From a virus (lineage: Duplodnaviria > Heunggongvirae > Uroviricota > Caudoviricetes): a stretch of DNA of 64,000 nt. Under the pieces are notes generated by a model, which was not told the DNA's origin, did not search any database, and saw only the letters and a program-made list of their open reading frames with translations. Numbering within the stretch: the first letter of the stretch is position 1; the number at the start of each line of letters is the position of its first letter. Shown here piece by piece: positions 1 through 64,000 of the stretch. The stretch lies in IMG/VR virus record IMGVR_UViG_3300003691_000003, positions 14,097 to 78,096 of that record. One strand, 5' to 3'. Both the position numbers and the translations under genes were made by a program.

Positions 1-39
1 AACTAAAGGGTATTCGTTTACCAAATAAAATATTAGGCA

Positions 40-3000
40 TTACTTCTTACCGGTTATCTTTATAGGGGTATTAACATCTATAGTACCTTTCTTCAAAGCC
101 TTTATAGCTGCACCTTCAGTTTTAAACTCTACAGTTTTTTGGTCCTTATTAGGTTCTGTTAAATGAACTGATCCTAGAATAGCTTCATGGCCAGGAGCAA
201 ACATGGCGTATCCATATCCTTTTCTAGCATCACTCAAATGATTAGTAGGCATCATCTTTTTCTTTGCTTCATCTACGGCTTCAGGAGTCATGGGTACAAA
301 GGTAGACATAGCGTCACCGTCGTAATCAGCAGCAAAGCCCGGTAAGTGCAATGGGTTCAACCCTATAGTCTTACCATCGACTGGTACAGGGAACATAGCC
401 ATTAGGTTAGTTCTCATGAGAGTAGGTGCCCTGTTAACAATAACTGGAACATCTTTTATTACTGCGTTAAATGCACTTTGAGCTGCGGTGTTGCGAGATT
501 CGTATGCCTTCTTAGCTTCAGGTCTACTGTAGCCTAATCTAGACAAATAACGTTCTATGTGGAATCTATACATCTCCCATAGTCCTTCCTTAGGATACTT
601 AATTTCGTTAAATCCTACATCTGGTGCAGCGTATATAGTTCCACGTCCAGAGAAATCCTGTTTCTTTTTAAGTATCTTATCTTGAAACATTCCTGTCTTA
701 GGGCCTTTAGTTCCAGATATTTGCTTAAGTATACCTTTGAGATCTTTACCTCTAACTGATCCAGAAATAGCATCTCCCATTCCCAGTGTAGCTTTTAGAG
801 CCTTATACATTCCGGCTCTTTCCTGAGTTAAGTATTCTGGAGAAATTTCGTTTATCAACTTTGACGTAGGAGAATCTACTAGCATATGATCTTTATAAAA
901 AGAGTTTATATCCGCATACTCTAGCTGGTTACCACCTTTATTTATCACAGGTCTCATGTTCGGAGGGAGTACTGGAATATTACGCAGTACGTAAGCATCT
1001 TTAGGATGCACTCCTGTGTTTAGCGATCCTTTTAGAAACTTAGCCTTTTTGATGTATGCGTTACGTCTAGATACAGCCGTAGCTTCTAAGGATCCTGTTA
1101 CTGATTCCTTTAGCTCTTTATCTACATCTATGTCTTCTAACATTGCCTCAAAAGCAGCACCGCTTACTAATGGTTCTTTTTCGGTATCGTCAGCTGCCTT
1201 CTTCAACAGGCCAGATCCTATAGTACGAACTGTAGTATCAGTTGCAGTATCAATTATGGAGTAGTGTCCTTTGCCATGCTTATTAACTCCCATAGCTCCG
1301 CTAACTATGCCATCGAATTCTTTCTTGTTCAACCCTAATATAGATTTCAGAGGTGTTTCAAACATAGGGTTAACCATGGGTTCTGCTAACTCATAGTGAC
1401 TCCACTTCTCACCTTTAAGTCCACCAGTTATACCTATGTCGAACAGTCCGCCTTTCTCAGGTTCTAAGTTTTTAGAACTAAGAAGCTTAGGGGTTTTTAT
1501 CACCCCGTTAGACATTTGTAAAATATCATGATCCGTCATTGGAGTAGCCTGAAGTACACCGTCTTTATTCTTAACATTAACTCCAGAGGCTTTGAGGTAA
1601 TCAAAGAACCTCTTAGACGCAAAAGTTTGCTTAGGCTTTGGAAGAGGTCTTCCACCTATGAAGCTATCCCAGAAGTCTGAGTTTTCCTCCGACTTTATAG
1701 TACCTATTTCTTTCAGGTTCTTTCTAGCATTGGATCCAAGTAACCCAAGGAATTCCATATACCCTACGCTCTTTGCACTTCTTTCACCACCCTTAGTTGG
1801 CTGGCTGTATGCATCATATCCGCCTACGCTACGAGCAGAATAATTGGAGTCGGTTGTCTTATATAACTTTAAGAAATACTGAGGTCCGGCCAACGCCTTT
1901 CCTAACGCCTTCCCCGTAGTAGGATCTACTATAGTATCGGTATCACTTAAGCCTAGTTCTTTTAGCTCAGACATAAGAGCTTTAATGTTACTCTTGTTTT
2001 CATAATTCTTAACCATGTAAGGAGAGCCTTTTTTATCAGCAATCTTACCGGCCACTGTTTCCATGACTTGTCCGAAGTTTATTCTACTAGTTACAGATGC
2101 AGGATTTAGCAATATATCTACTGCCTTGCCTGTAGTCTCGCTTATTGGCATATCATGGTCTTCTATTACTTTAGAAATTACACCTTTATTGCCGTGTAGC
2201 CCAGTTAGTTTATCACCTATTTCTAATGGCTTTACCGAGCGTGCAAGTATGCGAACATTCTTAGTCTCAGTATGTACATCTACTATTTCACCAGGCTCAT
2301 CGTGTTCCCAGTACTTAACTACTAATCGATAAGGATTTACCAGTATCTTGTTCAAGTTGCCCAGTACCTTATCCTCAGGAGTGACTTCTCTTTTTTCTAG
2401 AACTGCAAATACTGCGTCTCCATGTTCAAGTCGAGTACCTTTTATCACGAACCCTCTCTTATCCAGCTTCTTGAGTTGGTCAGGAGTTAACTTGCCAGAA
2501 GAATATCGTTTGAATATTTCTTTATTAGCAACTGTGTCTGCCCTCATAACATAATCATACTTGTACGAGTGTAAGCTGTTTAAAGATTTAGCAGCAGATC
2601 TGCTTATGACTAAACCATCTTCGTGGTTAAAACCTTTCCATGGTAGATAAGCACTGTACAGGTTTAACCCTAGGGCTAACTTCCCGTCTTTAGTGTAGTT
2701 ATTATCAGACAGTATCTGCCCCTTTTTAACTTTATCTCCTACTTTCAGCCCAGTAGGACTATCGTCCAAAAATCCCTTATTGTTAAAAGGTAGGCTTTTG
2801 ACAAAGTGTTCTGTATGTAACTTACCGTCTTTATCCTTTATAGCCATATACTTATTTGTTATCTTTGATACTATTCCGGAAGTAGGAGATATAGTACTTA
2901 TGTGATGACCTAGGGCATCCACGAAAGGCTTATGATTTTCGTCTAACGTTTGTACTATAGGTGCTTCTCTATTTTGTAATGACAATGCTTGGGGTATGGC

Positions 3001-4560
3001 CTTACCAGCCATGGTTAACCTGCCAGGGTGATTACTGTTTAGGAAAGGAACCAAGTTAGTTGTAATAGTGTACATATCCGCTGCATCTGCCAGCCAATAT
3101 TTAACTTTAGATCTGGGTACCATCTTAATCTTACCCTTATCTTGAGCATGTACTGATCTACCTTTCTTTTCTTTTTCTCCTGGAAATCCTACAGTGTTCT
3201 GCATCATTTCTACAGACGTTAGGTAGTGCTGCTTACCTGAGTTGTCTATAACTCTGGCGTACATATTGCCTTCTTTGTCTCTTCTAGCATTAACTGTGAA
3301 TCTCTGATCCACACCTACGCTGGCTGATTCCGGAGTTCTACTCGGATCTATGATGCCTAAATGGGATGGATCTATATTACGAGCCCCATCTGGTATGGAC
3401 TTATCATCTTTCACTCCACCTTCGCCTGGGCCTACAATAGTTAACTTGCCTACGCTTTCTAAGCTTTCTATAGGGTTAGTCTCCGTAGGAGCAGAAGATA
3501 GTGGAGATCTGAGTATGAAATCGGTAAAGATCTTGGTGTAAGGCTTTACGTGTATAGCGCTTTTAATCTTAGGATTTTCTTTTTTTATACGTTCCAGATT
3601 AAACGTAAGTTTATTAGTAGCCTTGCTTACCGTCTCATGGCTTCTCTCAGAATTAAATCTGCGCTCTATGAAATCAGATAGATTCTGTACACGCTTGAAC
3701 TGGAGAGAGTCTCGGTTATCTTCTTCTCGTTCTCCTTTGTACACTTTAACTAAATTGCTTATAGCCTTTACTATGACGTTTCCGCTAACATTAGTATGAC
3801 TGGCACCTAGCGTAATCTTTGTTGTGCTGGGATCTAGCTTTGTAGATTCTAAGGATAAACGAAGGGCTTGTATTTTTTCTTCCTTAGAGGCTTCTGCATT
3901 TTGATCTTTTCTAGGAACCATCTTTAGATACAAAGAGTTTATAGTCTTCTTATCAGTAGCGGCTGCCTGTGAGTTCTTAGACCAGATCTCAGAAGGTACA
4001 TACCTTTCCACGGAATCTCGTCCCATGCTAAATATATCAGTGAGGACAGGGCCCAGTAATGACTTAGTTCCTTTGACATCTATATAGAATAATTGATTCT
4101 TAGGATTCAAAGTTATACTGAAACTTTGACCTGATCCTGTATTAAACTGAGCCTCGAAAGTACCGTCGTCTTTAGCTCTAGAGTATACTCCAGGCTTGAG
4201 GAGTACTAAGTTAGCAACTGAATAATTGTTACCTTTGTACATGACCGTATGCTTTCCAGTCACGTGGAACGAATCCGCCAAAGGGAAATTCTTTTCAGAA
4301 TCAACTACCTTGTTAGTAGCCTTATCTATAAGTTGAAGATCCCCTTTTATAGGGTACGTTAAAGACTTTGACTTGAGGATAGCGTTCTTCTCGTCTCTAT
4401 GATCAAACGCTTTTTTGTCTACATGCACGTTTGCCACGGTCAATTTAAAGTCCCTATTCTCTATAGGGAACTGCTTGGCAATACCTGCTATCATTGACCT
4501 ATCTACATTCTTGCTAATATTAGCAGGGCTTTCATAAATAGGAGTAGTTCCTCTAGTCAT
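40..4560 (-). CDS. Single-chain, minimal multisubunit-type RNA polymerase (fused beta / beta-prime homolog). Probably virion-associated. It lacks the C-terminal beta-prime elements.
   Basis: Residues ~780-860 read [56 protein letters not shown]. This matches the RpoB C-terminal double-psi beta-barrel almost residue for residue (GDK.[39 protein letters not shown]..ET). Residues ~1415-1430 read [16 protein letters not shown], matching the RpoC Mg-binding loop NADFDGDQMAVHVPLT. Both motifs lie in one frame, beta first. The ORF ends ~85 aa after the DxDGD loop. It sits beside the portal-like and tail fiber genes on the same strand. Confidence 0.8.
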   Translation of the reverse strand: [1506 protein letters not shown]

Positions 4561-4575
4561 TAATAATATCCTCTA

Positions 4576-4890
4576 TTACAATTTTTGGGTTGGAGATTTT
4601 TCTAGATAGGTTATTACTATCCAGTAATTGCTTTCAAATGCCTGGGTTGACCTATCGATTATGATGACCTCTCCATTACCGTTCAGTCCTCTAGTCAATA
4701 TGCTTTCTGCCATACTTAGATCATCTAAGTCTGCTTCATCTCCTATATTACCTCTGAATATCTTACAGTTATATTCGCTGTAGTTAACTTCAGAAACGTT
4801 AGTAGGGTTATCAGGAGTCATGCCAGGCATGCCCCCTATTTCTTCTCTAGCAGTTGGCGTTTTAAAAACGTCAGAATTTACGCTACTCAT
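4576..4890 (-). CDS. hypothetical protein in the structural module
   Basis: 104-aa ORF, same strand and tightly spaced between the RNAP and the portal-like gene. No recognisable motif. Confidence 0.5.
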   Translation of the reverse strand: MSSVNSDVFKTPTAREEIGGMPGMTPDNPTNVSEVNYSEYNCKIFRGNIGDEADLDDLSMAESILTRGLNGNGEVIIIDRSTQAFESNYWIVITYLEKSPTQKL

Positions 4891-4905
4891 TACACTCTCT
4901 CCAGG

Positions 4906-6780
4906 TTACATGCTTTTAGGTTCGGACAGTTTGCCCTTACTCTTTTTCTTAATAGGTTTCTTTTCTTCTGTAGCTTTCGGCTTAGTATCTTCTTTTACTA
5001 TAGGATCTGGGCTTTTAGCTTCTGCATCGCTTTCTTTAGCAGCAGTAGCTTCCTCTGGGGCAGCAGGTGCCTCCATTCCTACTTCAGCAGATTCAGTTGC
5101 GTTCATCAAGGTTTCAGGGTCTATACCATACGTCGGCAATAACTGAAGAACCATGTTAGCCATAGCCTCATCCTTGCGAACAATCTGAACTAACATGTTT
5201 CGTCTGGCATCTAAAGAAGCGGATGCTACCTGATGAGTTAGGTCATGAGCCTGAGCCTTGGCGTCTTCAAATCCACTATCACTATCTGCATCATCAGAAG
5301 TATTTCTATTCTTTAAGAACCTGGCTATTTCTATGCCCTTCTCGGCTTCTATCTCACTAGATGCCTTAGCTATAGAATCATCCTTCTTGCGTTCAAGCTC
5401 TTCTTTATAATCCATTCCAAATGCTTCGAATAGAGTACTCATAGAACCTTCTCCATTGAGAACCAACTCGGACAATAGTTGCTTAGCTTGTAAATCATCA
5501 GTAAGTTTGAATGGGGTCATAGTAGTTTCTACTTTTTCTATATTCAAGTAAGAACTAATTTTTACAAACACCCAATCCACTAAATTTTGAATCTGAGCCG
5601 TATACTGATTCATGGTATTTTCGAGCATGCGAAGACCTACTGTAGAACTCGTCCAATTAGTAGTTCCACTGAGTAATTCTAGAGAAACACCTAGACCTAA
5701 GAGCATAGTTTCTTCAGCCTGTTTTATCTCAGGTGACACTAGTAAACTCTTACCTTCTCCTCCTAAGTTCTGGTAGCCTAGGGGAACAGGAGATATAAGT
5801 ATGTGGTTAGGGTCAGATTTATGCTTTTTTAGAGCACTCTCTATTTTCTTAGAAAAGCCCGCCAAGCTCATACTGACCACTGGGTCTCCGTTTGCACTCT
5901 GACCTTGTGGAAATACTGCCCTTAGAGGAGCTAGATAATCTGTAGCTATCGCTTCGTTAGCCTTTCTTAGAACTGCTTGATAAAATACTAATGAGTACAT
6001 GCTTATGATCGGAGGTAATCCCAATCCTTCCAGTACGCTACCCATGGATATATTTTTGAGGTGGAATAGATTCTTACTATCGAACTTAAAGTCTTTACCT
6101 TCTTTCACCGCTTCTACCATACCCCAAGGTATTGAATTTACGAATAACTTATCTCCTTGTTGTATCTTCCTTTTAACTGTTCCAGGTATCTGATAGTAGT
6201 ATTCTGACTCCCCAGTTATAGGGTTATGATTAACGGATACATTTTCAGGGGACCACTTAATAAGGTTTATATCATCTATATCTAACGATTTAACATCGTT
6301 TATACTAAAGACTACTTTATCATTACACCCAGGGCACACTCCGGTGAATGAGTATTTAGTGAATCTTGCAAAGTCCGCATTGACACTGTTGTAGCTAGTA
6401 GTACACTTAGGGCATACAAGGTTTCTTTGTATAGGGAAGTATACCGACAGGAATACATTGCCTATTGTATAGAAGTCAAAGCCTGCATCACATATCTTAT
6501 TCTTTAAATCTAGGCTTCTAACTATATGTTCGTATTTCTTCTTCAGTTCGATATTCTTAGTATCGTGTACGAAAGTAGTTATAGGGTACGTGGATAGCTT
6601 ACGTATAACCTCAGTTATAGTAGGGGACTGTACAGTTATATACCTAGACCACTTAATTACATCATGTAAGTTACGTGGAGTAAACTGGTTTGCAATGTTG
6701 AACCAAGGGTTAGGTGTAGTACCTACTCCGAATTGTTCGAACATGCTACCGCCAGTGTTCAAGTGAGGAGGGACAGCCAT
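4906..6780 (-). CDS. large virion structural protein, possibly portal
   Basis: 624-aa ORF in the structural block upstream of the tail fibers. It has an internal CPKC..CPGC zinc-ribbon insertion and an acidic/Lys-rich Ala/Glu/Pro C-terminal tail. Size and position fit a portal, but no diagnostic motif was recognised. Confidence 0.35.
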   Translation of the reverse strand: MAVPPHLNTGGSMFEQFGVGTTPNPWFNIANQFTPRNLHDVIKWSRYITVQSPTITEVIRKLSTYPITTFVHDTKNIELKKKYEHIVRSLDLKNKICDAGFDFYTIGNVFLSVYFPIQRNLVCPKCTTSYNSVNADFARFTKYSFTGVCPGCNDKVVFSINDVKSLDIDDINLIKWSPENVSVNHNPITGESEYYYQIPGTVKRKIQQGDKLFVNSIPWGMVEAVKEGKDFKFDSKNLFHLKNISMGSVLEGLGLPPIISMYSLVFYQAVLRKANEAIATDYLAPLRAVFPQGQSANGDPVVSMSLAGFSKKIESALKKHKSDPNHILISPVPLGYQNLGGEGKSLLVSPEIKQAEETMLLGLGVSLELLSGTTNWTSSTVGLRMLENTMNQYTAQIQNLVDWVFVKISSYLNIEKVETTMTPFKLTDDLQAKQLLSELVLNGEGSMSTLFEAFGMDYKEELERKKDDSIAKASSEIEAEKGIEIARFLKNRNTSDDADSDSGFEDAKAQAHDLTHQVASASLDARRNMLVQIVRKDEAMANMVLQLLPTYGIDPETLMNATESAEVGMEAPAAPEEATAAKESDAEAKSPDPIVKEDTKPKATEEKKPIKKKSKGKLSEPKSM

Positions 6781-6928
6781 ATTTATTATTTACCTAAAGT
6801 AGTTGGTTTGCAGATAGTATATCATGGTGTTAAATACTTGCATAGTTCCATAGACTGATTTTAACTCAAAGTACAAGAAACCACGCCCATAAAATAACCC
6901 TATATTATTCAATAATTTAGGTGCGGTT

Positions 6929-6953
6929 TGGTATAAGTATTGTGAAGGGAATA
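6929..6953 (+). promoter_or_regulatory. extended -10 phage promoter copy 1 (TGGTATAAGTATTGTGAAGGGAA)
   Basis: Matches the 18-copy consensus TGGTATAAGTAtTATGTAGaGAAAC, upstream of 7010. Confidence 0.5.
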
Positions 6954-7009
6954 ACAACTATTCCTATTACTCAACGCAAAACCAACAGCATGAAAGAGGA
7001 GAAACTATC

Positions 7010-7279
7010 ATGGCTACTAAAAACAACGAAACAAAAAATACTGCAAAGAACGAAGCAACTGAAGAATCTGTAACTGTAAGTGAGCGTATTGCACAGGCCC
7101 GAGAAGGCCGAGCAATGTCCGCTGCAGAAACTTCAATCAAGCTTGCAGCTTACGTAGGCGGTCTAGTATCGTTCGTAACTCTAGCGGTTGCAGGAGTTCA
7201 AAAAGTAACAAATCTATATGGATCTGATGAAGATTCTATGGAAATGGCTGGTGCTGTGGATGATGCGGATACTCTGTAA
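7010..7279 (+). CDS. small hypothetical protein with one predicted TM helix
   Basis: 89-aa ORF with an AGGAG-like RBS (aaagaggagaaactatcATG). It has a hydrophobic stretch LVSFVTLAVAGV and lies downstream of promoter copy 1. Confidence 0.5.
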   Translation: MATKNNETKNTAKNEATEESVTVSERIAQAREGRAMSAAETSIKLAAYVGGLVSFVTLAVAGVQKVTNLYGSDEDSMEMAGAVDDADTL

Positions 7280-7302
7280 TCATCTCCAGTAACATCTAAG
7301 AA

Positions 7303-7326
7303 GTCAGGGATTACCCTGACTTTTTA
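7303..7326 (+). terminator. rho-independent terminator
   Basis: GTCAGGG-ATTA-CCCTGAC followed by TTTTT. Confidence 0.6.
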
Positions 7327-7361
7327 TTTACTATGAACTTTTTCAATTGGAGATAATAATA

Positions 7362-7730
7362 ATGAACGATATATTAACGGATGAACTATGCGTAGAAGTA
7401 GTGTATAGAGAGATCAAGAAGAACATGATCGATGATCCCGTATTGAGAGAAGCGGAATCTAGTGCACAGACCAGAGTCCTACAAATGGTTAAAGAATCGT
7501 TAGAAGTAAGAGGAGTAGACATACGCTCCGAACAAGGTAAGGCATACGTGTCGTACATCCTACGTGAGTTGGGGTGTGGAGGCGACTACAAGTACGAAGT
7601 ACCATCTCATAATAGAAGAATAACAGATAATTTTAAAGTAGAGTCAGCGTACTCTTTATTCACAACAACAATATTACACAGCATATTTAGAAAGAATAGA
7701 AAAGCATCGGACGTCCCTGTCTCCTCTTGA
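7362..7730 (+). CDS. hypothetical protein
   Basis: ORF with a GGAGAT RBS 7 nt upstream of the ATG at 7362. The ORF track starts it at 7347. Confidence 0.5.
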   Translation: MNDILTDELCVEVVYREIKKNMIDDPVLREAESSAQTRVLQMVKESLEVRGVDIRSEQGKAYVSYILRELGCGGDYKYEVPSHNRRITDNFKVESAYSLFTTTILHSIFRKNRKASDVPVSS

Positions 7731-7765
7731 ATGTAAAGACCGATGTTGACTAGGGAGAGGGTAGA

Positions 7766-7797
7766 TGTAATAATCTACCTTTCTTTTTTTAGCTAGG
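7766..7797 (+). terminator. terminator-like hairpin with the conserved flank CTTTCTTTTTTTAGC
   Basis: GTAGAT-gtaataa-ATCTAC then CTTTCTTTTTTT. Confidence 0.4.
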
Positions 7798-7804
7798 ATA
7801 AGTA

Positions 7805-8167
7805 ATGGACATAACATTTAGTAACCCCAATATTCATGATTTCTTCAATAACGTTAAGGGTAGTACCCCTCCATTGGCAGAGTTTAAAGAGGCCATGTCA
7901 AAACCATTACTGCCTGGGAATTTCATACTAGAGATAAAAGTACTAACTGAGACCATAGTTAAACAGATGAGTAGGCAACAGATAGGGGAGGGTATAACTA
8001 AGAGGTTAATACAGCTTACCAATAGGTTAACTGCTAGAAAAATAGCCTATAACGCACTTATAGTTGCAGAAGAGAGGAGTTCCTCTGTGGAAGATAAGCT
8101 TCTAAATAACATACTAGAAGCTCTCCGTGACCTAAGGTTCTTACTGCTTAAAATACTGCGTAGCTAA
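7805..8167 (+). CDS. hypothetical protein
   Basis: 120-aa ORF following a terminator-like hairpin at 7766-7797. Confidence 0.45.
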   Translation: MDITFSNPNIHDFFNNVKGSTPPLAEFKEAMSKPLLPGNFILEIKVLTETIVKQMSRQQIGEGITKRLIQLTNRLTARKIAYNALIVAEERSSSVEDKLLNNILEALRDLRFLLLKILRS

Positions 8168-8833
8168 TTATGGAGTCCCGATAGCCACATGCAGGTTTAT
8201 AGTTGCCAGTAGTATATTTGCAGTATTTGCTATTTCTCTTATTTTTAAGTTAAGTACAACAGTATTTTCGAAAGTGCTTTGAGTTTGCTGTATGTAGAAG
8301 TCTAAGTCAATTGAGAAGGTTGTCCAGGTGTCCGTGTCCCCATGCATGGCCGTTCCAAGTATAGCTAGTCCCGAAAATTTAGTAACATTATATTCGAACT
8401 CAGAAGATACTAGTCCAGTCTTAGTATCTACCCAATCCCCTATATCCACGTCGTTACCACCTATATACGCAGTTGTTGTATCGCTGGCATTACGTATTAT
8501 ATCTCCTCCTGTTCTGAATATAATACCTGCTCGTACTGAACCAGGGTCAGTTATATCTACTCCTTGGGCTATTAAGGTACCTAGACTAGCCGGGACACCA
8601 GGGGGAGTGGTACCTATTTCCGCAAACAAAGTTTTTATATCCGCAGATAGTGAGTTTTGGAAGCCAGTATTAGCCACAGGTGCAGTGCCAGCAGACACCT
8701 CTCTAAAAAGAGTTGCTATGTCATTTCCGGCAGTATCCTGAATGCCTACATTAGAAATGGGCGTAGCCCCGTTTATAGGAGCTAGTATAGTATCTAAGTC
8801 AGCCCCTGAGCTGTCGAGTAATCCGGTAGCCAT
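8168..8833 (-). CDS. tail fiber tip / receptor-binding protein, paralog A
   Basis: 221 aa. The N-terminal ~75 aa (MATGLLDSSGADLDTILAPINGATPISNVGIQDTAGNDIATLF...) are nearly identical to the adjacent 8838..9494 product. The C-terminal two thirds diverge. It sits directly downstream of the tail fiber gene. Confidence 0.6.
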   Translation of the reverse strand: MATGLLDSSGADLDTILAPINGATPISNVGIQDTAGNDIATLFREVSAGTAPVANTGFQNSLSADIKTLFAEIGTTPPGVPASLGTLIAQGVDITDPGSVRAGIIFRTGGDIIRNASDTTTAYIGGNDVDIGDWVDTKTGLVSSEFEYNVTKFSGLAILGTAMHGDTDTWTTFSIDLDFYIQQTQSTFENTVVLNLKIREIANTANILLATINLHVAIGTP

Positions 8834-8837
8834 ATCG

Positions 8838-9494
8838 TTAAGGTGTTCCTATTTGAATGTTCAAGGTTATATCTGTAGAGACTATATTTGTAGTATTTCC
8901 TATTTCTCTTATTTGCAAAGCTACAGTGCAAGACTCTACGGTATCGTCAAGAGAGCTAGATAAGTAAAAACTTAATTCGGAGCTAAAAGTAGTCCAGGTA
9001 TTAGTGTTTCCATGTAGCACAGTGCCGGAGGGTACATCCCCGAAAGTCAGTGTCGCATTATACTGAAAATCACTCGATGATAGCCCAGTCTTATCTGCAA
9101 CCCAGTCCCCTGCGTCAGCTCGTGGTCCACCTGAAGACGATGTTGTACTGGAGTTATTTATAACATCACCATCAACTTCGAATATTATCTCGCACCTAAC
9201 CGACCCTGGGTTGGTCAAGTCTTGAGCCAGAGGCGTGAAAGTACTGTCAACCGCTAATAGTGGAGGTACTGTCCCTATCTCTGCAAACAAAGTTTTTATG
9301 TCAGCCGCTAACGAATTTTGAAATCCAGTATTAGCCACAGGTGCAGTACCCGCAGCAACATCTCTAAATAGGGTCGCTATATCGTTGCCTGCAGTATCCT
9401 GAATACCTACGTTAGAAATAGGCGTAGCTCCGTTTATAGGAGCTAGGATAGTGTCTAAATCGGCGCCTGCGCTATTGAGTAACCCTGTAGCCAT
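8838..9494 (-). CDS. tail fiber tip / receptor-binding protein, paralog B
   Basis: 218 aa. Shares its N-terminus with 8168..8833, with a divergent C-terminus. It starts 2 nt after the stop of the tail fiber gene. Confidence 0.6.
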   Translation of the reverse strand: MATGLLNSAGADLDTILAPINGATPISNVGIQDTAGNDIATLFRDVAAGTAPVANTGFQNSLAADIKTLFAEIGTVPPLLAVDSTFTPLAQDLTNPGSVRCEIIFEVDGDVINNSSTTSSSGGPRADAGDWVADKTGLSSSDFQYNATLTFGDVPSGTVLHGNTNTWTTFSSELSFYLSSSLDDTVESCTVALQIREIGNTTNIVSTDITLNIQIGTP

Positions 9495-9495
9495 A

Positions 9496-11304
9496 TTACT
9501 TACCTTCTAGATCTGTTACCTTAGTGTGTAACTCATTTATCGCATTGACCAGAACACCCACAAGGTGACCATAGTCCATGGAAGCAACTTTTCCATCTTT
9601 TCTTGAAACGATTTCAGGAAGAACCTTCTCCACCTCATCCGCAATAAGACCGATATCGGTTTTGCCACTAAATTCTCCGAGTCCTTGCGCCCAGTTATAT
9701 CGAACACCTCTGAGGCTATTGCATATATGTAGAGCATCATCAATAGTATGGATGTCATCTTTAAATTCCTCTGCAGAAGTTGCCTGAACTGTGAGTCCGG
9801 TAAGAGCTCCAGTAAATGCCCCAGTTGTACCTGTCAATCCACCTGTTAAAGTTCCCCCTGATAACTTCAAGTAAGAAGAGGATACGCCTGCCGGAGTAAC
9901 GGCTCGTCCGTTATCTGAACCTGCTGCTACCTCTGCGTTAGTAGCTAATTCTACAACTCCAGATGCCGTTGCAGATGCTGCTGGCAAGTAGCCTGGGTTA
10001 TTAATTGCAAACGATAGCCCTGCCGGAGTCACTACCCGCAATGCATCACTACCGGTATCAGTCTCAGTGTTAGTGGCTAGTTCTGCAACACCTTTTACCG
10101 AGGTGGAAGCGTCACTAACTGCAGCTCCTGTATTATCTAAAACAAACTTTAGAGATGCCGGAGTTACTGTGCGAGTAGTATCGGTTCCTGTAAGAGATTC
10201 TGCGTCTGTTGCTAATTCTGATTTACCAGCAGTCGTAGTAGTTGCTGCGGACACTGCTGCATTGGCATCAAAGTTACTAAGTGCAAATCCTAACCCTGCT
10301 GGAGTAACTGCAGTGTCAGTGGCTGATCCAGTATCGGCTTCTGCGTTAGTAGCTAACTGAACGGTACCATTGGCACTAGTAGTAGCAACTTGTCCGTTAA
10401 ATACATCCAATAGGGTAGCTGGAGTTATTGCTCTACCTGCATCCGTTAAGGCTAAGGCTTCTGCGGTGTTAGCAAGTTCTATAATTCCTGAAGCAGATGC
10501 ACTGGCGACTATTGTACCTAACACTGAAGGAGTAATGACCCTAGTAGCATCTGAAAGAGCTATGCCTTCAGCAGAAGTAGCTAATTCAACTATGCCTTCT
10601 ACTGAGTCTGTAGCAGAAACAACTCCGCCACCGTTTCCAGCAGCTGACCCTATGCCTTGTACGGCTAGAGTTGTTACGCTGTTAGAATCAATTTGTATAT
10701 CGCCATTAGCGAGCGTTACTACGAACACTCCGGTCCATCCAGAATCTGCCGTAGGAGTTATCTGTGCACCAGTAGTTGCTGCTGCACCAGTCTTAACACC
10801 TATCTCAATTACTCCAGTCATTATAGATCCTAGAGCACTAGGATTGAATGGGTCATAAGTAGGTAGGTTGTCAGTACCCGTAGTTACATCTACGAATCTA
10901 ACTTGTATAAGACTATCTGCTGATTGACCGCCAGTTACTGGAGGTACAAATGTAGGAGATGTATATTCATCAACTAATAGGGCTAACTTAGTTATAAGTC
11001 TAGCATCTATTCCGCTTATAGCTTCTTTAGTTGAGAAGAATCCCTGACTAAGAGTAAACGATAAAGTTGAAGGGGTGTATCCTATATCCGACACTAATAA
11101 GTCGGAATCACCTATGAGTCCACTAGTAAGCAATCCAGTAGTAACACCGTTTACAGTAGCAGCGTTTATAGCAGCATCTACACCGGATCCTAGGATTATA
11201 GCGTTATTATGTAAATCCGTTAGTGGACGGTTATCCACTGTGTAGTAGTAAGGATCTAGTGACGTAAAGAACTGAACAGTATTAAAAAGGTCTTGTATGG
11301 CCAT
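9496..11304 (-). CDS. tail fiber protein with phage fiber repeats and a C-terminal S74 intramolecular chaperone (autoproteolytic) domain
   Basis: Six ~35-aa repeats of the form G(V/I)xELAT(N/S)AE..G(S/T)D..R.VTPA(G/S)L, the phage tail fibre repeat type. The C-terminus DDIHTIDDALHICNSLRGVRYNW...GLIADEVEKVLPEIV...DYGHLVGVLVNAINEL matches the intramolecular chaperone / peptidase S74 domain of tail fibers and endosialidases. Confidence 0.8.
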   Translation of the reverse strand: MAIQDLFNTVQFFTSLDPYYYTVDNRPLTDLHNNAIILGSGVDAAINAATVNGVTTGLLTSGLIGDSDLLVSDIGYTPSTLSFTLSQGFFSTKEAISGIDARLITKLALLVDEYTSPTFVPPVTGGQSADSLIQVRFVDVTTGTDNLPTYDPFNPSALGSIMTGVIEIGVKTGAAATTGAQITPTADSGWTGVFVVTLANGDIQIDSNSVTTLAVQGIGSAAGNGGGVVSATDSVEGIVELATSAEGIALSDATRVITPSVLGTIVASASASGIIELANTAEALALTDAGRAITPATLLDVFNGQVATTSANGTVQLATNAEADTGSATDTAVTPAGLGFALSNFDANAAVSAATTTTAGKSELATDAESLTGTDTTRTVTPASLKFVLDNTGAAVSDASTSVKGVAELATNTETDTGSDALRVVTPAGLSFAINNPGYLPAASATASGVVELATNAEVAAGSDNGRAVTPAGVSSSYLKLSGGTLTGGLTGTTGAFTGALTGLTVQATSAEEFKDDIHTIDDALHICNSLRGVRYNWAQGLGEFSGKTDIGLIADEVEKVLPEIVSRKDGKVASMDYGHLVGVLVNAINELHTKVTDLEGK

Positions 11305-11403
11305 TGAAGTATCTCGTATTATCGATAATTAATTATAAGGAACTGGTGTTCCTGTTAGAGCTCTGGTACTATTTTAGTATGATTAAAACATTGGAGAGCA
11401 TAT

Positions 11404-11886
11404 ATGATAACTAGATATGGAATTACTTTCAACTATAATGGTGATAGATTACGTTGGATCTGGCCTTGGGCCCGAAAACAAGGCCTTAAATACGTGTCTA
11501 TGAAGACAGTGGATAGGTATAAGTCATTATCACACTACTGGTCTTTAAGGGCAACATTAGAGGAGACTATGAGAAGAGATAAGATGATGGGGTTTGACTT
11601 AGTAAGTATGGTCGAGGCGTACGTGTCTGTTAAATCACCTAGTGGTAAAGTAGTAGTGGTACTGGGGCAAAAGCTACTTAACAAAATAAAAGGCAATGTG
11701 TTGCTTGATAAGCATAAAGTTCAGACCTTAGGCGTATTTGATTCAGTAATGCTAAGAGTAGATGATAGCAGAGATGGGGTAGATCTTATGCGTAGCATAG
11801 ATCCGGAGCTTGGCATAGCTATGCTGTTTACAGATGGCAAGGTAGTTCAAACTAACGTCAATAATGACGTAAAGCTTATTTCTTAA
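11404..11886 (+). CDS. hypothetical protein
   Basis: 160-aa ORF, the first plus-strand gene after the structural block. RBS ggagagcatatATG. Confidence 0.5.
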   Translation: MITRYGITFNYNGDRLRWIWPWARKQGLKYVSMKTVDRYKSLSHYWSLRATLEETMRRDKMMGFDLVSMVEAYVSVKSPSGKVVVVLGQKLLNKIKGNVLLDKHKVQTLGVFDSVMLRVDDSRDGVDLMRSIDPELGIAMLFTDGKVVQTNVNNDVKLIS

Positions 11887-11899
11887 AGATCTAAAAAAC

Positions 11900-11924
11900 T
11901 GGTATAAGCCTTATGTAGATACTT
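11900..11924 (+). promoter_or_regulatory. extended -10 promoter copy 2
   Basis: TGGTATAAGCCTTATGTAGATAC upstream of the SNF2 helicase. Confidence 0.5.
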
Positions 11925-11943
11925 ATTCATAGGAGGATTAGAA

Positions 11944-13935
11944 ATGAAAGTATGTTTTTCGAATAATAAAAAAAGGATTCTTTTTAGACCTAACCCTAAA
12001 AACCCTATGGAGATACGAGCATTACGCAAGTTTGCAGGGGGTACTTTAGAGTCTAATGGGGATATATCATGCCCTGCAAAAATCAACGTAGCGTATAACT
12101 TGGTAAGACGGTTTAGTAAGAAATTCAGCAAGTACCTATCTATTGATACTGACGTAGATAAGTTTATATCCAAAGAATTCAAGCTTAAGGCTATACCAGA
12201 TAGCTTCAGTTACTTCACAACTCCTTTAAAACACCAAGAGATAGCCCTTAGGTATTTGTATACTGTTGGGTCTGCTGGTATTCTTTTAGATCCTGGCCTA
12301 GGCAAGACTAAGGTAATCTTGGATTATATGGCTCTTATGAAGTTTGGTAAGTCTCTTATAGTATGTCCTAAGGCATTACTCTTTGTGTGGGAAGAGGAAA
12401 TAGAGAAACATAGACCTGATTTAACTGGGTATATTGTTAAATCTACTACCTGGGGAATGCAGATAATAAACTTAGAAAAGAAACGTTTTCCAGAAGCTAC
12501 GGAGCGCAAGAAAGTACTAAAAGAAGGGAAGTACGACGTAGAGGAGCGCATAGTAGTATTAAAAGAAAGGTGGGAACTCCTCAAGGAGAAGAAGCTCGCT
12601 AAGCTACGTGAAGGCTGGGACGATGATAAGTATAATATAGCTAAGCATGACATCATAATAGTTAATTACGATAAAGTAGTTACTGGGCAGTATTACTTTG
12701 AGAAATTAGGTTTCGACTTTATAAGCGTAGACGAAGGGTTGATCAAAGACCCTAAGACAGAACGTACCAAAGCAGTGACAAGGCTAGGCAAGAGAATACC
12801 CTACCGATCTATTATGTCTGGGACATTAATAAACAACTCCCCACTTGACGTATTCGCACCCGTTCGTTTCCTAGAACCCTCATTGACAGGATCTGCTTTC
12901 ATAAAGTTCAGAGATAGATACTGTACAGTCATAAAGCCTAAGGCTAACCCTAATGCTGTCAAACAATTCACTGGATCGTTTATAGCTGGGTATAACGACG
13001 TAGATGAGGTTCGCTCTATACTGGAATCTTGCAGCATAGTTATGTCTAAGGATGAATGGTTGGATTTGCCTCCTAAGAAATTCCATAATATATATTGTGA
13101 TATGTCGGATGAACAGCAGGTTCATTACGAAAACCTAGCTACGAATTATATAACTAAGGTTGGAGAAGATTATGTAGAAGTAGATTCGGCCCTTACAGTG
13201 ATGTGTAAGTTATCTCAGATACCTAACGGATTTATATACATATATAACGAAGAAGAATTAGACGAACTAGTCAACGATGACGATAGTGAGTTTGATGACT
13301 TGGATTTAGTACCAGAAGATTCAGTAGAGGATGTGCCTGAGGTAAAGCGAATACGTAAGACTCACTTCTTTAAAGCTCAACCGAAGATAGATAAGTTCAG
13401 AACTTTGTACAGAGAGAAGCTACATAACCGAAAGTTTATAATGTGGTATAACATGTCTGCTGAAGCTGAAATAATAGAGAAAGAGTTTGCTAGTAGTGGC
13501 GTAAGCTATTTATCTATAAAAGGTGGGGAGAAAGATACTGGCGGTAAGGTTAAACGATTTAACACTGACCCTTCTATACAGATACTATTATGTCAGGCTA
13601 AGTCGGTTAACTACGGAATAACGGTACTAGGATCTACGCCTGAGAAGCTAGAAGCTAATGGCATACAGGTAGTGCCGGATATAAACCCTTCAGTATTTAC
13701 CCAAGTGTTTTATAGTCTCAACTATAGCTTAGAATTGTTCTTGCAACAGCAGGATAGGTGTCATCGCATAGGTCAAGATAAGGAAGTAGATTACTATCTA
13801 TTACTTACAAGAAATACGACCGATATGGATATACTAAGTAGACTGGATGAGAAAATGAACATACGTGCCAGCATACTGGTAGACGTTTTAAATTTATTAA
13901 AAGAGAGGATAGGTAACAAAGGTGGCGACATATAA
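11944..13935 (+). CDS. SNF2-family DNA-dependent ATPase / helicase
   Basis: Motif I LLDPGLGKTKVIL, motif II DEGLIK (DExH-like), and the C-terminal SNF2 signature QQQDRCHRIGQDKEV (motif VI, Q..R.HRIGQ). Confidence 0.8.
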   Translation: MKVCFSNNKKRILFRPNPKNPMEIRALRKFAGGTLESNGDISCPAKINVAYNLVRRFSKKFSKYLSIDTDVDKFISKEFKLKAIPDSFSYFTTPLKHQEIALRYLYTVGSAGILLDPGLGKTKVILDYMALMKFGKSLIVCPKALLFVWEEEIEKHRPDLTGYIVKSTTWGMQIINLEKKRFPEATERKKVLKEGKYDVEERIVVLKERWELLKEKKLAKLREGWDDDKYNIAKHDIIIVNYDKVVTGQYYFEKLGFDFISVDEGLIKDPKTERTKAVTRLGKRIPYRSIMSGTLINNSPLDVFAPVRFLEPSLTGSAFIKFRDRYCTVIKPKANPNAVKQFTGSFIAGYNDVDEVRSILESCSIVMSKDEWLDLPPKKFHNIYCDMSDEQQVHYENLATNYITKVGEDYVEVDSALTVMCKLSQIPNGFIYIYNEEELDELVNDDDSEFDDLDLVPEDSVEDVPEVKRIRKTHFFKAQPKIDKFRTLYREKLHNRKFIMWYNMSAEAEIIEKEFASSGVSYLSIKGGEKDTGGKVKRFNTDPSIQILLCQAKSVNYGITVLGSTPEKLEANGIQVVPDINPSVFTQVFYSLNYSLELFLQQQDRCHRIGQDKEVDYYLLLTRNTTDMDILSRLDEKMNIRASILVDVLNLLKERIGNKGGDI

Positions 13936-14278
13936 TGTTTATGAATCAACTTATGGTACTAGTACTTCTGGAACTGGTACTGATTGGGGTAGTGGTACAG
14001 CCACAGGTACTACTTATGCTAGTATCTCTGGTGGAACATATCAGACAGTCAATTGGGAAACAGAAACCGAAAGAGTAGTATTGGACAACGAAAGGAACAT
14101 GGTCTTTAGGATGCTCCCCCAAAAGAAACATAGTTGGATGGGTTCTATTTTTCCAAAAAAGGGACTCAATAAGGCAGACGTAAGAAAGATATTCATAGGA
14201 AGAAAATTTATAATCAAGGCTACTAGAGGTCACCCTCCAAGCTCTGACCACATGCTATCAAATTACTTATTTGAGTAG
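13922..14278 (+). CDS. hypothetical Gly/Thr/Ser-rich protein (uncertain)
   Basis: 118-aa ORF overlapping the helicase stop. Low-complexity N-terminus GTSTSGTGTDWGSGTATGT. A competing antisense ORF exists at 13946..14251. Confidence 0.3.
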   Translation: MATYNVYESTYGTSTSGTGTDWGSGTATGTTYASISGGTYQTVNWETETERVVLDNERNMVFRMLPQKKHSWMGSIFPKKGLNKADVRKIFIGRKFIIKATRGHPPSSDHMLSNYLFE

Positions 14279-14283
14279 ATTCT

Positions 14284-14308
14284 TGGTATAAGTAATATGA
14301 GGAGAAAT
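14284..14308 (+). promoter_or_regulatory. extended -10 promoter copy 3
   Basis: TGGTATAAGTAATATGAGGAGAAAT. Confidence 0.5.
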
Positions 14309-14311
14309 ATT

Positions 14312-14521
14312 ATGAATACTTTGATCAAATACATACTACTAGTAATTGCGGTTCTCGGTTTACTTCTTGGAGGAGGAGGGTGGATGTTCAGCTTAGGCTT
14401 ACAGATACTAATCGCACCGCTAATGTTCTTGGGATATATATTCTTGTTCCTATTCGGTCTATACGCTGCAGCCAATGTAGTAGCTCTACTATTTGGTGGC
14501 TTTTCAAACAAAAGAGGGTAG
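14312..14521 (+). CDS. small membrane protein
   Basis: GAGGAG RBS then ATG at 14312. Two hydrophobic helices (LIKYILLVIAVLGLLLGGGGWMF...LMFLGYIFLFLFGLYAAANVVALLFG). Lies downstream of promoter copy 3. Confidence 0.5.
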   Translation: MNTLIKYILLVIAVLGLLLGGGGWMFSLGLQILIAPLMFLGYIFLFLFGLYAAANVVALLFGGFSNKRG

Positions 14522-14551
14522 CTCCTCTTTTTTATATGGTAAAAAATAATA

Positions 14552-16126
14552 ATGAAAGATTCAATACTCGACTACTTCCCATTCGAGGAAGCTCGCGCAT
14601 CTCAAAAACAAGTTATACCCTTAATACAAAAAGCGTACGAGGACGGCAAGAAAGTAGTAATACTAGAAAGCCCTGTAGGTTCTGGCAAGTCTGCTATGGC
14701 TATGACTATAGCTAGATTCTATGGTAATAGTCACATACTTACTCCTAGAAAGGCGCTGCAAGATCAATACTACAATGATTTTAAAGACCATGTCACTGTA
14801 ATGAAAGGCAGGGCAGCTTATCCGTGCTATTGGGAACTAGGACACACGTTTGATAAATCCTATTATCAAAAAAATATAGAGCTTGGTAAACCCTTATATA
14901 TGAGCAAAGATATAATAACTACTGCAAGCGGTCCATGTAGCCATGCAAAAAACGGTAAAGAGAACTTCCAGAAATGCATGGAAGTACATACCATTTGCCC
15001 ATACGCTAGGGCAATAGACGTGGCTAACGATTCAGATCATATAATTCATAACCTGCACGGGTTTATATACCAAGCTAACTTCGCAGAAAGATTCGAGGTT
15101 AGGGACTTGCTAGTGGTTGATGAGGCTCATGATCTCGAAGGTATAGTACGTGGCTTTACTTCTAGGACGATAACAGTGGTTAAGCGACTTAGCCAAATGC
15201 CAGGAGTAACTATCCCCGAGTTCAAGCACTTAGATGAATGGATAGATTGGTTTCAGACAGAAGACTTTACTCCTAGGGACAGAAAATCGAAAGAAGACTT
15301 CGAGGAGTCTGTGGATAAGCTGGAAGCATCTAAGATGTCAGAGTTTGTCGTGGAGGTAGATGAGGATAGTTATAAAAGAACTACCAAGTTCAAGTTCACT
15401 CCTATAAGCATAGGAACTATGCCGCACTCTCTCATACTGAGCTTCGGTAAGCGTGTGTTGCTTATGTCTGGGACGATATATAACAAAGATACATTCTGTA
15501 GAAGTATAGGCATAAAGCCAGATGATGCTCATTTCATTAGAGTAGGTAGTTCCTTTCCCGTAGAGAAAAGGCCTATATACATGAAGAGGAAGTATCTACA
15601 CGATACGTCTCACGCAGGGTGGTCAAGAAATTTAACAGAAATTGGTATAAGTATACTGAAGATACTTGACGTCTACTCAGATGTCAAAGGCATAATACAT
15701 GTATCTTCTTACTCCGCTATGAACGATATTATGAGTACCGTAAAAAGTAGTAGGTTAATTGCACACGACAGAGAGGATGCTATAAATGGGTTGGATAATT
15801 TTTTTAAATCAGAAGGTAACGGAGTTCTAGTGTCACCTATCTGTCATCAAGGGGTAGACTTTAAAGATGATAGAGCAAGATTTCAAATAGTAACAAGAGT
15901 GCCTTATGCTAATACAGGGGACGTGTTTATACATCATAAAGTAAAGACGGATTTCCCATGGTATAACTTGCAGGCTCTAGTTAAGTTTGGTCAAATACTA
16001 GGCAGAGTTAATCGCTCAGAATCAGATTATGGAGCTACTATTCTACTAGATGAACGTTTCGAGAAATTCATCAACAGGAATCGTAGACTTATACCGAATT
16101 GGATTTTAGAAGCAATTCTAAAATAA
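14552..16126 (+). CDS. DinG/Rad3 (XPD)-like Fe-S DNA helicase
   Basis: Walker A ESPVGSGKS and DEAH box VVDEAHDL. A four-Cys cluster (C...C...C...CPY) sits between motifs I and II as in Rad3/DinG Fe-S helicases. C-terminal helicase motif QGVDFKDDRARFQIVTRVPY. Confidence 0.8.
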   Translation: MKDSILDYFPFEEARASQKQVIPLIQKAYEDGKKVVILESPVGSGKSAMAMTIARFYGNSHILTPRKALQDQYYNDFKDHVTVMKGRAAYPCYWELGHTFDKSYYQKNIELGKPLYMSKDIITTASGPCSHAKNGKENFQKCMEVHTICPYARAIDVANDSDHIIHNLHGFIYQANFAERFEVRDLLVVDEAHDLEGIVRGFTSRTITVVKRLSQMPGVTIPEFKHLDEWIDWFQTEDFTPRDRKSKEDFEESVDKLEASKMSEFVVEVDEDSYKRTTKFKFTPISIGTMPHSLILSFGKRVLLMSGTIYNKDTFCRSIGIKPDDAHFIRVGSSFPVEKRPIYMKRKYLHDTSHAGWSRNLTEIGISILKILDVYSDVKGIIHVSSYSAMNDIMSTVKSSRLIAHDREDAINGLDNFFKSEGNGVLVSPICHQGVDFKDDRARFQIVTRVPYANTGDVFIHHKVKTDFPWYNLQALVKFGQILGRVNRSESDYGATILLDERFEKFINRNRRLIPNWILEAILK

Positions 16127-16142
16127 GTTACGGAGAATAAAA

Positions 16143-16343
16143 ATGTTAGAACGTGTATTGACTTTAAATCAAGATATAGAAGCAGAAACTAAAAATCATA
16201 TCGACGATTTAAATTTTGTTAGTGATATTGTTAATTGTGTTAATAGCTTAACTTGCAACGAAGCGACTGAAGTCCTCAGTGGGGATTTCGGAGATAGGAT
16301 TCAACGAGAGGTTCACCTATCGAGTACCTTAGGGAACTACTAG
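16143..16343 (+). CDS. hypothetical protein
   Basis: 66-aa ORF with RBS ggagaataaaaATG. Confidence 0.4.
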   Translation: MLERVLTLNQDIEAETKNHIDDLNFVSDIVNCVNSLTCNEATEVLSGDFGDRIQREVHLSSTLGNY

Positions 16344-16441
16344 TACTCCCGTAGCAAGTTACAGTAAAAACATACAACAATAAATTACTACAGAGGGTAC
16401 TAGCATGAGCTGGAACTGGTCAGGACAAGGATTAAACGGCA

Positions 16442-16633
16442 ATGGGTCAGGAAATAACAATGGAGGCGAGAAGAAATAGCATGACTAAGAAGGCTGGAAT
16501 AGGTAAGCGAAAAATAAACAACTTGGTTGCCAAGCATTCCGGTACGTTTAACAGGTCGTCCGTTCAGAGAGATAGAACGAAATTCTACAAGAAATATAAG
16601 CACAAAGGTCAAGATCTCGATTCAAACGAGTGA
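16442..16633 (+). CDS. small basic protein
   Basis: 63-aa Lys/Arg-rich ORF ending just before a strong bidirectional terminator. Confidence 0.35.
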   Translation: MGQEITMEARRNSMTKKAGIGKRKINNLVAKHSGTFNRSSVQRDRTKFYKKYKHKGQDLDSNE

Positions 16634-16646
16634 CCTTTGAGCTATG

Positions 16647-16676
16647 GAAGCCCACTAATCCTGGGCTTCATTTTTT
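16647..16676. terminator. bidirectional rho-independent terminator between convergent genes
   Basis: GAAGCCCA-ctaatcc-TGGGCTTC followed by ATTTTTT. Lies between 16442..16633 (+) and the sigma factor gene (-). Confidence 0.7.
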
Positions 16677-17440
16677 AGATAGTATTTTTTTAGCAACCTG
16701 ATAGCTTCACTTCGTTTAGCACGAACCATGTCTTTAGGCATGCTCATTTCCCTAGCAACAGACGCAGCTCTGCGTTCCTTGCCAGTATCCATGCCAAAAG
16801 TTAAGTATACAATTCTAGATAAGTCCTCTGGAAGAGTCGTCAATGCATTGTGTAGAAAGGTAGATTCTATTTCAGTTTCTATAGCACCTTCGAACGGATT
16901 TATTAGCTTTTCCGATTCTGTTACATCTTCAAAGAAGTAAGTTAGGTACCTGGTTTTAGATAATTCATTAAGATCCTTTCTGGCAACATCGGGGAAGCGC
17001 TCACACAGTTCATCCAAGGTAAGAGGTACTTCCCTTGAGTTCTGAGCCTTTAATATCCTGGTAGATAACTGCTGCTTCCATATAGGCAGGGCAACTACTC
17101 TCATCTGGGACATAGCCTTGAGCTGTCTCTGTAAAACCCACCAACCTGCATAGGTCAGGAACTTTACTCCAGTGTGGTGATCAAATTTATTGAAGCCCAC
17201 TAGCAAGCCTTCATTACCGGCAGCTATTAAGTCTTCGAATTGGTTCTGATCATTTCGGGAAAGGTCTTTTGCTTTTTTAAAAACATATCGCAAATTTGCT
17301 TTAATAACAACATCTCTGGCCCTACTGCGTTCTTTCTCAGGAAGGTCCTTGTTATAGTAAGTCTTAAATAGTTCTTGTTCCTCCTCACGACTAAGCATTT
17401 TTTGCTTACATATTTCGTCATAATATTTCGTGAGATCCAC
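16655..17440 (-). CDS. sigma-70 family RNA polymerase sigma factor
   Basis: Region 2: DLIAAGNEGLLVGFNKFD...GVKFLTYAGWWVLQRQL (compare DLIQEGNIGLMKAVEKFD..GFKFSTYATWWIRQAI). Region 4 HTH: ASVAREMSMPKDMVRAKRSEAIRLLKK. A lone minus-strand gene among plus-strand genes. Confidence 0.8.
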   Translation of the reverse strand: MDLTKYYDEICKQKMLSREEEQELFKTYYNKDLPEKERSRARDVVIKANLRYVFKKAKDLSRNDQNQFEDLIAAGNEGLLVGFNKFDHHTGVKFLTYAGWWVLQRQLKAMSQMRVVALPIWKQQLSTRILKAQNSREVPLTLDELCERFPDVARKDLNELSKTRYLTYFFEDVTESEKLINPFEGAIETEIESTFLHNALTTLPEDLSRIVYLTFGMDTGKERRAASVAREMSMPKDMVRAKRSEAIRLLKKYYLKNEAQD

Positions 17441-17534
17441 TCTATAAGTATCCTCTTAGGTTTGATTTCAAGTGTAGTATATGATAATATGCCACCTCCT
17501 ATAAAGTCAAGTCCTAGTATACGAGAGGGTATAT

Positions 17535-17744
17535 ATGTCAGTTATTAACGTAGAAGTATCTACTAACCAAGACGGAATCACAGAATTACACTTCAAGTCT
17601 AGACGTGCTTCTGAAGAATCCAAAGATATTTTAGATCAAATATTGTTCGCTACTGTAGCTCCTGGGCTACGCAGAGGTGGATACATCAATTCAAATTCTG
17701 TAAAAATACAATTTAAGCCAGACAATTCCACAAAAACGAAATAG
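17535..17744 (+). CDS. hypothetical protein
   Basis: 69-aa ORF with RBS gagagggtatatATG. Confidence 0.4.
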   Translation: MSVINVEVSTNQDGITELHFKSRRASEESKDILDQILFATVAPGLRRGGYINSNSVKIQFKPDNSTKTK

Positions 17745-17745
17745 G

Positions 17746-17770
17746 TGGTATAAGCAATATGGTCATGGAA
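17746..17770 (+). promoter_or_regulatory. extended -10 promoter copy 4
   Basis: TGGTATAAGCAATATGGTCATGG. Confidence 0.4.
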
Positions 17771-17952
17771 AAGAATAGCCACATCTCTATCACTGCCAAG
17801 GAACTTGAGCAGTTTAGAGACACGGGCGAAGTACCAGATCGAATAAAAGAGGTATGGGGTTATGGGGTTCATGAGCTCCATGAAATTATCATAAGTAACC
17901 AATATTCTCTTTTACCTTAAATATTACATCATTATCCGGAGAAAATAAAAAG

Positions 17953-18795
17953 ATGAGTAATTTAGATGCAGTAAAGGAAGCCTTAGAGGGTCTTCCCAAA
18001 GCAGTAAAGCAAAACGCAACAGATCTTCTAGAGAGAATGGAAGCAGTTGTAGAGGGAATCGGAGATTCTGATAGAGGGTGGAGTCCACCATTCTTGAAGC
18101 TTATCCAACCGACTACTGGAGAGATTCCAGATGGAGCGGGTATAGGAAGCCTTGTTGTAGGAGACGAGATTCTTGTAAAGAAGAAGGGCGAAGCTCTTCC
18201 GGTAATCCCAATTCGTACTTGGTCTACTAGACAGTACTGGGATCCAGATCCAAATAGTCCAACTCTGTTATGTAACAGTCCAGACGCTAAGACAGGCTAT
18301 AAGTATGGTCAGTGTTACGGATGTACATTTGCACAATGGGAAGATGGAGTAGGTTCGGCCTGCAATAAGAGCAAAGTATTTTTAGCTATAACGGCAGACT
18401 TAGCTCACATCGTACAGGTGTCCTTCACTAAGGGTTCTTTCAAAAGTGGTAACGCTTGGGAAGCTAAGCTTAAACGTGCCGGAGTATCTCCTTACAAACG
18501 CATATACGACCTATCTACTGAGAAGCACGCAAAAGCTCCGACTTTTTTAATCGGTGCCGAGCCTTCAGGTGATAGACCGGATCCTAAGATCATTGGATTT
18601 TTAACTGCTTTGTTCGCTAGTACTTCAGCTGATAGAACTGAGTTCTTAGCTAAGTTCTATGAAGGCGTTAAGAATAAACAAGCGTCACAGCCACCTGCGC
18701 TAACAAGCGAAGACCAGGCAGTTGAAGTAGAAGTTATTGCTGCAAGTGATCAGCCTGCAGATGATAAATCTGATTCAAAAGGCTATGAACTGTAG
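17953..18795 (+). CDS. hypothetical zinc-binding protein with an acidic C-terminal tail, possibly an ssDNA-binding/recombination partner of the downstream nuclease
   Basis: 280 aa. Four-Cys cluster CNSPDAKTGYKYGQCYGCTFAQWEDGVGSAC. The acidic C-terminus (EVEVIAASDQPADDKSD) recalls SSB tails. It is followed by a strong terminator and then the Cas4-like nuclease operon. Confidence 0.3.
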   Translation: MSNLDAVKEALEGLPKAVKQNATDLLERMEAVVEGIGDSDRGWSPPFLKLIQPTTGEIPDGAGIGSLVVGDEILVKKKGEALPVIPIRTWSTRQYWDPDPNSPTLLCNSPDAKTGYKYGQCYGCTFAQWEDGVGSACNKSKVFLAITADLAHIVQVSFTKGSFKSGNAWEAKLKRAGVSPYKRIYDLSTEKHAKAPTFLIGAEPSGDRPDPKIIGFLTALFASTSADRTEFLAKFYEGVKNKQASQPPALTSEDQAVEVEVIAASDQPADDKSDSKGYEL

Positions 18796-18813
18796 TTCTT
18801 AATGTAAGTTAAA

Positions 18814-18842
18814 GGAGAGAGGCTTTTGCCTCTCTTTTTTTT
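18814..18842 (+). terminator. rho-independent terminator
   Basis: GGAGAGAGGC-TTTT-GCCTCTCTC followed by a T8 tract. Confidence 0.75.
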
Positions 18843-18844
18843 AA

Positions 18845-19579
18845 GTGAGAGAAATGATGAGAGATTATAAAATTTTAGATTACACGCATATGTCTGACAA
18901 CATAAGTAGGTTCATTGCTAGCTACAAGACACTAGGCGCAGTAACGTGTACAAAACTAGTTCCGCAACTCCTTACCTTAACTGACGATTCTAATCTAGTG
19001 TGCTTGCCTATAATGGAGGATTCTAAATCAGTGCATTGTCTCCTGGTTAATCGAGCTCCTATTCTAAGAAATGAAGAAGGGGATATGAAAATATCTATAG
19101 AAGCTTACGGCTTTACTCCGGTCGTCAGGTTCATGGCTAACGAGATAGCTTCTATGAATCCTATATTCGGTGAGGCGGCTATAGCCTACTACGAATACAT
19201 TTTAGAACTAGACCCTGCTCAGTATGGTGCGTGCGATATGGTAGGAGCAGACGGCAATACCATAAAAGGTCTCCCTTTTTTAAACATGGATAGTACCTTG
19301 GAAGAATGGTTTGAATTTCTTAAAAAAGAGATACAATTATTAAAAAGTTATTTGTACGATAACGGCCCTATGCTTCTCCAGGAGTCCATAATGAGAGAGC
19401 CTCCCGGTATGGAAAATATAAAAAGTATCCTACAAAATGCCCTATCTGAAAATGGTATTCATGGGGAAGCTGTTGTTATTAATAGAAAAGATATTGACAT
19501 GGATGATGAAGGTATGGCATCATTCCTCGATCAACAAGATGTTAACGACGAGGAGGGCGGCGGAAACAAGCCACATTAA
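18845..19579 (+). CDS. hypothetical protein
   Basis: 244-aa ORF immediately upstream of the nuclease, with an acidic C-terminus. Confidence 0.5.
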   Translation: MREMMRDYKILDYTHMSDNISRFIASYKTLGAVTCTKLVPQLLTLTDDSNLVCLPIMEDSKSVHCLLVNRAPILRNEEGDMKISIEAYGFTPVVRFMANEIASMNPIFGEAAIAYYEYILELDPAQYGACDMVGADGNTIKGLPFLNMDSTLEEWFEFLKKEIQLLKSYLYDNGPMLLQESIMREPPGMENIKSILQNALSENGIHGEAVVINRKDIDMDDEGMASFLDQQDVNDEEGGGNKPH

Positions 19580-19585
19580 TAGCTT

Positions 19586-20506
19586 ATGACTGAAGAGATA
19601 AAACAAAAAGAGGAAGATTTAAAACTTCTCCCAGATACTTTCCCGGATATGACTGATATAGGCTTAGGCCCATGGTCAGTATCTAAACTTAAATGTATAC
19701 AAAACTGTTCTTTACAATTTTACTTGCGGTATATAGTAAAGCTTAAAGTTCCACCTCCACCTATGAACGAAGATCGTGCAAGGACTAGCTTAGGCTCCGC
19801 AGCGCACGCAATCTTAGAATACATAGCGAAAGGGCATACGGTAGAAGATGCATTCAATATAGTTCAGGAAACGTCAAAGAACTATTTGCCAGAGGAATAC
19901 TGGCCACTTATAGAGAAAGAAAATCGGTACAACATAGAAATGTTTTGGACTAGAATTCAAGAATTCAAAGCAAGGCATGATGTTAAGAAGATATACCCTG
20001 AGCTAAAGCTAGGCATGACAAAGGACTTCAAGAAGACAAGTTTCTTTGCTGATGATGTGTACTTTAGAGGAGTAGTGGATATAGCTTTGGAGTTGAATAA
20101 CGGAGATGCTTTAATAATAGACCACAAGAGAGGTCCTGACCCTGCATGGGGACTTAGAGCGTACGAGTTTCAACTGTCCAGTTATATACCCCTATTTCAT
20201 TATGGATATAAAAATATAAACGGTGCTCAAACAGGAGTTCATTTTATTAATCATGGTGAAATTTTACTTAACAAATATCAGACGAGTGAGAAAGTTGCGG
20301 AAAAAAATGCTAAAGAACTTGTGTTCTACGCAGAAGCCGCAGCAGAAGCCGTTGAAGAAAAGGGCGGGTTTATGCACAAACGAGGAAACATGTGTAAATA
20401 CTGCGATTATCAAGAAATGTGTAAAGCAGGGAAGAGAGGTACTTCCGGAGATCTAGAAAAATATGCATCAGCTTCTAAGCAGCTGATAAATATAACCGAG
20501 ATTTAA
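19586..20506 (+). CDS. Cas4/RecB-like PD-(D/E)xK exonuclease with an Fe-S cluster
   Basis: Catalytic core GVVDIALEL...ALIIDHKRG (D..E.K). One N-terminal Cys (LKCIQNC) plus the C-terminal CKYCDYQEMC triad typical of Cas4/AddB-type nuclease Fe-S clusters. Confidence 0.75.
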   Translation: MTEEIKQKEEDLKLLPDTFPDMTDIGLGPWSVSKLKCIQNCSLQFYLRYIVKLKVPPPPMNEDRARTSLGSAAHAILEYIAKGHTVEDAFNIVQETSKNYLPEEYWPLIEKENRYNIEMFWTRIQEFKARHDVKKIYPELKLGMTKDFKKTSFFADDVYFRGVVDIALELNNGDALIIDHKRGPDPAWGLRAYEFQLSSYIPLFHYGYKNINGAQTGVHFINHGEILLNKYQTSEKVAEKNAKELVFYAEAAAEAVEEKGGFMHKRGNMCKYCDYQEMCKAGKRGTSGDLEKYASASKQLINITEI

Positions 20507-20508
20507 TC

Positions 20509-21162
20509 TTGAATAACAGCCTCTATAGATACCGTAAACCCTTAACCCCCAAAGTTGAGATAGCGGCATCCGTAGAGGCTAAACCTTGCACTACCTGCAG
20601 GGAACAAAAACTCTTAAGAGAATTCCACAAAAGCAAGCAGAGAAAAGACGGTAGAATATCTATTTGTAAATCCTGCTGGTCGTACAATGATAGAAATAAT
20701 CCCGTACGCATAACTACTATAATTAAGTGCAGGACTACTTGGAATCTTAATAATCCAGAAAAAATAACAGCTGCAAGCGGAAAAAGAAGAGCAGATGAGA
20801 TAAAGGCTACCCCAGGGTGGTTTAATAAAAAAGAAGTAGAAGGGATATACCGATTGTCTGCTTCATGTAGAGACGAATACGGAGATAAATATCCTACCGA
20901 TCATCGTGTTCCACTGAACGGTAGAAAACTAGAGTATGCAGATTGTACCCAAGTTTGCGGACTTCACGTAGGACAAAATTTAGAACCCTTTCCAAAAAGA
21001 CCCAACTCCCAAAAAAGTAATAAACTGTTACCCCAGTACGGTGTATCCCCTGAAGCAATTCCTGATGGGCATTACAAAGTATGGGTAGGGGACGTGTATG
21101 GAGAAGGATTCAGCATAGCAGAATTTTATAATAAAGAACTAATAAGGATAACTACAACATGA
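20509..21162 (+). CDS. HNH endonuclease (putative homing endonuclease)
   Basis: N-terminal Cys4 zinc finger (C..C...C..C). C-terminal [37 protein letters not shown] motif. This motif is paralogous to the C-terminus of 53851..54702. Its stop overlaps the thyA start (ATGA). Confidence 0.65.
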
Positions 21163-22118
21163 AGCAATACTTAGAACTACTGAAAGATGTTAAAGAAAAA
21201 GGTAGAGCTAAACACGATAGAACTGGTACTGGCACAGTAGCCCTATTCGGTGCGCAATCTAGATACGATTTGACCGAGAATAAACTTCCCGTAATAACTA
21301 CTAAAGCAGTACACCTTCCTTCAGTAATACATGAGTTGTTGTGGTTTATATCTGGCAATACTAATGTCAAATACCTCCAGGATAACGACGTAAAGATATG
21401 GAATGAGTGGGCGGATGAGTGGGGAAACCTTGGTCCAATCTATGGAAAGCAATGGCGTAGGTGTAACAACTATAAAGATACATCCTGGGGCCGTGCTAGG
21501 GACGTAGAGGGTAATGAGCTGGTAACTAAGGACGTAAGTATAGATCAGCTGCAAAACGCCATAGACACGATATTAGACGATCCCTACAGCAGACGAATAA
21601 TAGTTAGTAGCTGGAACGTAGCAGATATCTCAGATATGAAGCTGCCACCTTGCCACTTACTGTTCCAATTCTACGTAGAAGATATGACTACTTCGGAAAG
21701 AGCTGAATGGTTACAATCTCATGATTTAGAATGTTTCAAAACGTATTATCTAGAAGGAGACTCTTCATTAGATGATCTGAACGTACCACGTCGCTGGTTA
21801 AGTACTCAGTTGTATCAACGTTCTGCAGATATGTTTCTAGGAGTTCCTTTTAATATAGCAAGTTATGGGTTGCTTACTCACATAGTAGCAAAGCTTACGA
21901 ACACTGCCCCGAGAGAATTCATACACACCATAGGGGATGCTCATATCTATTCAAATCATTTTGAACAAGTGGACGAGCAATTATCTCGTGAGGTAAGACC
22001 TTGTCCCACCATAGTGTTTAATGAAGAGCTTACAGAGTTGAGCGAACTATCTATAGATAGCTTTGACGTCATAGATTATGACCCTCATCCAAAAATAAAA
22101 GCTAAAGTAGCAGTTTAA
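21159..22118 (+). CDS. thyA: thymidylate synthase (ThyA family)
   Basis: [11 protein letters not shown]...DRTGTGT...[23 protein letters not shown]...[19 protein letters not shown]...[12 protein letters not shown]...[25 protein letters not shown]. These motifs are collinear with E. coli/L. casei ThyA and include the catalytic Cys. A ~35-aa insertion follows FYV, as in the L. casei-type enzyme. Confidence 0.9.
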
Positions 22119-22122
22119 TCAA

Positions 22123-22146
22123 AGGTCACTGAGGTGGCCTTTTTTA
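22123..22146 (+). terminator. rho-independent terminator after thyA
   Basis: AGGTCAC-tgag-GTGGCCT followed by TTTTT. Confidence 0.55.
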
Positions 22147-22159
22147 ATGGAGAATATAA

Positions 22160-22354
22160 ATGCAATGTTCATGTGGCGGTGAAGCCGTAGAAAAAGAAAG
22201 ATTCAAGCAGCGTAATAAAGTTATAGTATCCATAATAGACTTTCCTGAATGCAAATCATGCGGGAGAGTAGGCGAGGTAACTCAGCGTGACTTGATAGAC
22301 GGAGAAATGAAAGTAGTTAAGAAGGGTCCTCCGGGTACTAAGATGTGGGATTAG
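22160..22354 (+). CDS. small zinc-ribbon protein
   Basis: 64 aa with a CSCGG...CKSCG pattern. Lies after the thyA terminator. Confidence 0.4.
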   Translation: MQCSCGGEAVEKERFKQRNKVIVSIIDFPECKSCGRVGEVTQRDLIDGEMKVVKKGPPGTKMWD

Positions 22355-22377
22355 TAGTTAAGAAAATAGGGTAAACA

Positions 22378-22402
22378 TGGTATAAGAACTTTGAGGAGAA
22401 CT
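22378..22402 (+). promoter_or_regulatory. extended -10 promoter copy 5
   Basis: TGGTATAAGAACTTTGAGGAGAAC. Confidence 0.5.
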
Positions 22403-22405
22403 ATT

Positions 22406-22624
22406 ATGACTATGTTTATTTGCAAGACAAAAGTAGTTGGAAGTGAATGGAAATGTGATAGATGCGGTTACAGTTGGGACTTAGATGATAAAGATATTCC
22501 CAAGTGTAAGACTAGAGAGCGGGTTGCCAAAGACGATGCCATTAGGGCTGAGGATCTGAGGCTCGCTAAGAGCAGAAAACATATTCACTACATACGTACA
22601 CAAATATTAGGAGAGGACATATGA
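22406..22624 (+). CDS. small zinc-ribbon protein
   Basis: Promoter copy 5, then GAGGAG RBS, then ATG at 22406. Pattern C..C(12)CDRCGY. Confidence 0.45.
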   Translation: MTMFICKTKVVGSEWKCDRCGYSWDLDDKDIPKCKTRERVAKDDAIRAEDLRLAKSRKHIHYIRTQILGEDI

Positions 22625-22884
22625 CCTGGAACTACAGGATATGTAAAGAAACTACTGACGATGGTGTTGTGGAATACACCCTTCGTGAGGCCTACTACAA
22701 CGACAAGTTTGAAATAACTGCAGTATCTATTGATAGTAACTCTGAGTTTATGTCTCACTTAGAGGGAGGAGACGATGACGATGCTGCTATACAGGAAGTA
22801 AAGTCTCATATAGACAAGTTGGTAGAAGCTACTAAGAAAGAAGTAGTAGACTTGGATAATATAACTTTTTCAAATTGGGAGTAA
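22621..22884 (+). CDS. hypothetical acidic protein
   Basis: 87-aa ORF with ATGA overlap to the upstream gene. Confidence 0.45.
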   Translation: MTWNYRICKETTDDGVVEYTLREAYYNDKFEITAVSIDSNSEFMSHLEGGDDDDAAIQEVKSHIDKLVEATKKEVVDLDNITFSNWE

Positions 22885-22890
22885 CGTTGT

Positions 22891-23472
22891 ATGACTGCTA
22901 AAAGAGTGCTAGACACAGTAACGTCCAAATCGAACTTCGGTGATGAAACTGGGTTCGTGGATGTTCTAGATAGAAAGATACTAGTAGGTGATTTTTTATA
23001 TTATTTAAATGATAAAGGTTCCTACGGACTATTAATAAACCAGGTACTGAAGGGTTGCAAGAGCACCGTTAAGTGTCATGGATCTCATATAGATACTTAC
23101 GCAACCACATTTTCTATGCTGACAGGAAGTGTGCCAGCTACCTTGGATGACATAAGAAGTAGATGGGGCAACGCAGCATTAATAGGATATGTACAAAACT
23201 ATATGATGGACAATAAAAGCTATGTGTACCGTCATATGTCCACTCACTTCCTACATGGAGATCTTAGAGTAGAGGGGTATGAATGCATTATGCAACCTAG
23301 TAGATGCTTAAAATTTAGCAATGAATTCTTAGTAGAATTTTTAGCTAAGGACAGACAACTAGCAGCTTCTAGAGGGCCTACTGTACCGAGTGAATCTTCG
23401 TACATGCTAGCGTCTGAGCCCATTGACCTAGAGAGTCGAAGAGAAGAACTATCAAATAACTTAGGAGCGTAG
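22891..23472 (+). CDS. hypothetical protein
   Basis: 193-aa ORF. Confidence 0.5.
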   Translation: MTAKRVLDTVTSKSNFGDETGFVDVLDRKILVGDFLYYLNDKGSYGLLINQVLKGCKSTVKCHGSHIDTYATTFSMLTGSVPATLDDIRSRWGNAALIGYVQNYMMDNKSYVYRHMSTHFLHGDLRVEGYECIMQPSRCLKFSNEFLVEFLAKDRQLAASRGPTVPSESSYMLASEPIDLESRREELSNNLGA

Positions 23473-23473
23473 C

Positions 23474-23899
23474 ATGTCTACTTTAAAAACAATCACGTGG
23501 TGTACTGCGGAAATAGAGGTGAGCGATCAGAGCATAACTCACTTACTGGCTACCGAAGGTGTTACTCACATAGCGTGTGAAGCAAGGTATGTTGGAGATT
23601 CAGTAGTTCTGAGTTGTAGAATTTCTGTAGGCTCTCAAACACACCCCATGGTGGTAATCATACCCCCTCATGAAGAATTTCCTGATAAACATAATAAGAA
23701 AATTTTAGACATATTTAGTGTAATTGGAGTCGGCGTTATATCCAGTTTAGTATTTGGACCAGATTCCGACTACGAGTACTGGGATTCCATAGTGTCCGAT
23801 TACAGGGAAGGCCTAGCCATATCTGAAATAATAATAAACGAAATCGCCGAATTCACAGAAGACCGAGACACAATCTTGAGTTTACTATCGGGGGACTAG
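23474..23899 (+). CDS. hypothetical protein
   Basis: 141-aa ORF tightly following the previous one. Confidence 0.5.
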   Translation: MSTLKTITWCTAEIEVSDQSITHLLATEGVTHIACEARYVGDSVVLSCRISVGSQTHPMVVIIPPHEEFPDKHNKKILDIFSVIGVGVISSLVFGPDSDYEYWDSIVSDYREGLAISEIIINEIAEFTEDRDTILSLLSGD

Positions 23900-23936
23900 A
23901 GGATATACTCTTTCTCCTAATAAAAAGGATAAAAAG

Positions 23937-26906
23937 ATGTTTAAAGAAATAAAAGAAAAAGTAAACATATTAGATGGGTTTGAAAAATATCTAGATATGT
24001 CTATGGTTCCATGTGGAGAGGATACGTTTGAACCAGAAGATAAGACTTGTCCATTTTGCGAACACAGAGATTGTTTCAAGATAAAATCTAGCGAAGAATT
24101 CTCGTGTTGGTCTTGTTTCTCAGATTGTCAAATAAGTGGGGGAGACTTAGTAGACTTCGTGAAAAGATATCACGATGTTTCCATATCAGAAGCTGCTAGA
24201 ACTATTGCGGAGGATTTTGGAATAGCTGTTTCGTCAGTCAAAAGAAATCCTAAGCAAGAAGTCATGGACCTCGCAGGTAGCTACTACCACAACCAACTAC
24301 TTGAAAATGAAACGTCTACTATAGCTAAAGATGGGGTCAAGTATTCTCCTTTGAACTATCAGCTAGAAGTAAGGAAACATGATAAGCGTACGTTAGAGTA
24401 TCTAAAAGTAGGTTGGTCTGATGGAGGGTTAGTAGAGTATTTAACATCCATAGGCATAGACTTGAAGGTCATAGAAGGCGCTGGCCTTATGAATAAGAAG
24501 GGTAATGATTATATTGCCGGTGGTAGATTCGTATACCCTCACATTGTTCATAATAAAGTATCCAGCTTTACCCTAAAGTCTCCTGATCCTAAGGATAAAG
24601 TTTATCAGTTTAGGAAAGTTAATAGGTTAAATGAGGTAGTTCTATACAATCAGAATTCTGCTACCAGGGCCAAGGCTACTATTATCATAGTGGAAGGAGA
24701 GAATGATGTTGCCTCTGTACTGGATGATGGGTGGAGCGAAGGTATAGTTGGGACTTGCGGAACAATAGATACTCATCAACTAAGTTTTCTAAAGAAGCAT
24801 GTAGTAGATAAGCATGTCATAACTTTGTTCGATGCAGATGGAGCGGGGGATAAGTATCGTAGCAAGGCTAACGAACTCGCACCGTTTGCCGCAGTTATGC
24901 AACACATCAAGGTGCCTGTCGAGTTTAACGATATTGATGCGTATCTAAAGAAGGGTAATACCCTAGAGGATGCTAATAGAGATTTCGAAGTCACGGTTGA
25001 TTTAACCGGTGGTCAAAGAAGTTTGGCTCTATTGCCTCCTACTGCCAACTTACATATGGATACTCTACGTAAGCAGGCTAAGAAGCCCGAAGCAATGAAA
25101 GACGTTAAAGAAGGCTCTAATGTAGACATTGAAAGTGAAAATCAAAAGACTGTTACTGTCGAAGAGGATGGCAGCTTTGATGACGACGCTGGATCTGGTT
25201 CTAGAAAAATAACTGAGGCAGAAGGGTGCTATTTAAAAACTAGATACTCTAATGGTGAGCCTCAGGTAGTAGCCATAACTAACTTTGTTATCGTAATAAA
25301 TAACATATTTATACGTGGTAATAACGAACGTACTAGAGAGATTCAAATCATATCTAAGAATGGGCAGACAAGTAGACCCTTGTCAGTTTCGTCTGCAGAT
25401 AAAGTATCTCTTAAATCGTTTAAAACGTTGCTAGCTAATGCTGCAGATGCTAGTTTTTATGGAACAGAAAACGATCTTATAAACATATGGGAATATGTGT
25501 ATGCCAAAGGTTCTCCTAGGTTTGTAATAATCCCGGACATGGTAGGATCTATAGCAGAGTTCAACGGCTGGTTATTTGACGATTGCTTTATCAATGTACA
25601 AGGTGAGGTGTTTTCTCCGGATAAGGGTGGAGTCATGTGGGCTGATACTACTGGTCACTCTAAGACTCAGCAGCGTGGTATCAAGGGCAGAGATATTAAT
25701 GATAGTGAATGTAGCAGTGCTAGTATTCCTAGGTTAAACAATATGTTTGGCAAAGATGACTACGAAGATCTACTTGAGGGCTTCGTGGCTAACCTTGCTC
25801 AGAACTTAGGTAACCCTGGAATGGCTCTTACAATGATAGCGTGGGCTCAAGCTAATGCATATTCTGATGATATATTCGATGTATGGAGATGCTTTCCTTT
25901 CTTATTCATGTGGGGCCGTCATGGTCAGGGTAAGACGAACTTAGTTAAGTGGGTCTTAGCTACTTACGATATGGAAGAGAAAGGATACACTACTATTGCT
26001 AACCTAAAGACGGCTGTGGGTTTTGAACGTAAGGCGGCTTACTACGCATCTCTGCCATTGGCGATTGATGAGGTAAGAGCTGATAAAAATACGTCCATGC
26101 ACTACGGCAGATTCCGAAGCTGGTATAACCGTGCTCCTAGAACCATGGGTACACGAGAGGGGTCTAATGTTAAAGTAGTACCGGTCAGATCTAACTTTAT
26201 ATTTAGTGGCCAGGATATATTTACGGATGATGCGCTAGCAGACAGATGTATATCTTTACAACTTCCTAAAGGCGGTAGAGAATTAAGAGATTCTTACTCC
26301 TGGATAGAAGGTCGCATAGATGATTTGTCAGCTATAGGTTATAACTGGATACTTGAAGCTAAGGGTACTGATTTTAAAGAAGTGGAAGAAGGCATGAAGG
26401 ATGTAGGCACTATGCTAAAAGCCACTCCTGCCAGTTCCAGATCTAGAATTCAGTGGGGTATCATAGGGTATTTCGCATTGAAGTTGAGGGATAAATACCT
26501 CCCTGACTTTAACTACGAAAGTTATCTCAAGACTACTGTAACTTTAGAAGCTAAGAGTAACACTGAGAACGATGCGTTATCTATATTCTTTACTCACGTA
26601 GAAGGTATGTGTGCCGGAGAACGTCCGGATATTCACTCTGATCACGTTAAGGTGGAGGATGACGTAATGTATATATGGTTTATGGAAATGGTAAACCTAG
26701 TTAGTAGAAGAACTGTGCACGACAACAGAGAGGCGTTTACTTACAACGCATTGAGAGCTGCAATACTAGAAGAAGGATGGTGTCTTGGATCAGGTATCAA
26801 GCGATTGGGTCATCGTAATACTCAACGAAGAGTAATACAGATTGATCTAAAGCATAAGACAGTGCCTTTCAGTTTGACAAGTATAGCGGAATCTCTAACT
26901 TCATAA
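23937..26906 (+). CDS. DNA primase-helicase (DnaG-type zinc-binding plus TOPRIM primase fused to a P-loop NTPase/helicase)
   Basis: N-terminal zinc finger CPFCEHRDCFKI...CWSCFSDC. TOPRIM motifs IIVEGENDVASV (E-G..D) and LFDADGAGDKY (DxD). C-terminal Walker A FMWGRHGQGKTNLV and Walker B LAIDEVRADK. Confidence 0.8.
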   Translation: MFKEIKEKVNILDGFEKYLDMSMVPCGEDTFEPEDKTCPFCEHRDCFKIKSSEEFSCWSCFSDCQISGGDLVDFVKRYHDVSISEAARTIAEDFGIAVSSVKRNPKQEVMDLAGSYYHNQLLENETSTIAKDGVKYSPLNYQLEVRKHDKRTLEYLKVGWSDGGLVEYLTSIGIDLKVIEGAGLMNKKGNDYIAGGRFVYPHIVHNKVSSFTLKSPDPKDKVYQFRKVNRLNEVVLYNQNSATRAKATIIIVEGENDVASVLDDGWSEGIVGTCGTIDTHQLSFLKKHVVDKHVITLFDADGAGDKYRSKANELAPFAAVMQHIKVPVEFNDIDAYLKKGNTLEDANRDFEVTVDLTGGQRSLALLPPTANLHMDTLRKQAKKPEAMKDVKEGSNVDIESENQKTVTVEEDGSFDDDAGSGSRKITEAEGCYLKTRYSNGEPQVVAITNFVIVINNIFIRGNNERTREIQIISKNGQTSRPLSVSSADKVSLKSFKTLLANAADASFYGTENDLINIWEYVYAKGSPRFVIIPDMVGSIAEFNGWLFDDCFINVQGEVFSPDKGGVMWADTTGHSKTQQRGIKGRDINDSECSSASIPRLNNMFGKDDYEDLLEGFVANLAQNLGNPGMALTMIAWAQANAYSDDIFDVWRCFPFLFMWGRHGQGKTNLVKWVLATYDMEEKGYTTIANLKTAVGFERKAAYYASLPLAIDEVRADKNTSMHYGRFRSWYNRAPRTMGTREGSNVKVVPVRSNFIFSGQDIFTDDALADRCISLQLPKGGRELRDSYSWIEGRIDDLSAIGYNWILEAKGTDFKEVEEGMKDVGTMLKATPASSRSRIQWGIIGYFALKLRDKYLPDFNYESYLKTTVTLEAKSNTENDALSIFFTHVEGMCAGERPDIHSDHVKVEDDVMYIWFMEMVNLVSRRTVHDNREAFTYNALRAAILEEGWCLGSGIKRLGHRNTQRRVIQIDLKHKTVPFSLTSIAESLTS

Positions 26907-26929
26907 GCCTCGTAACAGAGGCTTTTTTT
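26905..26929 (+). terminator. rho-independent terminator after the primase-helicase
   Basis: AAGCCTC-gtaaca-GAGGCTT followed by TTTTTT. Confidence 0.7.
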
Positions 26930-26957
26930 ATATAAAAATAAAAAGGAATAAAACGCA

Positions 26958-27563
26958 ATGATGAAACGTACGGACGTAATGATTGATATTGAAACTTTAG
27001 CTGCAACTGATGGGGGAGTTAACGGTCGTGTTAAGGAAGATGCAGTCATAGTCCAAATAGGGTGTGTATTCTTCGACCCCAGAGAAAAGAGTAGCGTACA
27101 AGAGTTGAGAAAGAAAAGTTGGATGAGTACCATATCGTCTGATTCTCAAAAAGATAGAGTCATTTGCCCAGATACTGTTGCTTGGTGGAAAGAGCAAGAT
27201 TCTGAAGTATACAGAGAAGTCATGAGTGGTACTACTACTTTAAGCGATGCTTTAGACGGTATGGTGGAGGCGTGTGATACCAATCTAGATAAGCATAGTA
27301 GGCTATGGGCTCGTGGAGATATATTTGATGTATCTATACTACGCCATGCGTTATTCAGTCTCGGTAAAGAACTAGAAATTCCATTCTGGAATGTGCGATG
27401 CTTACGTCCTATAGAAGAGCTAGTTTTCGGTAAGGGCGTAAAAAAGCAATTCGAAGTAGGAAATGCACACGATGCAATAGACGATGCAATTGGTCAAGCA
27501 AGACTTGTTCAGGAGTGTTTCAGACAAACACAGAGAATAAGAAATGAAAATGGGAGCGTATAA
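26958..27563 (+). CDS. DEDDh 3'-5' exonuclease (DnaQ / RNase T / T4 DexA-like)
   Basis: Exo I MIDIETLA (DxE), Exo II region, and Exo III HDAIDDA (H-x4-D) near the C-terminus. A strong terminator lies upstream. Confidence 0.75.
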   Translation: MMKRTDVMIDIETLAATDGGVNGRVKEDAVIVQIGCVFFDPREKSSVQELRKKSWMSTISSDSQKDRVICPDTVAWWKEQDSEVYREVMSGTTTLSDALDGMVEACDTNLDKHSRLWARGDIFDVSILRHALFSLGKELEIPFWNVRCLRPIEELVFGKGVKKQFEVGNAHDAIDDAIGQARLVQECFRQTQRIRNENGSV

Positions 27564-27583
27564 CTCTCTACTTGGAGGTAGAC

Positions 27584-28207
27584 ATGAGCGGTAGAAGAAG
27601 AGGTAGAAGGGGAGGGAACAGGCATGTTCCCGACTTTGCCCAAAGATTGCAAGATTCACATAACGCTAGAAATGGTATAGAAAATGAAAGTACCCTTCCA
27701 GTTATTAACCTAACTACCGAAGCTAGCAGTACATCCTTTACTTTGTCAGGAAGTGACACTACCTCCTTCACTGTTGCAGGATGGAACAATGTGGTATCCA
27801 ATACGTCAGGCAAGATAGATAGATTCGAAAATGAAAGCATAGAGAGAATACTCATGGGGTTCGTAACTTGGATGTCTAACCTCAAATTTACGGTACACTT
27901 CGGAGAGGGCTATACTCAAGACATGGGAATGCAGCTTCTTAAGGAGTTTCTTAAAGCCAACAAAGGGTACGATGACTTGGATCATTTATTTAACGGGTTG
28001 TTTTATAGTCAAGTGATATCCCCTTCACATCAGTTTTCAGATTTAGATATAGATCCTCAAAATGAAGTAGATAACTCAAGTAGGTTATTTCGTAATTTTG
28101 AAGATGAACTTTTGCCAGACAGGCCTGACTACACAACCATTATAGATCTGCAAGGTACGCAAATACACGGCAATGTGGACGATGAACTTAACCTTATAAA
28201 TTTCTAA
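27584..28207 (+). CDS. hypothetical protein with an Arg/Gly-rich N-terminus
   Basis: GGAGGT RBS 5 nt before the ATG at 27584 (the track starts it at 27572). Begins MSGRRRGRRGGNRH. Confidence 0.45.
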   Translation: MSGRRRGRRGGNRHVPDFAQRLQDSHNARNGIENESTLPVINLTTEASSTSFTLSGSDTTSFTVAGWNNVVSNTSGKIDRFENESIERILMGFVTWMSNLKFTVHFGEGYTQDMGMQLLKEFLKANKGYDDLDHLFNGLFYSQVISPSHQFSDLDIDPQNEVDNSSRLFRNFEDELLPDRPDYTTIIDLQGTQIHGNVDDELNLINF

Positions 28208-28216
28208 GGAATTGAT

Positions 28217-28477
28217 ATGAATGATACAAAAGATAAACTGGTACAATCCGCCATGCCATGTCCTTTTTGCGGCAAGAAAGCTTCTCTAGATACCTACAAA
28301 CGTTACGTAGGAGGAGGAGCCTTCGGGAGAAGGAGAAGGTATGAATGCTCCTTTCGCTATTACTGTGCTAAGGGTTGTGCACAAACTCTTTACTACAAAA
28401 GAGAGTCTACTTGCTTAAAGAGATGGAACACTCGCTTTGGAAGTAAGGTAGAATCAGGTAGGCTGTTTAAGCTATGA
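28217..28477 (+). CDS. Lar-family restriction alleviation protein (zinc ribbon)
   Basis: MPCPFCGKKASL...YECSF.YYCAKGCAQTLYY...CLKRWNTRF. The PCPFCG N-terminal motif and the C-terminal W-N-x-R are the hallmarks of the Lar restriction-alleviation family. Confidence 0.55.
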   Translation: MNDTKDKLVQSAMPCPFCGKKASLDTYKRYVGGGAFGRRRRYECSFRYYCAKGCAQTLYYKRESTCLKRWNTRFGSKVESGRLFKL

Positions 28478-28746
28478 CATCATTAGTAGTAAGGTCGATT
28501 AAACATTTTCGAAAGGTTTGTGATAGGCTAAAGTATAGGTTTAATGTAGATCATATGGACGAACTATTAGACCTACTTGAACATAAAGATGAAGACTACC
28601 ATGAAGAAGTACTAAAGACTTTGGAGTATTACTATTCTTGCATGATGAAGAAAGAAGGTGCTTCCAAGATGGATATAGATGTGGCCTGGGCTAAAAAGCT
28701 CAATATAACATCGTTGTTTCTAACCATGGAGAACATAGATGACTGA
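28474..28746 (+). CDS. hypothetical protein
   Basis: 90-aa ORF with ATGA overlap. Confidence 0.45.
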   Translation: MTSLVVRSIKHFRKVCDRLKYRFNVDHMDELLDLLEHKDEDYHEEVLKTLEYYYSCMMKKEGASKMDIDVAWAKKLNITSLFLTMENIDD

Positions 28747-28939
28747 CGTAAAAGAGCAGGTGAAAGTATCTAGGGATTTAGCTAGGGCAATTATGTTTAG
28801 TACTCTGTATGATGTGCCTGATTCAGAATTAGAGAATTTTCTGAGAGAGCGTAACTCTGAGTATGATTATAAGGTCGTACATAGCCCTCCTTATTCTCAC
28901 GATAACCTGGCTAAAAAAGTTTTAAGGTATAATGAATAG
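28739..28939 (+). CDS. hypothetical protein
   Basis: 66-aa ORF overlapping the upstream stop. Confidence 0.4.
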   Translation: MTDVKEQVKVSRDLARAIMFSTLYDVPDSELENFLRERNSEYDYKVVHSPPYSHDNLAKKVLRYNE

Positions 28940-28949
28940 GGCAGTTTTT

Positions 28950-28974
28950 TGGTATAAGTATACTGAGGAAATGT
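28950..28974 (+). promoter_or_regulatory. extended -10 promoter copy 6
   Basis: TGGTATAAGTATACTGAGGAAATG. Confidence 0.5.
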
Positions 28975-29009
28975 TACTATAAATGAACTAATACAGAAGG
29001 ATGTAGGAA

Positions 29010-29366
29010 ATGCAATGCAATTGTGATCAAGCACTTGACCTGATTAAGCAACGGGACAATATTAAAAAAAGATACTTAACTTTGTTGGATGATATAATGG
29101 AATACGGTATATCTGAAAGCACAGGAAAAGGTGTACACGTACGGGCTAGAATCAAAGCGTTTAGAAAAGATATACAACAGACCATACCTTGTAGTAGACA
29201 TGAGTTGACCAAATGGCTATTAGACAATGGACACGATAGAGAGTTGGACATGGTTAACATATATAGTAGAGGGGCTGCTATCCACATTAGTTTTGAAGAT
29301 TGCGTTTGTGCGGTAGTACCTCAGTTATACCAGAAGTTCTTACTAGAAAATGTAAGGGCTGCATAA
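29010..29366 (+). CDS. hypothetical Cys-containing protein
   Basis: 118-aa ORF downstream of promoter copy 6. Confidence 0.45.
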   Translation: MQCNCDQALDLIKQRDNIKKRYLTLLDDIMEYGISESTGKGVHVRARIKAFRKDIQQTIPCSRHELTKWLLDNGHDRELDMVNIYSRGAAIHISFEDCVCAVVPQLYQKFLLENVRAA

Positions 29367-29430
29367 TAAATCAAGGGACTAGTTAAGTAGTCAGTTCCTA
29401 TTTTATTTTCACTAATAAAGGGATACCGAA

Positions 29431-29658
29431 ATGGAATTACGAGAATATATGGTAGGTCAAGAGATAATGGTTAGTCCGGCTGAAGGGGAAACTGAGGATG
29501 GTAAGAAGTTATTCCAACACTGTGCTAACGGTCATACCGAAGTATACAAGAACGTTTTTGAAAAGGAAGTCGAGCCCCTGCTAATAATGCATGGTGTATC
29601 TTTTATCACCACGGATCTAGAACATAGAACTGAAGTAAGACAGCATGAGAGAGAATAA
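29431..29658 (+). CDS. hypothetical protein
   Basis: 75-aa ORF. Confidence 0.4.
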   Translation: MELREYMVGQEIMVSPAEGETEDGKKLFQHCANGHTEVYKNVFEKEVEPLLIMHGVSFITTDLEHRTEVRQHERE

Positions 29659-29694
29659 GCATGCGATGCCATAGAATTTAAATGAGGAAGTACT

Positions 29695-29991
29695 ATGAAA
29701 TTTCAAAAAGATGAAAGAGATCAGCTAGGTGGCTGGGCTCCTGGGAATTACACCAGCGTATGTATGTACTGCGAGGTAGAGTTTCTGGGGGATAAAAGAG
29801 CCATAAGCTGTGCTGACTGCGTGTATGACCGTAACGCCCTTGCCGTCAAAACAGAGGAAGAACTAGCTCATAAATTGGGTCAATTCGGACCGGACATGTT
29901 TGATATAAGCGTAAAAGAATCTGCTCCACCTCATGTACACAAAGCTTTTGCTGAGGGCGTTTCTAGGCGCATTGCCGACACCGGGCAATGA
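29695..29991 (+). CDS. hypothetical zinc-ribbon protein
   Basis: 98 aa with CMYCEVEF...CADCVYDRN. Confidence 0.45.
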   Translation: MKFQKDERDQLGGWAPGNYTSVCMYCEVEFLGDKRAISCADCVYDRNALAVKTEEELAHKLGQFGPDMFDISVKESAPPHVHKAFAEGVSRRIADTGQ

Positions 29992-30200
29992 CAGGCTCAT
30001 TTATAGGCGTATGTACAATTCTACCAGAACACATGAGCGCACAAGAATGTCCTTACTGCCCTAATGAAGGATACTCTGTAGTACCTAACAGGTACACTGG
30101 AGAGCCTGAGCAAGAACAGTGTGAATTTTGCTATACAGTTCCAACTAGTATTTTTAATCTAAATAATAATAAGGACCAACATGAATCAACCTACAAGTGA
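29988..30200 (+). CDS. hypothetical Cys-containing protein
   Basis: 70 aa with ATGA overlap and the pattern CPYCPNEGY...CEFC. Confidence 0.4.
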   Translation: MTGSFIGVCTILPEHMSAQECPYCPNEGYSVVPNRYTGEPEQEQCEFCYTVPTSIFNLNNNKDQHESTYK

Positions 30201-30335
30201 TGAAGTTCTTGTAGAGCTGTTAGGGCAAGAGGTAGATCGCTTAACCTTAACAGTCTCTATGCAGATGGACTTTATAAAAAGACAGCATAGAAAAATTAAA
30301 CGCCTTAATGAAGAGAGTAGGGCTAAGGATAAACC

Positions 30336-30725
30336 TTGAAAGTAATATGCAACTATTGCAATGAAGAAGCCGTTCTGGTCCAGGGTAGTCAGCTTTTTTC
30401 CCATATACCTAAGTTAAAAAATAAACTATTTTGGAAATGCTATCCATGTGCAGCACATGTAGGCTGTCCTGAGGGTTCTAGAAAACCTCATGGGTCACTG
30501 GCTAAATCTGAACTCAGAAAGCTTAGAATGAAATGTCATGCTAAATTAGACCCTCTGTGGAGAAATACTTCAGATTCTAGAAGTGACATATACGCCATAC
30601 TCGCTATAAACATGGGGTTGACCAAAGAGGTATGTCACATAGGCATGTTCAACGAGAGTACTTGTGATCACGCTATGATGGTCATAGACCAGATGTCCAT
30701 GGAGAGGTCTAGAAATGTTTGTTAG
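30336..30725 (+). CDS. zinc-finger protein
   Basis: 129 aa with CNYCNEEAVL...CYPCAAHVGC...C...C. Confidence 0.5.
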   Translation: MKVICNYCNEEAVLVQGSQLFSHIPKLKNKLFWKCYPCAAHVGCPEGSRKPHGSLAKSELRKLRMKCHAKLDPLWRNTSDSRSDIYAILAINMGLTKEVCHIGMFNESTCDHAMMVIDQMSMERSRNVC

Positions 30726-30888
30726 AAATAATATACCAAATGTAAAGTGTAGTTTTTGTGATAAAACATTGATACTATTACCTGATGGAAAACCGATGTC
30801 AAAATATTACACTATGGATCTATCAGAGATGTATTGTTCTGCTAGATGCAGCTTAAACATGTATGAGGAGAAGAAACGAAATGGTTAA
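30715..30888 (+). CDS. small zinc-ribbon ORF (uncertain)
   Basis: 57-aa ORF (MFVRNNIPNVKCSFCDK...CSARCS), not in the six-frame track. It overlaps both neighbours. Confidence 0.25.
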   Translation: MFVRNNIPNVKCSFCDKTLILLPDGKPMSKYYTMDLSEMYCSARCSLNMYEEKKRNG

Positions 30889-31126
30889 AGAAGTTTATAT
30901 ATCGGAAGTAGAAGTACATCGCTGTGTTATAAATCTAGATGGGGCAATTGCCGTAGTAGGCATTCCTTGTCATTTCAAAAAGGAAAATGGAGAAGTTATT
31001 AGTATAATTACAGACCCTTTCCCTCGTAGAGAAGAGGCGTTGGCTGCAGAAGCTAGGCTCCACTCCTATGTTGCCTCCTGTCAAGAAGTAAGACGCTTCC
31101 GGGTAGAGTCTAACAAAGGAACGTAG
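30881..31126 (+). CDS. hypothetical protein
   Basis: GAGGAG RBS before the ATG at 30881. A terminator follows at 31127-31150. Confidence 0.4.
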   Translation: MVKEVYISEVEVHRCVINLDGAIAVVGIPCHFKKENGEVISIITDPFPRREEALAAEARLHSYVASCQEVRRFRVESNKGT

Positions 31127-31150
31127 AAAGGGACTATACCCTTTCTTTTA
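31127..31150 (+). terminator. terminator with the conserved CCCTTTCTTTTAGC flank
   Basis: AAAGGG-actata-CCCTTT then CTTTTAGC. Confidence 0.5.
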
Positions 31151-31211
31151 GCCATTTAATATGTCACAATACTGTTGAATTTATAAACGATGACTAAATG
31201 AGGATATTATT

Positions 31212-31541
31212 ATGTTGGGTTCAACAGATCAGGAATTACCTAAGTACGTAAGCCATAAAGCTTTAGAAGCTATTAAAATTGCCAGCATGGAATACCACCC
31301 TGACGGTACGGCTACATTAACCCCGGAAGACGAAGATGTATGGTCGTTCCAGGTTAGCCAAGATTTTCTTGTCGAATACTCACCTTCTATCGGTGGCTAT
31401 TACGTAAAAGATTCTGAAGGTGAAGAATTCTTCTTAGATGAAGATGATTTCGAAAACGAATATGCTAAGGTCTTTAGTTACACTATCATCGTTGACTGCG
31501 AAGACGAGTGTGACTGTGATTGCGGTGGCTGTGATGAGTAA
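31212..31541 (+). CDS. acidic protein with a C-terminal Cys cluster
   Basis: 109 aa, highly acidic, ending CEDECDCDCGGCDE. Confidence 0.45.
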   Translation: MLGSTDQELPKYVSHKALEAIKIASMEYHPDGTATLTPEDEDVWSFQVSQDFLVEYSPSIGGYYVKDSEGEEFFLDEDDFENEYAKVFSYTIIVDCEDECDCDCGGCDE

Positions 31542-32190
31542 TGATGAAGCTATCGAAGCAAAGATTAAAGAGCTAGGGCTAGATGCACCCAGGGTTACTC
31601 CCGATCGTATCGCTGAGGTCATAGTCTCGGAAGAGTTCCACGTGTTTCCAGGATCTCAACTTACAGTATGCTGTATTACCCTACTTAATGGGTTTACCGT
31701 AACTGGTACTAGCGCATGTGCTAGTCCGGAGAACTTTAACAAGAAAATGGGTGAGACCATAGCAAAGCGAAATGCTAAGGATCAAATCTGGGCTCTAGAA
31801 GGATACCTACTTAAGCAAGAGCTATATGATAATAGCGATAAAGCTTATTATGATAAAGTCATATCTACTGCAAAGATGTGCCACGAAGTTAATGCTTCTA
31901 TATGCAGGTCTTTTAGAGATTTCTCTCAAACGTCATGGGAAGACGCTCCAATGCTGATTAAGAAGTCAGCTATGGAAGGTGTTAAATTTCATGTGCTAAA
32001 CCCTGAAGCTTCTCCAGAAGATTGCCACGTTAGCTGGTATAACTACAAGAAAGCAGAAGGCTGGACGTATGGAGAGATAAAAGATTTAGAGAAAAAAGTA
32101 CACCCTAACATGGTAGCTTACGATAAGCTTAGCGAGGGTGACAAAGTTAAAGACTACGTATTTAAACAGGTAGTCGGCAGCTTGATGTAA
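31534..32190 (+). CDS. RyR-domain protein
   Basis: The start at 31534 overlaps the upstream stop. The C-terminus CHVSWYNYKKAEGWTYGEIKDLEKKVHPNMVAYDKLSEGDKVKDYVFKQVV matches the RyR (ryanodine-receptor) domain consensus (..W...GW.YG......K.HP.LV.Y..L.E.EK..D). Confidence 0.6.
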   Translation: MSNDEAIEAKIKELGLDAPRVTPDRIAEVIVSEEFHVFPGSQLTVCCITLLNGFTVTGTSACASPENFNKKMGETIAKRNAKDQIWALEGYLLKQELYDNSDKAYYDKVISTAKMCHEVNASICRSFRDFSQTSWEDAPMLIKKSAMEGVKFHVLNPEASPEDCHVSWYNYKKAEGWTYGEIKDLEKKVHPNMVAYDKLSEGDKVKDYVFKQVVGSLM

Positions 32191-32212
32191 CGAATGGGCG
32201 TAGAAAAAGGAA

Positions 32213-32238
32213 GGGGATCTTATAAGATCCCTTTTTTA
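32213..32238. terminator. bidirectional terminator between convergent genes
   Basis: Palindrome GGGATCTTATAAGATCCC followed by TTTTTT. Lies between the RyR gene (+) and the basic protein gene (-). Confidence 0.65.
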
Positions 32239-32637
32239 TTTGTAGGTCGGTCTATCTAAACTGTTTAACACATCGTGAAACTTTCTTCGTCTAACTCTCT
32301 TGTAGAGACTACCGGATGGCATGCCTTTGCCAGCTGATTCCATCATTCTTTTAACGTAGCTCGTAGATGGCTTAGTAGATTTAGCTTTCTTACTGACCCT
32401 AAGCTTTATAAATTTCATAGTCTTAGCGGACTTGGTTAGCTTAGGTATACTCAACGTAGGAGCTTGTGTAGGCCTCATCACGGACATTTTACTAGCAACG
32501 GGTAACTTAGGCTTAGATACCTTAGCTATCTTGTGAGACGCTCCAGGCTTGGTCTTAGCAGTTATGTCTTTAGTTTTCTTGGTGATCGTAGCAACGATCT
32601 TACCAAGCATAGCTTCTTTGGTTATAGTATTTTTCAT
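32236..32637 (-). CDS. highly basic (Lys/Ala/Ser/Thr-rich) protein, possibly a DNA-associated internal/histone-like protein
   Basis: 133-aa ORF convergent with the RyR gene, and the two share a terminator. KPK/KSK-type repeats. Confidence 0.5.
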   Translation of the reverse strand: MKNTITKEAMLGKIVATITKKTKDITAKTKPGASHKIAKVSKPKLPVASKMSVMRPTQAPTLSIPKLTKSAKTMKFIKLRVSKKAKSTKPSTSYVKRMMESAGKGMPSGSLYKRVRRRKFHDVLNSLDRPTYK

Positions 32638-32679
32638 ACGATTATTTTAACACAACGGGTCAATAACCTCTAATCATCT

Positions 32680-32704
32680 TGGTATAAGTATTATGTAGGG
32701 AACC
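32680..32704 (+). promoter_or_regulatory. extended -10 promoter copy 7
   Basis: TGGTATAAGTATTATGTAGGGAACC. Confidence 0.55.
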
Positions 32705-32728
32705 TAACGATAATCTGAGGAGACTATT

Positions 32729-33184
32729 ATGACACAACCTTTACTTAAAGTACCAACGCTTAACAACCTAGAAATCTTGTATGCAATCCAGGACATAAGC
32801 GAAGGAATGTATAGAGCTCTTGCTCCAATGCGAAAAGATGTATTCGAATTTAGAAAGGAATTATTAGCAGATAAGTGTAGCAGAGGGTTTACTGGAGACT
32901 TCATACTGGCTATTGAGCTTTGTAAAAAGACCAATGAATTCCGTAATTTACAAGATGAAATGAGAAGAGCCATATTGGATCTATTTCTAGAATCGCTAGT
33001 AAACGACATAGAAGAAGATATAGTAGATGATATAGATCAGTTCGACTTCAACGCTAAAGTGTCCGGAATACTTGTACTAATGTTCAAATCCAGCGAGATG
33101 ATGCCAGTAACTATAGGTAAAGAACTCTGGAAGCATACAGGCAAGATGGAGAGTATAGAGGAAACATTAAGAACCTTTCAATAA
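32729..33184 (+). CDS. hypothetical protein
   Basis: Promoter copy 7, GAGGAG RBS, 151-aa ORF. Confidence 0.5.
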   Translation: MTQPLLKVPTLNNLEILYAIQDISEGMYRALAPMRKDVFEFRKELLADKCSRGFTGDFILAIELCKKTNEFRNLQDEMRRAILDLFLESLVNDIEEDIVDDIDQFDFNAKVSGILVLMFKSSEMMPVTIGKELWKHTGKMESIEETLRTFQ

Positions 33185-33192
33185 GGTTCTTT

Positions 33193-33378
33193 TTAGTCTA
33201 GTATCTGATCGTATATTAATTGATCAGCTTCTTCTCTCATATTATCATGAGTATCCCTATTGGCTTCTAGGTGCGATTCATCTATAGGCTTCTTAGGCTT
33301 GTCCTTAGGGGCAGAGAACAACACTTTTTTGTTATTCTCTTTTTTAGCTTCTGCGATTTTCTGCAAGTATATATTCAT
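33193..33378 (-). CDS. short member of the MNIYLEKIAE family
   Basis: Starts MNIYLQKIAEAKKENNKK. The first 36 nt are nearly identical at the DNA level to the other family members. Confidence 0.45.
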   Translation of the reverse strand: MNIYLQKIAEAKKENNKKVLFSAPKDKPKKPIDESHLEANRDTHDNMREEADQLIYDQILD

Positions 33379-33882
33379 CTACTTAGCTTTCTTGTAACGT
33401 TCTTTGCTGATTTTACCAGCTTGGTACCCACCTGCGTGTATAGCACTTGCTATTGCAGCACCGGCTAATGCGTTACGATTTCGTATTTTGGTAAATTTCT
33501 TGTTGACTGATAAACCACCTGCTGTTCCACCTACGCCTGCAGCACCTACTGTTCCTAAGATAGGCTTATCCTTAGTCTTCTTAGTATCTTTTTCATATTC
33601 TGCGAACTTTAATAGTATCTGGGCTTTTTTCTCAGTCCAATCAATCTTACGATTCTTAGCTGTAACATTGCCAGATCTCATCTGAGCCAATGCATCTCTA
33701 TCACTCTTGAGAGCTGATCTGGCTTTACTAACTTGAGCTGCATCCATACCCATAGAGTTACGTGGAGGTAACGAAGTAGTCCTGACTTTAGCCTTAGGCA
33801 TTGTCTTAACCGGTGCTTTCTTAGGTGCACCTTTTACTATGCTAAGGGCTCTACTGATAAGGGATGCGCTTTTTATGATCAT
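33379..33882 (-). CDS. basic glycine-zipper protein, related in composition to the MNIYLEKIAE family
   Basis: 167 aa. Basic N-terminus, then GTVGAAGVGGTAGG and AGAAIASAIHAGGY Gly/Ala zipper segments like the 51-55 kb family members. Followed immediately by the MNIYLQKIAEAK ORF. Confidence 0.5.
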   Translation of the reverse strand: MIIKSASLISRALSIVKGAPKKAPVKTMPKAKVRTTSLPPRNSMGMDAAQVSKARSALKSDRDALAQMRSGNVTAKNRKIDWTEKKAQILLKFAEYEKDTKKTKDKPILGTVGAAGVGGTAGGLSVNKKFTKIRNRNALAGAAIASAIHAGGYQAGKISKERYKKAK

Positions 33883-33963
33883 TTTTTGAGTAATCCGAGT
33901 AAGTGTATTATTTGTATACTAAGTAGTTTAACACACTATGTGGCCAATAAACAAAGCCTACTA

Positions 33964-33988
33964 TGGTATAAGTATATTGAGGAAACAT
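33964..33988 (+). promoter_or_regulatory. extended -10 promoter copy 8
   Basis: TGGTATAAGTATATTGAGGAAACA. Confidence 0.5.
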
Positions 33989-34009
33989 TAACTTCTTAAG
34001 GAGATTACT

Positions 34010-34192
34010 ATGGACTACAGAAAATTCCATGAAGGCGTGGATAAGCTTATAGAAGAAGCGTTATTGGCTATGTCAGATAACGACATACACAGTCTTAAAT
34101 CTACGATAATATCTATGGAGTCATTAAACCGTAAGTTGAAGATAAGCAAGAATCCGCCTAATTTAAAAACGTATGTGACTATTCACAGATGA
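34010..34192 (+). CDS. hypothetical protein
   Basis: Promoter copy 8, AAGGAG RBS, 60-aa ORF. Confidence 0.4.
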   Translation: MDYRKFHEGVDKLIEEALLAMSDNDIHSLKSTIISMESLNRKLKISKNPPNLKTYVTIHR

Positions 34193-34251
34193 TGCGTGGT
34201 GCAATAAAGGAAAGAGCCCAGCTCTTTCTTTTAAATAAAAATATCACTTCC

Positions 34252-34276
34252 TGGTATAAGGGTTATGTAGAGAGCA
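34252..34276 (+). promoter_or_regulatory. extended -10 promoter copy 9
   Basis: TGGTATAAGGGTTATGTAGAGAGC. Confidence 0.5.
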
Positions 34277-34381
34277 TCAACTTCTCTATACGTCTAACAG
34301 GCATAACGAAGAGAAAAAGGTATTAGGCAGCTACCAACTGTCTAGTACTCTCTTTGGCTATATATATTATGAGGTGCACAG

Positions 34382-34576
34382 ATGAAAATATCTGCATTAG
34401 AAAAAGCTATTATAGATTCTAACAAAAAACTAGAGAGTGCTACTGCAAGAAAGCACGAACCTATTTCTTTAGGTAGAAGTATTCAAAGAATAACAGACTC
34501 AGATTGGGACTTCTCAGGAGAACGATCTACCCTAAAGGCAGTAATAGACGGGTATGATTCAGTTATAAATAAATAG
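34382..34576 (+). CDS. hypothetical protein
   Basis: 64-aa ORF with a GAGGTG RBS. A terminator follows. Confidence 0.4.
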   Translation: MKISALEKAIIDSNKKLESATARKHEPISLGRSIQRITDSDWDFSGERSTLKAVIDGYDSVINK

Positions 34577-34582
34577 TAAAGT

Positions 34583-34608
34583 AAGGGTTTTCATGCCCTT
34601 ATTTTTTT
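34583..34608 (+). terminator. terminator-like hairpin
   Basis: AAGGG-ttttcatg-CCCTT followed by ATTTTTTT. Confidence 0.45.
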
Positions 34609-34627
34609 ACATATCTCTATAGAAGAT

Positions 34628-34652
34628 TGGTATAAGTATAGTGAGAATAAAT
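34628..34652 (+). promoter_or_regulatory. extended -10 promoter copy 10
   Basis: TGGTATAAGTATAGTGAGAATAAA. Confidence 0.5.
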
Positions 34653-34678
34653 AACTATATCTGAGGAGATAACTAATT

Positions 34679-35059
34679 ATGAATCTTACATCTAAGGAAC
34701 TTGGTTCTAAAAAACTAGTATTAGAAATATTAACTACCGCAATATCTGAACTCATAGATGGTAGTCTAACGTCTACCGTGTTTGAATCTACACATAGCAA
34801 GTATTTCAACGAGCTTACTGACGCCCTACGTGAAGTGGAAAACGTGAAAGTAGCAGTCGAAGATCACTTGGCCAACATGAATGATTTGGCAGCGGATGAC
34901 CCTATTGCAAGCCCCGAAGAGATAAGCAGTATGTGCGTAACTCTATTCTTAGAGATGACGCAGCTTATTCCTAACAAAATCTCAATAGAGAGAAGGGGGT
35001 CTACGCCGCAAGTCAAGATAACTCTTGATAACGGATTCACAGGCAGTTCGCCAATCTAA
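34679..35059 (+). CDS. hypothetical protein
   Basis: Promoter copy 10, GAGGAG RBS, 126-aa ORF. Confidence 0.5.
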   Translation: MNLTSKELGSKKLVLEILTTAISELIDGSLTSTVFESTHSKYFNELTDALREVENVKVAVEDHLANMNDLAADDPIASPEEISSMCVTLFLEMTQLIPNKISIERRGSTPQVKITLDNGFTGSSPI

Positions 35060-35082
35060 CAAATGTTCAGGGGATACTACAA

Positions 35083-35259
35083 ATGTCAGAACAAGAATAC
35101 GCAGTACTAACTCTAGTACTACTATCGACGCTATTACTAATGATGCTAGGGATGATAATATACCTAACTTACACGGTACGGGTATGTAGAAAGAACTCTT
35201 CTAAGAGAATAGAAGCTTTAGAAAAAGTTCACCTAGAATCACTTTCTAGACGGGATTAA
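35083..35259 (+). CDS. small single-TM membrane protein (holin-like size, speculative)
   Basis: 58-aa ORF, not in the track. MSEQEYAVLTLVLLSTLLLMMLGMIIYLTYTV followed by a basic tail. Ends inside a terminator hairpin. Confidence 0.3.
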   Translation: MSEQEYAVLTLVLLSTLLLMMLGMIIYLTYTVRVCRKNSSKRIEALEKVHLESLSRRD

Positions 35260-35273
35260 TCTCCCGTTTTTTT
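35251..35273 (+). terminator. rho-independent terminator
   Basis: CGGGA-ttaatc-TCCCG followed by TTTTTTT. Confidence 0.55.
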
Positions 35274-35291
35274 AACAAAGGACTACACAAA

Positions 35292-35516
35292 ATGAAAACT
35301 GGAATGGTACTTACACTTACTTTTTTAATACTTACGGCTATATACTACTTAGAGTCTAACGCAGAGGCTAATAGTTCTGACCCCAAATCATGGGTCGATA
35401 ACATAGGTGGTTACCGTGTAATATGTATGAACGGAGTCTATTATTATCGCTTGCCCAAGTTGGCCCCTGCGTACAGACAGGACGGCACTCTTTATTTATG
35501 TGAGGTGAAAAAATGA
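35292..35516 (+). CDS. small secreted/membrane protein
   Basis: 74 aa with an N-terminal hydrophobic signal-like helix MKTGMVLTLTFLILTAIYYL. Confidence 0.45.
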   Translation: MKTGMVLTLTFLILTAIYYLESNAEANSSDPKSWVDNIGGYRVICMNGVYYYRLPKLAPAYRQDGTLYLCEVKK

Positions 35517-35800
35517 AGCGACAAGAAATGCTGCTAAGTATACTTGGGGAAGAGGGTTGTGAAGTATCCCAGCAAACTTCTAAGGCTCATAGATTTGGAC
35601 TATACAATATAAGGAATGGCTCTACTAACGCTGAAAAGTTACAGGTAGAGTTTAATGACCTTTTAGCCGTTGCAGAAATGCTCAATGAGGAGGATAATGA
35701 AATCAACCTATATCCTCGTAGAGATCTAATAGAAGCTAAAAGGAACAAGGTAGAAAAGTACTTAATTGTGTCTAAGGAATTAGGAACGTTAACGGAGTAA
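35513..35800 (+). CDS. hypothetical protein
   Basis: 95 aa with ATGA overlap. Confidence 0.45.
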   Translation: MKRQEMLLSILGEEGCEVSQQTSKAHRFGLYNIRNGSTNAEKLQVEFNDLLAVAEMLNEEDNEINLYPRRDLIEAKRNKVEKYLIVSKELGTLTE

Positions 35801-35804
35801 TAAA

Positions 35805-36275
35805 ATGAACGAAGAACAGAAAGAAGAATATTTTAACACTTTGCAAGATTGGATGCATCGCATACACATGGCAACTATAACCATGAAGGACGAAGCTATA
35901 ACTAAGGTTATTTCTGAGATCAAATCATTCTCCTGGTTGTCGGAAGGCGAGGATATAGAAGATAAGCTAAATAGGCGTATCTCTACTAAGGTCCATGCTA
36001 CTCAAGATCCCAAGTATGGGATACGGAATAACCGTTTAGTAAACATACGTTCTGGGGAAGATATACCCGAAGATGAGCCGGTGTTTTTGATGAGGGCTAA
36101 GGATGTTCTAGCCACTTCTGGAATGAGAGGGTATAGAATTTTAGTTAAGAATCATTGTCATAGTGACGATGGTGCCCACTTAGAAGCAATAGACCGTAGA
36201 ATAAACGAGTTCAGAGACTTCTCTACTAGTAACGAAGGGCTCATGCACTTACCTACTACGGAGAGAGCAGATTGA
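35805..36275 (+). CDS. hypothetical protein
   Basis: 156-aa ORF. Confidence 0.5.
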   Translation: MNEEQKEEYFNTLQDWMHRIHMATITMKDEAITKVISEIKSFSWLSEGEDIEDKLNRRISTKVHATQDPKYGIRNNRLVNIRSGEDIPEDEPVFLMRAKDVLATSGMRGYRILVKNHCHSDDGAHLEAIDRRINEFRDFSTSNEGLMHLPTTERAD

Positions 36276-36496
36276 AGATACCAGATGCCATAGTAGACTC
36301 TTTTATATCCGTCGTATACATCGTCGCCTTACTGGCTATTATCTTGGCCATTCCAGTTTCTATATTAGTATTCCTATACTATGTTGTGGACTTGATATTT
36401 GCCTTAGCATCGTCGGAGATATTTGTAAGACTGGCTATATTAGCGGTACTACTATTAAACCTAAATCAATTGCGTAAAAACAGGAAAAGAAAATGA
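36272..36496 (+). CDS. small membrane protein (two TM helices)
   Basis: 74 aa with ATGA overlap and hydrophobic helices. Confidence 0.45.
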   Translation: MKIPDAIVDSFISVVYIVALLAIILAIPVSILVFLYYVVDLIFALASSEIFVRLAILAVLLLNLNQLRKNRKRK

Positions 36497-36714
36497 ATTC
36501 AGTAGACTTTTGTTTCTGGCTACAAGGCTTCTTCGAGATCTCCAGCCTAGACTCTTTAACAGATAAGCAAGTTGAAGTAATTAAGAGCCATCTGCACTTA
36601 GTGTTTAAGCACGAAATAGACCCGTTGAGAGAATCTCAGACAGAGACTCCGACATCGGTTTTAAATAGTGTGCATCAGGTACCAGGTATTAACGACCCTT
36701 TAATTCGTTGTTGA
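36493..36714 (+). CDS. hypothetical protein
   Basis: 73 aa with ATGA overlap. Confidence 0.4.
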   Translation: MNSVDFCFWLQGFFEISSLDSLTDKQVEVIKSHLHLVFKHEIDPLRESQTETPTSVLNSVHQVPGINDPLIRC

Positions 36715-36818
36715 AACAACTCACCTTAAGGCAATGACTGAAGTCTTAGCGATACGTCGCATTTAAAAGGATTGGGCGAACCTGGTCGAAGAAGTCACAA
36801 ATAATCAAGGAGTAGATA

Positions 36819-36956
36819 ATGTATAGATTCAAATGGTATCGCAAATGGAGAGGGGGCTGTTGGTACAAGAACACCGAGCTAGGGTGGCTGCCAATAACAA
36901 AAGAAGTAAGCTGTAGATTATTTAGCGGCTACGTAGAGGACTATACCAATGACTAA
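36819..36956 (+). CDS. small protein of the F/KWYRKWRGG paralog family
   Basis: 45-aa ORF MYRFKWYRKWRGGCWY with an AAGGAG RBS. Paralogous to 37615..37773 and 37766..38086. Confidence 0.35.
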   Translation: MYRFKWYRKWRGGCWYKNTELGWLPITKEVSCRLFSGYVEDYTND

Positions 36957-37260
36957 AGTACAAAGGTATAATCTATCAAGTAGTTTGTACAGTAGGCATA
37001 AAATATATGAAAAAGAAAGCTCTAGGGGTGATTGGTGCAAAGACTCAGATGTCGAAAAGCTGGAGTTGCGTGTTAAAGAGCTTGAAGAAAATGGTATGCA
37101 GCAAGCTGTTGATAATTTATGCGATATGGCGGCTAATGAATTAAATGGGCTAGTTAGCCCAGATAACTCAACAGATAGTATTAATGCAAAACGTCACATG
37201 AGTGAATTCGCTAATAGACTTCGCAAATATAGAAATATAATCAAGGAGTCCAACCAATGA
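36949..37260 (+). CDS. hypothetical protein
   Basis: 103-aa ORF. Confidence 0.45.
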   Translation: MTKVQRYNLSSSLYSRHKIYEKESSRGDWCKDSDVEKLELRVKELEENGMQQAVDNLCDMAANELNGLVSPDNSTDSINAKRHMSEFANRLRKYRNIIKESNQ

Positions 37261-37589
37261 CAACACATAAAGAATGGGACGATGCTAAGCTGAATCTGAA
37301 AATTGCTGAGTTAGCGTTCCCTGACAGAGATAAAGATAATCCGCTAATGAATTGGCTGAACATGGAATATGATGATTATCTAGTCAACATGAATGACCTG
37401 ATGCCGTTGGTGTTTGAGCATGGGATAGAACTAAGAAAATATGAAGATAGAGATTACTGGACAGCTTACGCGAGGGGTATTGGTAGGGTTATTAAGAATG
37501 AAAACCCTGCTAGGGCGCTATGCGAATGCTTATATTTAGTGCTACTAAAAAAGTCTAAAGAGAATGACCGTGAAAATACACCTAATTAG
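37257..37589 (+). CDS. hypothetical protein that shares a domain with 39589..40278
   Basis: LKIAELAFPD...DLMPLVFEHGIEL...ARALCECLYLVLLKK parallels LGIAKLVFPQ...WSIIMPLVSKYKV...RAYAECIYLILLDSK in 39589..40278. Confidence 0.45.
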   Translation: MTTHKEWDDAKLNLKIAELAFPDRDKDNPLMNWLNMEYDDYLVNMNDLMPLVFEHGIELRKYEDRDYWTAYARGIGRVIKNENPARALCECLYLVLLKKSKENDRENTPN

Positions 37590-37614
37590 ATGTTTATAAA
37601 CTCAGGAGTAGGCA

Positions 37615-37773
37615 ATGCACATGTTCAAGCAGTACAGGAAGTGGAGAGGAGGATACTGGATACGCAGCGAGCTTTATAGCTGGCATAAGGTCAGTAAAGG
37701 ACAATTGGATAGTTACCGGATCTGTGCGGCTTGTTACGGAGGCATAAACGTGTGGGAGGACTATAGTGAATAG
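37615..37773 (+). CDS. small protein of the WYRKWRGG family
   Basis: 52-aa ORF MHMFKQYRKWRGGYWIRSE with a CAACYGG motif. AGGAGT RBS. Confidence 0.35.
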   Translation: MHMFKQYRKWRGGYWIRSELYSWHKVSKGQLDSYRICAACYGGINVWEDYSE

Positions 37774-38086
37774 ATTCAAATGGTATCGTAAGTGGAGAGG
37801 CGGGTACTGGGTATACGAACACTTCTTAGGCTGGTATTCTATATCTAAAGATAAGTATGATGATACTTTGAAAGATCGAGAATGCATGCTGGACAACAGA
37901 CTAGAAGACTGGACTGTAGTAAAGTCTATAACTTGTGCATGTGGTGAGAAAAAGTCATGCTCCCTAGTTATTGACGTATACTCTGATGGGAGCTTCGGTA
38001 GATCTTCCGAGAATTGGCTGTCATGTGGAAATATAAGATCTAACATTAGGAAGTACAAAAACTCAGGAGTAAATAATGACGTGTAA
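37766..38086 (+). CDS. small protein of the WYRKWRGG family
   Basis: 106 aa starting (GTG) NRFKWYRKWRGGYWVYEH. Confidence 0.4.
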   Translation: MNRFKWYRKWRGGYWVYEHFLGWYSISKDKYDDTLKDRECMLDNRLEDWTVVKSITCACGEKKSCSLVIDVYSDGSFGRSSENWLSCGNIRSNIRKYKNSGVNNDV

Positions 38087-38240
38087 CGACTTAATAGAAC
38101 GATTAAAAAAGTTCCCAGAAGACGCCATAGTTATACTCGGTGATACGGAATCAGGCTGGAGTAATATAGATAGCTTAAAGTCCGATGACATTACTGTAAG
38201 TATAATTGGAGAGCAGTATCCGGTATTTTCTGATAACTAG
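38076..38240 (+). CDS. small hypothetical ORF
   Basis: 54-aa ORF, not in the track, with an AGGAGT RBS. Confidence 0.3.
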   Translation: MTCNDLIERLKKFPEDAIVILGDTESGWSNIDSLKSDDITVSIIGEQYPVFSDN

Positions 38241-38271
38241 TAAAACAATATAAAATGATTCGAGGAATAAG

Positions 38272-38664
38272 ATGGATAACTACAAAAAAGTGGCAACACA
38301 AAATCCTATATCCTACGAAGAGTATGAAGAAGCAGTTGCTCTTAGTAAAACTTGTGATAAAACAGTGCAGGAATATCACAAATCAAATAGGGAAATTTTC
38401 AAAGAACGAATGAGGGAGAATCCGATTTTCGATGACGATGAACTCCGCTATTCAGCAACAGCATTCTGTGATTGCGGTCATGGAATGGCTTACCCAAAAG
38501 ATTGCGATACATTGCATTATTGGTCATGTTCGGCAATATTAAAAGGCATGGCAGATGGTAACTTACCTCACACAGAAGATCTACCGTTCACATATTATTC
38601 AGTGAAGGCGGAGAGTGATAGTAACGGTAGTACACGTGGAAGAGTGCTACCTAACTTTAGTTAA
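38272..38664 (+). CDS. hypothetical protein
   Basis: 130-aa ORF with a GAGGAA RBS. Contains CDCGHGMAYPKDCD...HYWSC. Confidence 0.5.
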   Translation: MDNYKKVATQNPISYEEYEEAVALSKTCDKTVQEYHKSNREIFKERMRENPIFDDDELRYSATAFCDCGHGMAYPKDCDTLHYWSCSAILKGMADGNLPHTEDLPFTYYSVKAESDSNGSTRGRVLPNFS

Positions 38665-38680
38665 TATTGAGTTAGGTTTT

Positions 38681-38705
38681 TGGTATAAGAGTAGTAGAGA
38701 GATTT
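38681..38705 (+). promoter_or_regulatory. extended -10 promoter copy 11 (overlaps a terminator hairpin)
   Basis: TGGTATAAGAGTAGTAGAGAGATT. Confidence 0.4.
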
Positions 38706-38718
38706 ACTACTCTTTTTT
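38688..38718 (+). terminator. rho-independent terminator
   Basis: AGAGTAGTA-gagagattt-TACTACTCT followed by TTTTTT. Confidence 0.65.
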
Positions 38719-38742
38719 ATAACTAATGAATAGGAGACAGGC

Positions 38743-38934
38743 ATGAACACTGTACAGCAGTTATGTGTAAGTAGCATATACGTACATCAAGATTTCAGCA
38801 TAGAGCAGGGTAGGACTTACACTACCAGCGTACCTACTGATGATACTGATAAAATTACAGTATTTACTAGATTTTGGGTAAAAGTACCTAAAGAGAATTT
38901 TGTGTTATCCGAGGAGAAAGCATGTATTCCGTAA
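38743..38934 (+). CDS. hypothetical protein
   Basis: Promoter copy 11 and terminator, then a 63-aa ORF. Confidence 0.4.
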   Translation: MNTVQQLCVSSIYVHQDFSIEQGRTYTTSVPTDDTDKITVFTRFWVKVPKENFVLSEEKACIP

Positions 38935-39200
38935 TAGTAAATGGAAGAGTCCTGGACTACAAGTACTCTAACTACAACGATAAAATACCTGGTATGTATT
39001 GCTTTCAAGTAGGGGACAGGCCTCTGGGGTTTATATCTAAGGTGGGAAGCAGATGGTCTGCTGTCCCAACTTTAGTCCCACTTGGTTTTACTGTTCGAGG
39101 TTTCTCTACCAGACTAGATGCTGCAGAATTTTTAGTAGATATTAGCATAGGTACACTCAAGGATACTAGTAATGCAAATTTATCATCACACGTGGATTAG
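38922..39200 (+). CDS. hypothetical protein
   Basis: 92-aa ORF. Confidence 0.4.
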   Translation: MYSVIVNGRVLDYKYSNYNDKIPGMYCFQVGDRPLGFISKVGSRWSAVPTLVPLGFTVRGFSTRLDAAEFLVDISIGTLKDTSNANLSSHVD

Positions 39201-39322
39201 TGGGTACCGGGCTTGCATAAAAGGCATCCCACGTGAACGTAATTGGTTTGAAACAGTACGACCAAACACAACAGATTCTATCCAGTGGTTTTCTGGGTGG
39301 GATACAGCTAAGGAGGATCGCA

Positions 39323-39592
39323 ATGAATCCATTTAAAAAATTATTTGTAATAATGGTTGGCTTTTTTAAGAGATTAGGTCACTACGAACCAGACGTAACT
39401 TTCAGAACAAAAGAAGGAGTGAGGTACACAGTAGCGGAACCTGAAGCTTTCCTTGCAACAAGAGATCCGTTTAATATACAGATGGTTGAAAGGCTAAGAG
39501 AAGATGTATATGGTAGGTCTTACAGAACAAGGGAGTATATATCCTGGACAGATAAAAGGCCTGAAGAATTAATACCAGTTAGGGTGAAATGA
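39323..39592 (+). CDS. hypothetical protein
   Basis: AAGGAGG RBS before the ATG at 39323 (the track starts it at 39233). Confidence 0.45.
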   Translation: MNPFKKLFVIMVGFFKRLGHYEPDVTFRTKEGVRYTVAEPEAFLATRDPFNIQMVERLREDVYGRSYRTREYISWTDKRPEELIPVRVK

Positions 39593-40278
39593 GTATGGAC
39601 ACATGCAATAAATGTGGTGGCGAGCTAGACTGCCGGGCAGGGTGCTCTGCACATCCTAGTAATTGGTACTGTCCATCATGTACTAGTCAAAGCCAAGGGC
39701 TACCGGGGGGACATACTCCTGAAGCAATCTCCAAGATGAGTAATTCTTACTTGAGTCTTGGTATAGCCAAACTGGTCTTTCCACAGTACGTCATAACAAG
39801 AGCAGATAATGGAAGTGGCTACTCTGTTTTCGTAGAAGATTTTAATAATAAGGATAGCCATAGGGTCGTAGATTTTGTACACGACTGGTCCATAATAATG
39901 CCACTAGTAAGTAAGTATAAAGTAAAGCCAAATCCTTACAAGAGTGGAGAATGGAGAGCATCTAGCTTTGATATGAAACATATCGCCTATGCGTCTACTC
40001 TAGGGAGGGCCTACGCCGAATGCATCTACCTAATACTACTAGATAGCAAGCTTACGTCGAGTGAACCAGGTACAGCTCCTTGGATTAAAGATGTATCGGA
40101 ACATTCTCCTGTGCTATGCTGGGCGTGGAATGAAGGTGACGAGAAGCCGGCACCTACTCAAGTCTCAATGGTACAAAATGGTCAATATTTTGACGCTGAT
40201 CAAAGCTGGGAGTTCGCAACGCCTATAACCTCCGAAGGATTATGGAAAGGAGGGACATATGACGGCAGTAGTGTATGA
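39589..40278 (+). CDS. zinc-ribbon protein carrying the domain shared with 37257..37589
   Basis: N-terminal CNKCGGELDCRAGC...CPSC, plus the shared domain noted above. Confidence 0.5.
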   Translation: MSMDTCNKCGGELDCRAGCSAHPSNWYCPSCTSQSQGLPGGHTPEAISKMSNSYLSLGIAKLVFPQYVITRADNGSGYSVFVEDFNNKDSHRVVDFVHDWSIIMPLVSKYKVKPNPYKSGEWRASSFDMKHIAYASTLGRAYAECIYLILLDSKLTSSEPGTAPWIKDVSEHSPVLCWAWNEGDEKPAPTQVSMVQNGQYFDADQSWEFATPITSEGLWKGGTYDGSSV

Positions 40279-40426
40279 TACGTTCAAAGATACTGAAGAA
40301 GGTAGAGCTGAGCTTAAACGAGTTCAACTCCTTTGCGATTCTGACGGTGACGTTACTAATCAACGTGTGGTTACTAGGCCTAACGGCGATTTAGAACTAC
40401 GGGTACTTGTGAGCATGCCAGAATGA
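40259..40426 (+). CDS. small hypothetical ORF
   Basis: 55-aa ORF, not in the track. Strong GGAAAGGAGGG RBS. ATGA overlap with the next gene. Confidence 0.35.
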   Translation: MTAVVYDTFKDTEEGRAELKRVQLLCDSDGDVTNQRVVTRPNGDLELRVLVSMPE

Positions 40427-40686
40427 TTACTGCAGTGGCAATACGTCATCCAGATGGCAGAGTGTTCCAGATGCCAAAGCCTTTTAGACATCATCACATA
40501 ATACGCATAATGGCCTCCCACTTAGAAGACTATGGTCCAGGACATTGTAGGGATCAGGGCTTCGTAGATGACAAGGGTAACTACTTAGGCAGAGAAGATG
40601 CCTTCGTTATGGCCGTTGAAAATAAACAATTTATAAACAAAGATCCATTGTATCCTCACGAACTTTTTAGTGAAGATCTCTGGTAG
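40423..40686 (+). CDS. hypothetical protein
   Basis: 87-aa ORF. Confidence 0.45.
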   Translation: MITAVAIRHPDGRVFQMPKPFRHHHIIRIMASHLEDYGPGHCRDQGFVDDKGNYLGREDAFVMAVENKQFINKDPLYPHELFSEDLW

Positions 40687-40694
40687 GAGAAAAT

Positions 40695-41009
40695 ATGAAA
40701 GCCATAGAGCAGTTACTTATTTCTGTCGTATTTATAGCAGTAGGTTCACTATTCACTTACTCTAGCTTGCAGAACGAAATGAATCCTCCTACGGAGGTAC
40801 CCATGATGAGGCACTGTGCCTCGATGGATTCTACGCTAGTTGAATATAGTATATTCAGATACAAGTGTAGTAACGGAGGTACTTTTCAGATAGATGACAT
40901 TGGTGAGGAGTTCCAGTTAATGCCGGAACATTGTGAACGTACAGGGTTCAGTATAACTGGGACCAAATACGGAAATTGTTCGTGTCTGCCCATGAAGGAA
41001 AAAGAGTGA
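40695..41009 (+). CDS. small membrane-anchored/secreted Cys-containing protein
   Basis: N-terminal TM helix LLISVVFIAVGSLFTYS and several Cys residues. Confidence 0.45.
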   Translation: MKAIEQLLISVVFIAVGSLFTYSSLQNEMNPPTEVPMMRHCASMDSTLVEYSIFRYKCSNGGTFQIDDIGEEFQLMPEHCERTGFSITGTKYGNCSCLPMKEKE

Positions 41010-41142
41010 AACATTCCAAGCACATTGGAATAGGCGGCATTAAGTGTCATTGCTGTACGCCCTTTCCGAAGGGCAAGAAGCTGACTAAGATTTTGCATAA
41101 AGAGCAAAGAATGAAAGATAAGAAGTTAACGGAGAAAGAATA

Positions 41143-41364
41143 ATGGAGAGTATATTTGTATATGCAGCATTTCTAGTAGGGTTCCTACTTGGACTAATAG
41201 TTGCAGCTACGGGGTTAGATGGAGTAGATAAAGTTCCAGTAGAACTTCAGATGATAACTCATTGTAAGAAGATAGACGATGATCTTTTACATTATTCCAA
41301 GACACACTTCACTTGTAAGGCGGGTGCCACTTATAACAGAGACGTACTGGAGAAAGTATTATGA
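41143..41364 (+). CDS. small membrane-anchored protein
   Basis: N-terminal TM helix FVYAAFLVGFLLGLIVAA. C-terminal domain similar to 40695..41009 (HC..D..L..YS....C..G). Confidence 0.45.
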   Translation: MESIFVYAAFLVGFLLGLIVAATGLDGVDKVPVELQMITHCKKIDDDLLHYSKTHFTCKAGATYNRDVLEKVL

Positions 41365-41549
41365 ATCACCGAGATGTAATTGTATTTGCTATGCTGCTAT
41401 ACATACTTTCACTATGCCTAATACTAGTTGTGGCCGCAATGGGAGCAGCTCAGGCACCCCATCCAGACCAAGTAACGACACATGTACTAATTGTAGCAGC
41501 AATAAATGTATGCTCTGTAGTATTTCTAATAACCAGGATAAAGGAGTAG
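41361..41549 (+). CDS. small two-TM membrane protein
   Basis: 62 aa, very hydrophobic. Confidence 0.4.
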   Translation: MNHRDVIVFAMLLYILSLCLILVVAAMGAAQAPHPDQVTTHVLIVAAINVCSVVFLITRIKE

Positions 41550-41553
41550 TATC

Positions 41554-41772
41554 ATGGATAAATCCCTTACTCTAACGGACATACTCAATGAGTATTCCCT
41601 AGTATACTGTTTCCTACCTAAAACCATAATGAAGAGAAATGACAAGGGTTATTTCGTGGAAGCGGGTAAACGCAGAGGTATACTAATTAAGAGAGTACAT
41701 AATGGCTGCGATGTCTGGTATCATAACCCTGAAAATTATATATCCTGGAAGTCTTTCCTAAGAGGTGAGTAA
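41554..41772 (+). CDS. hypothetical protein
   Basis: 72-aa ORF. Confidence 0.4.
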   Translation: MDKSLTLTDILNEYSLVYCFLPKTIMKRNDKGYFVEAGKRRGILIKRVHNGCDVWYHNPENYISWKSFLRGE

Positions 41773-42086
41773 TGGCTGCAATTAAATTTTGGATGTTTGT
41801 AAGAGTCCCTTCAACTAACACGTACATGTTATTGAGAACTTATGGCGACAGTGATCCAGCTAAGAAAACCAGCTGGGACCTATCTGATGCACTCATAGAT
41901 GTGGTGGAACAGGACAATAGTTATATGCTATTAACTAAGACGGGTCATAGATTTAACTGCGACAAATCAGCAGTAGGAGTAGATGGTACTTTAGCCTCAG
42001 CATACGCCCGGGTACACGAACTATACGACGCAGTACCTATTTCTGCAAGAGAAGTAGTTAGTGAATTTATGAGGAACAGAGAATGA
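41772..42086 (+). CDS. hypothetical protein
   Basis: 104-aa ORF. Confidence 0.45.
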   Translation: MAAIKFWMFVRVPSTNTYMLLRTYGDSDPAKKTSWDLSDALIDVVEQDNSYMLLTKTGHRFNCDKSAVGVDGTLASAYARVHELYDAVPISAREVVSEFMRNRE

Positions 42087-42427
42087 GTCATTACCCAGAT
42101 TTCTGGAAAATAGTAGTTTTAAAGATAAAGGACCGGATCGATCACAGAGTTGTAGGCGGATGGTCTGGAGGGTACTTAACTGGCGATAGCTGGAGAATAT
42201 CCTCTGGAATAACAAGTATTGTATCTATAGGTAAGTTCTACGAAGTACATAATACATCAGGTAGCGTGTACTACTGTAGGAAAGATTCAGAGAGGCTAAA
42301 CGCATACACCTCCTCTGTGGTAGAAGGTATGAAAGAGTCCTATGATATAAAGTTCGTAAGTATGGAAGATACCTTACTGGTAGTTAGCAATAGTACCGAG
42401 GATCCCGGAACCGACGATTCCAGCTAG
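42083..42427 (+). CDS. hypothetical protein
   Basis: 114-aa ORF with ATGA overlap. Confidence 0.45.
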   Translation: MSHYPDFWKIVVLKIKDRIDHRVVGGWSGGYLTGDSWRISSGITSIVSIGKFYEVHNTSGSVYYCRKDSERLNAYTSSVVEGMKESYDIKFVSMEDTLLVVSNSTEDPGTDDSS

Positions 42428-42619
42428 GTGCTTTTTCTTCATTAGCTTTGCTTGAGGTATTCTGTTTTTGATAACGTTGTTAGCCAACGTACTACCTACT
42501 TCATAACCACCGGCAGCACCTAAGATACCAGGGCCATAGTCTTTTATGGCCTTGATAACTTTATTAGGTTTCTTTTTAACCTTGGTACTTTCTGCGATTT
42601 TTTCTAGGTATATGTTCAT
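42374..42619 (-). CDS. MNIYLEKIAE-family small basic glycine-zipper protein
   Basis: Starts MNIYLEKIAESTK. Contains GILGAAGGYEVGSTL and GIVGSGILGTIA. Translationally coupled to the upstream family member. Confidence 0.55.
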   Translation of the reverse strand: MNIYLEKIAESTKVKKKPNKVIKAIKDYGPGILGAAGGYEVGSTLANNVIKNRIPQAKLMKKKHLAGIVGSGILGTIANYQ

Positions 42620-42622
42620 TTT

Positions 42623-43054
42623 TTATTTTTTCTTAGAATTCAAGTGTATCTTATCTTTGCCTAAGCTCTTGCCCATGTGGTGTCCTCCATATGTCCCTAG
42701 TGGACCTAAACCTACCAATGTTCCTATTCCAGAACCTACAGCTGCGTTATTAGCTACGGTTTTAAAATTTGCTTTCTGTTTAGCAGTGTAACCTTCTCCA
42801 AGTCTTTTAGGTATCATGGACCCTATGGTGCCTCCCACGACTGCTCCTCCGAGTGCCCCTGATAAGGCAGTTCTTATGCCTTTACCTATGCCTTTACGCC
42901 CATGGGCAATTGCAGATATTACTCCCATACCCCCGCCTATGTTTGCACCATGTGCCCCGCCTTCTGCTGCATGACTCAAAGGTACATCTTTATGGTTAGG
43001 TAATTTAGCCTTAGTCTTCTTAGCTTCTGCGATCTTTTCTAGGTATATGTTCAT
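42623..43054 (-). CDS. MNIYLEKIAE-family basic glycine-zipper protein
   Basis: Starts MNIYLEKIAEAKKTKAK. Gly-rich segments GGAHGANIGGGMGVISAIAHG and GALGGAVVGGTIGS. Confidence 0.55.
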   Translation of the reverse strand: MNIYLEKIAEAKKTKAKLPNHKDVPLSHAAEGGAHGANIGGGMGVISAIAHGRKGIGKGIRTALSGALGGAVVGGTIGSMIPKRLGEGYTAKQKANFKTVANNAAVGSGIGTLVGLGPLGTYGGHHMGKSLGKDKIHLNSKKK

Positions 43055-43137
43055 TTTTTAGTCCGTTTAAGCGAGGTATACGTTCGTAGGTAAATGTCAA
43101 CGTTTGTAAATCTATATTCAAGAGTTTAACACAAAAG

Positions 43138-43162
43138 CGGTATAAGTATATTGAGAGAGACC
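43138..43162 (+). promoter_or_regulatory. extended -10-like promoter copy 12 (CGG variant) ahead of the Cys-protein array
   Basis: CGGTATAAGTATATTGAGAGAGACC. Confidence 0.45.
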
Positions 43163-43193
43163 ACTTATTTTTAATAATCCAAGAGGACAGTTC

Positions 43194-43430
43194 ATGGATA
43201 ATACAACAATTGTACACTTGGTTCACAGAGTTAACTCTAAGAAGCCCAAGGAATGCATATATTGTACAAAGACGGCTGGGGATATATTAAACGAAGGTCA
43301 AAGGTTTTCTCATACTATTGGTGGGTATTACAGCAGGCTAGAAGGTGGTCGTAAAGCAAAGCCATGTTGCACCGTATCAAATAGGTTATTTTCTGGGAGA
43401 GAAGAATGCGAGTATCAGTTCACCTTGTAA
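43194..43430 (+). CDS. HLV-CxxC family member 1
   Basis: IVHLV..CIYC...C..SNRLF. Confidence 0.5.
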   Translation: MDNTTIVHLVHRVNSKKPKECIYCTKTAGDILNEGQRFSHTIGGYYSRLEGGRKAKPCCTVSNRLFSGREECEYQFTL

Positions 43431-43621
43431 CTATAGGTAGCCATCGTTGTCAATTTTGCAACATGGATGCAAATTCCATGGATGTATTCGAGCATCGTAT
43501 AGCGTCCACCATGGATAACTACGAAGAATATGTACATGAGTACGGTAAGGTCTTTATCCCTCACCCATGTACGCCACGAAACTCATCCAATAGAATGTTC
43601 AAGTCTAATAATGGAGAATAA
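43406..43621 (+). CDS. HLV-CxxC family member 2
   Basis: SVHLV..CQFC...C..SNRMF. Confidence 0.5.
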   Translation: MRVSVHLVTIGSHRCQFCNMDANSMDVFEHRIASTMDNYEEYVHEYGKVFIPHPCTPRNSSNRMFKSNNGE

Positions 43622-43622
43622 C

Positions 43623-43877
43623 ATGAAACGTATAAAACTACATCTCCTGAACGGAGATCCTTTCAAGCTAGAGGTAGGCAGCTACTGTGTAAAGTGCAAT
43701 ACGTCCCTGAATGATATCTTAGAAAATGACGAAGATTTCCAATACCTAGAACATAGGTATGAAAGATCTCTGTCTAGTCCTAGCGACTATCGCAGGTGCT
43801 ACAACCCTTCCATTGCTGGTTCAGATCGCTTATTTGGAGAAGGACATGCAAAAGACACGCAGGAAAGAGATAAGTAA
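43623..43877 (+). CDS. HLV-CxxC family member 3
   Basis: KLHLL..CVKC...C..SDRLF. The ATG at 43623 overlaps the upstream TAA. Confidence 0.5.
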   Translation: MKRIKLHLLNGDPFKLEVGSYCVKCNTSLNDILENDEDFQYLEHRYERSLSSPSDYRRCYNPSIAGSDRLFGEGHAKDTQERDK

Positions 43878-44085
43878 AACCGTAATACACCTAGTAACCG
43901 ACGATTCAAACCCTTTCTGTGAAGTGTGCGGAACACATATGACAGATATATGGGATAGTCCGGATCGAATCATACCTGAACCAAAATCATATCGTTTTAA
44001 GCTGAGTAACAGAGGTAGGCACTTCGCCAGCTGCAATCCTCACTCCGTATCCAACTCTGACCACTTATTTGAGAAAGAACTATGA
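43846..44085 (+). CDS. HLV-CxxC family member 4
   Basis: VIHLV..CEVCG...C..SDHLF. Start uncertain (the track shows a longer ORF from 43759). Confidence 0.4.
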   Translation: MQKTRRKEISKTVIHLVTDDSNPFCEVCGTHMTDIWDSPDRIIPEPKSYRFKLSNRGRHFASCNPHSVSNSDHLFEKEL

Positions 44086-44300
44086 GCCCTGAAAAGACAA
44101 TACATGTTTATGAAAGTGATACGTATCTATGTAATCGTTGCGGCATAGATCTAGACAGTACAGAGCATATATTAGAACGATGCGTAAGCGTACAGAGTGC
44201 TGAGATATTTTACGCTAAGGGAGATGGGCATATGTTGTGTTCTGGCCTAAGCAGATCGTCTTACTTATTTAAAAAAAGGGAGAAGATGATATATGACTGA
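44082..44300 (+). CDS. HLV-CxxC family member 5 (divergent)
   Basis: IHVY..CNRCG...C...SSYLF. Confidence 0.45.
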   Translation: MSPEKTIHVYESDTYLCNRCGIDLDSTEHILERCVSVQSAEIFYAKGDGHMLCSGLSRSSYLFKKREKMIYD

Positions 44301-44529
44301 TACACGAATACTCCACCTAGTTAGTAAAGGCGGCAAGTGCTCTAGATGCCATAAGAGTAAACAAGACTTTGAGCCTGACGTAGACGCCCGAACCGGTTCA
44401 GAAGGTTTGTATAAAAAATATGCAACTGGCGAGGAAATATCTGCCTACGGCGTTATCTACTATCCATGCGATGATACAACTGGAAGGGTATTCTCTTCCA
44501 AAGTAAACTTAGAAGGATTCAAGTTATGA
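44293..44529 (+). CDS. HLV-CxxC family member 6
   Basis: ILHLV..CSRC...C..GRVF...NLEGFKL. Confidence 0.5.
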   Translation: MTDTRILHLVSKGGKCSRCHKSKQDFEPDVDARTGSEGLYKKYATGEEISAYGVIYYPCDDTTGRVFSSKVNLEGFKL

Positions 44530-44771
44530 GATCTAATAGAATACTTCATTTAGTTCCTAATAAAGAGGAGCGTAGTTGTAAGGTATGCGGCAAGCATCAA
44601 CGTTTTTTTAACACAGAGAAAGAGTCGGTGGCTTATAACGAAAGGGTTTATAGAGAATTCGTAGTTGAAGGAAAAGCTAAATCGTTTAATCATGTCGAGT
44701 ATACAGCATGCTCTGGTCCAGTTACTAGAATGTTCAATGACGTAGTTAACTTAGAAGGATTCAAACTATGA
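44526..44771 (+). CDS. HLV-CxxC family member 7
   Basis: MRSNRILHLV..CKVCG...C..TRMFNDVVNLEGFKL. Confidence 0.55.
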   Translation: MRSNRILHLVPNKEERSCKVCGKHQRFFNTEKESVAYNERVYREFVVEGKAKSFNHVEYTACSGPVTRMFNDVVNLEGFKL

Positions 44772-45004
44772 GATCTAATAGAATACTTCATTTAGTTCTT
44801 ACAGATGAGCGTAGGTGTGAGATATGTAATAGGTATGTACACACTGTTAATCGTGAAAGAGAATCAGTCACTCGTAACAGCACCTTATACCGAGAGGCAG
44901 TATCCTTGACTAAGTCTTTTAGCACTACTAAGTACATAGTATGTTCAACACCAGTTACTAGAATGTTCAATGACGTAGTTAACTTAGAAGGATTCAAACT
45001 ATGA
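44768..45004 (+). CDS. HLV-CxxC family member 8
   Basis: MRSNRILHLV..CEIC...C..TRMFNDVVNLEGFKL. The N- and C-termini are identical to member 7 and the middle is divergent. Confidence 0.55.
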   Translation: MRSNRILHLVLTDERRCEICNRYVHTVNRERESVTRNSTLYREAVSLTKSFSTTKYIVCSTPVTRMFNDVVNLEGFKL

Positions 45005-45210
45005 GCCTATCAACTGAGACGCCGTCTAGGATATGTCACTTTATGGACAAGGGTAAATGTACCGTGTGCGGAATGGAAACCAAATACCTAATAGCTTTAG
45101 ATGCAGACTTTCTTTTCGCCATCAGCCTACCTACTTACTCTGAAACTTTAAGAAAAGGTAAAGCAGTTGCCTGCGGGTCTAATTCTCATAGGTTATTCAG
45201 TAGTCTGTAA
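45001..45210 (+). CDS. HLV-CxxC family member 9 (divergent)
   Basis: ICHF..CTVCG...C..SHRLF. Confidence 0.45.
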   Translation: MSLSTETPSRICHFMDKGKCTVCGMETKYLIALDADFLFAISLPTYSETLRKGKAVACGSNSHRLFSSL

Positions 45211-45222
45211 CGTGGTAGTTTT

Positions 45223-45247
45223 TGGTATAAGTAATGTGAGGAGGATT
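45223..45247 (+). promoter_or_regulatory. extended -10 promoter copy 13, internal to the array
   Basis: TGGTATAAGTAATGTGAGGAGG. Confidence 0.5.
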
Positions 45248-45249
45248 TT

Positions 45250-45507
45250 ATGGATATACTTAATGAGGTTGAATACACTCTTCATTTACTGGGAAAGACT
45301 GGTAGCAAATGTAAGTTCTGTGGCTTGGATAATAAGGACTTAGTAATCAACGTAAATTACCATCTTTTTACTGGCAGCAAAGATACTTACAGAGTATGCA
45401 TGGCTGCACGCACTAAAGACAATAGTGCAGTTTATTATATTAGCTGTAAGAAAGATTATGGTGGCCTATTTGATTCACCTGTTAACTTAGAAGGATTCAA
45501 ACTATGA
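45250..45507 (+). CDS. HLV-CxxC family member 10
   Basis: LHLL..CKFCG...C...GGLFDSPVNLEGFKL. Preceded by promoter copy 13. Confidence 0.5.
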   Translation: MDILNEVEYTLHLLGKTGSKCKFCGLDNKDLVINVNYHLFTGSKDTYRVCMAARTKDNSAVYYISCKKDYGGLFDSPVNLEGFKL

Positions 45508-45743
45508 CTGCAATATATCGGACATTACATAGGATTGAACAGCCTTATAGTCTAAAGTGCAAACATTGCGGAATGAGAGTTATTGACATGGGGTGGCAGG
45601 ATAGAACCTCTTCTTATCAGTCTGAGTATATGGTCTTACTAAACCCGAAAGGTGACGAGAATACGATAACTAGTTATTCTGCATGCGTAGATATGCATAG
45701 GTTTTTTAAGACGTACGTTAAACTGGCGGGGTTCAAACTATGA
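45504..45743 (+). CDS. HLV-CxxC family member 11
   Basis: LHRI..CKHCG...C..MHRFF...AGFKL. Confidence 0.5.
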   Translation: MTAIYRTLHRIEQPYSLKCKHCGMRVIDMGWQDRTSSYQSEYMVLLNPKGDENTITSYSACVDMHRFFKTYVKLAGFKL

Positions 45744-45982
45744 AGGATATACGTAAGAGACAAATAACAGTTCATCTTGCTAGTAAGAATGCTCCAGATC
45801 AGTGCAAGCTTTGCAGGAAGGTAGTGAGTAGATTTTCTTACACGCATATATGCACGACTGAGATAAGGTTCTATGAAGACAGGTTATCTAATACACACCC
45901 TGATACGGCAACGTATAATGAGTGCAGAAAAATAGGTAGACTGTTTAATGCATATGCAGTGACAAGAGGATTCAAGCTGTGA
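45740..45982 (+). CDS. HLV-CxxC family member 12
   Basis: TVHLA..CKLC...C..IGRLF...RGFKL. Confidence 0.5.
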   Translation: MKDIRKRQITVHLASKNAPDQCKLCRKVVSRFSYTHICTTEIRFYEDRLSNTHPDTATYNECRKIGRLFNAYAVTRGFKL

Positions 45983-46221
45983 CTATACGGCTACTACGGA
46001 ATATAACTCTACATTTCGTAAGGGATGTACAGCACAACTACTGCGACGTTTGCGGAAAGCTGTTTGAAGACTTCTCTATAGATGATAAGTTTACTTCAGA
46101 CGAAGGACACTACGGCGACAGGCTATACCACGTCAAGTTCGATAGTGTAAAGTACGTCTCTTGCAGAATGGAAAGTAGATTATTCAAGGGACATACGGTG
46201 GTAGGAGGATTCAAGCTGTGA
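45979..46221 (+). CDS. HLV-CxxC family member 13
   Basis: GTG start. TLHFV..CDVCG...C..SRLF...GGFKL. Confidence 0.5.
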   Translation: MTIRLLRNITLHFVRDVQHNYCDVCGKLFEDFSIDDKFTSDEGHYGDRLYHVKFDSVKYVSCRMESRLFKGHTVVGGFKL

Positions 46222-46493
46222 CAAAATTAGTAGACAGTCATCGTGTACTTCACTTAACAAATGGAGTAGAACGTATATGTAGGTATTGTGGCAGAGAGGA
46301 TACGAGGGATTATGGACACGCATTCGTAGAGCGCAGGTCTACCTACCAAGATTTCGTGGGCAGGGCTTCAAAGCTTTTCGCAACTAAACCAACATTTTAT
46401 AAATCATGTAAGACGGTGACTCCGTCTGATAGATTATTCGTAAACGGAGAAAGATCATATGGCAACGGAAATAGAGAGAAAGTTCTTAGTTAA
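46218..46493 (+). CDS. HLV-CxxC family member 14
   Basis: GTG start. VLHLT..CRYCG...C..SDRLF. Confidence 0.5.
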   Translation: MTKLVDSHRVLHLTNGVERICRYCGREDTRDYGHAFVERRSTYQDFVGRASKLFATKPTFYKSCKTVTPSDRLFVNGERSYGNGNREKVLS

Positions 46494-46959
46494 AAATAAT
46501 AGTTTTTTACTTAAAGCGGCAATGGCACCTATCAAGATATATCAAGGTTACCTATCAACAGACCCGACTAAGACTATTCGTATTCGCATAACTGAGTGGC
46601 CAGGCAAAGAACCTTTTGCCGAGCTAACTATCAAAGGTATTGGCAACGATAGTGGGACTTCTAGAAAAGAATGGGAAGTACTTATACCTATAGAAGATGC
46701 TCTAGAGATGATTAACTTATGTGATAATGAAATCATAAAGAAGAAAAGGTATTTACTTAGAGAGAAGCGTAGCATGTTCGAGGTAGATGTCTTTGAAGGT
46801 TCATTGGCAGGTTTGGTTATAGCTGAGATAGAACTGGATAGTGAAGATCAGGAAATTGAAAGACCATCTTGGCTAGGTAAAGAAGTTACTGGTCAGATAA
46901 AGTACTACAATTCATTCTTAGCTGAACATCCAACCACCGATCACGGGAGAACATCATGA
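46459..46959 (+). CDS. CYTH-domain protein (triphosphate tunnel metalloenzyme: class IV adenylate cyclase / triphosphatase-like)
   Basis: Begins MATEIERKFLV, the ExExK signature that opens CYTH/CyaB/ThTPase domains. Length 166 aa, with alternating beta-strand-like charged/hydrophobic pattern and an acidic patch EIELDSEDQEIE. Confidence 0.6.
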   Translation: MATEIERKFLVKNNSFLLKAAMAPIKIYQGYLSTDPTKTIRIRITEWPGKEPFAELTIKGIGNDSGTSRKEWEVLIPIEDALEMINLCDNEIIKKKRYLLREKRSMFEVDVFEGSLAGLVIAEIELDSEDQEIERPSWLGKEVTGQIKYYNSFLAEHPTTDHGRTS

Positions 46960-47234
46960 GAGAGAAGATGCAGGTTTACATTCCTCATATTACTCAGAAG
47001 CAATTCGATAGTGAGGATGCAGCTCTTACTCCTAGAGAGGGTAAGTTTTTCATATCTCGTCAACGTTCTATTCAGACGCTCGAAAGAGCTCTAAAGAAAC
47101 ATCCTAAGGAGACTGGGTACATAAAGATATTCGAACTTAGTCTTAAGAAGATAGTAACCATGGATGACATCAATGAAGAGATAAGAGAGGCAAAATGCAA
47201 GACATCACTGAAGAAAAAAAGACTACTCTGGTAA
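46956..47234 (+). CDS. hypothetical protein
   Basis: 92-aa ORF with ATGA overlap. Confidence 0.45.
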   Translation: MREKMQVYIPHITQKQFDSEDAALTPREGKFFISRQRSIQTLERALKKHPKETGYIKIFELSLKKIVTMDDINEEIREAKCKTSLKKKRLLW

Positions 47235-47638
47235 TGATACGTGGACTTCCTGGATCAGGTAAAAGTACTATGGCCCGGAAGCTTGTCGATGAACAGGGCT
47301 ATTGCCATTTCGAGAATGACATGTACCATATCAACGATGGTGTCTACGATTTTGACGTTAATAAGGTCGTAGAAGCTGGGCTGTGGTGTAGAGGAAAGGT
47401 GGAAGAAGAATTAGCCAAAGGTAATAACGTAGTGGTCAGTAATACTTTCATAGAATTCATACACATGTCTTTCTACATCAACCTAATCAGTGATAATGGA
47501 TATAAGCTAGAGATCTTGGAAGCCACCGGCAACTATGGTAGTGTCTACGACGTTCCTGTCCATGTCTTGGCTAGCATGAAGAAGCGTTGGCAAGAGCTGT
47601 CTGACATGAGATCCACTGTAATACACACGGGGTTTTAA
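47195..47638 (+). CDS. P-loop polynucleotide 5'-kinase-like protein (kinase domain only)
   Basis: Walker A MIRGLPGSGKSTMA. The C-terminal VPVHVLASMKKRWQEL resembles the T4 Pnk kinase-domain end VPIDVLRSMYKSMREYL. Its 147-aa length equals the T4 Pnk kinase domain. Confidence 0.55.
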   Translation: MQDITEEKKTTLVMIRGLPGSGKSTMARKLVDEQGYCHFENDMYHINDGVYDFDVNKVVEAGLWCRGKVEEELAKGNNVVVSNTFIEFIHMSFYINLISDNGYKLEILEATGNYGSVYDVPVHVLASMKKRWQELSDMRSTVIHTGF

Positions 47639-47815
47639 ATGAGAGCCAGACGAAGTTCCGACCAAAAGTTGGAAAGACTCAAGAAGCGAAATAATCCTCG
47701 CAATATGCCAGTAGGCCCATTCACCGGTAGATGTAGTTACTGTGAAAGCGATGACCTCTGGGATGATGAAACAATGTATGGCTGCAAGTGTTGTGGCAAA
47801 ATGTACCGTAATTAA
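47639..47815 (+). CDS. small zinc-ribbon ORF
   Basis: 58-aa ORF, not in the track, with CSYC...CKCCG. Confidence 0.35.
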   Translation: MRARRSSDQKLERLKKRNNPRNMPVGPFTGRCSYCESDDLWDDETMYGCKCCGKMYRN

Positions 47816-47828
47816 TAGGAGATAAAAA

Positions 47829-48227
47829 ATGGAAGAACAATATAATACGATCTTAATCATAAACGACGTACACGTATCAGATGTACTTACCTCCGTGGTA
47901 TGGTCAAAAGTTAAAAAGATCCAGGTAAGAGTACGTAGTTTTCTTTCATCCGGGGTCGACGAGGGACGAGAGCCTTGTGCGGAAAGCGACGGAGTTAATG
48001 TGTTAGAAGTTGCCGTGCACACGACGGACGGGAGTAGGCCAGTGCTGTCTCGTACTGAATTCGTTCTTACTAAAGACTTTGACGTTGGGGTAGGAATAGA
48101 AGAAGAGGCTACCAGGGTTTTGTTAGATAAAGTGTATACGAAGTTTACCAGAAAACCGAATGTTATAAATGTCAGAGAGACAATGGTAGACTTCTTAGAT
48201 AAGCGCTCATCTCCATCAAATAAATAG
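47829..48227 (+). CDS. hypothetical protein
   Basis: 132-aa ORF with a GGAGAT RBS. Confidence 0.5.
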   Translation: MEEQYNTILIINDVHVSDVLTSVVWSKVKKIQVRVRSFLSSGVDEGREPCAESDGVNVLEVAVHTTDGSRPVLSRTEFVLTKDFDVGVGIEEEATRVLLDKVYTKFTRKPNVINVRETMVDFLDKRSSPSNK

Positions 48228-48236
48228 TACCCCTAG

Positions 48237-48261
48237 TGGTATAAGTATTATGTAGAAACAT
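48237..48261 (+). promoter_or_regulatory. extended -10 promoter copy 14
   Basis: TGGTATAAGTATTATGTAGAAACAT. Confidence 0.55.
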
Positions 48262-48285
48262 TTAACTAATTAGGAGTGACTTACT

Positions 48286-48468
48286 ATGAACTGCCAGTTT
48301 AAAAATGGGAAATACATCTTCGAGAAGAACGGAGTTTATTTCTCTGCTACAAAGGAGCAGGTGGGTGAGCTAAGTGACATATGTAATCAAATACTAGAAG
48401 AGGAGGGTAATAGTGATAGGACGAAACAAAGTACCAGAGGAGAACATCTTCTCTCTAAATCAGGGTAA
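48286..48468 (+). CDS. hypothetical protein
   Basis: Promoter copy 14, AGGAGT RBS, 60-aa ORF. Confidence 0.4.
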   Translation: MNCQFKNGKYIFEKNGVYFSATKEQVGELSDICNQILEEEGNSDRTKQSTRGEHLLSKSG

Positions 48469-48661
48469 GTATGATTCCATGGCTCTGCAACTTGACTACC
48501 TTAAGGAGGAGCTTTCTGAGATTCAAAACGAACTCAACTTCTCTAAGGAAATCCTGAACAACGCCGGAATGACTTATAGTTCTTCTATGATCAGAGATAG
48601 CGAACAGACTATGCTTTCACTCGAACGTATTATACGAAAGTTAATCCCGGAGTACGGTTGA
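48413..48661 (+). CDS. hypothetical protein (GTG start)
   Basis: GGAGG RBS before a GTG at 48413. Overlaps the upstream ORF. Confidence 0.35.
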   Translation: MIGRNKVPEENIFSLNQGKYDSMALQLDYLKEELSEIQNELNFSKEILNNAGMTYSSSMIRDSEQTMLSLERIIRKLIPEYG

Positions 48662-48662
48662 T

Positions 48663-48911
48663 ATGCATATTGGAGATTGGAAGCCCTACGCAATATGTCC
48701 TGGATGCTCAAGTCGACATGAGCCATCTTTTGGCAAGGTATTTTTCTTGGATATAGAGGTGTGCCCTGACTGTGGCATAGACAAAGAAGAGTTTGAAGTA
48801 TCTATTCAGAGATATGTCAATGAAAGTGTCTGGTGGAAACCATCTACTTGGGGTAAGCACCACTACCAAAGACTTATACATGTAGACAAGCTCAAAATAA
48901 ACGTCCCGTAG
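48663..48911 (+). CDS. zinc-ribbon protein
   Basis: CPGC...CPDCG. Confidence 0.45.
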   Translation: MHIGDWKPYAICPGCSSRHEPSFGKVFFLDIEVCPDCGIDKEEFEVSIQRYVNESVWWKPSTWGKHHYQRLIHVDKLKINVP

Positions 48912-49108
48912 TCAGCGGGTAATTGGTTGGTTACCAATGAAGAAGTGGGTTGACATCCATATCAAAACTACAGTGGAAAGTATATTCCACCATGACGGGG
49001 CATGAAAGGTATGAAAGCGTGGAGGTGGACTTAGGTCCAGACTAAAACTAGTCTAACCGTTGAAGCGCCCATACCACCCCTCTAATTCGCATAATATAAG
49101 GAACGAAC

Positions 49109-49609
49109 ATGTCAGAGAATATAGAAATTCACGGTAAGCTTATGGAATTTTTAACTAAGGATGACGTTATACGTGATACCGATTTAGTTAGAAGTACAGT
49201 CCAGGATCATTCAGACCATGGAGGCTGGGATACAACTTTCAAAGGCGAAAACTGGTTGGGTACACATTGGCACGCTGCTAGTGAAGAGCTATCTGCTTGG
49301 GTAGGTAGAACATTCCAAGACCTATTGACGTTTAGAGACGAAGGCTATAACGATATGTGCCCTGCAGAAATGGACTACGAAATAGTCCGTGAAGTAACTG
49401 GGCATATCGTAGAATGTGTCGATCATGATCACTGGAAGGTCGAGGGTATCGATGTACGCTATAACAATAGCTCTGGCAATCAGGGTTGGTACGTAGATGA
49501 TGACCCAGATGCTGTGTTCCCTAATACTTTGGATGACTTTCGCATGGCTATAAAAGATGCTATGTATCTATCTAACATGAAGAGGAACGGCAAACATGAC
49601 AGCTTCTAA
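49109..49609 (+). CDS. hypothetical protein
   Basis: 166-aa ORF with an AAGGAA RBS. Confidence 0.5.
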   Translation: MSENIEIHGKLMEFLTKDDVIRDTDLVRSTVQDHSDHGGWDTTFKGENWLGTHWHAASEELSAWVGRTFQDLLTFRDEGYNDMCPAEMDYEIVREVTGHIVECVDHDHWKVEGIDVRYNNSSGNQGWYVDDDPDAVFPNTLDDFRMAIKDAMYLSNMKRNGKHDSF

Positions 49610-49931
49610 TCCAGTATTCACTAAAGCAGTTAAGGTTATAGGTGGCCTACACGCAACTTTCGTATTTGAAAATCAGAAAGACGTAGACCAATGGCTTACT
49701 ACTCGTAACAAAGATGGGTATGCTAGGCTTGACGACGTATATGGAAACTTATCATTCACTCAACGTAATTTAGATGGTTTAAAGATCGGAGATAAATGCT
49801 ACGCTGTAGGCGAAGGCGATGAAGTGTTTGAGATAATAAACATGGTTAAGTACTCACGACATAGATATGGTTTTGGCCTAGCTGGTCATGGCATGGAAGA
49901 TGTAGGGAAGTGCTATAAATCATTAACTTAA
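49596..49931 (+). CDS. hypothetical protein
   Basis: 111-aa ORF. Confidence 0.45.
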   Translation: MTASNPVFTKAVKVIGGLHATFVFENQKDVDQWLTTRNKDGYARLDDVYGNLSFTQRNLDGLKIGDKCYAVGEGDEVFEIINMVKYSRHRYGFGLAGHGMEDVGKCYKSLT

Positions 49932-49949
49932 ATAATCTAGGAGATTATC

Positions 49950-50432
49950 ATGGAACAAGAGCAACTCGAAAAAATCAAAGAGCGCTTAATTGTAGCCTTA
50001 GATGAAAGTAAAAGATATATGGAAATGGACGTAGAGTATTTCGAAGCTAATGTTCTAGGCTCCGAGGATGCAAAGCTTAAGTACGCAATGTCACAGGCTG
50101 AGTTCGTTGTTATAGCTACGGAATATAAACCAAGCTTCTTCCAAGAAGTGCAACCTCTATTCAGCGATATGCTTAAAGGCATGGATGCTATGTTCGATAC
50201 TGACGATGAGGTAATCATAGAGGAAGCCGCTAGGTTATCCACTGAAGGATTACGCCTACTATACCCACTCCAATTAAAACTATTTAAAGAAATACTAGGT
50301 GAGGAGTATGATCTGTCTTGGCTAGAGGACATAGATGCTATCATTGATAGGTACACGCCCGTTATTAAACGTAATCTTAGAATGGAATTAAAAAAGGAGA
50401 GTAATAGTGAAGACGATGCAACAATTGATTGA
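49950..50432 (+). CDS. hypothetical acidic protein
   Basis: 160-aa ORF with an AGGAGA RBS. Confidence 0.5.
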   Translation: MEQEQLEKIKERLIVALDESKRYMEMDVEYFEANVLGSEDAKLKYAMSQAEFVVIATEYKPSFFQEVQPLFSDMLKGMDAMFDTDDEVIIEEAARLSTEGLRLLYPLQLKLFKEILGEEYDLSWLEDIDAIIDRYTPVIKRNLRMELKKESNSEDDATID

Positions 50433-50841
50433 TAAACCAATCGAGGGTAACTGCTTTGATGGCAGAGACCTAAACAGACTGATAGGCTTTATGACCACAG
50501 AGCAAGTAAAGGCTTCTGGCATAGATCTCAAATATGACTACGTTCATACGCAGTCTAAAGAGTTCACCGAAGAAGCAGTTCTAGAGCAACTTAAGAAAGA
50601 CGTGGAGTTTGGCTTTGAAAAGGCTTTGAACAAGCGTGGCTTATCCGCAGGATTAATGGTGGACGTGGTTACCATGTGGAACCGTATCTTAGAAAATGGA
50701 CTGGAAGGTCTCAGTGATACTAGCTACGCTCAATATGGATTACCTGTGTTCAAGGCTACTGCTGTGAAGTATGGTTTCGATAATCCAATCGGAAAAGACG
50801 TAGGTGATGAGTACAAGTACTCGGCTGATTTTGGGTATTGA
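50407..50841 (+). CDS. hypothetical protein
   Basis: 144-aa ORF. Confidence 0.45.
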   Translation: MKTMQQLIDKPIEGNCFDGRDLNRLIGFMTTEQVKASGIDLKYDYVHTQSKEFTEEAVLEQLKKDVEFGFEKALNKRGLSAGLMVDVVTMWNRILENGLEGLSDTSYAQYGLPVFKATAVKYGFDNPIGKDVGDEYKYSADFGY

Positions 50842-50844
50842 TGA

Positions 50845-51024
50845 ATGAGAGCTAGAAGAGAACTAACCGTAGAGGGTGTAACTAAGTCTTTGATAGAATG
50901 GTCTGAGTTAAGTGGAATACGTAACCGGACCATAGCGTTTAGAATAGATAGTGGCTGGGAACCTAAGCGTGCTATAACAGAACGTGCGGTCCAAGGTAAC
51001 AACCAACGCTTAAGAACTGCGTAA
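50845..51024 (+). CDS. small helix-turn-helix DNA-binding protein
   Basis: 59-aa ORF, not in the track. VEGVTKSLIEWSELSGIRNRTIAFRIDSGWEPKRAI fits the G.T.SL.EWS...GI...TI..R...GW HTH pattern. A terminator follows. Confidence 0.4.
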   Translation: MRARRELTVEGVTKSLIEWSELSGIRNRTIAFRIDSGWEPKRAITERAVQGNNQRLRTA

Positions 51025-51047
51025 TGCTACTCTTGGAGTAGAAAGTC

Positions 51048-51072
51048 AGGGGTCTAGTAACCCCTTTCTTTT
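51048..51072. terminator. bidirectional terminator with the conserved CCCCTTTCTTTTAGC flank
   Basis: AGGGGT-ctagta-ACCCCT then TTCTTTT. Lies between the convergent + small HTH gene and the - MNVYLEKIAE gene. Confidence 0.6.
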
Positions 51073-51631
51073 AGCTCTCAGATAACTTCTTTAACTTACG
51101 CCTAGCTTGAGCAGCTTTGCGCTTATCGTATCTCTCTTTCGATGATTTTTTCTTGGAGTTTATATATGAACCCACTAACGCTCCTGTCGTCACCCCAGCT
51201 CCTAGACCAGTCTTAAGTGCAGCTTTAGCAGCGTAATTACCCAGCTTTCCTCTTACTACTTTAGCTCGTCTATCTCGGTAAGTTTGAAAGGACTTAATAG
51301 TGGCGTCATGTGGTGAAAGCCCATGTTTACGACTAAGGCGTTCTGCTCGTACCATAACGTCCCTAGGGATAGTACCCTGATTAGTCTTTACCATCTTCTT
51401 AGACTTCATAGCTGCGCTACTTGCAGCTTCATTGGTAAACATTTCTTCACTATATCTCTTAAAACCGACTGTCCCACCTACGTAACCACCGACGAGTGCA
51501 CCAGTCCTTACAGGATGCATCTTTTCATGATCCGGTGTTTTCATTCTCTTGTCAATGTAGCTACTGTATCTACTCCGCAAGCTTTTCTTTTTACCCTTAG
51601 CTTCTGCGATTTTTTCTAAGTATACGTTCAT
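51071..51631 (-). CDS. MNIYLEKIAE-family basic glycine-zipper protein
   Basis: Starts MNVYLEKIAEAKGKKKSLRS. Contains GALVGGYVGGTVG and GLGAGVTTGALVGSY. Confidence 0.55.
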   Translation of the reverse strand: MNVYLEKIAEAKGKKKSLRSRYSSYIDKRMKTPDHEKMHPVRTGALVGGYVGGTVGFKRYSEEMFTNEAASSAAMKSKKMVKTNQGTIPRDVMVRAERLSRKHGLSPHDATIKSFQTYRDRRAKVVRGKLGNYAAKAALKTGLGAGVTTGALVGSYINSKKKSSKERYDKRKAAQARRKLKKLSES

Positions 51632-51633
51632 TC

Positions 51634-52530
51634 TTAGTTACCTTTCTTCTGATGTTTAGTGTATACCTTATCGGCTATTTTCTTAGTTACGTGCAAAGCT
51701 CCGCCTTTGGCTGCTGCAGAAGTGACGTACGTACCCATTGCCGCTGCTAATCCTGGAACAGCTTTGAGCATTTTCTTCTTACCTAAATGTTTTTTCATCT
51801 TGCGTAAGGCATGAGTATTTGCATAACCCTCGTCTGCCAATGTAGGTAACTGAGATGCTAGAGCCACTGCTTGAGACCTATCCCTAGTTTTTTGATTCTT
51901 ACTATATATGCCAAGGGCTGCTACGCCACCTACGTTAGAGGACATGCCCCTAGCACGAGTCATAGCCTTCCCTATATATTTTTTGTTATGTAGTTTAGCG
52001 TGACCCTGTTCATGTAGTAGGGCGCCAATGTCCCCATTCCCCCCTCCAGATATAACACCTTTGCGGGATATGCCCTTAGTTTTGGGGATGTACATCGGAC
52101 TATGTCCTACTGTCACATTAAGAGCACCGGCATTGATTTGCCTAAGACGGCTTACTGCCTTTCTGTAATTCTTACCCAACGTAGCATTAGCAAAAGGTAG
52201 TCTAGTCCTACTCTTGACAGGGGTGATTATCTTATCTGCTCTTCTACTACCTGCTTCAGAGTTACCTGATATCGACGTAACCTTACCCACTAACTTGTCT
52301 TCTTTCATGGATTTCTTGTACGCAGACAATTCTTTTTTAGAATACTTGTTGCTACCCCTATCCATCTCTTTATTCATCTTGTTGTGTAAGGCTTTGTTGG
52401 CAACCCCGGCTGCGCCACCTATTATGGTTGATGGGACAAACGCCTTAACGAAGGTCTCGCCTATATGATACTTTCGCTTATCTTTCTTCTTACTCTTAGC
52501 TTCTGCGATTTTTTCCAAGTATATGTTCAT
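51634..52530 (-). CDS. MNIYLEKIAE-family basic glycine-zipper protein (largest member)
   Basis: Starts MNIYLEKIAEAKSKKKDKRKY. Contains IIGGAAGVANKA, GGGNGDIGALLHEQGHAKLH and LAAAMGTYVTSAAAKGG. Confidence 0.55.
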   Translation of the reverse strand: MNIYLEKIAEAKSKKKDKRKYHIGETFVKAFVPSTIIGGAAGVANKALHNKMNKEMDRGSNKYSKKELSAYKKSMKEDKLVGKVTSISGNSEAGSRRADKIITPVKSRTRLPFANATLGKNYRKAVSRLRQINAGALNVTVGHSPMYIPKTKGISRKGVISGGGNGDIGALLHEQGHAKLHNKKYIGKAMTRARGMSSNVGGVAALGIYSKNQKTRDRSQAVALASQLPTLADEGYANTHALRKMKKHLGKKKMLKAVPGLAAAMGTYVTSAAAKGGALHVTKKIADKVYTKHQKKGN

Positions 52531-52532
52531 TG

Positions 52533-52922
52533 TTACTTATCCTTACGGGCCTTCAGGGCTTTATATGATTCGTAGGCTGTCCCGGCTGCTGCTGCTCCAA
52601 GGGCTGCTCCCTTAAGGACTCTACCTTTGGATTGTTTGAGTCTATTCTCTAATGCCTCTCCATACTTAACTTTTTTTTTCAATTTCTTGAAATGGTCGTT
52701 GGGGCTTTTGCGGTTAAAAACGTTCCAAGTCTTATCGTTGTACTCTCGATGCTTTGTATGCAGGATATCTGCCTTACGTACAGACTTGGCAGTTTTCTTA
52801 TCATAGGTCATAGCTACGCCTGTTGCCGCTCCACCTGCGGTAGCAACTGCTGCCGTTTCTGTAGCTCGTCTAGCCTTACTCTTAGCTTCTGCGATTTTTT
52901 CTAAGTATACATTTGTAGTCAT
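52533..52922 (-). CDS. MNIYLEKIAE-family basic protein
   Basis: MTTNVYLEKIAEAKSKARR. An upstream in-frame ATG at 52958 exists, but family conservation favours the start at 52922. Contains VATAGGAATGVAMT and GAALGAAAAGTAYESY. Confidence 0.5.
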   Translation of the reverse strand: MTTNVYLEKIAEAKSKARRATETAAVATAGGAATGVAMTYDKKTAKSVRKADILHTKHREYNDKTWNVFNRKSPNDHFKKLKKKVKYGEALENRLKQSKGRVLKGAALGAAAAGTAYESYKALKARKDK

Positions 52923-53005
52923 TTGGTAAGTCTCGTTAGGGTTATTAGTCGTATTCAATGAAAGTATTTTAGCACGAGAATTCCCTCAATAACAACTGGC
53001 GGACT

Positions 53006-53030
53006 TGGTATAAGTATTATGTAGAGAAAC
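53006..53030 (+). promoter_or_regulatory. extended -10 promoter copy 15 (the consensus itself)
   Basis: TGGTATAAGTATTATGTAGAGAAAC. Confidence 0.55.
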
Positions 53031-53055
53031 TTAACCAGTCTGAGGAGACAATATT

Positions 53056-53292
53056 ATGGATACACCACACGTTACCCCTGTTCTTGACGGAGAAAAAATT
53101 ATACGTCAAACACGGAACGGCAATTATATGGTATGTATAGTAGGATACGAAGACGTAGATGACCCCTACCTTAAGCCATTCGTATCGGTTCATCATGTGA
53201 GTGAAAACCCACGTGATAGAATGACATTTAAAAATATCAAGGACGCTAACGCATTTGCAGATGTCCAGAATAAAATAGATATAACTTTCTGA
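53056..53292 (+). CDS. hypothetical protein
   Basis: Promoter copy 15, GAGGAG RBS, 78-aa ORF. Confidence 0.45.
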   Translation: MDTPHVTPVLDGEKIIRQTRNGNYMVCIVGYEDVDDPYLKPFVSVHHVSENPRDRMTFKNIKDANAFADVQNKIDITF

Positions 53293-53302
53293 GGAGACAA
53301 CT

Positions 53303-53569
53303 ATGAGTAACGACAAGCTACTAACCAATGTACAGATTACGAACCTAATAGCTGAATGGGAAGGACTCAAGGAAACAGCTTGGGATATGGATACTTTCCT
53401 AAAAGTAGTGAAAGAGCATCTAATTAACACGGGCTATCCCGAGCTAGAGAAACTGCTAGTCAGAGAAGCTAATAAGTACGATGATGTTATAAACGACTTC
53501 GAAGACTACCTGTTCTCAAATATAGTAGAAGGTACAAAAACAAGAGGAGACAACCATGAACAACGATAA
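53303..53569 (+). CDS. hypothetical protein, tandem paralog 1
   Basis: MSNDKLLTNVQ... parallels MNNDKILTKVQ... of the next ORF. Confidence 0.45.
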   Translation: MSNDKLLTNVQITNLIAEWEGLKETAWDMDTFLKVVKEHLINTGYPELEKLLVREANKYDDVINDFEDYLFSNIVEGTKTRGDNHEQR

Positions 53570-53825
53570 AATATTAACCAAGGTACAAGCGGACAACTTT
53601 CGACGTGCGTGGGAAAAACAACAGAGAGCCGTCAGTGGGTTAGAGGATATGCTGGATATACTTATTGAGCAATCTGAGCAAGCGGGGTATCACCGTCTAG
53701 CTGGCTTAGCGATAAGCAGGAAAGAGCACTGCATGACATCCACTGAAGAATTCCACGAATTCCTATATGAAAATATAATGGATTGTGCGTGGGAAAGAGA
53801 CGAAGTTAATAACTCTAGGATATAG
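53556..53825 (+). CDS. hypothetical protein, tandem paralog 2
   Basis: Paralog of 53303..53569. Confidence 0.45.
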   Translation: MNNDKILTKVQADNFRRAWEKQQRAVSGLEDMLDILIEQSEQAGYHRLAGLAISRKEHCMTSTEEFHEFLYENIMDCAWERDEVNNSRI

Positions 53826-53830
53826 AAGGC

Positions 53831-53856
53831 AGGGCTAACAACCCTTTCTTTTAGCT
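53831..53856. terminator. terminator-like hairpin with the CCCTTTCTTTTAGC flank between convergent genes
   Basis: AGGG-ctaacaa-CCCT then TTCTTTTAGC. The stem is short. Confidence 0.35.
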
Positions 53857-54702
53857 AGGCATTACATGTACGTAAGTCCACGGGTCGTGCTTATTACTCT
53901 TGGATGCATTATCAGGCCCCGTCAATGGTTGTAGATTGTAATGTACGTGTAACCCACATACTAACTTCCCCATTAATGGTACTATATGATCGTTTTGAAA
54001 AGCTATGCCGGTTAGCTCAGATAGGTCAGAAGTTTCCTGGTACACAGCTGTGGTCTTCTTAGAATCAAACCAAGGAGGAGTCGCATGCTTCTTAGTAGCT
54101 CTTCGTTTTGCCCAATGTGCCCGCATCTGAGGCCTATGAGTATCTCTGTACCGCTTATAGACAAGCAATCGTTCAGGTTTGGTACGGAGATAATAATCTC
54201 TTTGTTCAATTTTTATTCTCTCTCGGTTAGCTTCTCGGTATTTAATAACTCTAGTGCGTATCTTCTCCTTATTGGCAAGACGGTACTTTTTATCTCTTAT
54301 GCGTATCTTCTCCTTATTAGTATCTCTATACCTCTGCTGCTGCTCGTCCATCCTCTCCTTGTTAGCTGCTCGGTACGCCCTGTAAGTCTCATGCTTAGAT
54401 TCTTGGTAGTTAGCGAAGTGTTCTGGGCCCTTTGCACGTTCAGCTTCGAGTTTTTTTAATTCGTTAGCCCTTCTAATAGAGTTGATGTAATCCTTATTTT
54501 TAGCATGATGCTCCCGTGCCCGTTTACGCATCCTCTCTGGATCTTCAAGCCTGGCCATTCTTCGAGACTCATTCATGCAAGTAACACATCGGGTATTATC
54601 CACTCTGCGTTCGACAACGTGTCCATGCTTACACGGCCCACCAGTAAAGTATGTCTTGAGGCCCTGCTCTTTTGCTTCTTTTCTTAGTATTATCGTTTTC
54701 AT
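53851..54702 (-). CDS. HNH endonuclease with an internal Lys/Arg-rich repeat region (putative homing endonuclease)
   Basis: N-terminal zinc-binding GGPCKHGH...CVTC. Four ~15-aa repeats NKE(K/R)I.....YR.A. The C-terminal NDHIVPLMGKLVCGLHVHYNLQPLTGPDNASKSNK is paralogous to the HNH core of 20509..21162. Confidence 0.6.
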   Translation of the reverse strand: MKTIILRKEAKEQGLKTYFTGGPCKHGHVVERRVDNTRCVTCMNESRRMARLEDPERMRKRAREHHAKNKDYINSIRRANELKKLEAERAKGPEHFANYQESKHETYRAYRAANKERMDEQQQRYRDTNKEKIRIRDKKYRLANKEKIRTRVIKYREANRERIKIEQRDYYLRTKPERLLVYKRYRDTHRPQMRAHWAKRRATKKHATPPWFDSKKTTAVYQETSDLSELTGIAFQNDHIVPLMGKLVCGLHVHYNLQPLTGPDNASKSNKHDPWTYVHVMPS

Positions 54703-54868
54703 GTCACGTATTACAACATAACAGACCAGCCCCAGTCAACGGACTATAGTCACGGACCATTTATTAGATAATAATCCAAGTCTCAATTCACGGGGAAAGC
54801 CGCCCCAGACCCTTATAGTGATCCAAATCAGAGAATACTAACGAATACTAGCCACTATAGTGATCTAC

Positions 54869-55201
54869 TTATTTCTTCTCATCCCGCTTAGACCATTTCT
54901 TTTCTATCGCATGCACATCCTTACGCCATTTGTTGTTCTTCTTAGCAGAACTATACCCTGACCCTGCACCTACTATACCACCGATAACTCCGGCAGCTGC
55001 AGATACTTTCTTGGATCTACCAGCTAATACTCGGGCTGCGGCTGTCGTGGCTATTCCCGCTACAGCTCCAGCTTTGGCAGCTTGTCCCTTTGGGCTTTGA
55101 TTTTTCGACTTATCAAATTTACCAGGATCAGGATAATCGTCACTATCCGAGGTTAAATCATATTTAGATTTTGCTATTTTCTCTAGATATATGTTCTTCA
55201 T
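54869..55201 (-). CDS. MNIYLEKIAE-family protein (divergent)
   Basis: Starts MKNIYLEKIAKSKYD. Contains GAVAGIATTAAARVLAG and AAAGVIGGIVGAGSGY glycine zippers. Confidence 0.5.
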   Translation of the reverse strand: MKNIYLEKIAKSKYDLTSDSDDYPDPGKFDKSKNQSPKGQAAKAGAVAGIATTAAARVLAGRSKKVSAAAGVIGGIVGAGSGYSSAKKNNKWRKDVHAIEKKWSKRDEKK

Positions 55202-55314
55202 GTTCAGTCTCCGTTATTAGTATTCAGTACGTCTAGTTTAAAGCATGGATGCTACTTATGTAAATACCTGATATAATCAAAGAACTGTATATAGACCTCA
55301 CTGGAGAACTATCC

Positions 55315-56271
55315 ATGAACCAACCGAGTATTAAGCCTAATGCGGCAGATGAACATATGAAGAAAGGGATCTTAGACTATATCTCTGAGTCAAGAATAGG
55401 AATGTCACTGGCCTGTATCGCCCTATCCATAGGGGTTCTGTTCTATCCTAAATGGGTTAGAGAAAGGATTGACGCCATCAGATCTAAGACGGGAGCGTAC
55501 GACAAAGTTCTAACATTGCTCGTGGACAACCCCCTTATTGAGCACGCAGCAGTGCTCAGAGAGATGAATTTGGATGCTCAGAGCTCTGTGCTGGCCTCTA
55601 ACGTGAGGTGGCTGTGTAATGATACCATCGAGGTGACTAAGAAGCTAACAAGAGCTCAGCACGTTATTAAGGGCAAAGATCTAGACATCAAGTTTACAAA
55701 TCAAGAGAATATAGACCTTATCTCCTTTATGACCAAGGTGTATCCTAGTTATTTAAGCATAGACCTCAATGAAAAGTTAGATGCTGACATGTCCAATATG
55801 GTTGTCATGGAAACTCCTTATGGTCAGATAGTATGGCACGTGCATGAAGACGAGTTGATGGCGTTCGATCACTTAGACATCCAAGACTACTCCCGAGAGC
55901 CTGATTCCCTGAGTATAGACAAGAGCGATTGCATTAGGATGTGCAAGAATTCCAAGATCAATCCCCATATAGGTAGCTACGGTAATGTCATAGCCTTTTA
56001 CTATGAAACTACCCGAGACAAACCTGTCGAGGTCCAAACCATTGCGGCGATGTCAGGGTACAACGATTATGTCGACGACCTAGCACCTAGACACATGTGG
56101 ATTGAGGTTGACCGGTATGGTACTAAGAAGTGTGTTAAGTATACATTCGAAGAAAGTACCGATGACCTACACGGAGAGAAGCTCGGGCCATCAATCACTG
56201 ACAATCCTCAGGTTGAGAAGAAGGGCTCAGTTATTCCATTACAGTTAGTACCTACACTGAAGCTGGACTAA
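55315..56271 (+). CDS. hypothetical protein
   Basis: 318-aa ORF with a GGAGAA RBS and one N-terminal hydrophobic helix (MSLACIALSIGVLFY). A strong terminator follows at 56314-56337. Confidence 0.5.
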   Translation: MNQPSIKPNAADEHMKKGILDYISESRIGMSLACIALSIGVLFYPKWVRERIDAIRSKTGAYDKVLTLLVDNPLIEHAAVLREMNLDAQSSVLASNVRWLCNDTIEVTKKLTRAQHVIKGKDLDIKFTNQENIDLISFMTKVYPSYLSIDLNEKLDADMSNMVVMETPYGQIVWHVHEDELMAFDHLDIQDYSREPDSLSIDKSDCIRMCKNSKINPHIGSYGNVIAFYYETTRDKPVEVQTIAAMSGYNDYVDDLAPRHMWIEVDRYGTKKCVKYTFEESTDDLHGEKLGPSITDNPQVEKKGSVIPLQLVPTLKLD

Positions 56272-56313
56272 GCCAATATCATAGGCTTCCTTTCTGGGAG
56301 CACAGTTCAGGGA

Positions 56314-56337
56314 GGAGTCATTGCGACTCCTTTTTTT
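56314..56337 (+). terminator. rho-independent terminator
   Basis: GGAGTC-attgc-GACTCC followed by TTTTTTT. Confidence 0.7.
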
Positions 56338-57704
56338 ATGAGTTACGAGAAAGTACGGATTTGTCACAGATTGGCAGACTAGTGTAAATGCTCTAGAGGC
56401 CACGTGATTGCTGACTATGGTGTTTTCTTGGATGAGGTGATAGGAACGAATTCTCAAAATCGTCACAGAAGAGTCACAGGAAAAGGTTACGTAAGTTACT
56501 GATATTTATACAGTTAAGGTAGTATGCCCTTTGAGAATATTTTTTACACTAGGAACAACCCCTCATATAAATATATTTTTTAAAGAAAAGTATATTATAT
56601 TACTATAGGTTGTCACAGAGTAACGGTAGAGAGGGAGAAGTTTTTCAGACGGAGTTTTACCTTGGTTGATGTTTTGTTGTAGCGGAAAATAGTTTCGCTG
56701 GATTTATTTTTTTATTTTCAAGTGAGGAATATTTCGTGTCGTATATTCTAAGTATCGTAGAAAATACCTGTGACACCGGAACAGGCTCGGAACGCTCGGG
56801 AACACCCTATTGTTCCCTGGGAAAGGTACGGGGTTATTGGTCTGAGGTGGTTTCTTAGAACGGTGGGAACAGCAGAAATTATTCTATTAGCCATTTATAG
56901 AAAACTGGAAATTATGGGTTGACACCAAATCATGACCCCGTGACGGTTTGTGTATTAGTTGAAAAAAATTATTTTCGTGTCACAGCCGTTCTAAAAACCT
57001 TGATGGGACCAGTCATACCGTGCGTCTCAGCGGGAACAATTGGGTGTTCCCAAGCTGTTCCCAAGCGTTCCCAGCTGTCACAAAAGTAGAAATCGTACAA
57101 TAAACGTACAACTTTTGTCGTTTAATTAGAATGTTTTCACTTTTCTTGACCGTCAAAATTTTGGCTCCCGGTATGAAAAAACGCTGAAACGCATTGAAAC
57201 ATTTGACACACTTTTTTATGACACCCTTTTTTGGACGGTTTTTAGCTAAAAACACTGTACGTTTTTTGTACAAATCGTACGTTTATTGTACAAATTGATC
57301 ACTTTTTGTCCCGGGACGAAAATAACGACACATTTGATGCAAATACGACACTGTAAGCTAGAAAATACCTTAGCTTTCTATCGTAACTACCATCCAAGCT
57401 CTCTAAATCATTAGAAAGCGTCAAAATATTGACACTATTTACTTCTTTGGCCTATCACACGTATAATCACTGTCAAATCCATGACAATACCCAAGAAAGT
57501 ACCGTAGTTACGACACTATGCTCCGCAGTCCACTACCTACGACTCTACATCCTTCTACTATACCTTACGAATCGCCCATGGAACAATCATGGAACAATTA
57601 CACGAATCGTCTTTGACCCTGTCACACATTGTAGCTATGTTAGTAACCACTAACCTATTTATTTGACTATAAATCACAGATGTTTCCAAGAAAGTACCGA
57701 AGAG

Positions 57705-57729
57705 TGGTATAAGTACTATAGAAAAGGAA
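57705..57729 (+). promoter_or_regulatory. extended -10 promoter copy 16
   Basis: TGGTATAAGTACTATAGAAAAGG, inside the non-coding repeat region. Confidence 0.45.
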
Positions 57730-57889
57730 CTTTAGGCGATAGTAATGTTACTCTAACTTAGAAATGTTCCTCGAATGTAACACCTACTGTTCCCGTGACT
57801 ACTCAACGAGCTTTAGGCGATAGAAAAGGAACTTTAACATATACATTGTTCCTCGAATGTAACACCTACTGTTCCCAAGGAAAATACCT

Positions 57890-58306
57890 ATGACCAATCC
57901 GACCCCGTTAGACCTTAAGCCAAAGGTTACATCAATGCATGAGATCAGGGCCTATCTATTTACATATGTCTCCGATATTTTCTCTGATAAGCTAGGCAAC
58001 TCGCTTGAACGCTTAGCTGTTGACACTAAGACATCACGCAGCAGTATCTTTTACTGGAGAGCACATGGTAGGTTCAGTCGACGTATGTTACTTAGAATGC
58101 TCAATCATCTGGACATAGAAGAGAGAGACTGGACTCATGCATTATCAATTACTGCTACAGCTCTCCATAAATCTCACTGGAGGATACTACCTAAGAAGAA
58201 AGACTACGATTCATCAGTAGTCTGTACTCTCGCATACCCTTCATTCAAACGAACCCTAGAAAACTCTGCAAAAAATTTGTCTGAGTTGGGTAAACCAAGA
58301 AAATAG
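57890..58306 (+). CDS. hypothetical protein with a possible HTH
   Basis: 138-aa ORF. LERLAVDTKTSRSSIFYWRAHG looks HTH-like. First gene after the repeat region. Confidence 0.45.
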   Translation: MTNPTPLDLKPKVTSMHEIRAYLFTYVSDIFSDKLGNSLERLAVDTKTSRSSIFYWRAHGRFSRRMLLRMLNHLDIEERDWTHALSITATALHKSHWRILPKKKDYDSSVVCTLAYPSFKRTLENSAKNLSELGKPRK

Positions 58307-58314
58307 CCAAACAC

Positions 58315-58339
58315 TGGTATAATTATTATGTAAGACCTA
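58315..58339 (+). promoter_or_regulatory. extended -10 promoter copy 17
   Basis: TGGTATAATTATTATGTAAGACC upstream of the SPFH gene. Confidence 0.5.
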
Positions 58340-58381
58340 ATTACTACTACATTTCACTAGAAACTTCAAAGGAGTTACACA

Positions 58382-59347
58382 ATGCAAGACGAACAGAAAA
58401 CAAAAAAGACATTCTTCTCAGAAACACGCAAGGATAGATACGGAGATGAACGTCTCACCCTTAGAGCAGGGAGGGTAGTTGGAGTAGCAATGTCATCATT
58501 CATTACTCTTATCATCATGGCAAACTCATACACAACTGTTAGTTCTGGTCACGTTAAGGTTAGAACCTTCTTCGGTGAGGTATCTCATGAGGAATTAGCT
58601 GAAGGGTTTCATGTCGTACATCCATTAGCTACATTCAGTAAGTATGATACGAGACAGCGTACCGTAACAATAGATAACATCATGGTTCCAAGTCAGGATA
58701 AGCTTAAGACCGATATGGATGTATCGATCATCTACAGTCTAACTGCAGCATCTGCATCAAACGTTAAGCAAACTGTTGGTTCTTTACAGGACCTAGAAAC
58801 TACCTTTCTTGTAGTCAAGGCTCGGTCATTGATTAGAGAGCTCGGCAAGGGTATTCTACAGTCTCAGGATTTCTTCCTAGATAGTGTACAGCAACAAATG
58901 CAGGTGGATGCTACTATCCAACTGTCTGAGTTCATGTCCAGTAAAGGAGTCGTAGTGCATGAGGTGTTATTTAGAGATGTGACACTACCATTGGTTGTAT
59001 CTAACGCCATTATCGAGACTAAGCAACGACAAGAGCAAGTGAATCAGGAAAAAGCTGCACTTCAGATTGTTGAGCAGAAGTCTAGACAAGTAGTAGTCCA
59101 AGCTAAAGCACAAGAAGACGCTGCGTTATCTACTGCTAACAAGAAACGTACACTTGCTGATGCTAATGCGTATGAAATACTTACAGCTGCAAGAGCTAAG
59201 GCAGAAGGTAACGACTTGGTTAAGAGATCTATCACGCCAACCTTGATAGAATATGTCAAAGCAACGTCATGGGATGGTAAATACCCTACAACCATGATGG
59301 GTAATGACACTCCGATACTTATGACTATGCCTGTTAAAAGTAATTAA
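58382..59347 (+). CDS. SPFH / band-7 (prohibitin, HflK/C-like) domain membrane protein
   Basis: N-terminal TM helix VVGVAMSSFITLIIMA. Then GHVKVRTFFGEV...GFHVVHPL...YDTRQ, the typical SPFH-domain opening. A long coiled-coil-like Q/A/K-rich region follows. Confidence 0.65.
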   Translation: MQDEQKTKKTFFSETRKDRYGDERLTLRAGRVVGVAMSSFITLIIMANSYTTVSSGHVKVRTFFGEVSHEELAEGFHVVHPLATFSKYDTRQRTVTIDNIMVPSQDKLKTDMDVSIIYSLTAASASNVKQTVGSLQDLETTFLVVKARSLIRELGKGILQSQDFFLDSVQQQMQVDATIQLSEFMSSKGVVVHEVLFRDVTLPLVVSNAIIETKQRQEQVNQEKAALQIVEQKSRQVVVQAKAQEDAALSTANKKRTLADANAYEILTAARAKAEGNDLVKRSITPTLIEYVKATSWDGKYPTTMMGNDTPILMTMPVKSN

Positions 59348-59469
59348 CATTTAATGTGTAAATAGAGGGTGGATTTGAACGTCTACCCTCTTCCATTCAT
59401 GTAAAATAATATTGTTACAGTTACTAAACTGTAATTTTTACTACTTTTAGATGAACTCGGAGAAGAATA

Positions 59470-59676
59470 GTGCCAATAATATATGATAAAAGTGACAGAC
59501 CTACCAAGCTACAAGAATGGCTGTTTGTCATCAGATGGATGTTGATATCATTTTACCTGCCTGAAATATATACATATGTAATGGACGCAGAACCTGGCAC
59601 AGTAATAATACTGTTCCAAATAGTACTGATAGCCTGGGCGTTGATACGTACAGACCTATTTGTGAGACCTAATTGA
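59470..59676 (+). CDS. small two-TM membrane protein
   Basis: 68 aa, hydrophobic. Confidence 0.4.
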   Translation: MPIIYDKSDRPTKLQEWLFVIRWMLISFYLPEIYTYVMDAEPGTVIILFQIVLIAWALIRTDLFVRPN

Positions 59677-59704
59677 TGTAATATACCTACGAGAGGAGAG
59701 AATC

Positions 59705-59959
59705 GTGGAACCCCTAATTACCCAACCTACCGAAAGCCTCTTGGATATAGAGGATATAATGTCATCCGACTACACAGTTAGTAAGGACAGTGCATCGATA
59801 TTAAAAGACGGTGCCCCTATAGATTACAGACTAGCCATTGCAATATCACTGACCCTCAGAAACGAAACCATTCGACGTTCGAAAATACTAGAAAAGCTAC
59901 GTGTAGACAGAAGTAACATGGCTAGTACTCGTTTGTTCTCAGACGAGGGTGTGTCATGA
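59705..59959 (+). CDS. hypothetical protein
   Basis: 84-aa ORF (GTG start per the track). Confidence 0.4.
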   Translation: MEPLITQPTESLLDIEDIMSSDYTVSKDSASILKDGAPIDYRLAIAISLTLRNETIRRSKILEKLRVDRSNMASTRLFSDEGVS

Positions 59960-60258
59960 AGGATATATCGGATAGACTAACTGAAGAAGTACGTGGCGTC
60001 CTGTTGTCTGAACCTGGACTGAGGCTGTATGGACCAGTGACTAAGTCTGAGATGCAGAGAGAGTTTCCAGACCTGAATGCACGAGCAATTGGACGTAGAT
60101 ACCGTCACAGAAAGATATTCAGACTGAACCACACTAACTATTCAACGGATGCATTGGTATTTATGATGAAACTAGATATAGCCTCGTTGAAGAGGCTCGG
60201 TAAGATAATTGATACCAAAATATCGGATGAACAAGAACGTTATAGGAGATTGTTATGA
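59956..60258 (+). CDS. hypothetical protein
   Basis: 100 aa with ATGA overlap. Confidence 0.45.
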   Translation: MKDISDRLTEEVRGVLLSEPGLRLYGPVTKSEMQREFPDLNARAIGRRYRHRKIFRLNHTNYSTDALVFMMKLDIASLKRLGKIIDTKISDEQERYRRLL

Positions 60259-60944
60259 GTATAATGGATTGGCAGGAAGTATCATTCGACACTGCAGCCT
60301 TAGATACTATTATTAGTACAGCACCACAGATGGACACGAGCGTTAAGTGGGTCGAAGAAAGTACCGAAGAAAACATCTCGGAAACCTCACTCACTGAAGA
60401 TGACGTAGAGGATCTATCACAGGCATTCAGCTTAGGTAATGATGGCGGTATCACTCTTTTCGGTGTGTGGTTAAACACTGATGAGATACTGAGAGCCTTG
60501 CAGGAATTGTATAAAAGATCTGAAGTCTTGGACGCACTAGAGAACACAGGTGCTACTGATCTATTCTCCAGTAACAAAGATATAGTGTCTCACTACACAC
60601 TCACTACTTTAGACAATGAAAGTGAGCTTTGCATTGCAGGGGGTAATGTACCTGTGTCCAAAGTACACATTATACGTGATCAATTAATGACCATGATGCG
60701 AAATAGTTTGAGTGATGACGTGGATTCGGTCGAACACGAGGCTATGCTGTCTGCATTGTGTGCACTTGATTGCAAAGGTTACCAAGATACTCATAAGACT
60801 GTATGCATGGAAACTATTAGGGATCTCGATGACTTTGAGTTAGAGATACGCAATAGACGTACTGCAACTGAGCAAGCTTCAGTAGATGGATTTATAGGTG
60901 ATTTGATGCTTCAGAACTCGACGGGGGATGACCATGAGCGCTAA
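60255..60944 (+). CDS. hypothetical protein, tandem paralog 1
   Basis: GVWLNTDEILRALQELYKRSEVLDALENTG... parallels GVWLDKLETIKLLEEYHKRSIALDILERAG... in the next ORF. Confidence 0.5.
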   Translation: MSIMDWQEVSFDTAALDTIISTAPQMDTSVKWVEESTEENISETSLTEDDVEDLSQAFSLGNDGGITLFGVWLNTDEILRALQELYKRSEVLDALENTGATDLFSSNKDIVSHYTLTTLDNESELCIAGGNVPVSKVHIIRDQLMTMMRNSLSDDVDSVEHEAMLSALCALDCKGYQDTHKTVCMETIRDLDDFELEIRNRRTATEQASVDGFIGDLMLQNSTGDDHER

Positions 60945-61491
60945 TGACCTAGACTATGAAACATCTATGATAGACGTCGATGTTAAGTATAGTATCAATG
61001 AAACAGGAGAGATAAGTCTCAACGGGGTATGGCTAGATAAGCTTGAAACCATTAAACTGCTAGAAGAGTATCACAAAAGGTCAATAGCCTTAGATATACT
61101 TGAGCGTGCAGGGATAGCTAACATGTTCGACCTTGACCTGGGCAAGCACAGTCACTACGAGCTTACCGCAACTAACACTTGCGGAGAGCTGACGATGGTG
61201 AATAGAGGTCCAGAGGGAGATCCAGATGCTTCTATTAACAACTCTGAGAAAATCCGAGATAGACTAATGTCTTCTATGAGAAGTAACTGCCCAGGGTACA
61301 ACTACTGCGAAGATGATGTTACCTATAACACGCTTAGATCAGCTGACCTGTCAATGTATGTAGATGGTGGAGCTCCGGTAGAGTTTGTAAATGAAGCCGA
61401 CATTGTAAGACGCACGGGGAGTACTCTCCCTATGTCTGAGGAAGAAATGATAGAAGAGCGCGATGAAATGAGACGTGTAGAATACTTCTAG
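60928..61491 (+). CDS. hypothetical protein, tandem paralog 2
   Basis: Paralog of 60255..60944. Confidence 0.5.
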   Translation: MTMSANDLDYETSMIDVDVKYSINETGEISLNGVWLDKLETIKLLEEYHKRSIALDILERAGIANMFDLDLGKHSHYELTATNTCGELTMVNRGPEGDPDASINNSEKIRDRLMSSMRSNCPGYNYCEDDVTYNTLRSADLSMYVDGGAPVEFVNEADIVRRTGSTLPMSEEEMIEERDEMRRVEYF

Positions 61492-61538
61492 CGTAGTTAA
61501 AATACGTATGAACTCACTAACTAACGGAGAAAATACCT

Positions 61539-61736
61539 ATGAAGTTCTTAATTGTACTACTCACTGTCTTTACCTTAGCCAGTTGTGGTGGACGTAGCTC
61601 AAAGCCAACACCATTTGAAGTGTCCCCGAACGACGAAGATACCATTATAATGCAAGGTTGCAGGGATCTGAAGAAAGAAGTCCTTGATTGGAACCTTAAC
61701 CACCCTAACGAAGCTCCTAAAACGGCGGATTGCTAA
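61539..61736 (+). CDS. small lipoprotein
   Basis: MKFLIVLLTVFTLASCGG: a signal peptide with the lipobox LASC. Confidence 0.55.
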   Translation: MKFLIVLLTVFTLASCGGRSSKPTPFEVSPNDEDTIIMQGCRDLKKEVLDWNLNHPNEAPKTADC

Positions 61737-61737
61737 T

Positions 61738-62136
61738 ATGACTGACTTAAAAGACAAGCTAGCAGCTATACACAAGCAAGTATTCGATCTTTTTACCTAT
61801 GCTGAAGACATTGTTCAGTATGGAATGGAAGAGAAGTGGGTAATGCCTGAGCGTGACTACGACGGAAGCGAGCCTATCCTTGGTGATTGCGAAGACTTTG
61901 CCCTTGCATGTAGGGCACTGTGCAGATTAGCAGGTGTAGATAACTCTCGTCTAATCTATTGTGTGACTGAAACTGATGAAGGACACTGTGTTCTGGAAGT
62001 AGAAGGTTGGATACTAGACAATAGACAAGAAAAACTAACAAGCCGAGATAGTGTGAGAGCTTTCGGTGGATACGAATGGGTTGCAGCTTCTGGATATAAT
62101 TCAGGCGAACCTTGGAGACTAATAACAAACGGATAA
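61738..62136 (+). CDS. transglutaminase-like cysteine peptidase fold protein
   Basis: GDCEDFALACRALCRLAGV...DEGHCVLEV...LDNRQ gives a Cys-His-Asp order and spacing as in the transglutaminase-like superfamily (G.C..FA.....LLR..GIP ... GHAW.EV). Confidence 0.45.
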   Translation: MTDLKDKLAAIHKQVFDLFTYAEDIVQYGMEEKWVMPERDYDGSEPILGDCEDFALACRALCRLAGVDNSRLIYCVTETDEGHCVLEVEGWILDNRQEKLTSRDSVRAFGGYEWVAASGYNSGEPWRLITNG

Positions 62137-62163
62137 CATCCGTGATTGCCATAAGGAGGACTT

Positions 62164-62886
62164 ATGTCACTTGGAGACTGGTTAACTAACGCCAACAACA
62201 TATTTAGAAGAGACTCACCTACCCACGCCACTAGAAGTCCTGGTACGAACTCGGGCCTACCCCCAACCATACCTGTACAGCCTTCCATTAGTGCGACTTC
62301 TGACTTACCTCAAAATGCTACCTTTCGTGTTAACGGACTTGGAGGCGGTTTAGCTAACAGTGAAGGGACCATAAATACTTACCGAGGGCAACCAATAGGA
62401 GTGCGTGGAGTGTCTAGCCCGACTGAGTACTTAGAAGACCGATACCTTGGAGGGTATGGCGCCACTGAGGAAAGCCGTCTTCATAGAGAACGTGCTGATA
62501 GGGCTCAAAATGAGTTTGCAAGAATGTACGATATGAACGTCGAAATTAATAACGTCGATCAGGAGCGCGAAGACTACTATCGGGACATGTCTCGTGGAAC
62601 CAGAACGGAGGTTCGCTACGAGCAGGAAGTCTGTGAATACAGAGGAATGGAGGTTATGCCTGACACTTGTCCTCGTGATGATAGAAGATACTCTAGAAGA
62701 CATAGTAACAGAGTGACTGACATGCGCACCGGAGAGCCTATACCTATGGAGAGGCTAGAGCATAGATTGAACTCCCTTAGCAATAGGTTGTCTGACTGTC
62801 ACCATACCATATCCCAGCTTAAATCTGAGCTGGAAAAGTATAAAGCTCTAGCCGCAACCGGCGTATCTAACTTATTCGAAAGCTAA
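62164..62886 (+). CDS. hypothetical protein
   Basis: 240-aa ORF with an AAGGAGG RBS, Arg/Glu-rich. Confidence 0.5.
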   Translation: MSLGDWLTNANNIFRRDSPTHATRSPGTNSGLPPTIPVQPSISATSDLPQNATFRVNGLGGGLANSEGTINTYRGQPIGVRGVSSPTEYLEDRYLGGYGATEESRLHRERADRAQNEFARMYDMNVEINNVDQEREDYYRDMSRGTRTEVRYEQEVCEYRGMEVMPDTCPRDDRRYSRRHSNRVTDMRTGEPIPMERLEHRLNSLSNRLSDCHHTISQLKSELEKYKALAATGVSNLFES

Positions 62887-62907
62887 AGTCACCTTTTGCC
62901 CATTTTC

Positions 62908-62932
62908 TGGTATAATGAATATGTAGGAACAC
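62908..62932 (+). promoter_or_regulatory. extended -10 promoter copy 18
   Basis: TGGTATAATGAATATGTAGGAACAC. Confidence 0.5.
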
Positions 62933-62941
62933 AACCCACCT

Positions 62942-63154
62942 TTGATTTTCAGGAGAGAGAACTTGGAAGATTATAAACTAGACTCTGTTACAGGAGGCAT
63001 AACCTGTAAGGGCATCCCCTTAACTACTGAAGATATTGTAGATTTATTGAACAGTAGACAAAACCTAGTGTTTACAATTAGTAAACTCATGAAACAATTA
63101 AATGACGTAAAGAAGCCTCCCGAGAGAGGCATGCCAATGACACGAGGAGGTTAG
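62942..63154 (+). CDS. hypothetical protein
   Basis: Promoter copy 18, then a 70-aa ORF. Confidence 0.4.
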   Translation: MIFRRENLEDYKLDSVTGGITCKGIPLTTEDIVDLLNSRQNLVFTISKLMKQLNDVKKPPERGMPMTRGG

Positions 63155-63155
63155 C

Positions 63156-64000
63156 ATGGCTAAGATAGCAGACTTAACACTCGAAGAACTCTACGACAAA
63201 CCAAAGATCACTCCCTTAGTACTAAAGCATATCCAGGAGAAGGATAAGTTCAATGTTATTAATGAGAGATACTGTAATGCTGCGTGCATGCTGTGTTCTA
63301 ATAATAAAGAATCCATCAGTACATACCACAAGGCAGCAGACGTAGTAATAATTCAAGATCACAGACCTATCGCAGAAAGATATAAGTCTACCGCTCAGTT
63401 AGAGAGGATACACGAACAGATCACTGCATTTTTAGCCAATAAGCATTTCCCGAAAGGCACAGTGTTCCGTACATTGAACACACTCAAGTGCAACGTTACT
63501 CTTGAAAACTTAGAAGGTAAATCAAGCTTAACCGAGACACGTGTAAAGAGATGTGCTCCCTACATGCTAGATGAGATACGTAGGAGCGGTGCTAAGGTAA
63601 TAATATCTACGTCGACCGTGGCCACTAAGGTATTAGGTCTTACTGGGTACAGTAACTACAACAACCGTGGAGAAGTACATCACTCACCGGTGGTTGATCT
63701 TCCAGTAGTACTTACCTTGCACCCTAAAGTATCAACTATGATCAGGCAGAATAGTTCAGGTCAAATGTGGGGTCCTGACTTCTTCGGAGTGTTGGAAAGA
63801 GACTTTGCAAAGGCTGGCCAACTGTTGTCTGGTGAGCTAAGCATGCCGAATCTAGATGAAGCTATTAAAGAGGCTACTAAAAGAATCTTTATATGTAAAA
63901 GTCTAAATGATGTACGTAAGTGGACCAAGTTCCTTATGGAAATACCTTCCCACAAACCAATAAGTTGGGACTTAGAAACGTCCAGCCTAGACCCCTGGGT
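63156..64000 (+). CDS. DNA polymerase, N-terminal part (truncated at the window edge). An extra N-terminal domain precedes the family-A 3'-5' exonuclease motif.
   Basis: GGAGG RBS, then an ATG at 63156 with an open frame to the window end. The last residues, KPISWDLETSSLDPW, match the Exo I motif of PolA-type proofreading domains (D.ET.SLD). The preceding ~270 aa, with Cys residues CNAACMLC and an LTLHPKVS motif, could be a degenerate UDG-like domain as seen at the N-terminus of some phage PolA enzymes. Confidence 0.5.
   Translation, partial: MAKIADLTLEELYDKPKITPLVLKHIQEKDKFNVINERYCNAACMLCSNNKESISTYHKAADVVIIQDHRPIAERYKSTAQLERIHEQITAFLANKHFPKGTVFRTLNTLKCNVTLENLEGKSSLTETRVKRCAPYMLDEIRRSGAKVIISTSTVATKVLGLTGYSNYNNRGEVHHSPVVDLPVVLTLHPKVSTMIRQNSSGQMWGPDFFGVLERDFAKAGQLLSGELSMPNLDEAIKEATKRIFICKSLNDVRKWTKFLMEIPSHKPISWDLETSSLDPW

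Follow-up and report, generated by a model that had tools for sequence, protein, structure and literature searches.

Within the window (the whole 64,000-nt stretch of DNA analyzed), an uncultivated large lytic phage carries a lineage-restricted multigene family; the phage is distantly related to Salmonella phage Arash and to Vibrio phages D69, D148 and D181. Between positions 43194 and 46493 of the plus strand lie 14 consecutive same-strand paralogs of 69-91 aa each, with starts picked by Shine-Dalgarno sequence (Table 1). They share a His + CxxC + Cys set that is plausibly a zinc site, and can tentatively be read as small binding or inhibitor proteins.

The earlier note on this DNA had described 14 tandem genes for proteins of 70-110 aa. 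The array is confirmed, but the sizes are smaller, ORFs of 115 and 108 aa being longest-ORF artifacts (likely starts, 43623 for m03 and 43846 for m04). The longer alternative for m03, from 43530, is unlikely, and the public gene call gives the identical 84-aa protein; m04 is left uncalled as a gene in public assemblies. The ORFs are intact in 14/14, with functional-looking Shine-Dalgarno sequences and starts.

Table 1. Genes, promoter-like motifs and repeated tracts of the array and its surroundings (LOO, leave-one-out HMM E-value).
Feature	Position	Strand	Description
Lar-like gene (PF14354 type)	28217-28477		window's own
Promoter-like motif GGTATAAGTA	43139..43148	+	extended form GGTATAAGTAtattgaga; 45 nt upstream of m01 start
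m01	43194..43430	+	78 aa; H8, C21xxC24, C58, RLF; no GFKL tail; LOO 1.3e-7
m02	43406..43621	+	71 aa; 25-nt overlap with m01; LOO 2.4e-8
m03	43623..43877	+	84 aa; GGAG Shine-Dalgarno before start; LOO 1.2e-4
m04	43846..44085	+	79 aa; Shine-Dalgarno GGAGAAGGA; 32-nt overlap with m03; LOO 5.4e-6
m05	44082..44300	+	72 aa; IHV...CNRC...C...YLF; ATGA overlap with m04; LOO 0.41
m06	44293..44529	+	78 aa; C-terminus NLEGFKL; LOO 6.9e-14
m07	44526..44771	+	81 aa; C-terminus NLEGFKL; ATGA overlap with m06; LOO 1.3e-22
5' tract	44526-44555	+	identical to 44768-44797
55-nt tract	44718..44772	+	identical to 44951-45005; m07 3' end and m08 start = m08 3' end and m09 start
Junction 27-mer GTTAACTTAGAAGGATTCAAACTATGA	44745..44771	+	identical copies at 44745, 44978, 45481
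m08	44768..45004	+	78 aa; C-terminus NLEGFKL; 60% identity to m07
m09	45001..45210	+	69 aa; closes first operon; short tail SSL; LOO 2.4e-5
Second promoter-like motif GGTATAAGTA	45224..45233	+	within 39-nt m09-m10 gap, 16 nt before m10 ATG
m10	45250..45507	+	85 aa; C-terminus NLEGFKL; LOO 1.4e-14
m11	45504..45743	+	79 aa; C-terminus KLAGFKL; LOO 2.8e-9
m12	45740..45982	+	80 aa; C-terminus TRGFKL; pI 9.8, most basic; LOO 7.1e-12
m13	45979..46221	+	80 aa; GTG start within GTGA overlap; C-terminus GGFKL; LOO 3.1e-13
m14	46218..46493	+	91 aa; GTG start; long tail, 35-nt overlap with CYTH gene; LOO 9.1e-9
CYTH-domain gene	46459..46959	+	Pfam match; overlaps m14
AAA_33 kinase-like gene	47195-47638		after CYTH gene; Pfam match

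Conserved residues and predicted fold

What do the 14 proteins have in common? In their alignment the His, the CxxC, the third Cys and the Phe of RLF are invariant in 14/14 members, five columns that are kept despite pairwise identities of 12-35%, and one Tyr column is conserved at 90% or more. The invariant His lies 7-15 residues (mostly 8-10) before the CxxC, the single invariant Cys 32-41 residues after it, and the invariant Phe sits in an [RH][LM]F motif. A regular expression of the motif picks out exactly the 14 array ORFs among the 713 stop-to-stop segments of the window and has no match in 274 kb of DNA of related phages. Leave-one-out HMMs recover 13 of the 14 members at E about 1e-4 or below; m05, the most divergent, is marginal, but is still the best non-training match and fits the regular expression. 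Alignment columns and HMMs thus bear out the previously proposed skeleton of true paralogs, and the invariance of its residues supports the accompanying suggestion of zinc binding as plausible. Isoelectric points spread from 5.9 to 9.8 (8 of 14 above 7.7, several acidic or neutral at 5.9-6.5), with net charges of +7 to +9 in m12 and m14, so that the family is not a uniform set of nucleic-acid binders or of DNA mimics.

The family has been seen in a single lineage only. Pfam, PHROG and NCBIfam contain no match to it, profiles run exhaustively against about 15 billion proteins returned none beyond the window's own, and no member was found in the nearest relatives, Arash and D69. AlphaFold2 models built from alignments of the 14 paralogs alone (pLDDT 76.7 for m01 and 78.4 for m07) agree in secondary-structure order, with a β-α-β-α-β core at pLDDT 80-93 and a flexible tail at low pLDDT. 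The four invariant His/Cys residues fall in the high-confidence part of both. A fold search with the two models gave no match either, and the family, first described as not recognized, has remained so in databases and fold libraries alike.

Promoter-like motifs, junctions and the GFKL tail

The motif GGTATAAGTA has 13 exact copies in the window, 12 of them on the plus strand, and 10 of these 12 lie 16-70 nt upstream of a Shine-Dalgarno-preceded start codon. Allowing one mismatch raises the number of matches to 26, where chance would give 8. The two promoter copies said to drive the array are therefore borne out as promoter-like, being exact copies of an enriched and strand-biased motif, the first of them inside a 139-nt divergent intergenic region (43055-43193). 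The array is laid out as two predicted promoter-headed blocks, m01-m09 and m10-m14. The second block continues into the CYTH gene and the kinase gene, with no terminator-like site predicted to separate these two from the array, and the CYTH gene is probably co-transcribed with m14.

Joining by ATGA/GTGA stop-start overlaps of 4 nt, earlier ascribed to the whole run, is found at 8 of the 13 internal junctions (44082, 44526, 44768, 45001, 45504, 45740, 45979 and 46218), but at the remaining five the genes either overlap by more (25, 32 and 8 nt) or stand apart, by 1 nt in one case and by the 39 nt with the promoter-like motif in the other. Likewise, the ending NLEGFKL, attributed to many members, belongs to 4, the wider shared ending being only GFKL (8 members). 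The 27-mer GTTAACTTAGAAGGATTCAAACTATGA, identical at three junctions and with near-copies at 44503 (89%) and 45717 (78%), encodes VNLEGFKL-stop, a GAAGGA Shine-Dalgarno sequence and the ATG of the next gene, and TTCAARYTRTGA occurs in 7 copies, all inside the array, against 0.12 expected. The ribosome-binding site of the downstream gene falls within the GFKL tail codons of the upstream one, and the K and L codons of the tail vary synonymously. The constant C-terminus is thus partly a nucleotide-level feature, as the next gene's Shine-Dalgarno sequence and overlapping start lie within it, and not a purely protein-level trait. With start signals so often inside the last codons of the upstream gene, the arrangement implies that the array genes would be translationally coupled, with roughly co-ordinate output.

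Age of the paralogs and mosaic ends

The label “rapidly diversifying” finds no support in the substitution patterns. Synonymous sites are saturated (median pS 0.74 across all pairs), and among the less saturated pairs dN/dS is mostly 0.2-0.6 (of the five that yielded a ratio, four lie at 0.33-0.62 and m07/m10 at 1.03). Three independent copies from metagenomes share 99.9% identity; their arrays differ by only 4 SNPs, and the order of all 14 genes is conserved. From these values the paralogs look old and under purifying selection.

The m07/m08 pair had been reported to combine identical ends with completely different middles. The ends are indeed identical (first 30 nt and last 51 nt), but the middle 51 codons are diverged yet alignable, at about 39% aa identity. 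The ends have no synonymous differences, against pS = 0.73 in the middle (P about 1e-10). In the middle, dS is about 2.7, dN 0.54 and dN/dS about 0.2; together with synonymous saturation this indicates that the middles are old and constrained. Among the 70 mismatches between the two genes, A is found in m07 at 18 and in m08 at 20. This lack of adenine bias means that diversification is not retroelement-driven, and a diversity-generating retroelement (DGR) target was rejected on that ground. Identical runs among m06, m07, m08 and m10 are significantly long, and no such mosaic is seen in the remaining 10 members. Mosaicism of a recombination type is thus supported for m07/m08, but mosaic ends are limited to these four genes and not a general property of the array. 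Nor do they read well as the mark of a mechanism that generates variable cores: the pattern better fits junction-centered gene conversion between old paralogs, which would have homogenized the junction-spanning ends of m06-m08 and m10.

Genomic setting and possible function

The Arash/D69/D148/D181 group encodes a fused ββ' RNA polymerase; the window phage encodes its own RNA polymerase and its relatives encode sigma factors. Of the ORFs from 30 to 60 kb of the window, only 2 have counterparts by homology in Arash/D69, and the array region is an apparently accessory, hyper-plastic one. The array sits amid replication and accessory genes, with genes for proteins bearing a T4-like capsid-targeting N-terminus directly upstream on the opposite strand. 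A promoter-headed operon of small, Shine-Dalgarno-linked genes in a region without homologs in relatives, the layout of a host-takeover cluster, is found here.

What could these proteins do? The favored explanation, held tentatively, is a lineage-restricted family of zinc-stabilized small binding or inhibitor proteins for host take-over or counter-defense, a role suggested by gene size, position and expansion. The core would be a β-α-β-α-β fold of roughly 60 residues: strand 1 would hold the His, the CxxC knuckle would come next and the Cys would follow strand 3, and these residues may coordinate a structural zinc ion. A flexible C-terminal tail, made up of the [RH][LM]F motif and in 8 members also of a fixed 11-residue stretch ending in GFKL, would contact a shared partner. 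The variable stretch from the knuckle to the third Cys would serve as a specificity surface, through which the panel of proteins might bind or inhibit different host (or phage) macromolecules. A bolder version, which must be considered unlikely, is that of a new zinc-binding mini-fold with a discontinuous His-CxxC-Cys site on a β-α-β-α-β scaffold, expanded by the phage into a library of 14 co-expressed inhibitors whose RLF...GFKL tail docks onto a common partner. If true, each of the 14 would neutralize a different host defense or housekeeping target, and the common partner could be, for example, a protease, a clamp or the phage RNA polymerase.

Alternative explanations

It is possible, though doubtful, that the proteins are small zinc-finger nucleic-acid-binding regulators, that is, factors that control transcription or translation through phage or host DNA or RNA, possibly with the phage RNA polymerase. 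The basic members, above all m12 and m14, would suit this role, as would the CxxCG knuckle typical of zinc ribbons, the sub-threshold zinc-ribbon matches, and the phage's own RNA polymerase with the sigma factors of its relatives. However, it would be unusual for a single operon to hold 14 divergent regulators, several of the proteins are acidic or neutral, the canonical second knuckle is absent, and no DNA- or RNA-binding zinc family is matched above threshold. Active diversity-generating cassettes in the sense of the earlier note, whose constant ends recombine and swap hypervariable cores under positive selection, are rather improbable: the middles are synonymously saturated with dN/dS about 0.2, ten members have no mosaic pattern, the three environmental copies keep all 14 genes and their order with 4 SNPs only, and the mismatches speak against a DGR-type process. 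The identical m07/m08 ends around a diverged middle, the junction shared at three sites and the long identical runs among m06/m07/m08/m10 are what this explanation would predict.

Could the array be a largely neutral product of tandem duplication, made of selfish or decaying orphan genes without specific function? Its restriction to one lineage and the hyper-plastic region would allow it, but the intact ORFs with functional-looking starts, the five invariant columns at such low identity and dN/dS below 1 in most less saturated pairs make it very unlikely. Little more can be said for virion-packaged (internal or injected) or minor structural proteins. The Arash virion study reports many small hypothetical proteins in virions and lists 116 proteins in the mature particle (PMC10585845), and the genes with capsid-targeting N-termini are close by; yet the array proteins have no MNIYLEKIAE-type N-terminus and their genes, surrounded by replication and accessory genes, run opposite to those of the candidate packaged proteins. 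Most improbable is a redox-active dithiol in a thioredoxin/glutaredoxin/NrdH-like fold in place of a metal site. The predicted strand-loop-CxxC-helix and β-α-β-α-β order resembles that of T4 glutaredoxin or NrdH, and GF[KR] near the C-terminus is similar to the NrdH motif SGFRP. However, hhalign against approximate query sequences gives 0.2% (NrdH) and 1.0% (T4 glutaredoxin) over 10-12 columns, with only the CxxC aligned, the Pfam Glutaredoxin and Thioredoxin profiles are unmatched, and the invariant His and third Cys are left unexplained.

Comparison with known systems

Several zinc-binding families were considered and set aside. Classical zinc ribbons and rubredoxin-like proteins require two CxxC-type knuckles, whereas the array family keeps only one; the best matches among curated zinc-ribbon profiles (DUF5679, Zn_ribbon_RPAB4, Zn_ribbon_recom and HVO_0649) concern one member each, with reported Pfam scores below gathering cut-offs. 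In the C2H2 zinc finger (C-x2-4-C-x12-H-x3-5-H, a unit of ~28 aa) the ligands follow another order than the H...CxxC...C found here, and the PDB and library matches Gfi-1, ZBTB17 and P0013 align solely to the inter-finger linker H-TGEKP-x-C-x2-C. The His-to-Cys distance of 7-15 residues rules out the H-x3-C-x2-C of zinc-binding anti-sigma (ZAS) proteins. Glutaredoxin, NrdH and T4 thioredoxin are, like the array proteins, ~80 aa long with a strand-loop-CxxC-helix layout, but the thioredoxin-fold topology was not recovered in the structure search. Lar-type restriction-alleviation proteins (PF14354), an example of the zinc-ribbon or zinc-knuckle mini-proteins of phages, are likewise small, with a CxxCG knuckle, and the window's own Lar-like gene has an FKL-stop/ATG overlap junction as in the array. 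In the array family, in contrast to Lar, a lone CxxC knuckle goes with a distant His and one further Cys; PF14354 is unmatched at E <= 0.1 and hhalign against the Lar-like protein gives 6.5% probability over 12 columns, so that membership was rejected.

Other gene arrays offer parallels in layout or concept. Arash, the nearest characterized relative, carries in an accessory region a nine-gene array of tandem 59-70 aa paralogs with short overlaps (gp73c-gp81c; OQ632216 47003-48743). The two families are unrelated, the Arash proteins having a G-D-x-V motif, no conserved Cys or His and no match to the window family HMM. Tandem polyimmunity arrays, for instance those of the SUKH/SuFu-type immunity families (PMC3113570), are made up of diversified small binding proteins and share the concept of divergent side-by-side paralogs each presumed to neutralize another partner. 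This is an analogy only, as the phage array has no sequence or fold relationship to these families and no associated toxin genes. The host-takeover module of Bacillus phage SPO1 and the early small ORFs of T4 are small early-gene clusters of large lytic phages. They likewise consist of dense same-strand genes for proteins of ~70-90 aa. Further common features are strong Shine-Dalgarno sequences, recurring phage promoter motifs and a place in accessory DNA that is not conserved and adjoins nucleotide/RNA-metabolism genes. Differently to the SPO1 and T4 modules, which mostly encode unrelated proteins, the array in the window comprises 14 paralogs of one family built around a common His/Cys set.

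Organization of the array

The plus strand between 43194 and 46493 carries 14 ORFs in succession (m01 to m14), which constitute a real, intact and selectively maintained family. Gene starts were placed at start codons with a Shine-Dalgarno sequence upstream, giving proteins of 69-91 aa; the longer array ORFs of 108 aa and 115 aa arise from taking the longest ORF and are artefacts. ATGA or GTGA overlaps join the genes at eight of the 13 junctions, and the others comprise overlaps of 25, 32 and 8 nt, a 1-nt gap and a gap of 39 nt between m09 and m10. The m04 gene has no call in public assemblies and its exact protein was not found in a 15-billion-protein collection; m03 overlaps it by 32 nt, which may explain the omission. 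At the distal end, m14 overlaps a CYTH gene, which is followed by an AAA_33 kinase-like gene, and no convincing terminator is predicted between the array and these two genes.

Coordinates of the array genes and of other features discussed in the text
Feature	Position	Strand	Remark
m01	43194-43430	+	Shine-Dalgarno-supported start
m02	43406-43621	+	Shine-Dalgarno-supported start
m03	43623-43877	+	Shine-Dalgarno-supported start
m04	43846-44085	+	Shine-Dalgarno-supported start
m05	44082-44300	+	Shine-Dalgarno-supported start
m06	44293-44529	+	Shine-Dalgarno-supported start
m07	44526-44771	+	Shine-Dalgarno-supported start
m08	44768-45004	+	Shine-Dalgarno-supported start
m09	45001-45210	+	Shine-Dalgarno-supported start
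m10	45250-45507	+	Shine-Dalgarno-supported start
m11	45504-45743	+	Shine-Dalgarno-supported start
m12	45740-45982	+	Shine-Dalgarno-supported start
m13	45979-46221	+	Shine-Dalgarno-supported start
m14	46218-46493	+	Shine-Dalgarno-supported start
Promoter-like motif before m01	43139	+	among the 10/12
Promoter-like motif before m10	45224	+	among the 10/12
Promoter-like motif within CYTH gene	46679-46688	-	directed at array
CYTH	46459-46959	+	homolog in Arash or D69, E < 1e-5
Gene with Arash or D69 homolog	53851-54702	-	E < 1e-5
Fused RNA polymerase	40-4560	-	1506 aa, single ORF
Lar-like protein	28217-28477	+	86 aa, zinc ribbon
CNKCG...CPSC protein	39589-40278	+	229 aa
CxxC...CxxC protein	47639-47815	+	58 aa
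MN(I/V)YL(E/Q)KIAEAK gene	33193-33378	-	shared N-terminus
MN(I/V)YL(E/Q)KIAEAK gene	42374-42619	-	shared N-terminus
MN(I/V)YL(E/Q)KIAEAK gene	42623-43054	-	shared N-terminus
MN(I/V)YL(E/Q)KIAEAK gene	51634-52530	-	shared N-terminus
Fifth MN(I/V)YL(E/Q)KIAEAK ORF	start codon at 51631	-	shared N-terminus

Why are the C-termini so constant? Eight members extend exactly 11 residues past the invariant Phe to a GFKL end, which is NLEGFKL in four of them. The DNA coding for this tail (...AACTTAGAAGGATTCAAACTATGA) holds a GAAGGA/AGGAGG Shine-Dalgarno sequence and also the start of the following gene, which overlaps it, so part of the C-terminal constancy reflects translational coupling at the nucleotide level. 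One 27-mer is identical at three junctions, and TTCAARYTRTGA, confined to the array, has seven occurrences where 0.12 would be expected. Codons for K and L in the tail differ synonymously (AAA/AAG; CTA/CTG/TTA) with the peptide unchanged, which shows selection on the peptide as well. The array is a clean case of two overlapping constraints on a C-terminus, one from selection on the peptide and the other from the ribosome-binding site that the following gene needs.

The window also encodes a Lar-like protein (restriction alleviation) that ends in GRLFKL and has the same FKL-stop/ATG overlap junction as array members. It scores 27.1 bits against PF14354, a precomputed annotation, just below the Pfam cut-off of 28.6. 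It has no detectable homology to the array family, and a search for homologs to align with it found the query itself alone.

The promoter consensus described in the earlier note is real as a motif: GGTATAAGTA is present in 13 exact copies, 12 of them on the plus strand, and permitting one mismatch gives 26 matches against 8.2 expected. The motif is strongly biased to the plus strand and tied to gene starts, 10 of the 12 plus-strand copies lying 16-70 nt ahead of a start codon that has a Shine-Dalgarno sequence before it. A downstream extension, tWNTGaRg, is conserved at the motif copies, and about half have a CAATAA-like element some 16 nt upstream. Further upstream again there is often a TTTAACAC element, observed across the window-wide copies of tGGTATAAGTAtWNTGaRg (for example at 6930, 14285, 28951, 32681, 33965, 34629, 48238 and 53007). 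The array itself has both promoter-like motifs and translational coupling signals. The sole exact minus-strand copy, within the CYTH gene, is without the usual downstream extension and could be either a chance occurrence or an antisense promoter.

An orphan family with a putative zinc site

In a MAFFT alignment of the 14 members the His, the CxxC, the third Cys and the Phe are invariant and a Tyr is nearly so, with mean pairwise identities of just 12-35% (m07/m08, at 60%, being the exception). The alignment contains no conserved block as long as 7-10 columns. Leave-one-out profile HMMs, run on every one of the window's 713 stop-to-stop segments, regained 13 omitted members at E = 1e-4 to 1e-22. 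The remaining one, m05, scored E = 0.41; it was still the top non-family match with every motif present, and is therefore treated as a divergent member. These profiles detected no 15th member in the 64 kb window. A regular expression for the motif matched exactly the 14 array ORFs, with no matches across 274 kb of related phage DNA.

The family is an orphan. Pfam, PHROGs and NCBIfam gave no family over threshold, and neither the array nor the neighbouring 12-kb block matched GenBank phages in a near-identity DNA search; tblastn of one member against phages gave no matches. An exhaustive HMMER search (1.84 billion representatives of ~15 billion proteins) hit a dozen (12) proteins of the window itself plus a spurious eukaryotic C2H2 zinc-finger protein; at E <= 10, a word-indexed search covering 5.8 billion clusters gave self matches alone. 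HMM and motif scans recovered no array member from Arash (1-131 kb), D69 (1-143 kb), or the four IMG/VR loci and three GenBank contigs with CYTH homologs, and a junction-pattern scan of GTDB genomes and IMG/VR had no matches. Omitted paralogs score 7-76 bits and about half fall short of the ~35 bits that a search of the whole library demands. A lone, very divergent homolog could thus be missed by the library search; several of them in an array would probably be noticed.

AlphaFold2 models of m01 and m07, built from an alignment of the 14 paralogs, have mean pLDDT values of 76.7 and 78.4, rising to 80-93 across the first 50-60 residues. Both are predicted to share the order strand 1 (holding the His), CxxC knuckle, short helix, strand 2, helix 2 (holding the conserved Tyr) and strand 3, with the third Cys after strand 3, while RLF and GFKL sit in a low-confidence tail. 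Foldseek found no fold match in BFVD (best E = 0.83) or in the PDB (best E = 4). The scaffold is without a relative in sequence or structure libraries, and its modelled fold is possibly a new mini-fold. The pI of the members ranges from 5.9 to 9.8. Since four potential ligands are invariant amid an otherwise free-drifting sequence, the proteins are most simply read as carrying a structural zinc site.

Known families were considered and rejected. A profile search of PDB sequences matched nothing but the linkers between C2H2 fingers, where the sequence mimics H-x7-C-x2-C. Membership of the two-knuckle zinc ribbons, C2H2 fingers, ZAS anti-sigma factors, glutaredoxin/NrdH proteins and Lar proteins failed the defining test in each case, and a link to the Lar-like protein of the window is rejected on present evidence. 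Two further small or Cys-rich proteins near the array, one with CxxC...CxxC and the other with an N-terminal CNKCG...CPSC, are not array-related by HMM.

Evolution of the array

The earlier note envisaged rapid diversification driven by recombination. Synonymous sites are saturated (median pS 0.74), and because pS exceeds 0.6 in 93% of pairs an all-pairs dN/dS is uninformative; less saturated pairs give 0.33-0.62, from which m07/m10 differs at 1.03. Three ENA metagenome assemblies hold the window sequence at 99.9% identity, with gene order and all array genes kept; within the array they show no more than four SNPs, of which two are synonymous. With synonymous saturation, dN/dS mostly below 1 and so few SNPs, rapid diversification is not borne out.

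Gene-conversion tracts are present in the array. In m07/m08, codons 1-10 and the last 17 are identical at every nucleotide, while the 51-codon middle has pS = 0.73 (dS about 2.7) and dN = 0.54; given this middle, zero synonymous change at the ends has P ~1e-10. A longest-identical-run permutation test gave p < 0.001 for five of the six pairs among m06/m07/m08/m10 and p = 0.006 for m06/m07; a few other pairs reached just p = 0.003-0.04, uncorrected for multiple testing, and the rest were unflagged. The mismatch spectrum has no adenine bias, so a diversity-generating retroelement is rejected. Core similarity did not correlate with array position (Mantel p = 0.44), so there is no simple pattern of recent neighbour duplication. 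The array consists of paralogs that are old and constrained, with gene conversion acting locally across junctions, not of rapidly and continuously diversifying genes; such conversion can mimic a pattern of constant ends and variable core.

Genome setting

The window is part of a large phage. RNA polymerase beta (Rpb2 domains) is fused to beta' (Rpb1 domains) in one ORF, and SNF2 and DEAD helicases, a primase and a thymidylate synthase are also encoded. The fused polymerase shares 51-54% identity with the enzymes of Salmonella phage Arash and Vibrio phages D69/D148/D181, and this assigns the window to their poorly studied clade; Arash is termed an "orphan" phage (PMC10585845). The identical sequence can be found in a contig of 78 kb, both in NCBI WGS project JQIA01 and in JGI. 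Only two ORFs between 30000 and 60000 have Arash or D69 homologs (E < 1e-5), and this part of the window, in which the array lies, is a hyper-variable, extremely plastic accessory region. Rfam and tRNA scans of the window gave no matches.

Five minus-strand genes share the N-terminus MN(I/V)YL(E/Q)KIAEAK, the remainder being dissimilar and often Gly-rich, and two of them lie directly upstream of the array in divergent transcription. This N-terminus resembles the capsid-targeting sequence of T4 internal proteins, MKTYQEFIAE, which is cut after Glu (PMC8442874), and the five proteins may be capsid-packaged or injected.

Possible functions and comparison with known systems

What might 14 such proteins do? 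They would bind zinc, the variable middle would serve as a specificity surface and the tail as a common docking element, and the proteins would act as binders for host take-over or counter-defence. Alternatively, they might be nucleic-acid-binding regulators, virion proteins, or redox CxxC proteins (glutaredoxin/NrdH membership was rejected), or the array might reflect a near-neutral expansion or an active shuffling of cassettes along the lines of the earlier note. For the proposed binders, 14 natural variants of one scaffold in one operon are a built-in comparative series for asking which surface sets target choice. Should the proteins prove zinc-dependent and diverse in their targets, they would form a new family of anti-host or anti-defence proteins and supply a compact binding scaffold open to engineering.

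Small orphan genes are numerous in large phages, and those characterised have often proved to be precise inhibitors of host machinery or immunity. The array resembles the clusters of small accessory genes found in large lytic phages. Arash has an analogous tandem array, gp73c-gp81c (OQ632216, 47003-48743), whose nine small genes encode 59-70 aa each; a G-D-x-V-type motif is common to eight, and they form a paralog family unlike that of the window. Since Arash and the window each have one, of separate families, small-gene arrays recur in the clade. The array described here represents a new family, seen in only one lineage, inside a familiar genomic phenomenon.

Follow-up and report, generated by a model that had tools for sequence, protein, structure and literature searches.

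What is the function of a 1.6-kb gene-free region (positions 56272-57889) in an otherwise tightly packed phage genome? A sequence-only reading of the window, which is the whole 64-kb stretch of DNA that was analysed, had singled out this region as the longest non-coding stretch, filled with several families of short repeats, and had offered three readings for it: a replication origin or iteron region, an operator array for a phage regulator, or an early promoter cluster. The source phage has not been cultured and is related to Salmonella phage Arash. The Arash-like group belongs to the hardly studied large lytic phages that have a replisome and an RNA polymerase of their own, and with its 20-bp dyad, its phased half-sites and a 40-bp unwinding element the region offers concrete sites for finding origin-binding or regulatory proteins.

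Gene content and repeats of the region

On our own gene calls, the region is the longest non-coding stretch in the window, as had been claimed. A longer stretch free of ORFs of at least 90 aa lies at 44086-46217, but small genes fill it. We found no credible ORF, tRNA or Rfam RNA in 56272-57889. The longest ORF is at most 86 aa, and the codon-usage scores of the ORFs of at least 39 aa (-0.21 to +0.13) are in the spurious range, compared with a median of +0.23 for real small genes. Every one of these ORFs, except for one of 48 aa, starts with GTG or TTG, and searches of the region's ORFs against Pfam and PHROG returned zero matches. ARAGORN predicted no tRNA in the whole 64-kb window, no Rfam tRNA was found either, and tRNA remnants were rejected; in relatives, tRNA genes occupy gene-poor stretches. 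An Rfam search of the region gave no match even at E<=1 with lax filters. Taken together, the region is most likely non-coding DNA, neither a gene nor an RNA locus. The upstream gene (55315-56271), which encodes a 318-aa ORFan, has an intrinsic terminator at 56309..56339 on the + strand, where a U-run comes after a hairpin of -13.4 kcal/mol, and this terminator bounds the region on the left. A terminator-like hairpin (-8.2 kcal/mol) with a T-run lies further inside, at 56680..56715 on the + strand.

All repeat features listed in the sequence-only reading were present and non-random. No other local motif cluster in the window scores as high as the region (70, against 37 for the runner-up), and the region contains 13 internal direct repeats scoring at least 11, against 0-3 in 20 shuffles. 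The expected motif counts in this paragraph were derived by comparison with the rest of the window. Six copies of GTCACAG (five on the + strand and one on the - strand; 0.13 expected) and two GTCACA variants make up the eight motifs of this type that had been reported as a minimum, with 0.39 GTCACA expected and 8 observed. Four GTCACAG boxes on the + strand (56363, 56462, 56473 and 56612; span 56363..56618) bracket an AT-rich element, and those at 56462 and 56473 are spaced by 11 bp; the further copies are at 56979 (+) and 56768 (-), and the variants at 57077 and 57621. The first AGAAAGTAC(S)G box (56343..56359, + strand, repeat family D10/D2) has a GTCACAG box directly after it. The GGAACA/TGTTCC clusters amount to 14 motifs where 0.93 were expected; GGGAACA occurs 8 times (0.18 expected), and the region has 19 GGAAC sites. 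The two TTGTACAAAT palindromes are at 57266 and 57286 and nowhere else in the window, and the 'several' TTGACA hexamers are four (0.65 expected).

The direct repeat of about 30 bp is an exact 30-nt copy of TGTTCCTCGAATGTAACACCTACTGTTCCC at 57765 and 57847, so that the copies beginning with GTTCC start at 57766, as stated before, and at 57848, not 57849. A CRISPR array was rejected, since the 30-nt repeat occurs just twice, at a distance of 82 bp, and the sequence in between is itself partly repeated. Other repeats are CTTTAGGCGATAG at 57730 and 57811, and ACGACAC, which has + strand copies at 57325, at 57345, 20 bp further on, and at 57510, and is inverted at 56736; this makes four copies in the region against two in the rest of the window. 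A palindrome, TTTTTGTCCCGGGACGAAAA (57303..57322, unstranded, inverted repeat I11), folds weakly (z = -0.64). At least three site families, the GGAAC half-sites, the GTAC-N7-GTAC dyads and the GTCACAG boxes, are arranged in helical phase or as dyads. The phased short sites are three GGAAC(A/G) units in each arm of a large palindrome (10-11 bp), 3.3 copies of TGTTCCCAAGC (11 bp), two tandem copies of CATGGAACAAT at 57577..57598 on the + strand (11 bp) and two GTAC units (20 bp).

Palindromes and the AT-rich element

The two largest inverted repeats in the window lie side by side in the region, both unstranded and both single-copy in the window. The largest, PE1, is an imperfect palindrome of 316 bp at 56768..57083, and the second largest, PE2, is an inverted-repeat element of ~215 bp at 57082..57296. 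Each arm of PE1 carries, in order, TGTGACA, the three GGAAC(A/G) units, a 20-bp dyad and TTAGAACGG, and the core is ~120 bp. The two copies of the dyad have the pattern GGGAACA-N6-TGTTCCC: the left dyad GGGAACACCCTATTGTTCCC (56798..56817, direct repeat D7) and the right dyad GGGAACAATTGGGTGTTCCC (57032..57051), which is followed by the TGTTCCCAAGC units. The DNA fold of PE1 has a z score of -6.15, and none of 100 shuffles equalled it. When the two arms of PE1 were aligned, TGTGACA matched at 7/7 positions, the dyad at 19/20 and TTAGAACGG at 9/9, these blocks being partly defined after the fact, while identity between the blocks was visibly lower (roughly half, by our estimate). Both arms retain all three GGAAC units although the spacer lengths differ. 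Conservation of the motif blocks between the arms, with less conservation of the intervening sequence, points to constraint on the sites.

In PE2, GTAC-N7-GTAC dyads at 57095-57109 (inverted) and at 57257-57271 and 57277-57291 (20-bp tandem) flank a T-run-rich core with two copies of TGACAC(A/C)CTTTTTT. Mismatches in the palindrome arms showed no G.U bias, which argues that the palindromes act as DNA, not as RNA.

The least stable 40 bp of the 64-kb window are also located in this region, at 56565..56604 (unstranded), and resemble a DNA unwinding element. The nearest-neighbour free energy there is -0.908 kcal/mol per step, more than 4 standard deviations from the window mean (-1.285, sd 0.088), and the next least stable site in the window has -1.018 kcal/mol per step. 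The most AT-rich 50-mer of the window (86%) is found at the same place. This element sits among the GTCACAG boxes, ~160 bp to the left of PE1, and not beside the GGAAC arrays. The region has no exact DnaA box (TTWTNCACA) and eight one-mismatch boxes (3.1 expected), none of them paired, and IHF sites are not enriched in it; DnaA, IHF, CRP and LexA sites were rejected after testing. The GC skew changes sign locally on account of the inverted arrays and otherwise shows nothing typical of an origin.

Promoter, leader and sequence variation

The phage promoter consensus occurs once in the region, at the right end, where the sequence-only reading had placed it. A CCAAGAAAGTACCG box and the class-I promoter TGGTATAAGTAC, which is of the extended -10 type, occupy 57686..57716 on the + strand, with the promoter at 57705. 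The class-I consensus is TGGTATAAGTAT-ww-TG-w-AG, and the window contains 23 TGGTATAA-type sites on the + strand and one on the - strand. A second promoter class (class II) is present in the window outside the region, and its motif is absent from the region. With a single copy of the phage consensus and a chance-level number of sigma-70-like sites (9, against 7.9 expected), the proposal of an early promoter cluster was not borne out. GGAAC as the -35 element of an ECF sigma factor was also rejected: there is no consistent downstream -10, and the phage sigma factor is group-1/2-like. By eye, ACGACACTAT resembles SP6/T7-type promoters, and no single-subunit RNAP is evident.

The promoter is followed by a leader (57718..57889, + strand) and by the gene that it drives, which encodes a 138-aa ORFan (57890..58306, + strand). 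The leader contains six GGAAC half-sites, both copies of the 30-nt repeat and a 17-nt repeat, ATAGAAAAGGAACTTTA, at 57718 and 57820, and a TGTTCCC directly adjoins the RBS of the 138-aa gene. The leader also carries a ~101-bp duplication which is absent in one population variant (contig L006), where a promoter of exact consensus is joined directly to the second leader unit. The distance from promoter to ATG is 185 nt here and 84 nt in the variant, and where another intergenic promoter stands immediately before a called gene start, it is 13-81 nt. A second CCAAGAAAGTACCG box (57491..57507, + strand), which lacks the promoter -10 element and is 94% identical to 57686-57702, looks like a decayed version of the box upstream of the promoter. 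Copies of the promoter-leader-start cassette make up several of the repeat families, so that some of the enrichment described above is accounted for by duplication alone. Part of the repeat content arose via local duplication of this cassette, and it is still polymorphic.

The 138-aa protein is a candidate regulator. It returned only self-matches in searches of 5.8 billion and 1.84 billion proteins, had no match in Pfam, PHROG or PDB and no detectable DNA-binding domain, and its AF2 model has a pLDDT of 50. Both genes flanking the region are ORFans, with self-matches only in tblastn searches of phages and IMG/VR, in a 5.8-billion-protein search and in exhaustive HMMER searches; an extra flank-gene match (P0004) was rejected as a tandem-repeat artefact.

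The SNP density is 2.27 per kb in the region and 0.46 per kb in the flanks (~5-fold, p = 0.003). Together with the polymorphic ~101-bp indel, this suggests that at least parts of the region are weakly constrained. The region as a whole is retained at 99.4% identity or more in contigs from five ENA assemblies; since the exact look-ups return the same phage at this identity, they provide no evolutionary contrast. A blastn search with the region found no match among phages or plasmids. The PE1 arm motif was absent from the 2.9 million viral contigs of IMG/VR, and scans of GTDB (596 Gb of genomes) and of JGI metagenomes gave two matches, which is chance level, and six unrelated chance matches, respectively. 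Synteny with Arash ends at 28 kb.

Possible functions of the region

With its helically phased repeats, its two large palindromes and the most easily melted DNA of the window, the region most likely serves as a platform on which DNA-binding proteins dock, and in this generic form, as a protein-binding array, we consider the reading fairly probable. A combined statement, in which the region is a binding platform, controls the leader and serves as an origin, is a fair way from secure and falls somewhat short of probable. In such a model, a dimeric phage protein would bind the GGGAACA-N6-TGTTCCC dyads and would spread cooperatively over the neighbouring phased half-sites in both PE1 arms. The same protein would occupy the leader and so control the downstream early gene. 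In the least secure step, the nucleoprotein complex and the 40-bp unwinding-prone element may together form an origin of replication used by the replisome that the phage itself encodes, which includes a 989-aa fusion of a DnaG primase and a P-loop NTPase.

A replication origin is our leading guess for a specific function, made tentatively and with low confidence. The phased GGAAC units in two inverted arrays and the least stable 40 bp among the GTCACAG boxes speak for the origin or iteron reading; the missing DnaA boxes, the lack of an identifiable initiator gene next door and of conservation in relatives speak against it. Iteron-type origins (lambda ori, plasmid origins, P4 ori/crr) are like the region in that short sites are helically phased (10-11 bp) in arrays, with a compact AT-rich unwinding element adjacent and a promoter near. 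The P4 iteron is TGTTCACC, which is close to the TGTTCCC iterated here. In contrast to these origins, the region has neither a recognisable initiator gene next to it nor DnaA boxes, is 4-10 times larger with several unrelated motif families, and has its arrays as the inverted arms of a 316-bp palindrome. It is also larger (1.6 kb) and more heterogeneous (at least three unrelated motif families) than typical phage origins. The 989-aa fusion encoded by the phage has its Walker A motif at residue 660 and LAIDE at 708, followed by a further C-terminal domain. The same domain order is found in the origin-binding P4 alpha protein (PMC2777425), and on this analogy of domain order the fusion may be regarded as a candidate initiator; in Arash, the primase-NTPase is gp183. 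A search for homologues of the primase C-terminus found nothing, its predicted structure has a pLDDT of 30, and a PDB search with a profile of the primase orthologues returned DnaG primases only.

The region may also serve transcription and nothing else, which we regard as somewhat unlikely. The GGAAC dyads and half-sites would then be operators for a repressor or activator encoded by the phage, which may be the 138-aa ORFan regulating its own gene, and a DNA loop between PE1 and the leader would control the promoter at 57705 and perhaps other early promoters, with no role in replication. The operator-array proposal proved compatible with the sequence, in that there are two 20-bp dyads, typical targets of dimeric regulators, and six GGAAC sites fill the leader of the sole promoter, between promoter and ATG, and there is the TGTTCCC at the RBS; no binding protein was identified. 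GGAAC is also found just downstream of 3 of the 23 class-I promoters (P = 0.02), and a regulator gene immediately 3' of its own operators is a common arrangement. Operator and looping arrays and plasmid centromeres such as R1 parC, which consists of two blocks of 11-bp iterons flanking a promoter, resemble the region in their two blocks of phased repeats, their dyads, their sites over a promoter or leader and, possibly, an autoregulated downstream gene; they differ in that no partition or repressor gene is identifiable here and the arrays are inverted, not direct. However, one promoter needs no extra 1.35 kb of repeat-rich DNA with other motif families and an element prone to unwinding, the 138-aa protein has no recognisable DNA-binding domain, and a population variant does without ~101 bp of the leader.

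Duplication debris or selfish DNA is an unlikely explanation of the region as a whole. It would make the region a hotspot prone to duplication and inversion, with serial cassette copies, 11-bp and 20-bp tandem units made by slippage and one or two MITE-like palindromic insertions, in which only the promoter is functional. The polymorphic indel, the raised SNP density and the families that copy the promoter-upstream box, the leader or the RBS-start are as expected of such a hotspot, and PE1 starts with TGTG and ends with CACA, like the ends of DDE transposons; the dispersed palindromic elements of relatives could be mobile as well. On the other hand, inspection of the ends of PE1 revealed no target-site duplication, the window has no second copy of PE1, its arm motif is absent or at chance level in the collections, and the motif cores are conserved between the arms while the spacers have diverged. 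The missing target-site duplication and the missing further copies count against a MITE or transposon remnant, in spite of the imperfect TIR-like arms. Junk of 1.6 kb would also be unexpected in a phage genome packed this densely, and the five assemblies mentioned above retain the region. If the region is duplication debris after all, it is an unusually plastic non-coding hotspot in this genome.

A region like the iss region of phage T5, or one associated with a genome terminus, is very unlikely. It would be a cis site near the genome end or the boundary of a terminal repeat, used for injection arrest, packaging or concatemer processing. In size and texture the T5 region is strikingly similar, and three metagenome contigs end inside our region. 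The Arash virion contains its RNAP (PMC10585845), which makes staged entry conceivable. The T5 region, however, lies in the long terminal repeat and has paired DnaA boxes, its conserved hallmark, and keeps its order across T5-like phages, whereas our region has no DnaA boxes and is shared by no relative. Nothing on this partial contig points to terminal repeats or genome ends at the region, and the terminase gene is not close to it. Its neighbours are ordinary early genes of the + strand, and class-I promoters occur to the left as well as to the right of it; low coverage or repeats, and the way in which the contigs were selected, account for the contig breaks.

A non-coding RNA locus, with one sRNA, several sRNAs or a large structured RNA like the unannotated GOLLD RNA that fills a 1.2-kb gap in Vibrio phage D69, is highly improbable: although 57280-57519 on the + strand folds better than shuffles (z = -4.4 to -5.2), best at 57325..57516 (-4.4 and -5.2 in 160-nt windows, -3.1 over 235 nt) with a GAAAATACCT-loop hairpin at 57352-57377 (+), and the hairpin at 56680-56700 could end a short transcript, Rfam gave no match to any family, GOLLD included, most 160-nt windows have unremarkable z scores, the palindrome arms have no G.U-compatible bias, no recognisable promoter precedes the folded stretch, and the low GC and many short repeats are unlike known large structured RNAs.

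The palindromes have analogues in the same phage clade, which speaks for the protein-binding reading. Arash has five palindromic elements of ~210 bp, evenly spaced 34-40 kb apart (at 26.6, 66.4, 100.2, 138.5 and 173.3 kb), and D69 has palindromes of ~335 bp. Like PE1 and PE2, they lie in intergenic gaps, are of similar size and consist of inverted arms of iterated 6-8-bp motifs (GGTTACA; GTTACAC; TGCTACAT) around an AT-rich core. They share no sequence similarity with the region, so they are analogous and non-homologous, and they occur in several dispersed copies, whereas PE1 and PE2 occur once each and lie next to each other. It is a doubtful extension that PE1/PE2, the Arash elements and the D69 palindromes are lineage-specific versions of an undescribed class of replication or chromosome-organising elements, which rapidly co-evolving primase-helicase domains or another phage protein would bind to give T4-like multi-origin replication. 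If so, the class would be defined by intergenic imperfect palindromes with arms of short phased protein-binding motifs and an easily melted core, and the five evenly spaced elements in the culturable Arash make the multi-origin idea directly testable. One of the Arash copies lies between a terminator hairpin and a class-I promoter, which is the same order of parts as in the region, and in D69 one element has the ligase gene on one side and the genes for an exonuclease and a primase homologue on the other.

Repeats, palindromes and promoters of the gene-free region

The gene-free region (56272-57889) lies between a 318-aa ORFan gene (55315-56271) and a 138-aa ORFan gene (57890-58306), and all the features listed for it by a sequence-only reading were found. 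Compared with expectations from the rest of the window, the region has 6 copies of GTCACAG (0.13 expected), 14 of GGAACA/TGTTCC (0.93), 8 of GGGAACA (0.18) and 4 of TTGACA (0.65), and GGAAC occurs 19 times. TTGTACAAAT is present twice in the region and nowhere else, CTTTAGGCGATAG likewise has two copies, and the 30-nt direct repeat (57765 and 57847) is exact. Internal direct repeats amount to 13 segments, against 0-3 in shuffled controls, and the region is the top motif cluster of the window, with a background-normalised score of 70 versus 37 for the runner-up. The claim that it is gene-free also held: the longest ORF is at most 86 aa, ORFs of at least 39 aa have spurious-like scores under a codon model trained on the phage's own genes, and all but one 48-aa ORF start with GTG or TTG. 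No convincing Shine-Dalgarno sequence and no Pfam or PHROG match was found for these ORFs, and the region has no tRNA. As far as sequence can tell, the region is non-coding.

From left to right, the region starts with a good intrinsic terminator (56309-56339) at the end of the 318-aa gene, followed by four GTCACAG boxes (one pair 11 bp apart) that bracket the least stable 40-bp duplex of the entire 64 kb (56565-56604, >4 sd from the mean), and by a terminator-like hairpin (56680-56700). Next are the two largest inverted repeats of the window, the adjacent imperfect palindromes PE1 (the larger, 316 bp, 56768-57083) and PE2 (57082-57296). PE1, which folds as single-stranded DNA with z = -6.15, carries in each arm, going inward, TGTGACA, three GGAAC(A/G) units at 10-11 bp, a 20-bp dyad GGGAACA-N6-TGTTCCC and, further in, TTAGAACGG. 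When the two arms were aligned, TGTGACA (7/7), the dyad (19/20) and TTAGAACGG (9/9) were conserved, while the sequence between the blocks was visibly much less so (an estimated half identical); the three GGAAC units were kept in both arms although spacer lengths changed. Such a pattern points to selection acting on the sites, with the caveat that some of the blocks were defined post hoc. The PE2 arms have three GTAC-N7-GTAC dyads, two of them in 20-bp tandem, around a core rich in T-runs. To the right of PE2 follow a GTCCCGGGAC palindrome, ACGACAC boxes (two 20 bp apart), a small hairpin, a CCAAGAAAGTACCG box without a -10 element, two copies of CATGGAACAAT, a second CCAAGAAAGTACCG box and then TGGTATAAGTAC at 57705.

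The site at 57705 belongs to the main phage promoter class (class I), which aligned intergenic regions define as TGGTATAAGTAT-ww-TG-w-AG, an extended -10 element without a -35 that fits the phage's group-1/2-like sigma factor. TGGTATAA-type sites number 23 on the plus strand of the window (6929-62919, for example 28950, 32680, 33964, 34628, 48237, 53006, 57705 and 58315) and 1 on the minus strand. In the related Salmonella phage Arash, TGGTATAA occurs 24 times on the minus strand, the carrier of the long leftward small-gene block, and never on the plus strand; thus, the promoter class is common to the clade. A second candidate motif (class II), (T)GTGTTAAA(C/A)T, is located upstream of some minus-strand genes (32644, 33925, 43123 and 52966, minus strand), where the intergenic region often also has a class-I promoter arranged back-to-back with it. 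Because the gene-free region contains one class-I promoter, no class-II site and sigma-70-like matches at chance level, the earlier proposal of an early promoter cluster was not supported. Elsewhere, at 53006-53060, an exact class-I promoter is followed rightward by a GAGGAG RBS, and the longest ORF there (53017-53430) is on the minus strand; since a metagenome gene caller places plus-strand genes in this neighbourhood (contig L005, 2031-2800), that ORF is probably spurious.

Palindromic elements in related phages

The window derives from an uncultured phage (NCBI WGS JQIA01, 78-kb contig), and the same phage is present in a series of ENA metagenome assemblies at 99.4-99.99% identity. Among described phages, it is closest to Arash and to Vibrio phages D69, D148 and D181, whose fused beta/beta'-like RNA polymerases share 51-53% amino-acid identity with its own. 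Arash has been described as an 'orphan' myovirus whose virions contain both its packaged RNAP and a sigma factor (PMC10585845). Synteny with Arash is limited to 1-28 kb of the window (RNAP, portal, helicases, sigma, thymidylate synthase and primase); no Arash homologue was detectable in the rest of the window, both flanks of the region included, and no collection searched contained a sequence homologue of the region.

In the 180.8-kb Arash genome (OQ632216.1), a ~210-bp intergenic element occurs five times in the same orientation; the copies are mutually 85-94% identical and recur every 34-40 kb (~26627-26838, 66375-66585, 100131-100342, 138478-138688 and 173251-173454; that is, at 26.6, 66.4, 100.2, 138.5 and 173.3 kb). 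Inverted ends CAAACGTTGTAACC...GGTTACAACGTTTG with GGTTACA repeats surround a very AT-rich core that is virtually identical in all five copies as printed. Around 100.2 kb, a terminator is followed by the repeats with the AT core, a class-I promoter and the next gene, which reproduces in miniature the order of parts in the gene-free region. The element appears to be undescribed in the Arash paper, since its text (PMC10585845) makes no mention of promoter, terminal repeat or termini, origin of replication, or intergenic. D69 (OZ195729.1) has ~335-bp imperfect palindromes at 67351-67687 (67.35 kb) and 125061-125392 (125.06 kb), with arms of iterated GTTACAC, TGCTACAT and GTTGCAA, a GC-rich hairpin per arm and a TATATA-rich core. 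The palindrome at 125.06 kb, for which the record shows tiny ORFs 0230-0232, has the ligase gene on one side and the exonuclease and primase-homologue genes on the other. A TGTAACTTTTC-GTAAC sub-motif is common to the D69 palindromes and the Arash element. With such analogues in both phages, palindromes in intergenic gaps that combine iterated arms with an AT-rich core seem to be characteristic of the clade, their sequence differing by lineage.

Putative function of the region

The best-supported statement, which we judge moderately probable, is that the region is a non-coding platform of putative protein-binding sites ending in one regulated promoter. It would belong with known repeat-rich non-coding control regions of large phages, such as the T5 iss region and iteron origins; the region itself has no sequence relatives in the collections searched, and its double-palindrome architecture is unusual. 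As the specific mechanism we tentatively prefer a putative replication origin that would be coupled to an operator-controlled early promoter, because of the phased iterons, the dyads, the compact unwinding element, the self-encoded replisome and the clade analogy, together with transcriptional insulation on the left and the promoter on the right. This mechanism is weakened by the elevated polymorphism, the motif heterogeneity and the region's size.

Candidate binding proteins were sought within the phage. The proteins encoded on either side of the region are genuine ORFans that match no family or PDB entry, and single-sequence prediction gave no usable structure model for the 138-aa protein or the primase C-terminus. 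In the 989-aa primase, a DnaG-type N-terminus is followed by a Walker A motif at residue 660, LAIDE at 708 and then ~190 more residues, the same domain order as in the origin-binding P4 alpha protein (PMC2777425). Because homologue and profile searches and structure prediction assigned no class to the primase C-terminus, the likeness serves as a lead and does not count as evidence of membership.

A purely transcriptional operator region would share the putative sites and the promoter at 57705 with the preferred origin-plus-promoter reading, and would leave out the origin. Another rival is duplication debris or MITE-like elements. The promoter at 57705 is 185 nt from the ATG, compared with 13-81 nt at other intergenic promoters directly preceding a called gene start, and the extra leader length of the 138-aa gene is a duplication. 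In a contig from another sample (L006), an exact-consensus promoter is joined directly to the second repeat unit, with ~101 bp missing. Several repeat families (GAAAATACCT(A/G)TGAC, CCTAyTGTTCCC..GGAAA and CTGTTCCCAAG) are copies of the promoter-upstream box, leader or RBS-start segment of this gene; continuing local duplication thus accounts for some of the repeat content. A comparison of the four contigs gave 2.27 SNPs per kb within the region versus 0.46 per kb outside (p = 0.003). None of the 7 SNPs falls in a GGAAC or GTCACA core, but the expected number there is only ~0.6.

A T5-iss-like or terminus-associated site is a further rival. Sites for DnaA, IHF, CRP and LexA show no meaningful enrichment in the region, and the complete absence of exact DnaA boxes, a hallmark of the T5 precedent, argues against the T5-iss-like reading. 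As for the remaining rival, an ncRNA locus, the palindromes are read as DNA-level features, because only 57280-57519 within the region folds notably better than shuffles, G.U-compatible mismatches are not over-represented between the palindrome arms whichever strand is considered, and the region matches no Rfam family even at E<=1.

Other repeats and RNAs in the phage and its relatives

Two further GGAAC...GTTCC palindromes are found outside the region: GGGAACAGGCATGTTCCC (27614-27631), apparently within the Arg-rich N-terminal coding part of the gene starting at 27584, and GGAACTGGTGTTCC (11339-11352), in the divergent intergenic region 11305-11403. By raw count, the top k-mer-repetitive stretch of the window is 44082-46221, where about nine small plus-strand ORFs (~70-90 aa) are arranged in tandem, stop-to-start, with DNA-level repeats between some neighbours only (44502-44772 versus 44744-45005, 71%) and a 27-nt exact repeat at three sites. 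A minus-strand gene family (51071-51631, 51634-52530, 52533-52958, 42623-43054, 54869-55201 and a small ORF from ~33378) has a common N-terminus, MN(I/V)YLEKIAEAK, visible as dispersed 40-60-nt DNA repeats at gene 5' ends; the remainder of the proteins differs. Paralogous minus-strand neighbours at 8168-8833 (221 aa) and 8838-9494 (218 aa) are 83% identical over 226 nt at their 5' ends.

D69 has a full-length GOLLD RNA (RF02032, 186 bits, E = 1.7e-52; locus L012 2274-2684, minus strand, OZ195729.1 ~99273-99683) within a 1.2-kb gap between two tRNA clusters, where the record shows only tiny hypothetical proteins VPHD69_0165-0170; none was found in the window or in the scanned 1-100 kb of Arash. 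This unannotated RNA and the dispersed elements of Arash, a culturable phage, are possibly more immediately actionable than the region itself. Arash also has a group I intron (RF00028, 58.9 bits; locus L001 38256-38527, ~88256-88527, minus strand) between ORFs annotated 'DNA polymerase theta' and 'DNA polymerase nu', which are probably one intron-split polymerase gene.
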